Below are positions 1 to 64,000 of a stretch of 64,000 nt of DNA, one piece after another; the first letter of the stretch is position 1; each line of letters starts with the position of its first letter. The notes beneath the pieces are model-generated. The model was not told where the DNA came from. It saw only the letters and a program-made list of their open reading frames with translations, and ran no database searches. Location of the stretch: contig NC_043013.1 in NCBI RefSeq assembly GCF_006345805.1, positions 42,594,001-42,658,000 on the forward strand, in the 5' to 3' direction. Origin of the DNA: Octopus sinensis. Taxonomy: Eukaryota. The translations under genes were made by a program, and so were the position numbers.

Positions 1-3000
1 CTTATAAATACCATAAAGTTGCTGTGATATTCAGGACTTTCCCCAAAGGGATTTAGTAAAATTAAGAGAAATTTTAATTAAGTGCTGAAACCAGATAATA
101 AATAAAGAACTTAGTACCACACCATAGCGCCAGCTATAATAATAATGGTTTCAAATTTTGGCACAAGGCCAGCAATTTCGGGAGAGGGGATAAGTCAATT
201 ATACTAACCCAAAATTTTTAGGGAGGGGGCCAGTCAATTAGATTGACCCCAGTAAGCAACTGGTACTTATTTTATCAACCCCAAAAGGATGAAAGGCAAA
301 AGTCAACCTCAGCAGAATTTGAACTCAGAATGTAAATACTGATGAAATGCTGGTAAGCATTTCACCCAGTGTACTAATGATTCTGCCAATTTGGGGGTAA
401 AAGGCTAGGTGATTACATCAGCCCCAGTGTTCAATTAGTCCTTATTCTATCAACCCTAAAACGATGAAAGGCAAAGTGAATCTCAGTGGATATTTAAATT
501 CAGAATGTTAAAAACTGGAAGAAATGCTATAAAGCTACTTGTCCAGTGCACTAACAATTCTGCCAGATGACCCCTCTTAATAATAATAATAACAACAATA
601 AAAACAATGATAATAAGGGTTTCTAACATCACAATCATAGTAATAGCAATAAATTGATCAGAAATCACTGGGGGAAAATGAGATGTTAATCCAAAAAGTC
701 ACTAGTGGATTATCTTCCGGCCAAAAACACACAGCAACACTTTGTGTGGCTGTTAATTCCAAGTAACAAAAAATGTTTTTTTTTTTTAAAAACATACAAA
801 CAACCACCACAAAAAGAAATAATGCAATAACAAGCAACAACATGAGGATGGACATTAGATGTTGGTAGTGATAAACCCAAAGAATATTGATTTATACGCA
901 GTATAACAAAAACTGAAGATGGATGGATGGATATTTTAATGAAGCTACAGTGCTAAGTTGTTGACTGGTAACTGGAGATTATTGTAGATTCTCTACTAAC
1001 AGCAGACTAGTCGGAGAGGAAATATGAGAAAAGGGGACAGGTGTGAAATAAGGGAGATAACTGGAGGAAAACTACCTGGCATAAAACCAACTCGAGTTTT
1101 CACAACTGAAGGCGCAGGCATGGCTGTGTGGTTAAGAAGTTTACTTTCCAATCATATGGTTTTGTGTTCAATCCCATTGCACGGCAGCAACTTGGGCAAG
1201 TGTCTTCTACTACAGCCCCAGACTAACCAAAGCTTTGTGAGTGGATTTGGCAGATGTAAACTAAAAAAAGCCCATTTTGTGTGTGTGTGTGTGCTCATGT
1301 ATGTATATGTATCATCTTGACATCATGTGATGGTTGTAAATGAGTGTCACTGTCATACAAGCAGTGTCACTCATTTCCAATATTCTGCAAAAACATATCT
1401 GGTCACAAGGAAAAATTAGAGTTTGGTTTTGGTAAAGGATAAGGGTTAGCAACAGGAAGAACATCCGGCCATACAAAATCTGCTTTTTAATAAACACCTG
1501 TCTGACATCCACGCAATTATGGATAATGTAGACATTAAAATGGTCGTGATGATGAGGGGGAGAAGGACGACGATGACGACTGGAGAAAAACTGCTTTGCA
1601 TAGAACAAAGTCAAGTAAATAAATTTTGACAACAGAAGCCAACATGGTCAATAATAAAATGTCTGTGGGCACAGATACTTCAGAACAAAAGGTTAGCATA
1701 TGTTGTCCATAATTCATTCAGTCCCAGGATATGGAAACATTTCACTTGTCTATGAGACCATTTAGGACAACAGAGTAAAGCAAATGTAAATAAGAAAAAA
1801 TAAACATTTAAACAAAAAGAAGAAAAAAAAACAAAGACGTAGAAGTTTTGCGAAAATTCCTTAATACTGTAAGGTTTTGCCTCAGGCTTACATTGGCCAC
1901 AAGACATCCGAGTTTGCGGGGAATGGAAATGGTGTGATATTCATGCTGCCACTGAAAGTGCTTAGCATTGTAAATGAAATGAAACAGCTACATGTGGGTT
2001 GTTAGTGCCACAAACACCAGCCTCAGTGCTCTGCCAGATCATATAATGATATGCCTGCTTCAGCTTTGGGAAAATGTGCATGGCTAAGCACTGTGTGATA
2101 TGTTAGAAAGCATTTGCAAGATACCAATTGAATATGTACAGTTTAGATCACAATTTGTTTGGTCTTTTGTATGAGTGTGAGCGCACTGAAGCAGAGGAAC
2201 TGAAGTCTGTAACTGCAGTGTGATTCTATAGCCATTTCAATTGAGAGGATGGCTTCCATGAGACTGAATGGCTAATTACATCCTATATTTAGTAGTCAAA
2301 ATTTTGGTTGTTGACTCAATAATATACAAAGAGTTACAGGACATTTTGTTTTGTTGTACATCAACAAGTCTAAAAACACAAACAACAGTATTATCTAACA
2401 TTAAGAGTGACAAAAATCAGTTAAAAGGAATCATGGACTCTAAATTCTAAAAAATCCCAATCTAGGCAGTTGTAAATAGATACCAAGCAAAAATACAAGT
2501 TGCTATCTTAAAAACAAGCAAACAACACTGGTGTCATTCAACTGCAGTGTTGAGCTCAAATCCTGAAGAAAGCAGTAAGAAGCTTTCCCAGCTGTTTCGA
2601 TTGCTTATCACCACAACTGAAACTGCTTTCAGACTATTTACCAAGAACCTGATGCTCCACATCACATTTACTACTGACATGAAAATAAAAGTAACAATAA
2701 AAATTTCTCATGTTGGCACAAACCCACATATTTGTGGGGAGGAGGAAGAGAATGAGGCTGAGTATTGAAACAAAGAGGAGCAAGAGTGTCTCTTTCTACC
2801 TACCTAAAATCCTGCTACCATCACATGTAAACAGATTGACAATGGTTTTGGATATTGGCACATGGTCAGCAATTTTATGGGGGAAAAGGTTAGTGGATAC
2901 CACTGACCCCAATACTTGAGTGGTACTCATTGACCCTGGAGAGATGAAAATCAAAGTTGATCCCAACAGAATCTGAACTCAGAATGGAAAGAACCAAAAC

Positions 3001-3115
3001 AAATGCCACAAAGCATTTTCCCAATGCCTGACCAATTCTGCCAGCTAGCCACCTTAATGTAAACAGACTAATAAGTAATATACATATATATACATACATA
3101 CATACATACACACAT

Positions 3116-3626
3116 GATCCAGAAGACATAGAAACCCTTGCTTGAGATTGAGTTGGATGGTGAACAAAAGTGTGGAGTGGAGTAAAAGCATGTGAAGAGG
3201 TCAGGTTAATGCATGTAAGACTCCAAAGAGACTGAAGGAAGAATGTTACAATCGAGAAGGTGAATGACAATGACGTTTTTGCACAGTCTGTGACAGACCA
3301 AGCCTGTAGTTTGCTGGGCCCAAATCTTATCTGCAAACCTATTGAAAATGACCCTCCCACTAATTCTCCCTTCATATCTCTGCACACCTTTGAATGCAGT
3401 GTATGCCAGAAGGTTTGCAAATCTAACGGAGGCCTCAAAAGACATTTTAAGATCCACAAAGAGCAGAACTATTCTGCAGCTCTTGGTGGTCCAAGTCGGA
3501 TGTGCAATCTATGTGGGTGTCTTTTCAAAACATTGTCTGGTTTAAAAAGCCACATCAGAAGACATGATGGTGCTAAGGTGTAGATACAGGAGGTGGTCAA
3601 ACTCTGCATAAGAAGTAGACAACCAC
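3116..3626 (+). mobile_element. 3' end of an RTE-type LINE ORF2 with two C-terminal C2H2 fingers
   Basis: The frame upstream of ORF 3260..3583 reads DPEDIETLA*D*VGW*TKVWSGVKACEE..., the RTE 'LA.DR..WR..V..G' tail; fingers CSVCQKVCKSNGGLKRHFKIH and CNLCGCLFKTLSGLKSHIRRH. Confidence 0.75.
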
Positions 3627-5019
3627 CATATATATCTTTGTGTGTAGGTGTTTGTCCCCCCCATCATCGCTTGACAAGAAATGTGTTGACGTCCCTGTAA
3701 CTTAGCAGTTGAACAAAAGAGACCGATTGAATAAGTACTAGGCTTACAAAGAATAAGTCCTGGGGTCAATTTGTTCGACTAAAGGTGGTGCTCCAGTTTG
3801 GCCACAGTCAAATGACAAACAAATAAAAGAATACACAATGAACATTTCATGTGAAGAGGAAGGGGTATTTCTATATACACATATCTAAAGCTCTTATAAA
3901 AGTCTAATACTGTTCAATTAAATCAGCAGTAACAGCATTTCCTATATCCATGTCTATATGCAAGCATGTGGGTTGCCTCACTGAAACAGGTTTTGACCAG
4001 TGGTGGCCCCAGGCCATATTGGACTTAACAGCAGCACCTGGGCGGGTCTGCAATACCACAGGTGTGTTTGTGTGTGTGTGATTCATTCTCGATATTTTAA
4101 TTGTACCAGGATGATGATGTGAAAAAAATATACGTATAATCAGGATATATATATATATATATACACAACACACACACACACAGATAGGTGGATTGTTCCC
4201 CAACAGTTTTCAGCTGGTGAGGAAAGAGGCAGAAATAGATACAGTATATACTACAACCACAACTCTGAAACACACATGTACAATGCAGTAAACATAGCAT
4301 ACTACACTCATCATACATGTTCCACAACACAGACACCACTAATACTACTGCTACTATTATTAAAACCTCCTGCTGGTACTACAGTAGCTTTTAGCATGAT
4401 AATTACCACTGACGCAGCTACTACTACTACTACTACTTCTAATACAACCTATTACTCCTTTCTGCTACAGGGACAAGGGCTAAAATTGGAGGTGGGGCAG
4501 GCTAGTCAATTACATTGATACCAGTGCTTGACTGGTACTTATTTTATCGAACCTGGAAGGATGAAAGGCAAAGTCGACCTTGGAGGAATTTGAACTCAGA
4601 ACGTAAATACGGACGAAATGCTGCTAAACATTTTGTCCAGTACGCTAACGATTCTGCCAGTTTACCACCTTAATATTATTGTTGTAGTAGTAGTAGTAGT
4701 AGCACAACTGCTATTATTTTAATGTTTCAGCATGTAGTATTGGATGGGTGGAGAGGTAACAATATCAAGAGTGGGTTAGAGAACATGAGGGGATGTCTGC
4801 TCTTGGAATGAGAGAGAGGGTGAATGGTGGGTGGGGGGCAGCAGTTAAATCAGTGATTAGATCAATATTTTAGACCAAAATCTTCAGCGATGTCAATGTT
4901 AAAATATAGAAGAATTATTTCCAAATACAAAAATATCTCATCTATTCCAGTCATTTTCAGTGAAGGTGTTAAGAATTACATTTTGCATGCACAAACAAAT
5001 ACACTCATAAACACACACA

Positions 5020-5061
<42 letters not shown>

Positions 5062-5796
5062 AATACATAACCCAAAGAGATAACCTCTACATGGTTGCTT
5101 GAAAAGATAAAATAGAAACCAAATCTCCCTCACATTACACTCTACTATCTTAAAAATATAATCCTAGATATGATATACCTGAGAGAAGAGTGGGATGGTC
5201 ATGGCTGGAATGCCTTTGATCATAGGTCTGCTCAGTTAGAGCTGACCAGGGCTAAATAACAATAACAAGACACACACACTTACAATAAATATTTCCACAA
5301 TTTGACAGAACTCAGCTCTGGATTTAAACAACATTAATTGGAAAAATAACGAGATGAATCTTTCTATTATCTTGGACAAGAAGCCAGTCTATTGCAGCTA
5401 AAAAACGCGATGGCAAATCTCAGCACCACCGGAAAGCAGACGAATATGAGGAAATTAAAATCACATCTTCCTATCCCAAAGACACAATGAAAGGCCTGTG
5501 GTAGGAATTGAACTTGTGAATCACAAGCAGTCATTTCAACCCCCCCCCCCTATCTCTCTTTCTCTCCAAAAACATACCACACACACTCAAAGACACTTAT
5601 ACACATTTAATATATTGCAGAAACAATATCTCTGCTGACCAAGCTTAATAATTACGAAGAGATTTGGAATTGTCTCCCTTACTTTCTCGGCCAAAAATAT
5701 GCATTGACTGAACTCTTGTTTCTTAATCACTGTATCTAACGCTATAGTAGTTATTTCTGATGTTTAAAACATAGGAAACTAGTTAAACCCACTGTG

Positions 5797-6146
5797 ACAT
5801 ATATATACATATATACACACACATTATATATATATATATATATACACATATATACATACATATATATATACACATACACATACATATATATATACACATA
5901 TATATATATACATACATATACACATACATATATATATACATACATATACACATATATATATACATACATATACACATACATATATATATATACATACATA
6001 TACACATACATATATATATATATACATACATATACACATATACATACACATACACATATACATACACATATACATACACATACATATATACATACATACA
6101 TGCCTAAATAAATATATATATATATATACATACATACATGTCTAAG

Positions 6147-6180
<34 letters not shown>

Positions 6181-6370
6181 CATAAATACATACATACACA
6201 CATATATATATATACATACACACATACATACATGTGTGAGGATATGTGTGCATATATTTACATATATATGCATATATATACATGTATATACACACACACA
6301 CATAAACAATGATGATGATATATATAGAGAGAGAGAAAGAGAGGAGATAGACAGACATACACACATATAT
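5797..6370. repeat. Compound (TA)/(CA)/(TACA) microsatellite
   Basis: Direct inspection; source of spurious YIYM-type ORFs. Confidence 0.97.
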
Positions 6371-6704
6371 GGACAAACTTTGTTTCTTAAATTACATCAT
6401 TTAGGCAGCAAATATTACAAAAATTCTCATAAAAAAATAACAATAAAAATATATACAAAAACTGTTAGATGGTTGCCATAAAAATGATTAGACAGGGAAT
6501 ATCAGAGAAATGAAGAATAATGAGGTTATCAGCAGAAAGGATTCACTCATGTCCATATTTCAGTTTGGGATTTCTGTTTTTCTTCAATGAATAAAATGGA
6601 AAAAAAAAATAAAATAAAAGATAAAGTAGAACCACCATCCCACCCTCGTGCCGCCCCCCCACTTCCCTATTCCATGGGAGCAGAGAAGAAGGGAATGAAC
6701 TTCA

Positions 6705-6946
6705 CTAATCTTCTTTCCCTATCAAAGAACCATTCAATATCTGTTGTGAAGAATAAGAGCATCTCTCTCGCTTGAACACCATCTTCAGGCGGACATAGAT
6801 CTCTTGACGTATGGTTGCGGTGAATTTGTTGACAAGGCATAGCGCTGTCGCCACAGCAAACACAATGTTGTAGGTCAGGATGATGTAGAAGTTGCCCAGC
6901 CATTCCATGCTGCCAAAGTTGCCGAGAAGATCAAAGTTTGTGATGC
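6705..6946 (-). CDS. LMBR1: LMBR1 last coding exon (ITNFDLLGNFGSMEWLGNFYIILTYN...GSLIGKED*)
   Basis: ttctag acceptor, 242 nt to TAG; GIT.FDLLG.FG...WLGNFYI motif. Confidence 0.97.
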
Positions 6947-7007
6947 CTAGAAAGAAAAAAAAATACAACAGGAAAATGGTTAAAAGCTTGTGAATTTACT
7001 TAGAAAT

Positions 7008-7530
7008 ATCATCATCATCATCATTTAACGTCCGCTTTCCATGCTAGCATGGATTGGACAATTTGACTGAGGACTGGCAAACCAGATGGCTGCACCAGGC
7101 TCCAATCTGATCTGGCAGAATTTCTACAGCTGGAAGCCCTTCCTGACACCAACCACTCCAAGAATGAAGAGGGTGCTTTTTATGTGCCACCAGCACGAGG
7201 GGCCAGTCTGGCGGTACTGGCAATGGCCATGCTCAAATGGTGTTTTTTACATTCCACCTGCACAGGAGTCAGTCCAGTGGCACTGGCAACGCCCTCGCTC
7301 GAATGTTTTGTTCAAGTGCCAGTAAGATGATGATGGTAGCGATCACGCTCAAATGGTGCTTTTTACGCTCCATTGGCACGGAAGCCAGACAGCCACTCTG
7401 GCAGTGATCCTGCTCGGATGGAGCTGTTAGCACTCCACTGGCACAGGTGCCAGTCATCGAATTTGGTTTAATTTCGATTTCACTTGCCCCAACAGGTCTT
7501 CGCAAGCAGAGTTTTGTGTCCAACTCTGCT
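7008..7530 (-). mobile_element. SINE family C with RTE-like (GAT)n tail; other copies 22803-23047, 35570-36010, 42910-43120, 48695-48870, 50312-50590
   Basis: Shared GGTTGGCGTTAGGAAGGGCATCCAGCTGTAGAAA core, internal GCCAGTGGCAC-type repeats, GGACGTTAAATGATGATG tail. Confidence 0.85.
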
Positions 7531-8068
7531 TGTAAAGACCTGTTGACTTCAGAAAATATCACCACAAATAACAAGCCAAAAGCTTAAACCTGACACTATT
7601 GTTTAGTACATGACTGCTTGTTTAGTTGCAGTATCTATCTAACACTACTGATAAGTACATAATGTAGCAAATACTTATTCATGAAATCATACTTCAAAGA
7701 TAACAAAGACTCTACTTTTCATACAAAACAACAGAGGATTTGTCACTACTTCCATCAATACTACACTTCTGTGCAATGAAACTACGAAATTAGTGATAGT
7801 TCATGGCCATAGACAAGGCTGATATCTCAACTACTACAATGAAAAGTTGGAGTTCTGAATTATGCTAAGGAGCAAATATAAAGAAGAACAGGAGATGGTA
7901 ATGGATGATAAATATGCATCGGATAGGAAGGTAGAAAAGAGTAAGTTATGACTGTAGATTTTGTATAAGGTTGAGGGATATGCTTCATCATAGCTGGCCT
8001 GAAAACTAAACGACAACATTTGGAGATGGGTAGAATGAAAACAAAGAAAGTGAATGTTTTATAGTTAC

Positions 8069-8226
8069 CTAATGTCTTTAGTAATACAGGCAAGGCGGAG
8101 CTGAGTACAAGGAGGACAATACAGTTGGCTATGATGAGAATCATTGTGGTGTCGTCAATTCGAGGAGTGAGGTGACAAAACACAGGAAGACTGTAGAAAC
8201 CCACCAGGGAAGCACACATTAAGTAA
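8069..8226 (-). CDS. LMBR1: LMBR1 coding exon 14 (YLMCASLVGFYSLPVFCHLTPRIDDTTMILIIANCIVLLVLSSALPVLLKTL-G)
   Basis: 158 nt, cctcag/gtaact; VGFYSL...DDTTM..II.NC...LVLSSALPV motifs. Confidence 0.97.
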
Positions 8227-8349
8227 CTGAGGGGCAACAAAGTTAAGGTCTGAATATAGCATATAGATCAAAGTAGTTGTAAATATTAAGGTGGTGCATT
8301 AGATATTATTATATAAAGAGCATGCACACATGAACATACAATCACGCTC

Positions 8350-8362
8350 GTATGTATATATG

Positions 8363-8393
<31 letters not shown>

Positions 8394-8622
8394 ATGTATA
8401 TATATGTGTGTGTGTGTATGTATGTATATATATATATATGTGTGTGTGTGTATATATATATATATGTGCGTGTATATATATATGTGTGTGTGTATATATA
8501 TATATATGTGTGTGTATATATATATGTGTGTGTGTGTGTGTATATATATATATGTGTGTGTGTGTGTGTATGTATATATATGTGTGTGTGTGTGTGTGTA
8601 TGTATATATATGTGTGTGTGTG

Positions 8623-8662
<40 letters not shown>
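8350..8662. repeat. Compound (TA)/(TG) microsatellite
   Basis: Direct inspection. Confidence 0.97.
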
Positions 8663-8665
<3 letters not shown>

Positions 8666-8810
8666 AGAATTCACAAAAAAAAACAAAAGACAGGTGGTGT
8701 AGACAACAAACAGAGGTATTAATATAACGCTCTGAAAGTGAAAAAGTCTTTAATGTTTCGAGCCTATGCTCTTCCACAGAAAGAAAATAAAGAATGTGTA
8801 GTGGCTATAT
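8661..8810 (-). mobile_element. Second, more decayed copy of that family (hammerhead remnant 8747-8784)
   Basis: TCTTT-CTGTGGA-A-GAGC(atag)GCTC-GAAACATT-AAAGA; abuts (TA)n. Confidence 0.5.
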
Positions 8811-9159
8811 GTATTTATTCATTCACAGTTACAAGAAACATACTCAGATGGCGATTACATGTAATATACCTCAGACAATACTTATTTGCAACATACATAC
8901 GCAGGTGGGAGTAGTTTCAGGCCAATAAAAAGAGTACCAAAGTAGTTGAGAAGGCATCAGACTACAGGTTATAGAGTATCCGGTAGCCATTACATTTAAT
9001 ATAACTCCAACAGATGTTACACCAATTATATATTCAAAAGATGTGACATACTTCAGACAACAAGCAGCAGTTACATGTAATGCACCCTCAGGCAACAGTT
9101 TCATGTAACGCACCCTCAAGCAACAGCTGCATGTAACACTCAGACAGCAACATATTATA

Positions 9160-9559
9160 TACTCTCTTTACTCTTTTACTTGTTTCAGTCATTTGACTGC
9201 AGCCATGCTGGAGCACCGCCTTTAGTCGAGCAAATCGACCCCGGGACTTATTCTTTGTAAGCCCAGTACTTATTCTATTGGTCTCTTTTGCTGAACCGCT
9301 AAGTGACGGGGACGTAAACACACCAGCATCGGTTGTCAAGCAATGCTAGGGGGACAAACACAGACACACAAACATACACACACATACTTATATATATACA
9401 TATATACGACAGGCTTCTTTCAGTTTCCGTCTACCAAATCCACTCACAAGGCATTGGTCGGCCCGGGGCTATAGCAGAAGACACTTGCCCAAGATGCCAC
9501 GCAGTGGGACTGAACCCGGAACCATGTGGTTGGTAAGCAAGCTACTTACCACACAGCCT
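9160..9559 (-). mobile_element. SINE family B (tRNA-like head, internal (TG/TA)n, GTAAAAGA tail); other long copies 13605-14030, 40230-40560, 60100-60484; partial copies include 1110-1310 and 3627-3830
   Basis: Near-identical ~400-bp copies; head GGCTGTGTGGTAAG...GGTTCAGTCCC. Confidence 0.9.
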
Positions 9560-10699
9560 AACTTTTACACACAAAAATACATTTAAAAGTGCTTCTTGCA
9601 TATGGCACCAACACAAGGGCTTCTTGCATGGCACCAATACAGGTGATTCTTGTGTGGCACCAGCATGAGTGATTTTTCACTGGGCTAGCTAATTCTAGTG
9701 GTACTCATTTACTCCTCGGGATGTGGGTACTGTTGGGTCATAAGAAGCTCATCCACATTTGACAGGTTTTGCTTTTGAATCCTGCTGGGTTCTCACACTC
9801 CGCTTTCCACAGAGCAAGTTTAGTAGAAGATAGATTTGGTCACCAACCACTCAATTATGATCATGTAGCACTGGCTTACACAGCTATCAGTAGCAGGTTT
9901 CCAATCAGCCTGTGATGGAAATGGTCTTCACTTAACACAACCACACATCCCAATATTTACCACTATGTTGGACAACCATAACCACATAACCCAGTAGTTA
10001 TAACTGTGTTAAAACAAAAATGGATCAAGTTAGACTAGAAAAAGATAAAGAAAGTTTAGCCGTCAATCACAATCAAGTATAATCTGATAGCTTGCACCAT
10101 ATTTTTGTTGACAGTATTAAGTTGCCTATGTAGTTGCAAGCTGATATAGACCACCAACACCTCTTTCGCTAGCTTTCCTAGTCTTCATCCAGCAGAACAA
10201 TGAGGACACAACAGCTGGAGAGGGGTGGGCACCAGCATTTTGTTAGTACTCATATCTGAGTAGACTGCAGAACATGGACATACACATGCACACACATACA
10301 TAAACACACACACACAATAAGCTTCTTTTAGTCTCCATCATCCAAATCCACTCACAAAGCTTTGATCAGTCTCAGGTTATAGAAGACACTTGCCACACAG
10401 TAGGACTGAACCCAGAACCATGTGGTCAAGAAGCAAACTTCATACCACACAGCCATGTCTGCACCTTTATATGTAAAAAAAACTGTTGGATTTCATTTCT
10501 GATATTCCTATCTACACACACACACACTCAAACACGAAATACACACATGTAAAGCACATACATACAAATGTAAACAAATAAATACATACAATACACACTG
10601 CAATATAGTCAAACAAGTGATGTGGACACACTAAAGGACTACTAAGACCACCAGTTCACACACACAAACTGAACACCAGATCATATTTTTAAAGGATAC

Positions 10700-10773
10700 A
10701 GGATAAGGATGATTTCCAAAACAGCCCCAACAGGTCCAAGAGCAGACAAGGAGGTTATGCCGAGAGCAAGTTT
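10700..10773 (-). CDS. LMBR1: LMBR1 coding exon 13 (KLALGITSLSALGPVGAVLEIILIL)
   Basis: 74 nt, tttcag acceptor, donor CT|gtatcctt; SLS..G.VGA.LEIILI motif. Confidence 0.95.
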
Positions 10774-11202
10774 CTGAAAGTAAAAATAAGAACAACAAAG
10801 AATTTATAAGAGAACAAACACACTGCAATGCTCCCTATGGTCAAAAATTTAGGGATCCACAAAGAAGTTATGACAGGTTAGGATACTGGGCTGCCACATT
10901 CTGTTAGTGTAACCTAGTAATATTAGGAATTTAAACAGTTCTATACAAGACAGGATTATATCCCAACAATGCATAGATTCAACACAACTGATTGCAAATA
11001 CACACCCAAGAATTGTAGCATGTAATGCACACACTGATGGCTGTTGCATGCTATGCAAATACCCAACAGCATTTACATTTATCTACTTAAGCATGAAGAA
11101 CAGTACTGGGCCCTCAAGCCAAGGAGGAGCCCTCTACATAGTCTCCAAGCCAAGAGGGAAGACTATGCAGTTGTTCAACTTGCTAGAAATGATAGCTACA
11201 TT

Positions 11203-11431
11203 AAGGTGGCAAGCTGGCAGAAACATTAGCACACAGGGCAAAATGCTTAGCAGTATTTCGTCTGCCGCTATGTTCTGAGTTCAAATTCTGTCGAGGTCGA
11301 TTTTGCCTTTCATCCTTTCGGGGTCGATTAAATAAGTACCAGTTATGCACTGGGGTCAATATAATCAACTTAATCTGTTTGTCCTTATTTGTCTCCTCTG
11401 TGTGTAGCCCCTTGTGGGCAGTAAAGAAATA
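11203..11431 (+). mobile_element. SINE family A (tRNA-derived, Meta-domain-like core GCCTTTCATCCTTTCGGGGTCGAT), full copy
   Basis: 18-bp TSD AGAAATGATAGCTACATT (11185-11202, 11432-11449); many further copies across the window. Confidence 0.9.
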
Positions 11432-11925
11432 AGAAATGATAGCTACATTTTCCTCATAACAAAAAGGCACCTTAGCTAAATTAGTCCTAGTCTGACTAGT
11501 CTGAGAGCGAAAAAAAACGAGAGAGTTATTACTGGAACTACTTTGGTTCTATAGCTGTAAATCAGAGCTGAACTGAATCTCAGCAACATCAACAACAACC
11601 TTATGTTGCATAATATATACTATGTCTGTGTTATAGCTATAGTCTGATACACAAACATTAGGCTTGCTCATGCCAGCAATAGAATGCGAAGGTCAATCAC
11701 CCAACAAAAAAAATCATGATACAAATAGGTTAATTAAAAAAATAGCCAAATACTGCAGAAAACTGAACTCTTGGTTAGCAAAGTAAAAAAAATCTAATTT
11801 CCATTCACAGTTGAAGATATTTCACTTCATTTAGATAGCTGTTGGGAAAAAATATGGACATTACAATATTACTTGTCTATAATTAGAAAGAAATCAGTGT
11901 TAAACAAGAGGTGATTGCTACTTAC

Positions 11926-12003
11926 TTTGGTCCCAAAGGGTAAAGCTTTTATACCAATCAGCAGTTGAAACATATTGTGAGACACCATTAGGACACAGAT
12001 AGC
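11926..12003 (-). CDS. LMBR1: LMBR1 coding exon 12 (AICVLMVSHNMFQLLIGIKALPFGTK)
   Basis: 78 nt, ttgcag/gtaagt, phase 0->0; hydrophobic segment ending LLIGIKALP. Confidence 0.93.
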
Positions 12004-12805
12004 CTGCAACAGAAGGAAGATTCAGAATGACTAACATTCACAGACCACACAAGTACATAGGAATCAACCATACACAGGAGAGAGAGATTCACAGGTTTCA
12101 GTCAGAAGACATTTGCCCATGATGACGTGCAGTGGAATTGAACTTGAAACCACATAGTTGGGAAGCGAACTTCTTAGCCACACAGCCACGTACAGAATAT
12201 CATTAACTGACAAAGTCTGTTAAGTTCAATATATCCATTGCTTTTATCAGCTGACTTCGAAAACCAGATTCACACCAACTGCCATGTTTGTATTATGAAA
12301 ATATTTAGGCAAGCTTATTGGAGTTACCTCCCTTGCTTTTTTTTTTTTTATGCAGTTATTGCCGGTGTTGGTTTTAGCTTTTAAAAAAGCAAAGGTTTCC
12401 AACTCCTTAAATGAAATATATGGGGCATCCCAAGGACTAATTGCCATCTAGCTAGCTCACTCTCTCGTATCTGAGGAAAGAGACAAACTAAAATGTAATC
12501 ACCGTGTAGACACATACAATAGAAATACAAAATACAAAATGGCTGACGGTTAGTAAAGAGAGACACACAAATAAGAAAGAAGAAAGCAAAGGATCACTGA
12601 TGCGGTCACAGGAGTGTGACGAAAGAACTCTGGCCAAAATAAGATTAAGATTAATGTAAAAAATAAATAACGCTGAAGCAAAGTAACACCAAATATATAG
12701 TGCATATGTTTTTATTGGCTAAACTGGCAAAATGACCATTCCTAAATACAACAATAATATTATTATTATTATCAAATTCAACAAAAAAGTCAAGATGTTA
12801 CTTAC

Positions 12806-12882
12806 TGTCAGGGCTAGCAATATCAGAATGACAAGTGGATAACCTAGATTTCTTCGCAATGAAGAAACCTGTTTTCGTTTTT
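12806..12882 (-). CDS. LMBR1: LMBR1 coding exon 11 (EKRKQVSSLRRNLGYPLVILILLALT)
   Basis: 77 nt, tttcag/gtaagt; RNL.YP motif. Confidence 0.95.
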
Positions 12883-13110
12883 CTGAAATGATAAAATAAT
12901 TACAAATTGCATCTTTACTAAAAATTATTTTCGCTGTCTGGAAACATAAATTTTAATGAAAATATATTCTACAACATGAACTAAAATGACTGTGTTTTTA
13001 TTTTTATTTTTGATGATTCCCTCTCATCCTCCCCCGTTTTTCATGTCAGCATCTATGAAGGAGAACTGAGAAGGGTTTTAACAATTTCACATCCAACACT
13101 TTACATTACT

Positions 13111-13511
13111 GGATTTTTACGGTTTGACCGGCAGTTTTTTAAAATAATTTCCACGTAACTAAACACTTTTAAACTTCATATACTGGTAGAATGTGTTTAT
13201 AAAACATCTTTTTCTCTTGGCTTTATTGAGAAAATTCTATAGTCTGTAAGATATTTGTTGTTTTTTTTTTCTGCAATTTCAACCAATCAATAACGTCTAT
13301 TGAGGTGAAAACATTCTGTACCGTATGAATATCTCCCTTGTTCAAGAAACAGATTGGGTTTATTTACATTTGTGAAGAAAAAAAGATACCCTTCCCCCCA
13401 CCGCTAACCCTAAAACAGATTGAAATACAATAGATCGATACTAGGGTCATTATGGGTGACAATTTCATATGACACCGCTACGAAAAACTGCCATTCAAAC
13501 CGTAAAGATCC
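13111..13511. mobile_element. MITE with GG..CC termini and 8-bp TSD (Merlin-like)
   Basis: TIR GGATTTTTACGGTTTGACCGGCAGTTTTT / AAAAACTGCCATTCAAACCGTAAAGATCC; perfect TSD ACATTACT (13103-13110, 13512-13519); superfamily is inferred. Confidence 0.85.
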
Positions 13512-14308
13512 ACATTACTTACTATTTTACCCACAAACAAAATGGAAGAGATAAAGTTTTGCCCAGCTTAGCAGACTGAAGCATTCTCAGTTGTTTGTAC
13601 TCTACTTACTCTTTAACTTGTTTCAGTCATTTGACTGCGGCCATTCTGGAATACGGCCTTTAGTCGAGCAGATCAACACCAGGAATTATCCCTTGTAAGC
13701 CTAGTACTTATTCTATCAGTCTCTTTTGCCGAACCGCTAAGTAACAGGGACGTAAACACACCAGCATCTGTTGTCAAGTGATGTTGGGGAGACAAACACA
13801 GACACACAAACATATACATACACACACACACACACACATATATATATACACACACACATACATATGTACGACGGGCTTCTTTCAGTTTCTGCCTACCAAA
13901 TCCACTCACAAGGCTTTGGTCAGCCCAAGGCTATAGTAGAAGACACTTGCCTAAGGTGCCACGCAGTAGGACTGAACCCGGAACCATGTGGTTGGTAAGC
14001 AAACAACTTACCACACAGCCACTCCTGTGCCTACTTGTTGAAAAATTATCATCATCATTGTTTCAACATTCACCTTTCAATGCTTGCAAGTCAGATGGAG
14101 TTTACCAAGGTGAATGCCTTCCCCGTTGCCAACCCTCATAAGTTTCCAAACAAAGTAATATTTCTTCAAAGCCAGATATGCTTTTGCAGAAGATATTGGA
14201 AAATGAACGACACTGCTTATATGACAGTGACACTCATCTACAATTAACATGCTATGTCGAGACAAGGAGACACAAACACACATATACAATGGTCTTCTTT
14301 TAGTTTCT

Positions 14309-14521
14309 TATTTCTTTATTGCCCACAAGGGGCTAAACAGAGGGGACAAACAAGGACAGACTAAGGGATTATGTCGATTACATCGACCCCAGTGTGTAAC
14401 TGGTACTTAATTTATAAAGGCAAAGTTGACCTCGGCGAATTTGAACTCAGAACGCAACAGCAGACAAAACACTGCTAAGCATTTCGCCCAGCATGCTAAC
14501 GTTTCTGCCAGCTCGCCGCTG
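14309..14521 (-). mobile_element. SINE family A copy nested in a family B copy
   Basis: 13-bp TSD TCTTTTAGTTTCT (14296-14308, 14522-14534). Confidence 0.85.
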
Positions 14522-14940
14522 TCTTTTAGTTTCTGCCAACCAAATCCATTCACAAAGCTTTTGTTAGCCTAGAGCTATGAAAGACAGTAGATCAAGGTGC
14601 CCAGAAGCAAGCTTCCTAACCACACAGCCATGTCAACATCTAACTATTTATGGTACAGTATAATAATTCCTAACAAGTCTTGAACTCATAAACTGCAGCA
14701 AAAACCTTATACCAGTTGTCTGTATAACTCACTGGACCCTTTCTCTTGGATTAGGTATTACAATCACACCATTAACTAAATGCTAACATAAAGACTTGGT
14801 CAGCCCTAAACTTTAGATGTTGATCACCCCAAAGACTGTTGGGGCAAATTAAAGAATTACTAGAGATCAAAATAACCAGGTAATCAATGTGAGTGCATTT
14901 TTGTTTTGATGCTTTTGTTTTTTTATTTTAAGACACTTAC

Positions 14941-15024
14941 CAAGTTCTTGTTTCAACTTTCGAACTTCTTCAAGTCTTTGGGAAAAGTCAGTGCCAGCTG
15001 TGCCATTTGCTATTTTAGAAGGAC
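14941..15024 (-). CDS. LMBR1: LMBR1 coding exon 10 (GPSKIANGTAGTDFSQRLEEVRKLKQEL)
   Basis: 84 nt, ataaag/gtaagt; coiled-coil loop, phase 1->1; acceptor position less certain than donor. Confidence 0.85.
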
Positions 15025-15959
15025 CTTTATAAATACAGAAAGACTGAGGTATTAAGGACTCGACCAACAGAGACGATAAATCAAAATTGGGGGGCTAACA
15101 GGTGTGTCATGACAAAAAAGGTAACTTAGCAGCAACACAAAATAAAATAGCTTGGGTTATCAAATGACCAACACAACAGTAACAAACACTCTAAAACAAC
15201 TTGAGCTGTCACACGACCAACATCACAATAATATACAAACAGGACAACTTGAGCCATCAGATGACCAATACAGTTATAGTGATTTTTGGTTACTGTTAGT
15301 GTAATGGTACTTTCATATGTTTCCTATTTGGAAATAGATAATAAATATATTTTACTTTTGAAGTAGGGATATATATTGATAAACCCGTCACTTATAACTT
15401 ACTAATAAGTGTTATCATTATACATAAATCCTGATTCCAGCTACATAAACGCCATAGCGAGAAATATATTCTCTGAAATGCTAACGGACATTTTATGCGT
15501 GCATGTATGTTGAAGATAAATGAATTTGTGTTCTTGTCATTGGTCACCAGCAAATACAACTCAGGAGAATGCATCATGGTTTTGCAAAGTGTTTTAGGTG
15601 CCTGTGTAGTCCTGAGCAGACAGCCTCTTTGCCCACCCACCCCTAACTCAGCAGAACATTCAGGATGTGACTGATGGAAGTAGAGAAAGCTGCACCAGCA
15701 CTAAGCTGGTATTCGTTTTTCAGTCAAGCACACTGGAGCAGCACGGAGTGCCTTGCTCAAGGGCACATTGCACTACTCAGTCCAAGAATGGAACCCATGA
15801 CCTTGTGATCATGAGGTCAACACCTTAACTGCTACATAGCAGTAACATAGAAGTTATGGCAGCTCGAACCCTAACATGACCAACAGAATAGTAATATACA
15901 AATTTCAAATGCTTGGACTTCAGAGGAAGCTGAAGAAATAACCAAACCAAGTTGCTTAC

Positions 15960-16044
15960 CACCCTTGGAATGTTTTATCTTGCGGAGTAGGTCTTCTTCA
16001 GTGAGTGTTGCCTGGAACAGATCCGAGTCGATATCATGGAGGAA
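15960..16044 (-). CDS. LMBR1: LMBR1 coding exon 9 (FLHDIDSDLFQATLTEEDLLRKIKHSKG)
   Basis: 85 nt, ctccag/gtaagc; corresponds to the ILEDLDEQ...LEEEAL region; phase 0->1. Confidence 0.92.
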
Positions 16045-16529
16045 CTGGAGAAAAAGACAAAAGCAAGAGGGAAGAATCAATACTAAAGTCATGGAAGAGT
16101 CCATATTACAGTTATGTAAGTTCTCTTAAAGTACTAAGCAATCTGTGAGAAACTTGTCATTGGATTACCCTGTGGTACCTAGTACTGGTGGGTTTACTAG
16201 CATCAGTAGAGAATTTCATACATGCATGTTCACACACTCACTGCTGCATGTTTTCCTTATCACTAGATGTGTCCAGTGCATGAACCAGCTTTCAGGAGTT
16301 ACTTCAACCAGCTATTTTAGATTCATCAAAATCCATGCCATCTCAATTGAGAAAAAAAAGATCCCACGTTGGACAGATTTTATATCATCAACTGCAGATA
16401 CAGGTTGACTTTGAAGTAGAGTATGAGGTAAGAGAGTAGACTCCTTTGAGACAGTTTTGTAAGACAGTGGAAGCAAACTTAGTATTATGCCTTCCATATA
16501 GCAGCATCAATGGTATTGTCAAGGGAACT

Positions 16530-16763
16530 TATCTATTTCTTTACTACCCACAAGGGGCTAAACATAGAGGGGACAAACAAAGGGATGAAGTCGATTACAT
16601 TGACCCCAGTGTGTAACTGGTACTTTATTTATCGACCCCGAAAGGATGAAAGGCAAAGTCGACCTCGGCGGAATTTGAACTCAGAACGTAATGACAGACG
16701 AAATACCGCAAAGCATTTCGCCCGGCGTGCTAACGGTTCTGCCAGCTTGCCGCCTTATAATTT
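16530..16763 (-). mobile_element. SINE family A copy
   Basis: TSD AAGGGAACT on both sides; close match to other full copies. Confidence 0.85.
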
Positions 16764-17113
16764 AAGGGAACTAATAATTTTAACCCTTTTTTGATATCAA
16801 CCCATATGAGACCAATCCAAGTTCTATGAAACAAATTTTGTTTTAAATTGATTTAAATTTAAACTCTCCATCAAAATTTCATGTTAATATATGTTCCAAT
16901 CACCAGCTGAATAATGACAAAGCTATGTTGGGAAATTCATCATATTCAAAACTGATTGAAATGTAAAGTGTGTTTCAATAGAAATATGGTAACAAAAGGG
17001 TTATAAAGTTATGTAGTTCTCTATTTTAACCCTACTGTACTTTACATTCAGGGAAATCTAACATGCTAATGCCACCCCTAACAATCCAAACATAAAACAA
17101 ACTTTGTACAGAC

Positions 17114-17178
17114 CTGTGGTTTCACAACTAGCTGTCCCATAACGGTGAACATCCGAGCAAATCCGACAGGAGTGCACA
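17114..17178 (-). CDS. LMBR1: LMBR1 coding exon 8 (LCTPVGFARMFTVMGQLVVKPQ)
   Basis: 65 nt, ctgcag/gtctgt; CTPVG..RMFTVMGQL.VKP motif. Confidence 0.97.
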
Positions 17179-17496
17179 CTGCAGGAGAGAAAAGGTAAGA
17201 AACAGATGAATCAACATTCAATTAGATATTAAAAGTATTACAATCACAAGTAAGAATTTAATGAAGTGTAAGAACAAAGTCTTAGAAAACAAAAAAATAC
17301 CAAGTCAGTTGATATGGATTTTGAGGTGTGGGGGCTGTCAGACAAGGTTGACCATACAGCTGTACATGTATGCAGAGGACTGGGTAAGTTTTTTTTTTTT
17401 TTTGAGGAAGGCAAGCAGTTGCCATGCATGCAAATCTTCCCTCTCCATGCCACTGGTGTTTATCCAAGGGAAATAACAGATACATCTTGGCATACC

Positions 17497-17726
17497 TATT
17501 TCTTTACAATCCACAAGGGGCTAAACACAGAGAGGAAAAACAAGAACAAACGGATTAAGCCAATTATATCGACCCAGTGTGTAACTGGTACTTATTTAAT
17601 CGACCCCGAAAGGATGAAAGGCAAAGTCGACCTCGGCGGAATTTGAACTCAGAACGTAGTGGCAGACGAAATATCGCTAAGCATTTCGCCTGGCGTGCCA
17701 ACCTTTCTGCCAGCTCACCGCCTTAG
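17497..17726 (-). mobile_element. SINE family A copy nested in a decayed family D copy
   Basis: 14-bp TSD CATCTTGGCATACC (17483-17496, 17727-17740). Confidence 0.88.
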
Positions 17727-18813
17727 CATCTTGGCATACCAGTTGATCTCAGGCATTGCTGTCAGAACACAAAGTGTTTGATATGATGCCACAAGGAAAC
17801 CTCACCTGGTTCTCCAATAGTTCTACCAATCCATTTAACCTGGATTGCTAACCTTTTTATTGACCTCCGCCCAAAGAGACAAAGCTGACCTGCATAGGAT
17901 CTGAACTCAGAATGCAGAGAGTCACAACCAATACTGCAAGGATACTAACAATTCTGCCAACTGAGCACTTTTATCCCTCAGTAAGCTGATTAACCTCTTA
18001 GCATTTAAATCAACCATATCCAACCCAAATATTCTATGTTCAAACTGGCCAGATCTGGCCTCGCATACCTAGCCTACATTGTCATTCCAAAATTAAACAA
18101 TTACATCATCAAAAGCTCAGAGCTACCAGATAATTACATGATTAATTCAAAATAATGTAAATAAATAAGCATTACATTTGACAGAATCAATCTGAAAGTA
18201 AAAGGCTATAGTAGAAGACACTTGTCCAAGGTGCCATGCAGTGGGACTGAACCTGGAGCCATGTAGTTGGTAAGCAAGCTACTTACCACACAGCCACTCC
18301 TGCGCCTGTATACAATAGTTCTGATATAAATAACATACTACTCACAAAGCAGATTTTACAATTGTTAACAGAGGAGTAACAATAATACCCACAATGGTTT
18401 AAAATGTTGACACAAGGCCAGGAATTTTAAGAGAGGAGTGTATGTTGATCACATCAGCCATAGTGGTCAACTGGTGTTTAACTGACCCCGAAAAGATGAA
18501 AGGCAAAGTCAACCATGGCAGAATCTGAATAAAGAACATGAAGAGTGGAAGAAATGCCGCTAAGCATTTTGTCCAACTCAATAATGAATCTACCAGTACG
18601 TTGCCTTGACAACAATAATCACACAGCAGAGCCAGCAACAGTTTGAAACAGGAGTAACAATGATACTCCCAATATATATATTTAACATGCTAACTCACAA
18701 AACAGATTTAACCCTTTTGTTACCGTATGTCTGTTAACATATGCTGGTTTTGTTTCAATTAATTTCTTAAATTATGAAGAATTTAGTAAAATAACTTTCT
18801 AATTATTAAGCTT

Positions 18814-19105
18814 TGGAGGCGCAAAGGCCCAGTGGTTAGGGCAGTGGACTCACGGTTTCGATTCCCAGACCGGGCGTTGTGTGTGTTTATTGAGCAAAAA
18901 CACCTAAAGCTCCACGAGGCTCCAGCAGGGGGTAATGGTGACCCCTATTGTACTCTTTCGCGCCAACTTTCTCTCACTCTTTCTTCCTGTTTCTTGAGTA
19001 ACACTGCGATGGACTGGTGTCCCGTCCAGCTGGGGGGAACACATATGCCATAGAAACCAGGAAACCAGGCCCATGAGCCTGGCTAGGCTTGAAAAGGGCA
19101 CATAA
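18814..19105 (+). mobile_element. SINE family E (tRNA-derived); relative on the minus strand at ~52325-52572
   Basis: tRNA-like head GGCCCAGTGGTTAGGG...TTCGATTCCC; shared tail CCCGTCCAGCTGGGG...CATGAGCCTGGCTAGGCTT. Confidence 0.75.
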
Positions 19106-19257
19106 AATCTTGAAGCAAGATTATAATTTAGACCACTTTAAAACAGCAAGTTTATGTTATAGAATTTGGGGCTGTCTCAGGCATGTTGGTATCAAAAGGT
19201 TTAACAACTGGTTTCACAGGAGTAACAACAATTCGTAAAAGAAGCAATAATACTCAC

Positions 19258-19326
19258 ACAGTAGTGCCAATACTCCCAGGAAAGATATGCATGAGTAGAG
19301 ATATGGTAGGTAGATATACCACACAT
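19258..19326 (-). CDS. LMBR1: LMBR1 coding exon 7 (DVWYIYLPYLYSCISFLGVLALL)
   Basis: 69 nt, tttcag/gtgagt; YLPYLYSCIS motif. Confidence 0.96.
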
Positions 19327-19644
19327 CTGAAATATATTAACAAGGACATTATAAATATATTAGTAAGGATATAGCATGTATCAGTGTGTAGGTATGCATG
19401 TGTAGAGATATACCACATACCTGAGAGAGAAAGAGACTAAGAGAGAGTGTGTGTGCGGATACAATCTGTGTGTAAAAATGTTATGTATGTATGCGAGAAC
19501 AAGTGTGAATGTTTTCAATATGAGGCATGTAGTCAACTGGTATAGTTGGTACATTATCTTACATAAGGATACATTTGGGTGTCTGCTCATTCAAATGCAT
19601 GTGCATTCATAGTGAATACACATCCTTAATGATGATATAGTTTT

Positions 19645-20120
19645 GACTGCGATTATAGGCTGAGTCAGAAGTCAGAATTAAAGGTTGTGTAGGAGTGAAG
19701 ATAATAGAATAAGAAAGTGTTTGAAATTATAAACAGAGACAGAAGCCGAGATTACAAACTGTGGCTTTGGTCAGGATTAAAAATTGGGACAAAGGATAAA
19801 AAACTGGGCTTATAGGCTGAGGCAGAGGCCAGGCTTATAGGCTGTTGTGGAAGCTAATCTTTTAAGGCTATTGTAGAGGCCAGGCTTATAGACTGTTGTA
19901 AAAGCCAGGCTTATAGGTTGTTGGAAAAGCCAAGATTATGGGCTGAAGCAGAGGTCTGGATTATGAGCCAAGATAAAGATCAGAATCATTAACTATAGTA
20001 GATGTCAGGGTTATAAGGACAAAGGTCAGCATCATAAACTGGAATAAAGAGTGAACTTAATGACTGAGACAGAAGTCAAGATGAAAGACTGGAGCAGATT
20101 TGAATCAGGATTAATGACTA
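19645..20120. repeat. Degenerate ~24-25-bp tandem array (GGCCAGGCTTATAGGCTGTTGTAGA-like)
   Basis: Periodic TTATAGGCTG/ATTATG cores, best preserved at 19805-19970. Confidence 0.75.
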
Positions 20121-21609
20121 TGAAAGATACAATCATACAAAACATTTTAAATTTGCTTAATACACATTTGCCTTTTGTTGACCAAAGACAAATATTAAAT
20201 ATAGCCTTACTTGCACAAAGAAAAACTCCAACCCTTGATGGGGGTCACCAGCCTTAAATACACACAATCTGGTGCCACCATATAAACGTCGTCATCATCA
20301 TCAATCAACCTTAGAACATTACTGCTTTGAGTGGACCACCATAACATTCCTCCCTGAATGGGATACCAGTCCTTTGCAAGGTTACTTATTTATAGTTATA
20401 TGGATTGGAGCAGCCTGAAATTAAGCACTTTATCTTTTATTTCAATCATTAGGCTGCAACCATTCTGCCTTAAAAAACTTTTAGTCAAAAAAAAAAAAAA
20501 GTGTTTTTTATCCTTATTTTATTTATATTTTTAGCCTGGTACTTATTCTATTGGTGTCTTTTGCCAAACTGCTAAGTTACAGGGATGTAAACACACCAAC
20601 ACCAGTTGTCAAGTGGTGGGAGTAGAAGTGACAAACACAGACATTGGATGGTAGGAAGGGCATCCAGCTGTAAAAACTGTGCCGAAACAGACACAGAAGT
20701 ATGGTGCAGGGTTCTGCTCGGTCAGCTCCTGTTACATCATCTAACCCATGCCAACATAGAAGGAAGACATTAAATGATTTTATATATATATATATAATGA
20801 TGGGCTTCTTTCAGTTTCCGTCTATCAAATCAACTCACAAGGATTTGGTCAGCCCCGAGTCTATAGTAGAAGACACTTTACCCAGTGGGACTGAACCCAG
20901 AACCGTATGGTTGGGAAGTAAGCTTCTTACCACACATGCACTGCAGGAAACTGGAACTATGATCTTGTGAATCTGAGTGCAACACCCTTCACCTTCATAC
21001 ATTAGCACCCTAAAAACATCCAACCCACTGCTCCCTGCCCTACATTTCCACGGGTTCCACTGCTATATAAAAATTTTTTTAAATAAAATAAATACAGATT
21101 TAGTGCTGAGAGACTATAGTTTTGTATACAATTAATTGACAATATTCACGATGACCTTTGACTGAGGTCAAATTGATAACAACTAGGGTGGGAATGGAAT
21201 CGGGGGTGAAGGTGGTGGATCTCTGAATCAGATAATCATTTCTAATTTTGACACAGAGACAAATTTTTTGGTGCCATTCTTGGTCAACAGGCTTAATCTG
21301 TCACCTGGTTTAACTCTTTTAGTGCTAACCTACCCAAGACTGCCCACGGTTCCATGAGACAATTTTCCCGTTTCACAGTGATCTAACATAAAACCCTCCA
21401 TCAAAATTCCAAATCAATTCAGGTTCCAAACACCAGCTTAATAACCTTTTCTACTGTAGGAACAGGGCCTGAAATTTGGGGCAGGGGACTAATCGATTAC
21501 ATCAACCCCAGTACTCAACTGGTACTTATTTTATTTTAAAATGTGAAGACTGATGAAATACTGCTAAGCATTTTGCCTGGCATGCTAACAATTCTGCCAA
21601 CTCACCATC

Positions 21610-21656
<47 letters not shown>

Positions 21657-23575
21657 CCATTCTACTAAAGGCACAAAGAGGGAAATTTCAGAGAAGGGAC
21701 TAGTCAATCACATCAACCCCAGTACTCAATTGGTACTTATTTTATCGACCCCCAAAAGAATAGAAGGCAAAGTCAACCTCGGTGGAATTCAAACTCAAAA
21801 TGTGAAGACTGATAAAATACTGCTAAGTATTTTGCCCAGTAAGCTAACGATTCTGCCAGCTTGCTACCTTAATAATAATAATAATAATAATCCATTCTAC
21901 TAAAGGCACAAAGAGGGAAATTTCAGAGAAGGGACTAGTCAATTACATCAACCCTAGTGTTTCACTGGTACTTAATTTATCAACCCTGAAAGGATGAAAG
22001 CCAAAAGGGTTTTCCAAGATAATATTTACATGCTGTTATTTAAAGTTTTATATGTACTTCAGGATCCAATTCCAAAAAGCAACTACACACACGCTGTTTA
22101 ACAGTGTGTGTTTAGGAAGGCCATCAGGCCAAAGGAATTATGCCAAAGCAGGTACTGTGGCTCAGTGCAGTATTCTGACTTCACATCCTGTTGAACCATC
22201 CAATCCACAGCAGCATGGAAGAGGAGCACTTAACAGTGATGATGATTACATACATATATCAGACTGGAGCTGGGTACAGGTCTCTGGCTTACCAGTCTTG
22301 GTCAAACCTTCTAACCCATGCCAGCATAGAAAACGGACATTAAATGATGATGAAGATATGTATATATGTGGTACAGCCTGGGTGTGGAACCCAAGTTTCA
22401 AATCTCAATACATTATTCAATTACATTTCATAACACCTCTTATATTTTCGCGGGGTTCCACTATTTCCCTTCTCTCTCTCCCTCTTTTACGTTGTCTGCC
22501 ATCCCCCCTCTTCCTTTGCTAAGAGCATTTTTAAGCCAGCCCGTCATATTCCCGGTGCACCCGCCCTTGCCCACCCCCACCACCAATACCGGATATCTCT
22601 ATATTTTTGCTCCATCTATACCGGATGTCGCTTCTCCCACCACCATTATAGGTGTCTACTCTTCGAACCCCCCTCTTCAATACGCTATTTGACCATGCAT
22701 TACCCCTATCTTGATATCCTACGTTCTACTTGCCTAGAACCTGTCATCATTTCTCTGAACCACCCCTCCCCACTGGTGCTCCCCTATATTTCTCCCCCCC
22801 CCACATAAAAAGCACCATCCGAACGTGGCCGATGCCAGACCCCTCTGGCACCTGTGCAGGTGGCACGTAAAAAACACCCACTACACTCGCGGAGTGGTTG
22901 GCGTTAGGAAGGGCATCCAGCTGTAGAAACACTGCCAGACTAGACTGGAGCCTGGGGCAGTCCCGAGCTCCCCAGACCCCGGTCGAAACCGTCCAACCCG
23001 TGCTAGCGCGGAAAACGGACGTTGAATGATGATGATGATGATGATGATATATATATATACACCATGAATGTAGGTTTATGTAAATTTGGTGCTTATTCAG
23101 GTCTCACATGACATGTAACAGTTTCAACTTAAAGAGTATTCCAATTTCCACCAAAACCAAATTTGCCTCTTTACATATTCACTTCACTTAGCCAACGACA
23201 AAAAAAAAAAAAAAAATTAAATTTCTGATTTTTACACATTTGTTTTATCCTCACCTACACCCTTCACTAACACAACCCTTTTTTTTTTACCCTTTAGCAT
23301 TCAGATTACTCTGTCAAATCTAATACTTATTTATTCACATTCTTTTGAATTATTCATGTAGCTAAGAAATTTCAATAATGTGATTGCTAATTATTAGAAC
23401 GACATTGTAGGATAGGTGCAAGAAGCTAAATGTGGCCAGTTTGGATATAAAACAAGTAGAATATTTTGGTAAAATATGGCCAAATTAAATACTAAAGGAT
23501 TAAACCCTTTCTTTACTTGAAATATTTCAGATAAAGGATTATCAACTCCCAGTAAGACTGAATTATTATATAACA

Positions 23576-23911
23576 GTGAAGGCGCATGGCTCAGTGGTTA
23601 GAGCGTCGAGCTTACAATCGTGAGGTTGTGAGTTTGAATCCCGGACCGGGCTGCGTGTTGTGTTCATGAGCAAGACACTTTATTTCACGTTGCTCCAGTT
23701 CACTCAGCTGTAGAAATGAGTTGCGACGTCACAGGTGCCAAGCTGTATCGGCCTTTGCCTTTCCCTTGGATAACACTGGTGGCGTGGAGAGGGGAAGCCG
23801 GTATGCATGGACGACTGCTGGTCTTCCATAAACAACCTTGCCCAGACTTGTGCCTGGGAGGGTAACTTTCTAGGTGCAATCCCACGGTCAGTCATGACTG
23901 AAGGGGGTCTC
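23576..23911 (+). mobile_element. SINE family D copy
   Basis: Collinear and highly similar to 62655-62990. Confidence 0.88.
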
Positions 23912-24522
23912 AATATTATATATGTAATTATTTTTCTTAAAGCATTTTGCTAGATGTATAGCAAATTTTTGTAGGAAATGGATAGAGTATACTAAATCCA
24001 TTTTAGTCTATTTTCCATTCGTCTGGAGTCACATACTCAAGTGAGATTTGAAATTGCAATGTAACAAGATATGACATTATTCTTGCTCATACACTAAACT
24101 ATTACAACCACCACGCCTGAAATTACTACAACCACTGTCATTACTACTACTCCTTGCCTTCACTCCCAGGCAGACCACCAGTGCCTGACCTTCAGCAGGA
24201 CCTCCCGAGCATGCATCGGCCAGAGGCACTGGGACCCATCTTCACTAACACAATCCTGCCAATATTACTACTACTACTACAATAGCTCACCACCTTAATA
24301 ATAATAATAATAATCCTTTCTACTATAGGCACAAGGCCTGAAATTTGTGGGGAGGGGTAAGTCAATCACATCAACCCCAGTACTTGACTGGTACTTAGTT
24401 TATCGACCCTGAAAGGATGAAAGGCAAAGTTGACGTCAGCGGAATTTGAACTCAGAACATACTGATGAAATGCCGCTAAGCATTTTGCCCAACAGCCTAA
24501 TGATTCTGCCAGCTCACCACCT

Positions 24523-24564
<42 letters not shown>

Positions 24565-25164
24565 CCTTGTTACTGAAGGTAAAAGGTTTGAAATTTGGGG
24601 AGAAGGGACTAGTCAATTAGATCAACCCCAGTGTTTCACTGGTGCTTAATTTATCGACCCCCAGAAGGATGAAAGGCAAAGTCAACCATGGCAGAATTTG
24701 AACTCAGGACATAAAGACAGGAGAAATACCGCTAAGCATTTTGCCTGGTGTGCTAATGGTTCTGCCAGCTTGCTGCCTTAATAATAATAATGATAAATGC
24801 AAATGAAAAAAAAAAAAAAAGAAAAACTGCCATTCCAAACAAAAAAGAAAAGAGACATTTTAGTAGTTACTTTCAAGAGGTTTGGAATATAAATAGCACT
24901 GAAATACTAGAACAATCTAGAAAGAAAGCAAAATAAATTTCTAAATAACAACAAAAACTAACCACAACAAACTCAAGAAAAAAATGGTTAATGTTCTAGA
25001 AACAAGTGGCTTATATAGAAATTGTTGACATTATGTAAAACAATGCCCATACATTCATGCACACACACACACACACACACACAATACAGGGCAAAAACTA
25101 AGAGGTGTTTGTAAACTGGCACTATACGAGTTCCATACATACTTAATGAACACACACACACAAA

Positions 25165-26312
<1,148 letters not shown>

Positions 26313-26386
26313 AATAATTAATAAATTTTTCCCTTATGAGGTTTTTCACGCTAACTACTTGATAAATTCTTATAAAGATTTTATCC

Positions 26387-26438
<52 letters not shown>

Positions 26439-26554
26439 TACAGAGTATGAGGAATATTTGAGGACACTCTACAGTGTATTACTCTCTTCAAACCAATTTA
26501 AAGCTTTTGATTGCTTTCAGAAACTCCATAACAAATAAAATATGAACACAAGAA

Positions 26555-27362
26555 ATGAAAAGACATGCAGTTATTGTTGCCAGGCCTATATAACATAATG
26601 ATTTAGAAATTGCAAACTTCTTAAATGTTGCAAGATTTTTTTTGTACAAAGATCAGCGGGAATTGGAAACCTCTGGCAGGAATGTTTCAGCTGTATAAAA
26701 GAGAAAAATATATTCAAACACTATAAGAACATGGCAATTTATCAAATGAGTTTAAAGCCTTATTGATGGTAAACCCAGAAAATCAAGAGCCATCACCAAA
26801 GAACTTCAGGTGTCTGAATGAACCATCAGAACTGTGAGGACATATGATGAGATGTGCTGAGGCCAATTCATGTCAGCAAAGTCACAAGAAAATTGATTTG
26901 ATCTATGCCAAGTAGTTACTTAACAAGGCTTGGAAAACCCTCACAAACATGGCATGCTTTGGTTCTTCTCTGATGAGAAAAACTTCAACCAAGAAAGACT
27001 ATAAGTCTAACAGCAGAACGACAGATGGTTATGTGTAGATCTTTCCAATGTCCCCAGAGTTATACACATTAAGTTTCCAGCAACTGTGATGGTTTTAGGA
27101 GAGGTGAGTAATGAATGTCATGTCATGCCAACTCACATCTTTCTACAAAGTCTTAGAATTAATGCTTTTGGATACGCATTGAGATGCTGCAAACAGTTGT
27201 TAAGCCCTGAATGGATGACATAAAAGGCCACATGTTTCAACAAGACTCAGCACCCTCTCACAAAGACTAAGTATATCTAAGAATGGATGTCAGACAATCC
27301 TTATGATTATGTAACAAATGTGTGGTCTCTAAACTTGCCAGATTTAAACCTCATGGACAACA
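26555..27362 (+). pseudogene. Decayed Tc1/mariner-superfamily transposase (maT/DD37D-like)
   Basis: MKRHAVIV start; WFFSDEKNF, KFPATVMVLG, FQQDSAPSH, W..N.PDLN.MD motifs; many frameshifts; 3' end lost in (CA)n. Confidence 0.8.
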
Positions 27363-28519
27363 ACTACTGCTACTACACACACACACACACACACATACAT
27401 AATTACAAACTTAGAATATATATTAACACACAGTGCAAAACTTGGTCTCCTCTCCCTTCTGTTTTCCACATTTACTTCAATGGAAACAAATGAGAGAAGA
27501 AAGGGTTGGTGGGAGAGGGGGAATAGAATGAACAACAAACAAGAAAAATAAAAGAAAAAAGTAATAAAATAAAATAAAAAATATTATAAAAAAGAAAATA
27601 AAACAAAAAATAACAGAAAAATTATATAAAACAAAGGGTAAAATAGCAGAGGAATTGAGGTGCAAAAAAAAGCCAAACATATTTTGAAAGGTTCTAGTTG
27701 AAAATCTTGTACCTAAAATGCAAGGAGTTAAAACTAGTATCTCCTGGCAGAGATAGGGGGCACTGGAATAAAATATACACACCAATAAACTGGCAAGCCA
27801 CTGCAAATAGCATTATGTCCAGAATATAATAGAAACAGTACTTACAACTTGGTTTCCTTAATTCTGAGGGGATAGAGAAAACGATAGAGAGACAGATAGG
27901 GAGAAAGATGTATAGACAGAGATAAAGTGATGGAGAGAAAGAGAGAAAGAGACAGAGAGAGAAAGGGACAGAGAGAGAAAGGGACAGACAAAGAGACACA
28001 AACACAGACAGACAGGCAGAGAGATAGGAAGAGATAGCATAGTAGAATAGAAAGAAAGTGCTACCAATAGATGAGAAAGTGAAATAGACAATTAAGAGGA
28101 AGGAGAGAGAGAGAGCTGAAGAGGCTGAGAAATAAAAGAAATAAAAAATTAAAAACTCAAATCAAAATATTCACACATGGAATACGTATGTATGCCAATA
28201 TTTTCCACACATGTAAATATTTATAAATATGCCAACATCTGCAGCTACATGTTCACATATATATATAACCATACAAGCATACACACACAACCACACATAT
28301 ATTACATACATACACTACATACATGCATAACACACACACACACACACACATACACTGATACTATTATTTTCTTATACACAGATATTTATAAAACATAAAT
28401 GGGGCATTTTAAAACAAGGTGAAAAAAAATAGAATTTACAGAATTTTCCTTTTTTTCCCCTCAAAACCAAATATTCTTCAGGTAACAAAAAATTTTTTAA
28501 AATAAAAGAAAAACATTTA

Positions 28520-28742
28520 CAGTAATCCCTCGACTATCACGGGTGTCACATTCCAAAACCCCCTGTGATAGGTGAAAATCTGCAAAGTAGAAACAATACT
28601 GCACTATACAATTTTTTTTTAAATCATTTTTATAATTCATATATATTTTATTATAAATGCAAAACAACACCAGAGAGGAATTGACGTAAGCTTAAATAAT
28701 AAAACCATAATAGGTGAACTGTGATATGGCGAAGGATTACTT
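28520..28742. mobile_element. pogo/Tigger-like MITE
   Basis: TA-CAGTAATCCCTCG ... CGAAGGATTACTT-TA. Confidence 0.7.
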
Positions 28743-29358
28743 TACTGTTATTGGTTTCGGCCAGAATCTGTGACCATGTTGGGGAATCATTTCCTTTGTT
28801 TAGACATAAAGCCAGTGATTTTGGGAAAAGGAGATTAGTTGAGTACTGACCCTCAGTACTTGGCTGGTTAGGGTTATATGATATTGAGCCTCCACCTTCC
28901 AGCTAAGAGTACTTGGTCTAGTGGTGAGAGTGTTGTGCTCACAATCACAAGACCATAGTTTCAATCCCTGTGTTGTGTGTGTTATGTTTTTGAGCAAAAC
29001 ATTCCATGCCGATCTGCAATCACTTTGACATCTGACGTGTGGTACACAGTGCACCTGTTCAGGTAACATCGACTTGATGGAGAGGAAGTGAGCTAATGCA
29101 CAGCACGTACATTTGATCGCTATAAACAAATCATTTGTGCAAGTCGTTCAGCCAGTAATTGCGAAAACCATCTTTCTCGGACTACGAGACACCAATATCA
29201 TACTGACTCCCAAACGGATGCAAGACAAAGTTAACCTTGACAGCATTTAAACTCAAAATATAAAGAGTCATAATGGTAATTTATTACAGAATTCTACTTG
29301 CTTGGCAAATAACTATGACTTCTACAATAATACTATTTACACCTTCAATGCATTACAT

Positions 29359-30296
29359 CAGTGATTCTCAACTGGGATCTATATGGCCCTTGTGGATGCA
29401 TGTGGCCCTTGGAGATTCATATAAGATTTCGTTGTTAAAATTTATGTGTAATAAATTGGTTATCAAGAAATCCTCTTGCGAGCGTGACCTAGGCATCACT
29501 GTCAGCAGTGATTTGCGTTGGTCAAAGCATATCTCTAAGATTGTCAGGAAGGCCGAGGGTGTCTTGGCATCACTCAGCAGGTCTTTTGTTAGCCGCTCTC
29601 CAGCCATCTATTTAAAACTGTATACAGCTATGGTACGACCACACTTGGAATTCGCATCATCAGTTTGGAACCCCTATCTTGCACAGAACATTGACCTCCT
29701 GGAATCTGTCCAGAGACGTGCAACCAAACGCATACCCTCCATCAGACACCTACCATATTCTGAGCGCCTTGTTTCCCTGGGCATGGATTCACTGAAGCTC
29801 CGGCGTTTGGCGACGGACTTGGTAAACACCCACAAAGTTATCAACCACCTCACCAACAACAACACTGAACACCTTTTTGATCTCCATGTGTCTAACACAC
29901 GTGGACATGCCTACAAAGTCAGAAAACAATACAGCTCCCATGACTTTCGGAAACATTTTTTCACGCTCAGAGTTGCTGAAGCATGGAATAAACTGCCTGC
30001 GTCAGTTGTTGACTGCCATGACACTGCATCTTTTAAGGCCCTCATGCTTTCCGAAATCCGCCGAAACTACACCTGATTATATATACACTTTAGATGAGTT
30101 GTAGTGCACCTGAGCACTGTACACAATTATTATTATTATTATTATTATTATTATGCTTCTACAACACACAAAATATTTTAGCAATTATTTTTATACAATT
30201 CCTAATATTTGGTTATAAATGAATGGCTATGAAGGTCCACCTGGGTAAAATAGCAATCGCAGAGATCCATAGACAAGAGATGGTTGAGAGCTACTG
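29359..30296. mobile_element. hAT-type MITE interrupted by the CR1 LINE
   Basis: TIR CAGTGATTCTCAAC...GTTGAGAGCTACTG; 8-bp TSD CATTACAT/CATTATAT; the two halves are collinear with the copy at 47642-47894. Confidence 0.8.
29461..30153 (+). mobile_element. 5'-truncated CR1/L2-type LINE (ORF2 C-terminus, 3' UTR, (TTA)n tail)
   Basis: ERDLGITVSSDL...LYTAMVRPHLEFASSVWNPY...LESVQRRATK...FFTLRV..WNKLP uninterrupted to stop 30076; (ATT)n tail to ~30153. Confidence 0.93.
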
Positions 30297-32046
30297 CATT
30301 ATATGAATGAACTAAGAGAAACATCATCCTTCCAGGTAGCTTACTCCCAGTTTAAATGGTTCATGTAATATATCATAGTTATTTAAGTACAATATTATTT
30401 TGACTATAATGGGACCCTAAATTGTTTGTACCTTAGAAAAAAAATCCTTTTAACATCCATGCAAAATGCTAGACTCCCACTCAGATTTCATCCTGATATT
30501 TTGTATTTCATCTCTCACATTATACACAAGGAAATAGTGTCCACTTTGTTGAAAGCATTAGGGAACAAATGTCCAGTCTGAAGGTAACTTCCTTATTCCT
30601 TCCACTAATCTCAGAAACCCTGAAAAGGGTCACAGGTGCTGGTTTCCCTACTTGTCGTTAGAAAGTAAAACAAAAAAGAAAAGAAAACAATGGCTCCAGC
30701 AAGGTTTGAACTTCTCACCATGTAGTCAATTAGCCCAACATGCTGGACCACTCTGCCATTTTCTCTCACCAACGAAATTTTAAATTATCAATGATGAGCA
30801 AAACATACAACCACACATACACACACACATATCTGCAAATATATTTGCACACACATGCATGCACACACACACAGACAGACATCTACACACAGTCATTAGT
30901 TATGTTACATAAAAGACAGTTGATACAGGATGCCAACTGACAGAAGTAATTTAGAGCAGCTGGATGAAAGAGAAACAGTATTAACACCACTAGAGAGAGA
31001 CAGAGAGATTAGGAGAAAGAGTGAGAGAGAAAGAAATCAAGAGAGAGAGAGAGAGAGAGAGAGTACATAGAAAGTAGAACAGAAAAAAACAGAGAGAGTG
31101 AGTGGGAGACACAGCATCAACGCAATAGTTCCAGACTGCTGCATTTTAACAAAGACCAAGTGATGTGAAAACCAAGCTTCACCTGCACACACATCACCTG
31201 TGCACATTACCTGTGCAACTGGATGAAGTTAACAATGAAAGATATTTAACCAATGAAATAATTGAAAAGAACATAACAGGATAATCAAGACACAAAGTAT
31301 TCGATGTCAGAATATATATATATATATATAAACCAATACCAGCATAGGAAGCTGACATAATGATGGTTACAAAAACACACTTTATACATGCATACACAGA
31401 CTTATACATGTATTTATACACTCACATACAGGCATACATATATAGGCTTATATAAGTATTCATCCACAAATACATGTACACACACATATATATACATACA
31501 TACATACATATGTGCGTGTTTGTTCATATGCACACAATTATTGGGTCCAGTACACAGCTCTTGATGAAAGCACTGCAGTTTTTCCAGTTTGTTAGCCCCA
31601 ATATTTATCAATGCTTCTGTTTATATAAATAAACTTGCACATAAAATTCCAAACAGGATAACATATTCCTACCACTTTCCTATTCAGTATGTATGTGTAT
31701 GAGTGTGAGCACGCGCGCCGGCATATGTACATATTAGGCATTACATTATACACACAAACACATTTACTGAGAATACATGCAGAGTTCTAACTACATCAAA
31801 AGTGAAACAAAAGGATCTTAATTTCTTTTTTTTTTGTTTGGTTGTCAAGCCCACATATGTTTGCTCTTTCTCTCACACACACACACACATTTTCTGGTTT
31901 ATTAACTGCAAATTATTTTAGACCCAGGCTAAATATATAAATACTTTTATAGAATCGATTGTTTCAACATATCTGCGATTACCATTGGCTTTTCACTGTT
32001 TCTCTGCCGTGGAGCTTACAGCAGTTCAGTCCAGCAATGTTTTATG

Positions 32047-32091
<45 letters not shown>

Positions 32092-32821
32092 GCATGCATA
32101 CACACTCCTAAATATATCGTATGTATGTGCGTATTTCTGCTTTTCTGCATAACTATGAACACAAACTTTAAAAGATGCACTCAATGCATAAAGACAGTGT
32201 ATAGTGTTTATTATCACAATGAAAAGCATTCATAGTAAATTGGACGTTTCACCAGTCGTTGGCCAATATATTGACCATGGCAGAACATTGTGACATTGTG
32301 GCCACGAGCAAAGCAATTCATTTCACATTGATTCAGGCCACTCAGCAATAGATGACCACCAGTGACCCATTCACAAGGTGTCGGATATTCAGTTGTTTCA
32401 ATGCTCCAAACAGCTTAAAGGACCTCAGGGTTCACAACAGACTAACTTTTATTCTAAAATGTGCATGTACGTGGATACACACATGTGCATATATGTATGT
32501 GCATGCATGTGTACGTGTGTATGTAAACATATGTATATGCCTGACACCATAGACTTATATACATTCACTAACCGGATAGAAACAGCAGCAAAATCTTCCC
32601 CCACCATCTCGCTCAAATGCCTTAAATGCCAATGTAGTTCTTGATATACAAAAAATAATGGGGATGGTCATAGCTGGAACACTTTTGATCCTAAGTCTCT
32701 TCAATCAAGGACTTACACAAATAACAATCAACATCAACGTTTACATTATACTAACAACTAAAAAAGAAAAATTTTAAAGGAAAAGATAAATCATGATACC
32801 ATCACCATCACTACTACTCAC

Positions 32822-32948
32822 CAAACAGGGTCTGTCGACTGCTCTTATCTCCATCTATGAGAGCAGAGGCCACCCAGGCTATACCAAACACCAGGATTCC
32901 TAAAATGATCAGCACTACTGCAGTCTCGTAGACTCGGCCCATGATTCC
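32822..32948 (-). CDS. LMBR1: LMBR1 coding exon 6 (GIMGRVYETAVVLIILGILVFGIAWVASALIDGDKSSRQTLF)
   Basis: 127 nt, tttcag/gtgagt; G..WVASALID motif; read manually, not in the ORF track. Confidence 0.96.
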
Positions 32949-33024
32949 CTGAAACATAAAATGGTTATTGCTGTGGTTACTGAGATATATGTTTGGCAGT
33001 AGATTTCAGTATAAGAGTAGTTAA

Positions 33025-33211
33025 CCTTTTAGTGTTCAGATTACTTTGTCAAATGTAACGCTTAGTTATTCACATTGCCTTGAATTAATCATGCATTATC
33101 TTGCAGCGTTGAACTGTTTTTGAATAACGTTGTAGGGAAGGTGTGAGAGACCAGATTTGGTCAGTTTAAACATAAAACAGGTAGAATATGGCCAGTTTAA
33201 ATGCTAAAGGG
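33025..33211. mobile_element. TTAA-flanked piggyBac-like MITE (related copies ~17990-18205, 23289-23503, 35392-36046, 46610-46835, 61046-61270)
   Basis: TTAA-CCTTTTAG...CTAAAGGG-TTAA; shared internal sequence among copies. Confidence 0.75.
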
Positions 33212-33441
33212 TTAAGGGTGTTTTTATTAAAGGAGTCATTGAAAGCTGTTTGGGTTTCTCCTGTGGTTGGTTGATGATAACAGACAGAAAGTTTTCACTA
33301 TGCATTCTCTACTATTTCTATATTCAATATTATTTTATTTTCACCAAGTTATAAGAATAATGGTGAAAGGGGAAGCATGTAAAGAAAAATTTGGACATAG
33401 GGAAGAGAAAGTGAAAGAGAATACAGAGAGAATGTACTGAC

Positions 33442-33545
33442 CCTCCTTGAGCCAGAAAACCCTTCCGACTCTGTGAAGAAGTAGGAGAATGGCATCAACA
33501 TGAAGAGCGCCAGGTTGGAAAGAAAGAATATCAAGTTCCATAGTT
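33442..33545 (-). CDS. LMBR1: LMBR1 coding exon 5 (ELWNLIFFLSNLALFMLMPFSYFFTESEGFSGSRR)
   Basis: 104 nt, ttgcag/gtcagt; LWNL..SNL.LF.LMPF..FF.ESEGF motif. Confidence 0.97.
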
Positions 33546-34434
33546 CTGCAAAAACAAACAAAGACAAGCAGTTAATTCACAAGGACACATCATGTATGGC
33601 TTGGTTAGCATGTAGAATTCAGGGAGCCATTGACCTGAAAATAACTTATAGTTGCTGGTGAGAGTGTGTGTGTTAAATAGTATCTGCTTATCTGTCTTAT
33701 ACAACAAATAAAAACCAGAGTCCAAGAAACTAGCAATGGTTTGTGTTGGAATAAATAAGTTTTTGCAGTGTGGAGAGATGAGAATCAAGATATTTGGATA
33801 AATTTGTGTGACATGGGAGGGAGATCACAATCAAAGCCTTTCGAGCAAAAACCCTTCATTGCACAATTTTTCTTTTCTTTCCCTTTTTTTTTTATATAGT
33901 AACATTTCCAAAAGAAAATTTAAAGAATTCAAGAATAGAAAATATTTAAAGAAAGAAATATGCAAAGAAAAACAAAATTTGTGAATATGCAGCAGAGATA
34001 TTGGGGATATTATGAGGGTATTTTTGACAAAGGACAGACAAATTTAATCAACCCAAAGAAGTAGAGAAAACAACATGTCTCTGAAAGCAAAAGATATTAG
34101 GCACCCTAGTGGACAAAGTCTTTTTTGATGATGCAATTTAGGCCCCAAGCCAGCCTCAAACAGACATATTTATGATCAAAGGCATTCCAGCCAAGTTCAT
34201 CCCATCGTTTTGTAAATTAAGAACAACATTATACAATGTCTCTTTTTTTTTTCTTGTTTTAGATAGTAGGATACAATTTATAGGCAATTTGGTTGCTATT
34301 TTTAGCAAGCTGGGTAGTTATATTGAGGCTTGGTCACTGAAGTTATTTGCTAGACTGGCTAAAGGCACCAAAAGAGCCAACTGCCAGTGTTGAATCGAGT
34401 GTTAAATCTCCCACCCAAGAATAGGAATGACTTC

Positions 34435-34835
34435 AGTTCTATATTTAAAAGATGAGGAATTATGTACATTATTTACAATTGACGGATATTTGTCCTCATC
34501 TTGTTTGTTGTTAACACAACGTTTCGGCTGATATACCCTCCAGCCTTCATCAGGTGTCTTGGGGAAATTTCAAACCTGGGTTCTCATGCCTAAGGTATTT
34601 TTCGATATTATTATTATTATTCAGGTTGCTGCCTGGAATCGAACTCGGGATCTTGGGGTTAGCAGCCTGCGCTCTTAACCACTATGCTATATGCCCAACA
34701 TTGAAAAATACCTTAGGAATGAGAACCCAGGTTCGAAATTTCCACAAGACACCTGAGGAAGACTGGAGGGTTGTGTTAACAACAAACAAGATGAGGACAA
34801 ATATCCGTTAATTGTAAATAATGTAAATAATGTAC
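34435..34835 (-). mobile_element. Composite non-autonomous retroelement: tRNA-derived head + (TAA)n + hammerhead-bearing body + inverted partial copy of the body
   Basis: 10-bp TSD GAATGACTTC (34425-34434 and 34836-34845); inverted arms ~34464-34609 and ~34697-34835; tRNA-like segment 34696-34622 with A box TAGCATAGTGG and B box GAGTTCGATTCC. Confidence 0.85.
34513..34558 (-). ncRNA. Minimal hammerhead ribozyme motif
   Basis: GACAC-CTGATGA-A-GGCTG(gagggtatat)CAGCC-GAAACGTT-GTGTT: helices I and II pair, helix III reduced to palindrome AACGTT; extra A after the core and GUU site are non-canonical. Confidence 0.65.
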
Positions 34836-35106
34836 GAATGACTTCTTTTGATGAACTTCCACACAGTATATGTCTACCAAATTCCACACATGAAGCCATT
34901 GGTCAACTTGAGTATTTAACAAAAGGCTATCATCTACTGTATCACAAAGGCCACCAAACCCAAAACCATCCATTTGTAGAATAAACTTCTTAACCACATA
35001 GTTATGCCACCACTACCACCACCACCATCACAACAACAACCACCACCATCTCTGCAAACTCCCAAGGAGATTAAAACAATGACAAATAACATGATAATCA
35101 GCTTAC

Positions 35107-35246
35107 CGTGAATTAAAGAACTGTTGAGCCACTTCACGTAGTAACTGTCGGGATAAAGTAACAGGACTTCGTTACTGACTATAGAAATAGGTAGCAGCAA
35201 GACAGCACCTAAGGATATGGCTAAGGTAAGGGTGCACAGCAAAAGT
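35107..35246 (-). CDS. LMBR1: LMBR1 coding exon 4 (LLLCTLTLAISLGAVLLLPISIVSNEVLLLYPDSYYVKWLNSSLIH)
   Basis: 140 nt, ttccag/gtaagc; family hallmark GAVLLLPxSIxSNE...YYxxWLNxSLIH; visible in ORF 34934..35320. Confidence 0.97.
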
Positions 35247-37419
35247 CTGGAAGAATAAAACAAAAAGGCATCAGAGAGAGAGAGAGAGAGAGAAAGTGAA
35301 GAAGAAAGATGAGGAGGCAAGACAATGTAGAAGCAAGTAAAAGGATAGAATGAGAAGGAAGGAAGATAATCAAGGTGTTAATACTTCAACATTTAACCCA
35401 GCCATGTCCAGTCAAAGTATTCTACCCGTTTCATGATCAAACTGGCCAGATCTGGCCTCTCACACCAACACTACAATGTCGTTCTAAAAATTAACAGTTA
35501 CCTCTTCAAAATCTCAAAGCTACAACATAATGCATGATTGATACGAAACAATGAAACTCAAAAAATTGTGCTAGTGGAGTGCTAAGAGCACCATCCGAGC
35601 GCGATCGCTGCCAGAGCGGCTAACTGGCTTCCGTGCCGGTGGCATGTATAGAAAGCACCATTAAAGTGTAATCGTTACCAGCATCGCCTTACTGGCACTT
35701 GTGCTGGTGGCACATGAAAAAACATTCGAGTAAGGTCGTTGCCAGTGACACTGGACTGGCTCCTGTGCTGGTACCACATAAAATACACCATTTGAGCATG
35801 GCCGTTGTCAGTACCGCCTGACTGGCCTTTGTGCCAGTGGCACATAAAAGCACCCACTACACTCTTGGAGTGGTTGGCGTTAGGAAGGGTATCCAGCTGT
35901 AGAAACTCTGCCAAATCAAGATTGGAGCCTGGTGCAGCCATCTGGTTCACCAGTCCTCAGTCAAATCGTCCAACCCATGCCAGCATGGAAAGCAGACATT
36001 AAATGATGATACTTCTGACTGTATAATGTGAATGCTAAAGAGTTAAATCAGGGGTTTTAACCCTTCAATAAGAGAACAGCTCTGAAGCCCTCACTTCCTC
36101 AATGCTGGGTTTTATTTCTTTTTAATTTTTTTGTTTTGTGCACCATCTTTCCTTCCAGCTTCAAATACGTCAAACATCAAAAGATTGGGTGCCATTGTTT
36201 TCGTTTATTTGTTTGCTTAATTTATTGAATGATTGTTTGACTGACTGTCACCCTGGAATTTCAGAAACTATTGGATCTAAGAAATCCTCAGTTTTTATCA
36301 AAACACTTTAAAAAAAAACCCCCACTAACTTACAGGGACACAAACAAATCAACACTGTTTGTCAAGCACTGGCAGAGAAGAACATACACAAAGATGTACA
36401 CCCATACACATATGACAAGTTTCTATTAGTTTCCATCTACTAAATCCATTCACAAGGCATTGGTAAGACCAAGAGCTATAATAGAAGACACCTGCCCAAG
36501 GTGCAGCACGGTGGGACTGAACCCAAAACTACATGGTTATAAGGCAACTTTCTTAACCACACAGCCATGCCTCTGCTTACATCTATGTTTCTACTGAGTA
36601 CTTGACTGCACTGAACAAGCAGTTAGAGCAATTCTCCAAAATAAGAGACGTGGTGGAAGTATCCTAGGTCGCTTAACTTGACTTGTTACCATTTCTATAA
36701 AGTTCAGACATAGTAAAAGTACCAGAGCAGATCTCAGACAAATAGAAGGATGGAAAGATACCCTCAATCACATTAGATATTTAAAAACATTTTCATATAC
36801 TTTACTGTATGTATATGTGTGCATTTTTTTTATAGTTTTTCTTTTTACTTGTTGCATGTGGCCTAGTAGTTAGGCTGTTGCATTCACAACCACTAGATTG
36901 TGGGTTTGATTCCAAGACCAGGCAGCACATTGAGTTCTTGAGCAAAACACTTCATTTCACATTGCTCCAGTCCCACTTTTGACCAGAGGAGGATGGGGAG
37001 GGGGAATGTTGGCATGCTCACTTAGCCAGCAGTGTGGTGTTATTTAATGCCTAAAACGATGCAAAGTGCATTGTGACCAGTGATGTATAACAACATCTGA
37101 TAGTCTGGTTTGGTCATTCACATGATCACATGATATACCAATTAAAAATGGTTAAATCAAAACAAGCTTTAAAAAAAATGTAAACAATTTCCTTACATTT
37201 TCTAGATACACAAACTCAGATGTTGCTGTAACCATACCCCTTTCAACTGGCACCTCACATCTACCCAGGGAGATGTTGACCTACTATTTACAGTATGGGG
37301 AAGACGCATTGTAATAAAGTTACTCTTCAATTTTGACTGTATGTTTGTGTATAGATGTCTACGGAAGTGGGTGTGTTCTTTTAGACACAAATAAACCAAT
37401 ACATGCAAATGAGGTCGCG

Positions 37420-37716
37420 TACACATAGACTGACACACACCACCCAACACACAGACTATACATACATCCAGACTTATACACACACACATTCAGACTCACA
37501 CATACACACACATACATACATACATAGAGACACACATTCAGACTCATACATACACACACACACACACAACGACACACATTCAGACACACAAAGACACATA
37601 CATTCAGACACACACACACACACACATTCAGACTCATACATACAGACACACACAGAGACACATATACACACACATTCATTCATTCACATGTACACACTCA
37701 CTCACACACATACACA
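37420..37716. repeat. Degenerate (CA)-rich array with recurring CACATTCAGAC units
   Basis: Direct inspection. Confidence 0.85.
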
Positions 37717-37756
37717 CTATGTGACAAGAGAACAAAAGATAACCATGGCTACTTAC

Positions 37757-37787
37757 GAGATCTTGTAAACATAAACATCTTCATCAC
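37757..37787 (-). CDS. LMBR1: LMBR1 coding exon 3, 31 nt (GDEDVYVYKIS)
   Basis: caacag acceptor, TC|gtaagt donor; equivalent to the DEDAIVNRIS motif; phase 1->2 fits both neighbours. Confidence 0.9.
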
Positions 37788-38590
37788 CTGTTGGATGAAA
37801 CGAAAGGAATGTGTAAAGCATAAACAGCACAAACAATACTTTATTCTAAAACATTTGACATCAGCAGTGTTTTCATATAACATAGTGCAGCTACACTAAT
37901 AATTAATATATATATATAAAATATAAAAATATAAAAGTTATTTAATGGCTTTACACTTGTGTTAGGTCTAGACTGCTTACTGTATATGCCACATTAAGAA
38001 GTAAGGATATTTCAGTAATATGCTTCAGTTGAATTCTAACAGTTTATAAAACATTTTGACTTGCTCCCTTTCAAATCTGGCCTACTTAATTTGCACATTC
38101 TTTACATAATTGTGGAGAAAAACATCCAAAGTTGTAGAAGAAAACCCAATGCACTGATATTTTATACTCTTCAGTTGTTATTAAGAATTACGTTTAGTTT
38201 TAAGAGACTTGAAACCTGAAAAACAAAATTCCTTTTCCTTAACCCTTTCAATACCAGCCTGGCTGAAACCACCTCTGGCTCTGTAGTACAAATGTCTTGT
38301 TTTTATAAGTTTTGAATTAAAATCTTCCTCCAAACCTTAGTCACTAGCTTAATGATGTGCAGATTTAATATAGACAAAAACCGAATGCATTGCAAACGAC
38401 AGGATCAAAATGTTGGCAGATGTATGCAGGAGAGATGGTACATGAATATAATGCATGTTCAATGAAAAATTTCTGTGAATTGATTGCAGAAGATAATGAT
38501 GGAACAAATGTAAATAAGAGCTAGCAAACTGAGGCAGCAGCAGAGAACATTTGGTTAGTTATTAGGCATCACTGAGGAGATTAAGATTAA

Positions 38591-38812
38591 CCCTTTCAAT
38601 ACCAACCCAGCTGAAACCAGCTCTGGCTCTGTAGTACAAATGTCTTGTTTTCATAAATTTTGAATTAAAATCTTTCATCAGACTTTAGTCACAATTTATT
38701 TTCCTAACACTAGCTTAATGATAACTAAGTTATTTTACTAAATTCTTTGTTATTTACAAAATTAATTGAACGATACACAGAGCATCTCAAAATGAATATG
38801 GCAATGAAAGGG
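38591..38812. mobile_element. Second TTAA-flanked MITE family (partial copy from 38238; relatives ~16780-17003, 18709-19205, 21310-21445)
   Basis: TTAA-CCCTTTCAATACC...GCAATGAAAGGG-TTAA. Confidence 0.75.
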
Positions 38813-41441
38813 TTAATATGCTAAAATTATGACAATATAACTTGAGCCTTGCTATAAAAAATGTCATGAGCACAGCAGAGAAAATGCCTAAGTTGTAACG
38901 AAAAAACTTCATTGAATGATATTTTATTCAGTTCGGTTATTATTTTGAGAATTATATTTAGATTTAAGACAGTTGAAACCTTAAAAAAAAAAAAAACTCT
39001 TTTTCCTTACATGCTAAAATTATAATACAGCTCTCTGTTTATGAACAGGCACAGCTGTGTGATAAAAAGTTTGCTTCCCAACCACATGGTTCCAGGATCA
39101 GTCCCACTGCATGTCACCTTGGGCAAGTGTCATTTACTGCAGTCTTGGGGCAACCAAAACCTTGTAAATAAATTTAGTAGACAGAGACTGAAAGAAGCCT
39201 GCCATGTGTGTGTGTGTCCCACCACTTGATAACCAGTGTTGGTTTGATTACATTCCCTTAATGTAGCAGTTCAGCAAAAGAGTCTGATAAAATAGGCACC
39301 AAGCTTAAAAAAAATTATTGGGGTTGATTCATTCAACTAAAATTCTATACGGTGGTAACCCCAGCATGGCCACAGTCTAATGATTGGAACAAGTAAAAGA
39401 TAAAAGATGCTATAAAAATAATTAAAGTTCTAGAGAAAAAAATCCCCATGCAACAGTATTTTGTTTAAAATTGTTTTCAGACTATAAACTACATTGAAAG
39501 ACATGGAGCATGGAAAACAGTGATTTCCCTTATAAACAAAAATTATGAAGCTGTATTTCCTCGGCTTAGAAAATGTCATCCATAAACACAGATAAATTAT
39601 GCACAAGTTACAGAGAATAAAATGCAATGCAGTTTGTCTTTATTTTATTTGTAAGACTTGAAAAACAAGGAAAGAATTTTTTTTTCACACTAAAACTATG
39701 ACAACCTGAAACATGAGAAAAGAATTAATTTCTCTTGCAGACTAAAATTATGACACCACAAATGTTGCCCATGAGCATAAATAACCATTTGTTTTAACTT
39801 TCCAAATATCCTCCTATATGGAAATATAGCTGTGTTTCCAGCCGATTCTCATATTGATTTTATTTTGGATAAATAGGAGAGAGGAAAAGAGAGAGATCAT
39901 AATCATTAGTTTAATGTCTGCTTTTCTATGCTTGCATGGGCTGGATAGATTTTACTAAGGTAGCTTTTTTTTTTCCCCCTCACAGCCAGATGCCCTTCCT
40001 GTTGCCAACCTTCACCTGTTTGTACAGAAGGGAATATTTCCCCACAGAAGAGATAAAAAGGCAAAGTGAAATCCTAACACGCTAAGAACAACCAAGAGGA
40101 TTTTAGAGAGCAAAAAAAAAATAAAATAGAAAAAAATCCTACTTAAAATATATTTAATACAATCACTATTCAACATTCATTTCAACACTACCTCCAACAC
40201 TTTAGGTAACCATACGCTTTAATTTGATTCTTTTACTCTCTTACTTGTTTCAGTCATTTGACTGTGGTCAAGCTAGAGCACCAGGAATAAGTCTCTTTTG
40301 TCAAACTTTTAAGTTACAGGGACATAAACACATCAACACTAGTTGTCGTGGTGGTGGGGAGCAAATACAAGCACGCACACACATTATACGTACATACATA
40401 CGACAGGCTTCTTCCGGCTTCCATCTACCAAATCCACTCACAAGGCTTTGGTCGGCCCGAGGCCATAGTAAAAGACACTTGCCCAAGGTGCCACACAGTG
40501 GGATGGAACCAGGAACTATGTGGTTGAGAAGCAAGCTTCTTACCAACAGCTACATCTGCGCCAAAGTTTTTTGGGTTTTTTTCTTCTTTTTTTTTTAATA
40601 AAGAGGCTTGAAATAAATTATGCAAAACATCCAAGTCATAAACCTTAGGTGTTCTCCAAACCCACACTGCTGATTTTCTCTGCAAAATCAAAGTAACTGC
40701 AGCCAGTCAAAGATATGAGCTCTGCAAGGTGGGGGTGACTGTTGCAGCAAATGTTGTTGGCCAGTCTCCACAGCAACCCGATTGCAATCATGTCCACAAG
40801 GCAAACATGACTGTTCTATGGTGTACAACCCATTTATTCTCAACATTACTCCCCCCACCTCCTTTTTTCTTTTATTATTTTTGTTCCCTTGGTGAGGTAG
40901 TTATGAGGTGGGCAGGTCTCTAATTTGATCTTTCATACTTTTAATGTGTTTTTTTCTTTCTATAAAACTATGTTGTTAATAAAATATAATTCATAATATT
41001 CTTACTGAAATAATATATCCCAACATGTTACATAATAGATTGGATCAAAATTTAACAATAAAGCCAGTATATAACATTTTTTTTTTTTACTGTATACAAT
41101 CATATTACTGCAATTATATAAATGTACATATAGACAGTGAGGTAGCAATTACATAAAGCTAGACAGGAGTTACTTAGCAAGACAGGTGGATGGTAGGGAG
41201 ACAGGTGCTGAAAGGAAGGGCCATTAGTGTAATGCACTTCAACAAATAGTTTCTGAGATTGGAGTTTTGATTATATAGATATACATATAAAAATGTATAT
41301 CATCATTATCATTTACCATCATTCTTTTCATGCTGACTTGGTTGGATGGTTTGACAAGAACAGAGGAGCCAGAAAGCTCCAGCAGGTTCTATATCTTCTT
41401 TGGCATGGTTCCTACAGCTGGATCCCCTTCAAGCTCCATTT

Positions 41442-41493
<52 letters not shown>

Positions 41494-41704
41494 TATGTGA
41501 AATAGAAAGATGAATAATCTTGTAGTAGATTAATCAAAAGTTTAACCGATACCTTAGTAGCAAAAATCACAGCAGTGAACAGCACGGTTGGAGGTACAAC
41601 CATCTGGCGTTGCAACCGTGCGTTGGTGCGGATAATTGAATTTAAAACATTATTGGTGAATTGAAGAAATGGAGCTGAACGCAGATTGAACAGAAAACGT
41701 TTTA

Positions 41705-41793
41705 TTTCATTCTACACGTGTTTCGAAAGGCACAAATTACCAAAATCCGATTGAATAATGGGACCATATTGTGTCTTTCTCTTCAGGAAGAAA
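41705..41793 (-). ncRNA. Mirror copy of the hammerhead motif, sense to the LMBR1 pre-mRNA (intron 2)
   Basis: Exact reverse complement of 41935-42023 in the left palindrome arm. Confidence 0.8.
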
Positions 41794-41934
41794 AAAGGAA
41801 ATCCGTTGGAAAAACAAAAACAGAACAGAGGCAGAGCAAAAAACAAATCGAACTGTGCTCCTCTTAGGAGCACAGTTCGATTTGTTTTTTGCTCTGCCTC
41901 TGTTCTGTTTTTGTTTTTCCAACGGATTTCCTTT

Positions 41935-42023
41935 TTTCTTCCTGAAGAGAAAGACACAATATGGTCCCATTATTCAATCGGATTTTGGTAATTTGTGCCT
42001 TTCGAAACACGTGTAGAATGAAA
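41935..42023 (+). ncRNA. Type I hammerhead ribozyme motif (Penelope-type, minimal helix III)
   Basis: Helix I TTTCTTC/GAA(T)GAAA; CTGAAGA 41942-41948; helix II GAAAGACACAA/TTGTGCCTTTC (10 of 11 pairs); GAAA-C-ACGT-G-T-A with palindromic tetraloop; GUA site at 42013-42015; AATAAA at 42022. Confidence 0.8.
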
Positions 42024-42076
42024 TAAAACGTTTTCTGTTCAATCTGCGTTCAGCTCCATTTCTTCAATTCACCAAT

Positions 42077-42124
<48 letters not shown>

Positions 42125-45039
42125 GCATGTGAATGTGAAGGTGCATGGCTCAATGGTCAGAGCATCAGATTCACAGTCATGAGGTAGAGAGTTTGATTCC
42201 TGGACTGGGCTGTATGTTGTGTTCTTGAGCAAGACACTTTATTTCACATTGCTCCAGTTCACTCAATTGTAAAAATGAGTTGCGACGTCACTGGCACCAA
42301 GCTGTATCAGCCTTTGCCTTTCCCTTGGATAACATCGATGGTGTGGAAAAGAGAGCTGAGTATGCATGGGCAACTGCTGGTCATCCATAAACAATCTTGC
42401 CCAGACTTGTGCCTTGATGGGTAACTTTCTAGGTAGAATGCCATGGTCGTTTATGATTGAACAGGGTCTTTTTTTTTCTTTTATTAGGGTATTCACTTGT
42501 TTGTCGAGGGTGCTGCTTTTCTCCACATATGAATGTAGGAGTCAATATCTGATCAGGAAGTGAAGCAATTCTGTAGATTTTTTGGGCCCCTTTCCACTAC
42601 AACACCAGAACAACCAGGGGCTACCCACCAATGTAGGCAACAAAACTCCCACACAACAGTATGTGTGTGTGTGTACACACACATATATTCTGCACACTTT
42701 TTGATCTCTTATCCCTATTTTCTACTATATTCCACTTGTGCCTTGAGAGTACACCTTCACAATCTCTTTCTCTCTTCCCATCTGGGGAAAATATATATCT
42801 CTTCTTCAGCAAGACACGTATTTCTGTCCCTCCATCATACTTTAACCTCTCAACATAAAGCATAAAGCCACCTCCCTCAATATCACACCACTGTCCCAGT
42901 CATCAAGAGATCTTGTCTTGCAAGTTACTTGGTGACCTCAGTGGTGTTGGCACCATGAAAAGAAGCACCCAATACACTCTGTAAAGTGGTTGGTGTTAAG
43001 AAGGACATCCAGCTGTAAAAACCATACCACAGTAGACAGTGGATTTCACAACAGCCATCCAATCCATGCTAACATGGAAAGCAGATAAAAGCAGATATTA
43101 AACAATGATGATGACGATGATAAATGTATACAAGATTTTTAATAAGATTTGTCACAAAATTTATGAGCTGTAAATCGAATGGATCCTAATATTTCAAGGA
43201 CAGGCCCTTGCACAATATTCCTGTCAACTAAACTAAATCTTAATCAAAATTTCATTATGTACACTTTATTCTTAAGAGGTGTTTGGATGGTGGACATAAA
43301 CATTCAGTTCAACATCAACACTTGGCCTTTAGCAGAGCCCATATATTGCAAGCATTTAGACCAAGTTTGCAATTTGTGGATAACTTTCACCCACTTGCTT
43401 AAAAAGCCATGTAAAGAGCATTTTCTTTTTCTAACTAAACCACTTTCTTTTTTCTAACTGAACCATTTTCTTTTTCTAACTAAACCATTGAAAAAATATA
43501 TAAGACATAATACACATTTATGAGAACATTATTTCAAGGACTGGGTACCAATAGCTTCTTATCTAAAACTTACCAAGAAGACAACTTCATTAGAGGGAAC
43601 ACTTGTCCAGAAGCCACTTGCATGAGATCATTCACCCTGAGGTCACCTACATGGGAGAGTGTCACTCGTCCAGTATGAACAGACACACATCTAGTGGCCA
43701 CCAGTAAAGGATACACGCACACAGTCGCCACCAGTAAGGGAAAGATACATACACATACAAACAGGTACTTAAAAGAGTTGCACAGTTGTTTCCAGTAAAA
43801 CAGAGTCACCCAGCTGCTAGCACTAAGGGGAACACAGCCATTCTCAGCATCCATCTGAAACACTAACCCAGTTATCACCAGTAAAGACAGCACAGGCACT
43901 TAGACATTACCTATAAAGAGCCCATCACCAATGGCATTGAAAAGTGGTACAAGTGCATTTCCATAGAGACCAGCTTTAGAGAGGAAATACATTTCTTCTA
44001 CTGCCAGGCACTGAGACGACCAAATAATTCATGGCATCATTAAAGAAAGGAAGTCCTTCAATTCTTATCAAGTGACTAACAAAGTCAGCCAGTAGTATAT
44101 CCTCTACCTTATACACAAGCTTCTAGTCAGCACTTAGCTAACCTCAAACACTACTAAACAGCAAAACAGGAGGAGAGAGAGAAAGTACAACAGTTTATAT
44201 ATAATCTTAATTTCTTGGACATCAATCAAATTTGACCCTCTCCTGGTGTAGGTCATGAGAGGTTAATAGTAAGGAATTAGTAGAACAACAAAACTAACAT
44301 TTTCCATACATTGGATAATGGTTTCAGCCACTAAAACTACGTATGGAACCAAAAGTGGAGCTAGAAATGAACTAAAAGTGAACCAAGAATGGAACTCACA
44401 CATGGACAGAGTGCAGAAACAGGTGTAGAGCCCAGGTGTGTACCAAATGTAGCTATTGTGACACTAGCACAAGATAGAAATAATCATAGCGAAACTATAC
44501 AAAATGTTAAACACTTGGATCACTCTTTCTTCTACAGAAGCAGGTTTCTCTCAAATTCACTCCCTCCAAACGAGTCCACTCTCTATTCACCAGAAGTGAA
44601 TAACTATTGGACTAGCTGCTCAAAAGCCAAGTGTTCAAATCCACTGCAAGCATTTCAATGCATTTCTGTGTAGAAACCTTTATTGCTCATGGCTCCCAGT
44701 TCATCTGGATGTCAAGGAAATAAACTAAATCATTTGCAATAGATCAGACTCCTACCCATGGAGAGGAGAAAAGATTTATCTTTCATCTGCTTATTATAAA
44801 ACTGGGGCTAAGCACAGGCCCTTAACAGTTTCTTCGGGGTTTTGTAGGTATATACATTATAATCACTAAACCTACAATAATTAAAACACAATTTAAGTTA
44901 GTATATCACAAACTAAAAAGATTGAGAATGGGCCCTAAGAGCTAGCTTGCTCTGTCTCTCTCTCTTATTGCCATCTATATTAAATATCTGGAAAATTTCT
45001 TTTCCATGACCAATTCCTCCCACTTTACCATTGAATAAC

Positions 45040-46318
45040 ATGATGACAATGATGATAACAATTACGATGATGATGATGATGATAATTACGATGATGATAA
45101 TTACGATGATGATAATTACGATGATGATGACGATAATTACGATGATGATCACGATGATCACAATGATGATAATGATGATGATGATAACAATGGTGATGAG
45201 GAAGACAGTTACGGTGACGATGATGATGGCAATTATGACAATGATGATGGCAATTATGACAATGATGATGGCAATTATGACAATGATGATGGCAATTATG
45301 ACAATGATGATGGCAATTATGACAATGATGATGGCAATTATGACAATGATGATGGCAATTATGACAATGATGATGGCAATTATGACAATGATGATGGCAA
45401 TTATGACAATGATGGCAATTATGACAATGATGATGGCAATTATGACGCAATCATGGTGATGATGGGAATTATGGTGATAATGGCAATTATGATGATGATG
45501 GCAATTATGATGATGATGGCAATTATGATGATGATGGCAATTATGATGATGATGGCAATTATGATGATGATGGCAATTATGATGACGATGATGGCAATTA
45601 TGATGACGATGATGGCAATTATGATGACGATGATGGCAATTATGATGACGATGATGGCAATTATGATGACGATGATGGCAATTATGATGATGATGATGGC
45701 AATTATGATGATGATGGCAATTATGACAATGATGATGGCAATTATGACAATGATGATGGCAATTATGACAATGATGATGGCAATTATGACAATGATGATG
45801 GCAATTATGACAATGATGATGGCAATTATGACAATGATGATGGCAATTATGACAATGATGATGGCAATTATGACAATGATGATGGCAATTATGACAATGA
45901 TGATGGCAATTATGATGACGATGATGGCAATTATGACGACGATGATGATGGCAATTATGATGCAATCATATGATGATGGGAATTATGTTGATGATAGCAA
46001 TTATGATAATGATGGCAATTATGGTGATGATGGCAATTATGGTGATGATGGCAATTATGGTGATGATGGCAATTATGGTGATGATGGCAATTATGGTGAT
46101 GATGGCAATTATGGTGATGATGGCAATTATGGTGATGATGGCAATTATGGTGATGATGGCAATTATGGTGATGATGGCAATTATGGTGATGATGGCAATT
46201 ATGGTGATGATGGCAATTATGGTGATGATGGCAATTATGGTGATGATGGCAATTATGGTGATGACGATGATGGCAATTATGGTGATGACGATGATGATGG
46301 CAATTATGATGACAATTA
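45040..46318. repeat. Compound minisatellite of 18- and 21-bp units built on GATGATGGCAATTAT
   Basis: Blocks of GACAATGATGATGGCAATTAT, GATGATGATGGCAATTAT and GGTGATGATGGCAATTAT, apparently derived from (GAT)n. Confidence 0.97.
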
Positions 46319-46488
46319 TCAACACTTGTTTTCACCGATTCCCTCTCAAATAGATAACCCCACCCTGACAAACTAACTTCAGTCAGTTATGAACTGCCAC
46401 AACCATCAACTGACCCTCTCATACTCTCACCAAAAATACGAGCCCCCACCTATTCATGAAAAGAAAGACAACAAAAAAAAAGACTTAC

Positions 46489-46582
46489 CGGTATAGCACT
46501 CATCAGTGTCAGGTTTTTTCCTGATCAACTGGATCCCAACATAGGACAGTAGTATCAATAGAACTGATAGCAGCAGAAATAT
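46489..46582 (-). CDS. LMBR1: LMBR1-family coding exon 2 (IFLLLSVLLILLSYVGIQLIRKKPDTDECYT-G), first TM helix
   Basis: ttccag acceptor, G|gtaagt donor, 94 nt, phase 0->1; matches the ICFLLF..LY..SY region of LMBR1 and joins the next exon in frame. Confidence 0.88.
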
Positions 46583-47641
46583 CTGGAATATAAGAAAAAA
46601 GGATAGTTATTATCCTTTAGTATTCAGATTACTGTCAAATATATTGCTTATTTATTCACATTGTTTTGAATTAGCCATGCATTAGCTTCTGGCCTCAAGA
46701 TTTCGATGACATGATTGTTTATTTTTACACTGAGATTGTAAGGTAGATGTGAGAGACTAGATTTGGCCAGTATCAGCATAAAACGGGTAGAATATTTTGG
46801 CTGGATATGACTGGTTCAAATTGCTAAAAGGTTACGACACAGCAATTTTAGAAGCAAACCAGGAAGCCTCAACTGGGGTCCATATGACCCATGGGGGTTC
46901 ATATAAGATTTCTAGGGATCCATCATAACAAAATAAATTGGAGATCCAAAGGAGTAGTTTAAGGACCCCTGAATAAATTTTTGATATAAAGTATATATTA
47001 CAAGAAACAGCCAGGTTTCTTTCTCTAATGTTTTACATAGTTCAACCTACACAAGTTTATGTGTGAATAACAAAATAGGAATTTTGAAACTTGCATTTAT
47101 AAAACTAGATTTTAAACAGTGAATGGCTATGGGAGTCTACCAAAATAAAATAATAATCAAAGCGGTTCATAAAGAATGGTTGAGAATCACTGCTCTGTAC
47201 AGACACTATTTACTAGAAATAGCAGCCAAATACTCATTTCCTCAACTTACACACACTACTAATCTTAAAAACGAAAGTACATTACATAGTATAGATCTAG
47301 AAACTCCAAAAATAATGGGATGATCACAGCTATAATGCTTTTCATCATAGGTCTGCTGGACCACAGCTGGGGTTAAAGAACAACAAGGAAGGACATATTG
47401 ACTAATGTATTTCTAGATTCTCTGTGCTTCAGAGAAGTAGTAGTTGCAGTTGGAACATCTTTGGTCACCAGTTCGCTGGATCACAGCTGACCTAAGGATA
47501 AGGCTCAAGAACAACAAACAAGGAAGGGAAGGACATAATGGCTAATGTTTTTCTAGGTACACTATGCTAAATAAAGATGGGATAGTTATGGTTAGAACAT
47601 CTTTGAGCAGCAACTTTGTGGTCCTAGTGGACTGTTTAAAT

Positions 47642-47894
47642 CAATGGTTTTCAACTGGGGTCCACATGACCCTTAGGGGTCCCTGCAAGATTTTGTTAAA
47701 ATTTACATGCAATAGATTGGTTTTACTTCTACAGTACACAAAATATTCTATTCTTTTATATACAATTTCTAATAATATTTAATTATAAAAATATAAGATT
47801 GATATGTTAAACATTGAATGGTTACGAAGGTCCATCTGAGGAAAACAGAAATCAAAAGGGCCCATAGGTGAAAGAAAATGGTGGAGAAACATTG
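47642..47894. mobile_element. hAT-type MITE (related copies ~46860-47192, ~58850-59170, partial ~53971-54090)
   Basis: TIR CAATGGTTTTCAAC...GTGGAGAAACATTG; TSD GTTTAAAT/GTTTAGAT. Confidence 0.75.
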
Positions 47895-49259
47895 GTTTAG
47901 ATAGCCCCTCAACATCTAAGTACCTAATATTGAGCTGAGAAGTAACCATTAGCTTCAACAGTCATACAAACCAATGAGCAAGTCTCTATATGGTCATTAC
48001 TCAAACTGCCAGTAACATCAGTTAAATGTCTCCCAAACCATATTCTACCATTTTTAAGGAAAATGGTAGATTGAATAATGTGCTCAGGGCACACTATTCC
48101 TGGATTATTAAAAAAAAAAATGGTTTGGCCATGGTTTAACCCTTTAGCATTCAGATTATTCTGTCAAATGTGATGCTTATCAATTCATATTACGATGACG
48201 AGGGTTCCAGTTGATCTGATCAACATTACGGCCTACTTGTGAAATTAACGTGCAAGTGGTTGAGCACTCCATAGACACATATACACAAAGTAGTTCTCGG
48301 GGAGATTCAGCATGACACAGAGTGTGACAAGGCTGGCCCTTTGAAATGCAGGAATTACACATTTTTGCCAGCTGAGTGGACTGGAGCAATGTGAAATGCT
48401 AAAGACACAACGCATCACCAGGAATTGAACTCACAACCTTATGATCGTGAGCCAAATACCCTAACCGCTAAGCCACATGCCTTAACTTGTAGTTATGTGG
48501 CTGTGTCCAAAAACTTGGGTCAAAAACTATGAGGGCCTCTATTATAAAGTTTTGCAAAGAAGAGTTGTTGCTATGTTGTAGGGGACAAGTAATTACTTAG
48601 AAGCTCCTGGCTTTCATTTTATTGCTTTTTAATATTCAATTAAACTCTACACAATTCACCCACCACTGGCATCTTTTAAATAAATAGATATATATCATCA
48701 TCATCATTTAATGTTCTTTTACCCTTGCTGGCATGGGGTGGATGGGTCTGACAAGGACAGACAAGTCGGAGGGCTTTGCTGGGTTCCATGTCTGCTTTGG
48801 CATGGTTTCTACAGCTGAATGCCTTTTCTAACACCAACAACCCTGAAGAGTGTACTGGGTATTTTTTACGTGACACCAGCTCTGATAAGATTGCCAAGTA
48901 CCTGCAAGATAAGACCCTTCAACTGAACAGGGGACAGAATGGAGGAATAAGAGACTATGATAGAAGGGAAAAGTGAGAGAGAAAGAGATGCAAGGTCCAG
49001 GCACAACATGAATATGAGATGAAATAGGGGAAGAGGTGGATGTGTAGGTAAGTGCACCGAGTGAATACAGTATGACATGATTAGAGACAGGGAATGAGTT
49101 GGACACAAAGGATTTCAGTTCAGAGTAGAAGAAAATAGGTCACATAGAAAACTAATGGAAGCGTGGGTGCCAGGGGTTGAGTTGTTGGGAAGGCTTGACA
49201 GAAAATCAATTCTGCTGAGATGGATGGGTCTTCTCAAGCGCAGCATATTGCTATTCATC

Positions 49260-50715
49260 TTGGTCCCCTTTCATCTACTCTGAGAGGATCAACATCTTGA
49301 GGTCAGTCTTCACCACTATGTCCCACATCTTTCTAGGTCTACCTCTTCCACAGGCTTCTTCCACATTTAGCAATTTCACTTATTTATACAGCTGTCCTCA
49401 TCCATCCACATCACACAATCATACCAACACAGTCTTCTCTCCTGCACATCACATCTAATGTCTCTTATGCTCAATTTTTCTCTGTTGTATATGTACACTG
49501 ACACTGCACACGCATTGGGGGATACTTGTTTCATTTCTTTAAAGTCTTTACATGTTTTCTGCATTCACAGCCCAAGTTTCACAGCTATGTAGCATTGCTG
49601 TTTGTATGCAGGCATCATACAATCTACCTTTCATTCTGTGAGAGAGGCCTTTTGTTACCAACAGAAGTATAAAAGTTCTCTGAACTTTCTCCAACCAATT
49701 CGTATTCCAGCAACTATACTTTCAGAGCATCCTCCTCCACTGCTAATTAGGTCACCTAGATAACAGAAACTATCTCCTATTTCTAGGGAGCCACCTGAGC
49801 ATTTCAAAGCATCTATTTCCCATGTGCCTTTATTATTTATTGCTCCTGTAAATCTACCACAAACAAATTCTATTTTCTCTGTTAACCTTCCTGTAATTCC
49901 ACTGTGCCTCTTCTGCGTCCATAGTTTGCACTGAGCATACCATATAGAATTTCTACTTACACCTTGTCTACAAATGGAACAGAGCCATTTACCCAAAGGG
50001 AATAGTGTTCTGTTTTCTGGCTAATTAGAACATGGTTGCTAAATTAACTTTAAGACCCTTTGATTCCCAGTTTTGTTTACACAGCTATAAGAACAAAGTC
50101 ATCAGCATAAAGTAGTTCCCATAGGCAACCAGTCTTGAAGTCCTCCATTAAATAAGAGGGGACTAATAACTAAACCTTGATGAACTCCTACCTGCACACT
50201 TAATTCATTGCTGTACTTATTGTTAAATCTCACTTTGCTAACAGCATCCTCGTACATTGTTTGAACAGCTTTCACTAGCCATTTATCTACTCCCAGCATT
50301 CGCAGTCACCAGTCGTCGTCGTCGTTTAACGTCCGTTCTCCATGCTAGCATGGGTTGGACGGTTCGACCGGGGTTCTGGGAAGCCAGAAGGCTGCACCAG
50401 GCTCCAGTCTAATTTGGCAATGTTTCTACAGCTGGATGCCCTTCCTAACGCCAACCACTCCGTGAGTGTAGTGGGTGCTTTTTACATGCCACCTGCACAG
50501 GTGCCAGGCGGGGCTGGCAACGGCCACGGTCAGATTGGTGTATTTTATGTGCCACCGGCACGGAAGCCAGTCGAGGCGGTGCTGGCATACATGAGGAATT
50601 GATGCACCCTGTCAAAGGCTGTCTCTGGGTCAACAAATGCTAAGCACAGTGGTTTACTTTTTGCTAAATATTTCTCCTGTAGTTGCCAGATTATAAAGAG
50701 ACCATTAGCAATGTT
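49260..50715 (-). mobile_element. Decayed RTE-type LINE reverse transcriptase fragment, interrupted by a SINE at ~50312-50590
   Basis: VQVGVHQG..ISPLLF, Cys-rich insert C..C..GV..NSI....CKLW, DSFCYLGD.I, IGWRKFRELL, RRLCWY motifs; frameshifted. Confidence 0.85.
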
Positions 50716-52121
50716 TCTCCTTGAGTCTGTAACATTGTCTGTTTTTTTCTGTCCTTGTTTTTGTATACATTCACTGCTTTCTTCCTAGGAATCTAATGCT
50801 CTTAGCTTAGTTTTTCCTTGGGGCTGGCCAGATTGGAGCAATCACGAGTATAATCAGCCGAAATTGCAAAGATAATCTGGAACTCGACTGAGGAAAGAAA
50901 AGCTTGAATGACCCATCCTTGTTTTCTTTGTATCGTCTATCTGGATGTTTTGTTGTCCCATTTTTATATCACCTAGCTGTCCGGGTGTTTTGTGTTCTTG
51001 TCCCATTCTGTATTTTTATACACACACATATATACACACACATATATACACATATATATATATATACATACACACATATATATATACACACACACATACA
51101 TATATATATACACACATACACACACACACACACACACACAGTCTAAAAATCTATAAGTCAGAAAAAATATGCACTCATATGGCAGTTGCCATATTTCATT
51201 CCATAATTGCCATCCTGAAAAGCACAAGGTCACATAATCAGACTGTAACCTAACACACTGTTGTTGAACCCCTAGTACAAAACCAATTGGCAAGATTGGC
51301 CATGATGGATATATAATGCTGTAAACTTTGATTAATGTGCATGTGTGTGTGTAATGTACACAGACACATATGACATATATACATATCTATACACGCACGC
51401 ACATACTTTTTACACATGAAATAATGATTAAAAACTACTCAATCCTGGAAGGAGAATAATCATTAAGCAAATGAAAGATAACGCTGAATAAATACAAGAA
51501 TACTGTTTAGCTGTAGTTTCATCTTTCATATCTTCATTAATAACATGCATAATACAAACAACCACAAAAACGTATAGTCTCCATTGACAACATTTATCAA
51601 AGATTACCAAAGCTTACTACCACCACATAATAAAGCATCAGCTCTGCTGCTGCCAATATCATTCCTGCTCTACTAAAGCCGGTGCTGTCATACAACTAGA
51701 TTCAATGATAACAGCAAGATAACAGTCTTTGTACAGATTTTCCTATTACATAAGCACACGCAAGGTTGAGAGATTAACTTCTACTCTACAGATGGAGGTG
51801 TTTGTGATGTGTTTGTGTTTTCCTCAATATCCTCCAGCGACTTAAAAAGTGTTGTGAAATGGAGTTGGAAGGAAACCGAAACTGGGTCACATGGCTTGCT
51901 GGGAATTAAGTTAGCAGTTGTGAAATCCATGTCATTTTCTAGTTATTTTTTTCCTTCTTCCTTAACCATTTTGTTACCATATTTCGGTTAAACTACACTG
52001 CCCTTGTTTCAGTCAATTTAAGAACAAAGAATTTAGAGAATAACTAGTTTATTTGTTTCGGTCATTAGACTGCTGGAGAACCACTTTGAAGAATTTTTAG
52101 TTGAATGAATCAACCTCAGTG

Positions 52122-52177
<56 letters not shown>

Positions 52178-54394
52178 GAGCAGAAGACACTTAGCCAAGA
52201 TGTCACAAAATGGGATTGAACCCAGAATCATGTGGTAGCAAGAAGCAAACTTCTTACTACACTACAACACCTGCACCTAAAATAACTTTTATAAAATAAA
52301 TTCATAAAATAAAAAAATAAATAAATGCGCCCTTTTAAAGCCTAGCCAGGCTCATGGGCCCAGTTTCCCAGTTTCAATGGCGTATGTTCCCCAGCTGGAC
52401 GGGACGCCAGTCCATTGCAGCGTTACTCATTTTTACCAGCTGTGTGGACTGGAGCAACGTGACATGAAGTGTTTTGCTCAAGAACACAACGCGTCGCCCG
52501 GTCCAGGAATCGAAACCACAATCTTACAATCATGATGCTGACACCCTAGCCACTAAGCCACGCCCCTCCACAAAATAATAAAGAATTTAGTAAAATAACT
52601 TTGCTATTATTAACCTGCTGTTTGGAACATAAATTAGCATAAAATTTTGATGGGTTTTAATTCATATCAGTTTAAAACAAGAACATTGTATCATGAATGA
52701 AATGAGAGGCAGTTTCAGATCAGATACTATTGAAAGGGTTAAGCAATCTCAATGGAAGTAGCTTTACCAATGAATTAAAAAGTATCTTCTTGGTTTGCCA
52801 AATGATCCAAGTACTCTTCAGAGATATCTAGTAAATGGAAATGATAAGAAGATAGTATTGAAGCTTCTGAAGCAGTAAGCTCAATTCCCTGACAACTTAG
52901 CTCTGCTGAGATCTCTATAAGATTACATCCTAAATTATAAACCTGACAATTTTATCTCGTCTTAAAACTGTGCACTTTGAATCAATGCCAAACTGGGAAA
53001 CAAGCAAATTTCAGACATTCCACAAACATTAAACAGAATTTTAAACTAAATTATTAATCTAAAGTAAAATTTCTAAACATCTGAAAACGCTTGGAAGAAT
53101 TTCAAACTAAAATCTCTCTCTTTTATTTCCTAAAAACTACTACAGCTGCTGCTGCTACTACTACTATTACATATACTACTACTATCACCACTATCACTAT
53201 ATTGCATCCTCAAATATTTTCCCCCATCAGATTGTGCTGCTGTTGTGGATATATTTCCCCGAGAAATCGAGCTTGCCGAACTAATTGGATACAAACGTTT
53301 CCTTTCTGAGATTACAACACTGTTTGAATATAAGATTTAAATGAATAGGCATGGCAGTGTGGCTAAAAAAAAAAAAAACTCACTTTGCAACGATGTGGTT
53401 TTAGGTTCAATCCCACTGCAAGGGACCTGGGGACAAGTATTTTCTACTGTAGCCCCAGACCAACCAATGCTTTGTGAGTGAATTTGGCAGATAGAAAAAC
53501 ATTGTTGAAGCCCAATGTGTGTGTGTGTGTGTGTGTGTGAGAGAGGGAGGGAGGGAGAAAGAGAGAGACAAGAATGCTAAACAACTGCAAATTATCCTGG
53601 TCTTTGATATAATTCTTGATATTTATATCAAGAATTATATGAAACAATCTGTACAGGGAGAAATGAACAACAAAATTGACACCAAGTAATAAATTAACTT
53701 TCATGTACATTCCTTCGTAATATACAACAATTTCTAAATAATTATGGGTGTAAATTCCACATAACCAGTTTACTATAATTAATTTTAATATGATTACTAC
53801 AGGGCCCCTGTATAATTATTTGATAGAAATAATAGTCAAATCTCCCTTAAATTGCACTACTGTTTTATATTCTAAACAAAGGACCAGCTAATCATGGCTG
53901 GATTACTTGACCATTGCTGAACTAGGCCTAAATAATCACAATAATTTCAACAACCAGGGGCCCTTTAAATCAGTGGTTCTCAACCAGGGTCCATGCAAGA
54001 TTTTACTGGTTATACTTTTATAAAATACAAAATATTTCAAAAACCTTTTAATATAATTCCTAATAACATTTTAATTATAAATTTAATTATAATTATAAAA
54101 AACGTTATTCCCCCATAACTTAGCAGTTCGTCAAAAAGAACCCAATAAAATATGCTCCAGCATTAAAAAATAAAAAGTACTGAGGGTGATTCATTCAACT
54201 AAAAATACTTCAAGGTAATGCCCCAGCAGGGGCTACTTATTTCAGCCATTGAACTGTGACCATGCTGGAGTACCTCCTTGAAAGGTTTTTGGTTGAATAA
54301 ATTGATCACACTGTTTTTTTTTTTAAAGTCAGCTCCTTATTCTACTGGTCCCTTTTGCCAAACCACCTAAGTTACAGAGATGTGAAGAATCACA

Positions 54395-54602
54395 ACAACT
54401 ACTACCACCTCCACAACTACCAACACCACAACTACTACCATGACAACTACCAACACCACAACTACCAACACCACAACTACCAACACCACAACTACCAACA
54501 CCACAACTACCAACACCACAACTACCAACACTACAACTACCACAGCAACTACCAACACCACAACTACTACCATGACAACTACCATTTTCACCACCACCAC
54601 AA
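54395..54602. repeat. 15-bp minisatellite (CAACTACCAACACCA)n
   Basis: Direct inspection. Confidence 0.95.
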
Positions 54603-54994
54603 CACTAATGTAACACAACCGCTCTGTATATTTTAGTGTTAACCAAGGGCATATTTACCAAAGACGGTAAATTCAATTTCCCTTTTTTCTTTTTTATTAT
54701 TATTATTGGAAGTTATTCCCAACACGGCAGCAAGCAACCAATGATAGAACAGCCCTCAAGCAAACAATTAAGCATGTTGGGAGTTACAAAAGAAATGGAA
54801 AGGAAAATTTTATTTTAATTTAATGAGAAGTTGCCTCCAACAATCAGAAAAACAATCAATGCAAAATTTGAAAGCATTAAGATCATATTTATCTAAGAAA
54901 AAACAAGAAGGAAGAGATTAAGTGCCACAAGACAAGAAGCTCATGGAGAGAAATTAGGGGAGAAACACTTCTTAAAGGAGGGAACAACAAAGTA

Positions 54995-56246
54995 TTAGGT
55001 TATCCCATAAATAATGCAGTTTTTCAATTGCATGAACTAAAAATCGGAAGGGGACAAGATAAACTACCTGCATCAATTTGCTATAAAAATAGTAATTTTA
55101 CCTTGTCCTTATTCTTAGTGCAAGTTTTGAAGAGTGCAGTTCAATTTTAACAGTTATTTTTTCAAAGCTATAATGGAAGTGACAAAGGAGTATATTCGGC
55201 ATATTTTGCTTTATGAGTTCAATAGAAGTAATAATGCAACGGAAAGTGCAGGAAAATTAATGCAGTATATGGGAATCAGACAATAGGCGTAAGCCAGTGT
55301 CAATGGTGGTTCCAGAAATTCCAAGCTAGGAATTACAGCCTAGAAGCTATGTAGAGCTTGACAAAGACATCCTGGTGAAACTAAATTCCATTGTAACTGT
55401 TGAGGAACTAGCAGAGAGGCTTGGATTTGGTCATTCAACTGTTCATTGACATTCATGTGCCATCAGAAAAGTCAGCAAATTGGGTCACTGGGTTCCTCAC
55501 AAATTTTCTGAGTTTAATCACATGCAGAGAGTGAATGTGTAATCTTTGCTGTCACGTCTCACAAATGAACCTTTTTTGCACCGAATAGTGACTGGTGACG
55601 AGAAACGGATTCTCTATAAAAATGTCAAGTGCCGATAACAGTGGGTAGGGAAAGGAGAAACACCAGCACACCAGGCTAAAGAAGGTCTTCACCCACATAA
55701 GGTGTTATCTGTGTGGTGGGATATGAAAGGTTTAGTCCACCTTGAACTTTTAAACCCAACACAAATGATAACAAAGGAGATCTATAGTGAGCAGCTTGAG
55801 TTGCTTAAGTCAGCACTAGAAGCAAAACAACCATCTCTGGTTTCAAGACAAAAGGTGTTCTTCCATCAGGATAATGCTCAGCCACATACAGCGAGGATAA
55901 CTTTTCAAAGGCTGGAGAAGTTTGAACGAGAAATGATGCCCCATCCACCATATTTGCTGGACATTGCCCCATCTAATTATTATTTATTCTGCAGTCTTCA
56001 AAATCATTTGGACAGAAAAAATATGAATTCTGTAGACGAGATCAGAACAGTGCTGGAGGAGTATTTTTCATCATGGGAAAGTGAATTTTGGAAGAGGGGG
56101 GGGGGGCCTTGCAAGTCTACCAGATAGATGGAAGAGTATTGTAGAAAATGAAGGAGAGTATATTTTAGATTAAAAAGGTACTATGTCTTAATTTTGACAA
56201 ATAAAAGAAGTATGAAAAAAATCACATTATTTACGGGATGACCCAA
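54995..56246 (+). mobile_element. Full-length decayed mariner transposon (~1.25 kb)
   Basis: Imperfect TIRs TTAGGTTATCCCATAAATAATG / CATTATTTACGGGATGACCCAA, TA on both sides; empty-site paralog at ~58570-58837. Confidence 0.95.
55173..56173 (+). pseudogene. Mariner transposase pseudogene
   Basis: MEVTKEYIRHILLYEF start; WVPH, IVTGDEK, HQDNAQPH, HPPYLLDIAPSNYYLF motifs; ends EGEYILD*; stops and frameshifts present. Confidence 0.93.
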
Positions 56247-57243
56247 TAAAAGGATGAGATTTAGCAGAAAGATGAATTACTTGATTGGTAAATTTATAAA
56301 GTACAAGGGAAGAAAATTTGGCAAAACAACAACCATGGAAGTATTTATAGAATAGAGATAAAGCAACAATGTCTCAACATTGAGAGAAAGGTTAAGTTTA
56401 GCTGCCAAAACAGGACCAATAATGTTAGAAATCTGCTTCTGAACTCAATCAAGGAGAGAAAGAACATATCATATCATGATACAATCCAGGCATAATTTGC
56501 TTTTGAATCTAATAATACAGATTATATACAGAAATAACACAAAATTTATACATTTTTTTTCATGCCAGAGAAGTAGATTCAACATGATAGCACACCCTAC
56601 AACAAACCACCACCACATGCAACTGGTATTAACACATTTAATACAATGCATATCAAAAAGCTAATTAATAACAATTATGCATTGAGGAAAAGATGACACC
56701 AGCTTAATGACATCATCATCATATGTCTGGTTTCAATGCTGGCAAAGTTTGAACAACTTGTCATGGCCCTGAGTTAGTTCTTGTTCAGAGTTACAACCCT
56801 TCCAAACAAGCTGATAGATCATGCCTCATATGTTGAATTTTTGGCATAGTTTCTGAGGCTAGATTCCCTGCCTAACACCAACTACTACACAGAATGTGCT
56901 GATATTATTTCGATAATATTTATTAAGTACAGAAGACATCTCTGGACAGGTTTCATTCTCATTAGACCTCTTCAACAAAGTATAGTCTGTAATGTACTTA
57001 CCAAAATAGTGGAAAGATAATCATAAAACATAATTAGCTTTCATCATTTACATGTTTCAGTTTTCCAATTGCACCCACACTGGGGCACTGTTTTGAAGGG
57101 TTTTAGTTAAACAAATCAACCCCTAATACTTATTCTGTCAGTCTTTTGTGGAACTATTACATTACAAGGACATAAACCAACCAACACCCATTGTCAAGTG
57201 GTGATGATGCAGGCCAAAATCAAAGACACACATACATAGATAT

Positions 57244-57277
<34 letters not shown>

Positions 57278-57908
57278 TGAGTGAGTGTGTGTGTGTGTGA
57301 GTGTGTGTGTGAGTGTGTGTACACAGACATATACATACACACAGTGGTTTTCTTTCAGATTCCATCCAATCATAAGGCTTTGGTTGGCCTGGGTCTACAG
57401 TAGAAGACACTTGGCCAACATACCAGACCATGGGACTGAACCTAGGACAATGTGGCTAGGAAACTAATTTCTTGCCACACAGCCACTGCTGTGCCTACAT
57501 AATGTACAATAAATGTACATAAAAATTAACACATTTACTAAAATAATAAACCACTGAAGAAAATATTACCCAGAGACGCCATCCACATGAAAAACAATAG
57601 TTAATACTTCATTAACTATCTTAGCATAAGCTTAACTATTGCTCATGTAGATGGCATCTCTGAGCAATTTTCCCAACATTGGTTTATCATCTGTTCATTC
57701 ATTTATTTGAAATTTATTTTTCCAAGCAAGAAAGATTCATATGATGGTATTTGAGCTACAACTTTCACAACCAGATGGTTTTCCTGTCACCAGCCCTTAC
57801 CTTGCCAGCAAAGAATGTTTTGTTCCCAGAGGAATTTGAAAGCAAAGAGCTTACTGACAATTTATTGACAGGAAACGTCAACAAACACTAACATCACTGC
57901 TTGCAGGT

Positions 57909-57998
57909 GAGCTGCAAATAGTGATGTCACTGAATGCAGGAGCTGCAAATAGTGATGTCACTGAATGCAGGAGCTGCAAATAGTGATGTCACTGAATG
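57909..57998. repeat. 31-bp tandem repeat x3 (GAGCTGCAAATAGTGATGTCACTGAATGCAG)
   Basis: Units start at 57909, 57940 and 57971. Confidence 0.95.
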
Positions 57999-58214
57999 TA
58001 ACCATAGCTCAGCACAGATGGTGAACATTTACACAGCCACATACACAAATATATGACAGACTTCTTCCAGTTTCTGACTAACAAAATCCTTCACATGACA
58101 TTGGTCAGTCCAGGGTCATACAAGGCACTTGGCCATGTTGCCATGCAGAGGGGACTGAACCCAAAGCTGTGTGACTGAGAAACAACTTCTCAACCATACA
58201 ACCCTGTTCGTGCA

Positions 58215-58420
58215 TATACACATATATAACGGGAAGCTTTATGAAAATAAACAAAAGACGAAGGCAGGTGGAATACAAACAAACAATTGTATTAGTATGG
58301 CACTCAGGAATGGAAATAAAACAGTCTTTTACGTTTCGAGCCTACGCTCTTCAACAGAAAGATACACAGAAAAGAAACACAGAAAGAAACAAGGAGAGAA
58401 AAAAATATACACATATAACC
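58215..58420 (-). mobile_element. Penelope-pLTR-like short repeat with degenerate hammerhead at 58325-58362
   Basis: TCTTT-CTGTTGA-A-GAGC(gtag)GCTC-GAAACGTA-AAAGA; homologous to 8661-8810; boundaries approximate. Confidence 0.55.
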
Positions 58421-59883
58421 AGTTGTGTGTGTGTGATTATGTTTGTCCCACCCACTCATTTGACAATTAGCATTGGTTTGTTTACATCCCAGTAACATAG
58501 CGATTCAGCAAAAGAGACTGATAGAATAAGTACAGACTTATAAAGCTAGATTATGACCAGATTAATCAGGATATGATATGTGCTTTCTCTTCTTGATCGA
58601 GTTCAAAAGCAAATTTCTTAACATTATTGGTCCTGTTTTAGCAACTAAACCTCAACCTTTCTCTCAACATTGAGACATTGCCGCTTTATTCTAGAAATAC
58701 TTCCATGGTTGTTGCTTTGCTAAACTTTCTTCCCTTGTACCTCCTTTGTAAATTTACTGATCAAGTAATTCATCTTTCTACTAAATCTCGTCCTTTTACT
58801 CTGTTGCCTCTCTTCTGAGAAGCATTTCTACTCTAATAGGCTCTAAAATCAGGGGTTCTCAACCATTTTTTATCTATGGACCCCTTTGATTATTATTTTA
58901 CTTTGGTAGACCCCCAAAAAGCCATTCAATGTTTAAACACTAGTTTATAGATACTTCTTCCAAAATTCCTATTTTGTTTTTCATACTTCAACCTGTGTAG
59001 GTTGAACTATGTAAAATATTAGAGAAAGAAACCTAGCTGTTTCTTACAATATATACCAATGCATAAATCGAAAGCAAAATTTTTTCAGAGGCCTTTAAAA
59101 TACAATTGTGGATCCCCAAAATCCTATACGGATCCTCAGGGGTTATATGGACCCCAACTGAGAACCACTTCTCTACATAGGATAAGTACAGATCAACAGA
59201 GGCCAACAACCCTACCTAGGGGGGGGGGAAAGCCAAGTTACGGAATCTTCAATGACAGTGTAAAACCAACAAGACCTGGGAGACACAGAAAAGACAAACT
59301 AGAGCTGAGAACAATAGAAGAAAATGTCAATGGCCTATTCTCTGAAGGAAGTAAAGGGTGTATGCATATGTGTGTGTGTGTTTGTTATGTCCAATATACT
59401 GCGAGGTCACTAAATCTCTGTGCCGTGTTTACACAAAGCTATCTGTCTCAGAAAAATCCAAAGATCTCATAGCACAACAAAGACTTATTATACAACCCAT
59501 GAGAAAAATAAATAAAAACGGAAGGAAAGAAAAAGGACATTAATATGTTAATAACTGACAAAACAACATTGATTGACTGAAATGTTGTGTAAAAGAAACT
59601 TGAGAAGTCAAGGAACTACACAGACATAAATACTGAATAGACAACACCACGGCATGTAAGTAATGTCTATTAACCTAGTTGTAATTAGTACAGCAGTAAT
59701 AATAGACAATCACTCAGTTCTATAAAGATTCTGACAAGATGATTGCCTATAAATATAGACAGGTATACTTGAGAGAACAACTAGACCGAAGTCTGTAAAC
59801 ATATCTGTAGACATATCCCATCCAAGATGTACTTTATTCCTTGTGAGGATGAAAGGAAACTTCTGGCACTGTTTCTCAAACCA

Positions 59884-59918
<35 letters not shown>

Positions 59919-60099
59919 GTCTACTATAGACACAGGGCCTGAAATTTTGGGTGACGGGACTAGTCAATTACATCGACCCCAGTGTTTCACTAGTACTTAA
60001 TTTATTGACTCTGAAAGGATGAAAGGCAAAGTTGACCTCAGTGGAAATTGAACTCAGAACATAGCAATGGGCAAAATACTGCTAAGCATTTGGGCCAGT

Positions 60100-60484
60100 G
60101 TCTCTTTACTCTTTTACTTGTTTCAGTCATTTGACTGCGGCCATGCTGGAGCACCGCATTTAGTCGAGCAAATCGACCCTGGGACTTATTCTTTGTAAGC
60201 CCAGTACTTATTCTATCGGTCTCTTTTGCCGAACCGCTAAGTAACGGGGACATAAACACACCAGCATTAGTTGTCAAGCAATGCTAGGGGGACAAACACA
60301 GACACACACAGACATATATATATACACGACGGGCTTCTTTCAGTTTCCGTCTACCAAATCCACTCACAAGGCATTGGTCGGCCCGAGGCTATAGCAGAAG
60401 ACACCTGCCCAAGATGCCACGCAGTGGGACTGAACCCGAAACCATGTGGTTGGTAAGCAAGCTACTTACCACACAGCCACTCCT
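60100..60484 (-). mobile_element. SINE family B copy inserted into a family A copy
   Basis: Family A sequence breaks off at ~60100 and resumes at ~60484. Confidence 0.85.
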
Positions 60485-62654
60485 AACAATTCGGCTAGTT
60501 TGTTCCTTAATAATAATAATAATAACTATTTGCAATTCCGGTACAAGGCCAGCAATTTTTTGGAGAAAGGATTAGTTGATACCATCAAATCCAGTACTTG
60601 ACTGGAACTTTATCAACACTAGATGAATGAAAGCCAAAGTTGACTGCAGGAGGATTTGAAACCAGAACATATAGAGTCAAAAGAAATACTGCAGTATGTT
60701 GTCCAACACCAATGATTCTGCCAAATGACTGCCTTAAATAGTAACACTCAACTGTTTCTGATTTAGGCACAAGGCCAACTATTTTAGAAGAAAGATAAGT
60801 AGATTAAATCACACAGACACACACACAGTATTTGACTGGTACATTTATTTTATTGATCTTGGAGTGATAAAATGTAAAGTGGGCCAAGGTGGGATTTGAA
60901 CTCAGAATGTAAAGAGTTATAAGAAATAATATAGGTGCAAGGCCTGAAATTATTGAATGATATCTTATTACGCAAAATGGATGAAAGGCAAAGTCGACCT
61001 AGGCAGGATTTGAAATCAGAATGTAAAGGCTCGGTACAAATACCTTAACCCTTTAGCATTTAAACCAGCCCAGGTCCAAAGATTTTATTTGTTTTATGTT
61101 CAAACTGATCAGATTCAACCTCTCACACCTACTTGACAATGTCACTCTAAAAATAAACAATCACATCATCAATATTTCAAAGCTATGATATGATGCAGGA
61201 TTAATTTTTTTTTAAATGTGAATAAATAAGCATTATATTTCACAGTATAATCTGAATGTCAAAAGGCTAAGGTACTTTTTTTTCCAGTGCTAATGATTTG
61301 CCAGTTTCTCACCTTATCAACGATGATAACAACGATCCCTTACAGGTTTCAAAAAACTGTGGGAGTTTGCACAAAAATCAAATGAGAAATGGCAATTATG
61401 TTATACAGAAATTCTTTTTTTAATTTTGTTGTGTCTGGGGAGTCATTTTCTTTTTGTGTTCTTATAATTTAACACTCAGCGGTAAAATTTCCACTTATTT
61501 TTATTTTTATTAATTGTTTTTTTGAGTAGGACCATTATCCAGAGACAATCAAGGAACCCCATACATCCTAGATTACTCCAACTATGATAAGTGCCTTCCT
61601 CAAGCTGTCACTCCCCAGCCCACAAGAGTATGGAAAGAGATAGGTCAAATCACCCAGGCCATATCTGCCACACTCACTCAACTTCGAATAAATTTGCTGG
61701 AGAGTAACATAATTCTCTACCCTCCAGCTTCCACTCTAAGTGGAACTTAAAAACAGTGATGAGAACTTGACAAGAGAGAAAAGTTACAATGTGTAACAAA
61801 ACAATTTTTTTTTTTTGCCTTTAGTCTGTATAGGTGCTACTTCCTTTTTGCTTCTATCCAGAAATCAAGGGAAATGGCAACTATTCCCTTCAAACTTTGC
61901 TTTTGTGACCTAGACATCAACGTTTTGAAACTAACCTATTTTTCATTACATTTTAGATAGATTCAATGCTGAGCTGCTGAAGCAGAAATATCATTATAGC
62001 AAATATCCTGCTCAACACCACAGATTTGCTTGTCAGCTGCTTGACCTTAACCAGTTGAGCATGTCCCTCAGTGGCTGACAATATGTGCATCTTTGATCAT
62101 GAGCAGTCGGGGAGCATCATAGCCATATGTTGAGAGGGATTCTTTGGGGGCTTCAATAGATTTTAAAAAAGCAAAGTTTGAAGGAAATATTAGCCAGTTT
62201 TCATACTTTCTAAGGGTAAGCAAACAAGAAATGACAGTTGCTATCCAAGGACAAAAATCATGTTACACAGTGCTATCTATCTTCAATACTTTCAGTACTA
62301 CACATTCACCAAAACAACCAGACAGAAGATAACTACCAGACTTTCCCAATCAAAATGGAAATCAGTGGGAGATTTTTCATGCTGGAATCAGCAGGCAACT
62401 GGATCCATAATCACACAACAACAGCTGTTTGACAAAATCCAATAAATCAGCAATGACTGAACACTGAATAAATGCATGCACAACAGATTATACATCTCAG
62501 ACAGGCTGGCTGATGGCATGGAGAGGACCAGAAGAGTACTTTTTGTGGCATCAGGTGTCTTGAACTGACAAAGCAGCCCAGTAGCCATGTCAGACCAGAA
62601 ATTTCAAGAACGATAGGAATACCAAGATGATTCTGAACAGATTAGTGAGTGACC

Positions 62655-62993
62655 GTGAAGGTGCATGGCTCAGTGGTTAGAGTGTTGAGCTTACGATCGT
62701 GAGGTTGTGAGTTCGAATCCCGGACCAGGCTGCGTATTGTGTTCTTGAGCAAGACACTATATTTCATGTTGCTCCAGTTCACTCAGCTGTAGAAATGAGT
62801 TGCAATGTCACAGGTGCCAAGCTGTATCGGCTGTTGCCCTTCCCTTGGATAACATCAGTGGCGTGGAGAGGGGAGGCCTGTATGCATGGGCGACTGCTGG
62901 TCTTCCATAAACAACCTTGCCCGGACTTGTACCTGGGAGGGTAACTTTCTAGGTGCAATCCTACGGTCAGTCATGACCAAAGGGGGTCTCAGC
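62655..62993 (+). mobile_element. SINE family D (tRNA-derived); other copies 23576-23911 and 42136-42468
   Basis: A box TGGCTCAGTGG, B box GTTCGAATCC; 11-bp TSD AGTGAGTGACC (62644-62654, 62994-63004). Confidence 0.9.
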
Positions 62994-64000
62994 AGTGAGT
63001 GACCAAATAATAAAATAGCATACGTTATACAATGAAGGTACATGGTCTAGTGGTTAAGGTGTTGCAGTTTCAAATAACAGATAGGGCAGTGTGTTGTGTT
63101 CTTGAGCAAAACACCTCATTTTACATTGCTTCAGTCCACTCAGTTGTAAATGAGTAGCCCTGCGACAATCTGGCATCATATTCACTTATGCACCATGGAA
63201 ACGAGCCCTATGAGTCCTAACTCTCAAAGCAGTTGTGTCCAGGGGTTGATGATAAGGTCTTACACATTTAACAACACAAACACTGTTATAATTATATACT
63301 GCTTGATATACAGACAAAATACTGCTAAGCATTGTCAACTTTGCCTTTCATCCTTTTGGAGTTGATAAATTAAGTACCAGTTGCATATTGGGGTCGATCT
63401 AATCGACTGGCCTCTCCCCAAAAATTTCTGGCCTTGTGACTAGAGTAGAAAAGTATAATGATATAGTGTTTGTCTACCAATTCTGCTAAGCTACCAACAA
63501 CAATTTTTTTTTTTTTTTTTATCACAAGTGCAATGGATAAGGGGACATTAGAAGGACAAGTTACAAACCAGTTGAGGTTAGGATCAAGAATTAAGTATAT
63601 GAGAAAGCAGATGAGAATAAACAATATAAATGACAATGTCTCCATAGGGACACAGCCATTTGGGGTATAGTCAGAAACCCTACAGATTCCGGGTTTTTCA
63701 TACTATCAAGAGCAAGAGCCTTGTCCCAGCAGTGGTCAACAGCCATACATTCACATACTCAGAGTAAACCCATTCACTCAGGTCACACATTCACATGCTC
63801 TGTATAGACCCAACCACTCAAGCCATACTCAATCCCTTTCAGGAAATTTACAGGAAGGCAATACTTCTCCCCATCCTCCTCTGTGAGTTGATGTGAGTTC
63901 ATCAAATAGGAAGGTCCTTATCCTCAACCTTATTAATCTCATCCTCCAAACTATTTCTCTCATCATAGCCACCAAACATAGAGGAAAAAACTGACCATCC

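Follow-up and report, generated by a model that had tools for sequence, protein, structure and literature searches.

Penelope-like elements (PLEs) account for 6.83% of the Octopus vulgaris genome, where 190 families and 336 recently active insertions were counted (PMC13282606). The insertion unit of these elements has been described as carrying an inverted, 5'-truncated copy adjacent to its 5' end, a tail of 30-40 bp at one end, and hammerhead ribozymes in its pLTRs (Craig et al., 2021, PMC8557442). According to the same source, insertions of Naiads are biased to (TA)n and those of Neptune to microsatellites, and Naiads are described there as having no canonical hammerheads. The pLTRs are about 200 bp long (181-218 bp in Adineta) and the inverted copies overlap the direct one; palindromes where inverted pLTRs meet head to head were interpreted as the result of self-priming, with an antisense strand as the template (Arkhipova et al., 2013, PMC3846280).

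Pairs of hammerheads on opposite strands, 100-700 bp apart, have been ascribed to truncated PLEs (Cervera & de la Pena, 2014, PMC4209133). Retrozymes are another group of small elements with hammerheads, arranged as head-to-tail tandem repeats that yield circRNAs (Cervera & de la Pena, 2020, PMC7229834; bioRxiv 10.64898/2026.07.22.740005). As to the mechanism of insertion, a Poseidon protein can nick both strands of AT-rich sites in vitro and extend them, and two reverse transcription start sites delimit the tail (Frangieh et al., 2024, PMC11167929).

The locus analyzed here lies in a 64-kb stretch of octopus DNA (the window). An exhaustive scan of the window detected a perfect inverted repeat (41643-42085, 443 bases) with two arms of 220 nt, no mismatches, and a loop of 3 nt, as had been claimed in a previous reading made from the sequence only; the runner-up in the same scan was a 25-nt repeat of (TA)n. 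The (TA)n tracts that this reading placed on both sides were also recovered (Table 1). The insert is asymmetric, with a 149-bp segment lacking a mirror copy between the left (TA)n and the palindrome; the coordinates given in the sequence-only reading took in this extension, and its description left it out. A blastn search revealed no second copy of the element in the window, and a target-site duplication is not readable in the (TA)n target. The left (TA)n region (41438-41496) consists of 2.2 copies of a 27-bp unit with one interruption, which could be explained by target duplication or slippage. A dispersed repeat family starts directly after the right (TA)n (42121-42420, with copies at 23562 and 62641 and 82-90% identity), and its start looks tRNA-derived.

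Two segments of the window matched Pfam LMBR1, and one exon shared 98% identity with a protein cluster that bears the name limb region 1 homolog of Octopus bimaculoides; as these clusters are built at 90% identity, the species of the matched protein is not fixed. The limb region 1 homolog protein mapped collinearly between 46582 and 6708 (minus strand), and the palindrome falls in the intron between two of the mapped exons. The location had been given as LMBR1 intron 2. The flanking exons agree with an LMBR1 intron; residues 1-23 of the protein were not found in the 64 kb, and the number 2 therefore assumes that they are on a single upstream coding exon. The same intron holds a 1.3-kb compound ATG-rich minisatellite with periods of 18-36 (45040-46319), about 170 bp downstream of the exon that encodes residues 24-54.

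Table 1. Features of the palindromic insert, its flanks and its host intron (positions in the window)
Feature	Position	Strand	Basis or details
Host intron of octopus LMBR1 (limb region 1 homolog) holding the palindrome	37788-46488	-	Flanking exons
LMBR1 exon, residues 24-54	46582-46489	-	Protein mapping
LMBR1 exon, residues 55-65	37787-37757	-	Protein mapping
Left (TA)n tract, one interruption, likely insertion target	41442-41493	.	Repeat scan
One-sided extension ("tail"), 149 bp, same repeat family	41494-41642	-	Family contigs end here too (41495, 41497)
Left arm, 220 nt, minus strand is sense, truncated pLTR-like, continuous with tail	41643-41862	-	Inverted-repeat scan, family contigs
Centre: 3-nt loop (41863-41865) and 2-nt overlap (41861-41862)	41861-41865	.	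Family continuation in X16 and X12 contigs
Right arm, 220 nt, exact reverse complement of left arm, tail-less, abuts (TA)n at family-recurrent terminus	41866-42085	+	Inverted-repeat scan, contigs
Right (TA)19 tract	42084-42121	.	Repeat scan
Type I hammerhead motif, minus copy	41710-41789	-	Core 41786-41780; predicted cut after 41713
Parts of minus-copy hammerhead		-	Helix II 41779-41769 with 41735-41725; GAAA 41724-41721; helix III and loop 41721-41714
Type I hammerhead motif, plus copy	41939-42018	+	Core 41942-41948; predicted cut after 42015
AATAAA after hammerhead	42022-42027	+	Mirror copy 41706-41701, minus strand

The search with a type I hammerhead descriptor returned exactly two sites in the window, +41942 and -41786, compared with 0.13 per shuffled window (30 shuffles). 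Both motifs face outward from the palindrome centre, and they count as a single event because they are one motif, mirrored. The core is CUGAAGA, followed by helix II and GAAA. In helix II, 10 of the 11 positions pair, the first pair is G10.1-C11.1, and a loop of 33 nt is enclosed; the fraction of spacer shuffles with a helix as good was 0.0006. Helix III has 2 bp and a 4-nt loop, both within 8 self-complementary nucleotides for which pairing between two molecules is predicted at -10.3 kcal/mol. GUA serves as the cleavage triplet; helix I comprises 3 bp, or 3+4 bp if a bulge is allowed, and AATAAA begins 7 nt past the triplet. The hammerhead core (CUGANGA, GAAA, and NUH) and its three helices are present, and we consider the motif a putative ribozyme. 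The descriptor and the core letters of the Rfam alignment confirm the earlier claim of a full core on each strand, and the computed anatomy agrees with the helix II of 10/11 bp, the palindromic helix III loop, and the downstream AATAAA that had been noted.

The check with Infernal that the sequence-only reading proposed was favorable as to the core and unfavorable as to the score. Rfam Hammerhead_1 aligned to 41936-42021 with the core letters matched, at 14.8 bits (E 0.55), and did not reach the gathering threshold of 34; in this model helix II is short, and 51 nt of the octopus motif are handled as an insert. No hammerhead was present among the 89 Rfam matches of the whole-window scan. The miRNA matches over the palindrome were discarded as generic hairpin matches below gathering. 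An exact-pattern scan for the hammerhead segment gave no hits in metagenome contigs and none in viral contigs; distant blastn gave no plasmid match, and the plasmid collection thus offers no hint of such an origin. The predicted active monomer fold has -13.5 kcal/mol versus -16.9 for the minimum-energy fold, and the predicted active dimer -42.1 versus -45.3.

With the metazoan PLE type I hammerheads, in their variants whose helix III is small and palindromic (PMC4209133), the octopus motif shares the CUGANGA/GAAA core, G10.1-C11.1, a long helix II, a short helix I, the palindromic 15.2-16.2 positions with loop 3, and the arrangement as opposite-strand pairs 100-700 bp apart. It differs from those described there in its helix II of 11 bp with one mismatch, in an unusually large loop II of 33 nt, and in the GUA triplet.

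The window contains an older, imperfect inverted repeat at 34459-34831, with 123 of 131 aligned arm positions identical and, in addition, a 16-nt gap. It has a minimal hammerhead motif at -34553, unlike that of the palindrome, and the 16-nt deletion in one arm falls in its hammerhead; Rfam called no hammerhead at 34.5 kb. The two repeats had been said to differ in sequence, and blastn gave no match between them. The center of the older repeat, about 95 bp, resembles on the minus strand a tRNA-derived SINE head, with A-box-like and B-box-like segments, and has an (AAT)n end. Its origin may be the later insertion of a SINE, or else a PLE derivative with a Pol III head. ARAGORN detected no tRNA gene in the window, and neither ARAGORN nor Rfam called the SINE-like head. 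Other remnants are a mariner-type transposase fragment at 55639-56124 (Pfam Transposase_1, E 4.6e-20) and two long open frames, 29264-30073 (+) and 49658-50305 (-), which by eye resemble remnants of LINE reverse transcriptases. The first of these frames had no Pfam match at E 0.1, and the scanned part of the second gave only a sub-threshold, unrelated match.

To describe the repeat family, we used 41494-41880 (387 bp) as query, which extends 15 nt into the second arm and contains no unique flanking sequence. This stretch was contained in 20 of the 24 listed public runs (19 with at least half of the 36 sampled words), from 10 studies and under 9 organism labels; none of these runs is on record as RNA, and for X15 RNA is no more than a guess. 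Contigs of four of the 24 runs (X1, X12, X15, and X16) were aligned to the stretch, and 18 of the 7148 aligned pieces and 13 of the 58 loose-end rows were listed. A total of 6232 contigs of X1 and 868 of X16 aligned, with summed depths of about 10^6 and 10^5, depth not being a copy number. These contig counts, together with the variant letters, indicate a very abundant repeat. X12 and X15 each had a single contig of about 345 nt (41497-41841 and 41495-41842, respectively) with three differences, so the palindrome copy is ~99% identical to them. The family is dispersed, multi-copy, and young. Our literature search retrieved no description of it; it may already sit among the 190 Penelope-like consensuses of O. 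vulgaris.

Position 41643 was joined to (TA)n in at least 12 contigs of X1 and at least seven of X16, and at least four more of X16 had this junction at 41646. Since the end of the arm is repeatedly joined to (TA)n, as it is in the right arm of the palindrome, the boundary of the tail is a feature of the family and the extension is a defined tail. The ratios of tail depth to arm depth differ between X1 and X16.

At the other end, at least three X16 contigs run beyond 41862 into other sequence, and the X12 contig has 135 loose letters from 41841, with a few differences. The continuation of the family begins with AAGAG, which equals the palindrome loop plus 2 nt when these are read on the minus strand; the probability of this by chance is about 2 in 1024 (simple arithmetic), and the continuation is read from four contigs among the 13 of 58 loose-end rows listed. 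The tail-less arm thus follows the family for 225 nt and the tailed arm for 220 nt, with an overlap of 2 nt (41861-41862). The family sequence at the junction (41857-41862 and its continuation) can form a stem of 4 bp with a 4-nt loop, a possible pause site or fold-back hotspot, and the palindrome center corresponds to the product of that 4-bp-stem fold plus a 3-nt duplication.

At 41697 the palindrome has a letter that at least 99.7% of the X1 and X16 depth, as well as the two single contigs, do not share; it nevertheless recurs in mirror position at 42031, and therefore both arms derive from one template. The variants listed at a frequency of at least 5% in the family contigs comprise 11 substitutions and two indels. 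None of these 13 is in the 47 core and helix positions, a depletion that is not significant (P 0.16), and there is no covariation to score because no such variant falls in the helices or the core.

From these data, we consider it probable that the palindrome is a young copy of a very abundant octopus repeat that bears a hammerhead, likely the 5'-truncated pLTR plus tail of an endonuclease-bearing PLE, and that the mirror arm was made during insertion into (TA)n. The features expected of endonuclease-bearing PLEs that we found are the head-to-head inverted pLTR, in which each arm is cut short compared with the family sequence that goes on upstream, the hammerhead motif, the (TA)n target, and the dispersed family. 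The sequence-only reading had proposed a recent Penelope-type inverted pLTR insertion, and the abundance and youth of the family, its recurrent terminus joined to (TA)n, and the one-sided tail argue in its favor, as do the 2-nt overlap at the head-to-head junction and the PLE-type anatomy of the hammerhead.

With the described PLE insertion unit (PMC8557442; PMC3846280), the element shares inverted arms about 220 bp long that face each other head to head, a junction overlap or palindrome, an extension at one end, an AT-rich or (TA)n target, and a hammerhead in the pLTR. The octopus insert differs in being a stub with no ORF between the arms, in its tail of 149 bp versus 30-40 bp, and in its overlap of merely 2 nt. 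With the Poseidon element PAc of Anolis (PMC11167929), it shares a tail set by two family termini, an AT-rich target, and the hammerhead in the pLTR; the PAc ORF starts within the hammerhead and the PAc tail is short, whereas we found no ORF start in the octopus insert. The full type I motif argues against a Naiad PLE, since Naiads are described as having no canonical hammerheads (PMC8557442). As in non-LTR retrozymes, the element is short, non-coding, and low in GC, has a type I hammerhead, and likely depends on the PLE machinery. Unlike the retrozymes described (PMC7229834), it is a single head-to-head inverted unit with one motif per strand and no release of a monomer between two cuts on the same strand. 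The identity as a non-LTR retrozyme was rejected, as the palindrome locus has no head-to-tail tandem unit.

The search for the parent RT/GIY-YIG ORF was negative, with no ORF in the insert and no credible homolog of a 72-codon open frame that spans the tail (41711-41496). A frame of that length appeared in 19% of the shuffles. Tested as the N-terminus of a PLE, it gave 0 of 19 candidates that passed, no Pfam match, and a best atlas score of 0.76. Its sole phmmer match among 1.84 billion (P0001) was rejected as a repetitive singleton with four weak stretches. Three of the seven family variants in the frame were synonymous, too few for judging whether it is coding. As the parent element with RT and GIY-YIG was not found, the membership in PLEs is based on non-coding features.

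The absence of an ORF homolog and the very high abundance would also fit a short non-autonomous PLE derivative or a MITE-like unit with a fixed 5' end, in which the palindrome or half-unit would itself be mobile and mobilized in trans. Non-autonomous PLE derivatives with hammerheads have been described (bioRxiv 10.64898/2026.07.22.740005), the aligned depth drops steeply over 41832-41870, and the X15 contig stops at 41842. However, in X12 the family goes on for at least 135 nt after 41841, and in X16 it crosses 41862, which makes the palindrome center a truncation point, and the element has no tandem arrangement, unlike non-LTR retrozymes. The cut reference and the divergence of the last 20 nt would also lead to such a drop in depth; for this reason, a fixed 5' end inferred from the fall at about 41845-41870 was not accepted. 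We regard a mobile unit of this kind as improbable.

The PLE insertion that we favor probably proceeded as follows. The PLE endonuclease would nick both strands within the (TA)n microsatellite. Primed by one of these nicks, cDNA synthesis would begin at the proximal start site and produce the arm without a tail, which runs on the minus strand from 42085 to 41861. In this direction the sequence is antisense to the element RNA, the orientation expected of a first cDNA that was primed in the right-hand (TA)n. This first cDNA may have stalled after about 225 nt, folded back via 2 bp around the 3-nt loop, and copied itself to produce the perfect arm. Such self-copying would account for the 3-nt loop, the perfect identity of the arms, and the mirrored rare letter. 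Simple fold-back leaves the tail unexplained, so the model needs an extra step: as the tail is missing from the fold-back template, a second cDNA would supply it, primed from the opposite (left) nick at a distal start 149 nt further 3', and the folded-back strand would anneal to this second cDNA.

A different origin of the arms would be the joining of two ordinarily diverged arms by microhomology, without fold-back, or their later equalization by gene conversion or repair, and the loop may have flipped after insertion. An overlap of 2 nt also fits the end-joining of two cDNAs, conversion would mirror the rare letter at 41697 too, and the tail sits on the arm that simple fold-back would not supply. 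Nevertheless, the two truncation points are within 5 nt of each other, which would be rare if they were independent, and the ~99% identity of the copy to family contigs leaves little time for conversion. Arm identity was not maintained in the older repeat at 34.5 kb. Joining or conversion seems quite unlikely to us.

An artefact of the assembly, through a fold-back chimeric read or polishing, is very unlikely: such structures do trouble assemblers (PMC8557442), and no aligned contig crosses the loop, but the mirror ends exactly at the terminus that other contigs join to (TA)n, the two flanks differ, the LMBR1 exons are in order across the site, and polishing with family reads should give the majority letter at 41697 rather than one found in <0.3% of the depth. 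The depth at 41871-41880 was 0 in the contigs of the four aligned runs, and the junction is thus confirmed in the assembly only.

The 0 differences in 220 nt bound the divergence of the arms at about 1.4% (95%). Taking the calibration of a distance of 0.065 at 18 My (PMC13282606), we calculated an age of less than about 2 My, provided that no conversion occurred.

The folding predictions suggest that the ribozyme is silent in the host transcript. The element on the minus strand is predicted to fold as a single 220-bp hairpin (-425 kcal/mol), and the duplex of the hammerhead region with the antisense arm has a predicted -166 kcal/mol versus -13.5 for the active monomer. In the LMBR1 pre-mRNA, the antisense arm is transcribed first, and the sense motif is therefore predicted to be trapped in the 220-bp duplex. 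The host transcript would remain uncut, and the sense-strand AATAAA would be sequestered as well. A 2017 paper reportedly deals with dimeric PLE hammerheads. The sequence-only reading had noted that Penelope-type hammerheads tend to cleave as dimers; this does not apply at the palindrome locus, where the two motifs have no dimer option in cis because each lies on a different strand and a transcript running through the loop would pair one with the other. The hammerheads may be passengers of the pLTR. Published PLE hammerheads cleaved weakly in vitro (PMC4209133), and the insertion of PAc did not require hammerhead cutting (PMC11167929).

The architecture of the octopus insert is that known from the PLE insertion unit, and the palindrome is probably one more PLE-type inverted stub, notable for its long tail and the polarity of its junction. 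The formation of the tandem and inverted structures of PLEs has been called unresolved (PMC8557442), and this copy is a clean specimen for that mechanism, since a prediction that can be counted follows from its junction polarity and long tail. Tentatively, the junctions of the family may record the order of PLE integration: the tail-less arm would always be the first cDNA, folded back on a micro-stem of 2-4 bp, and the long tail of 149 nt would come from the second cDNA at the opposite nick. If this is true, the polarity rule could be counted directly in an octopus assembly and would address the origin of the inverted pLTRs and tails of PLEs. The palindrome gives an example of a self-cleaving motif on the sense strand of a host intron without a predicted cost. 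By the same tentative reading, the family would spread long and perfect dsRNA hairpins through introns; these would silence the ribozyme that they carry and may feed cephalopod ADAR or Dicer.
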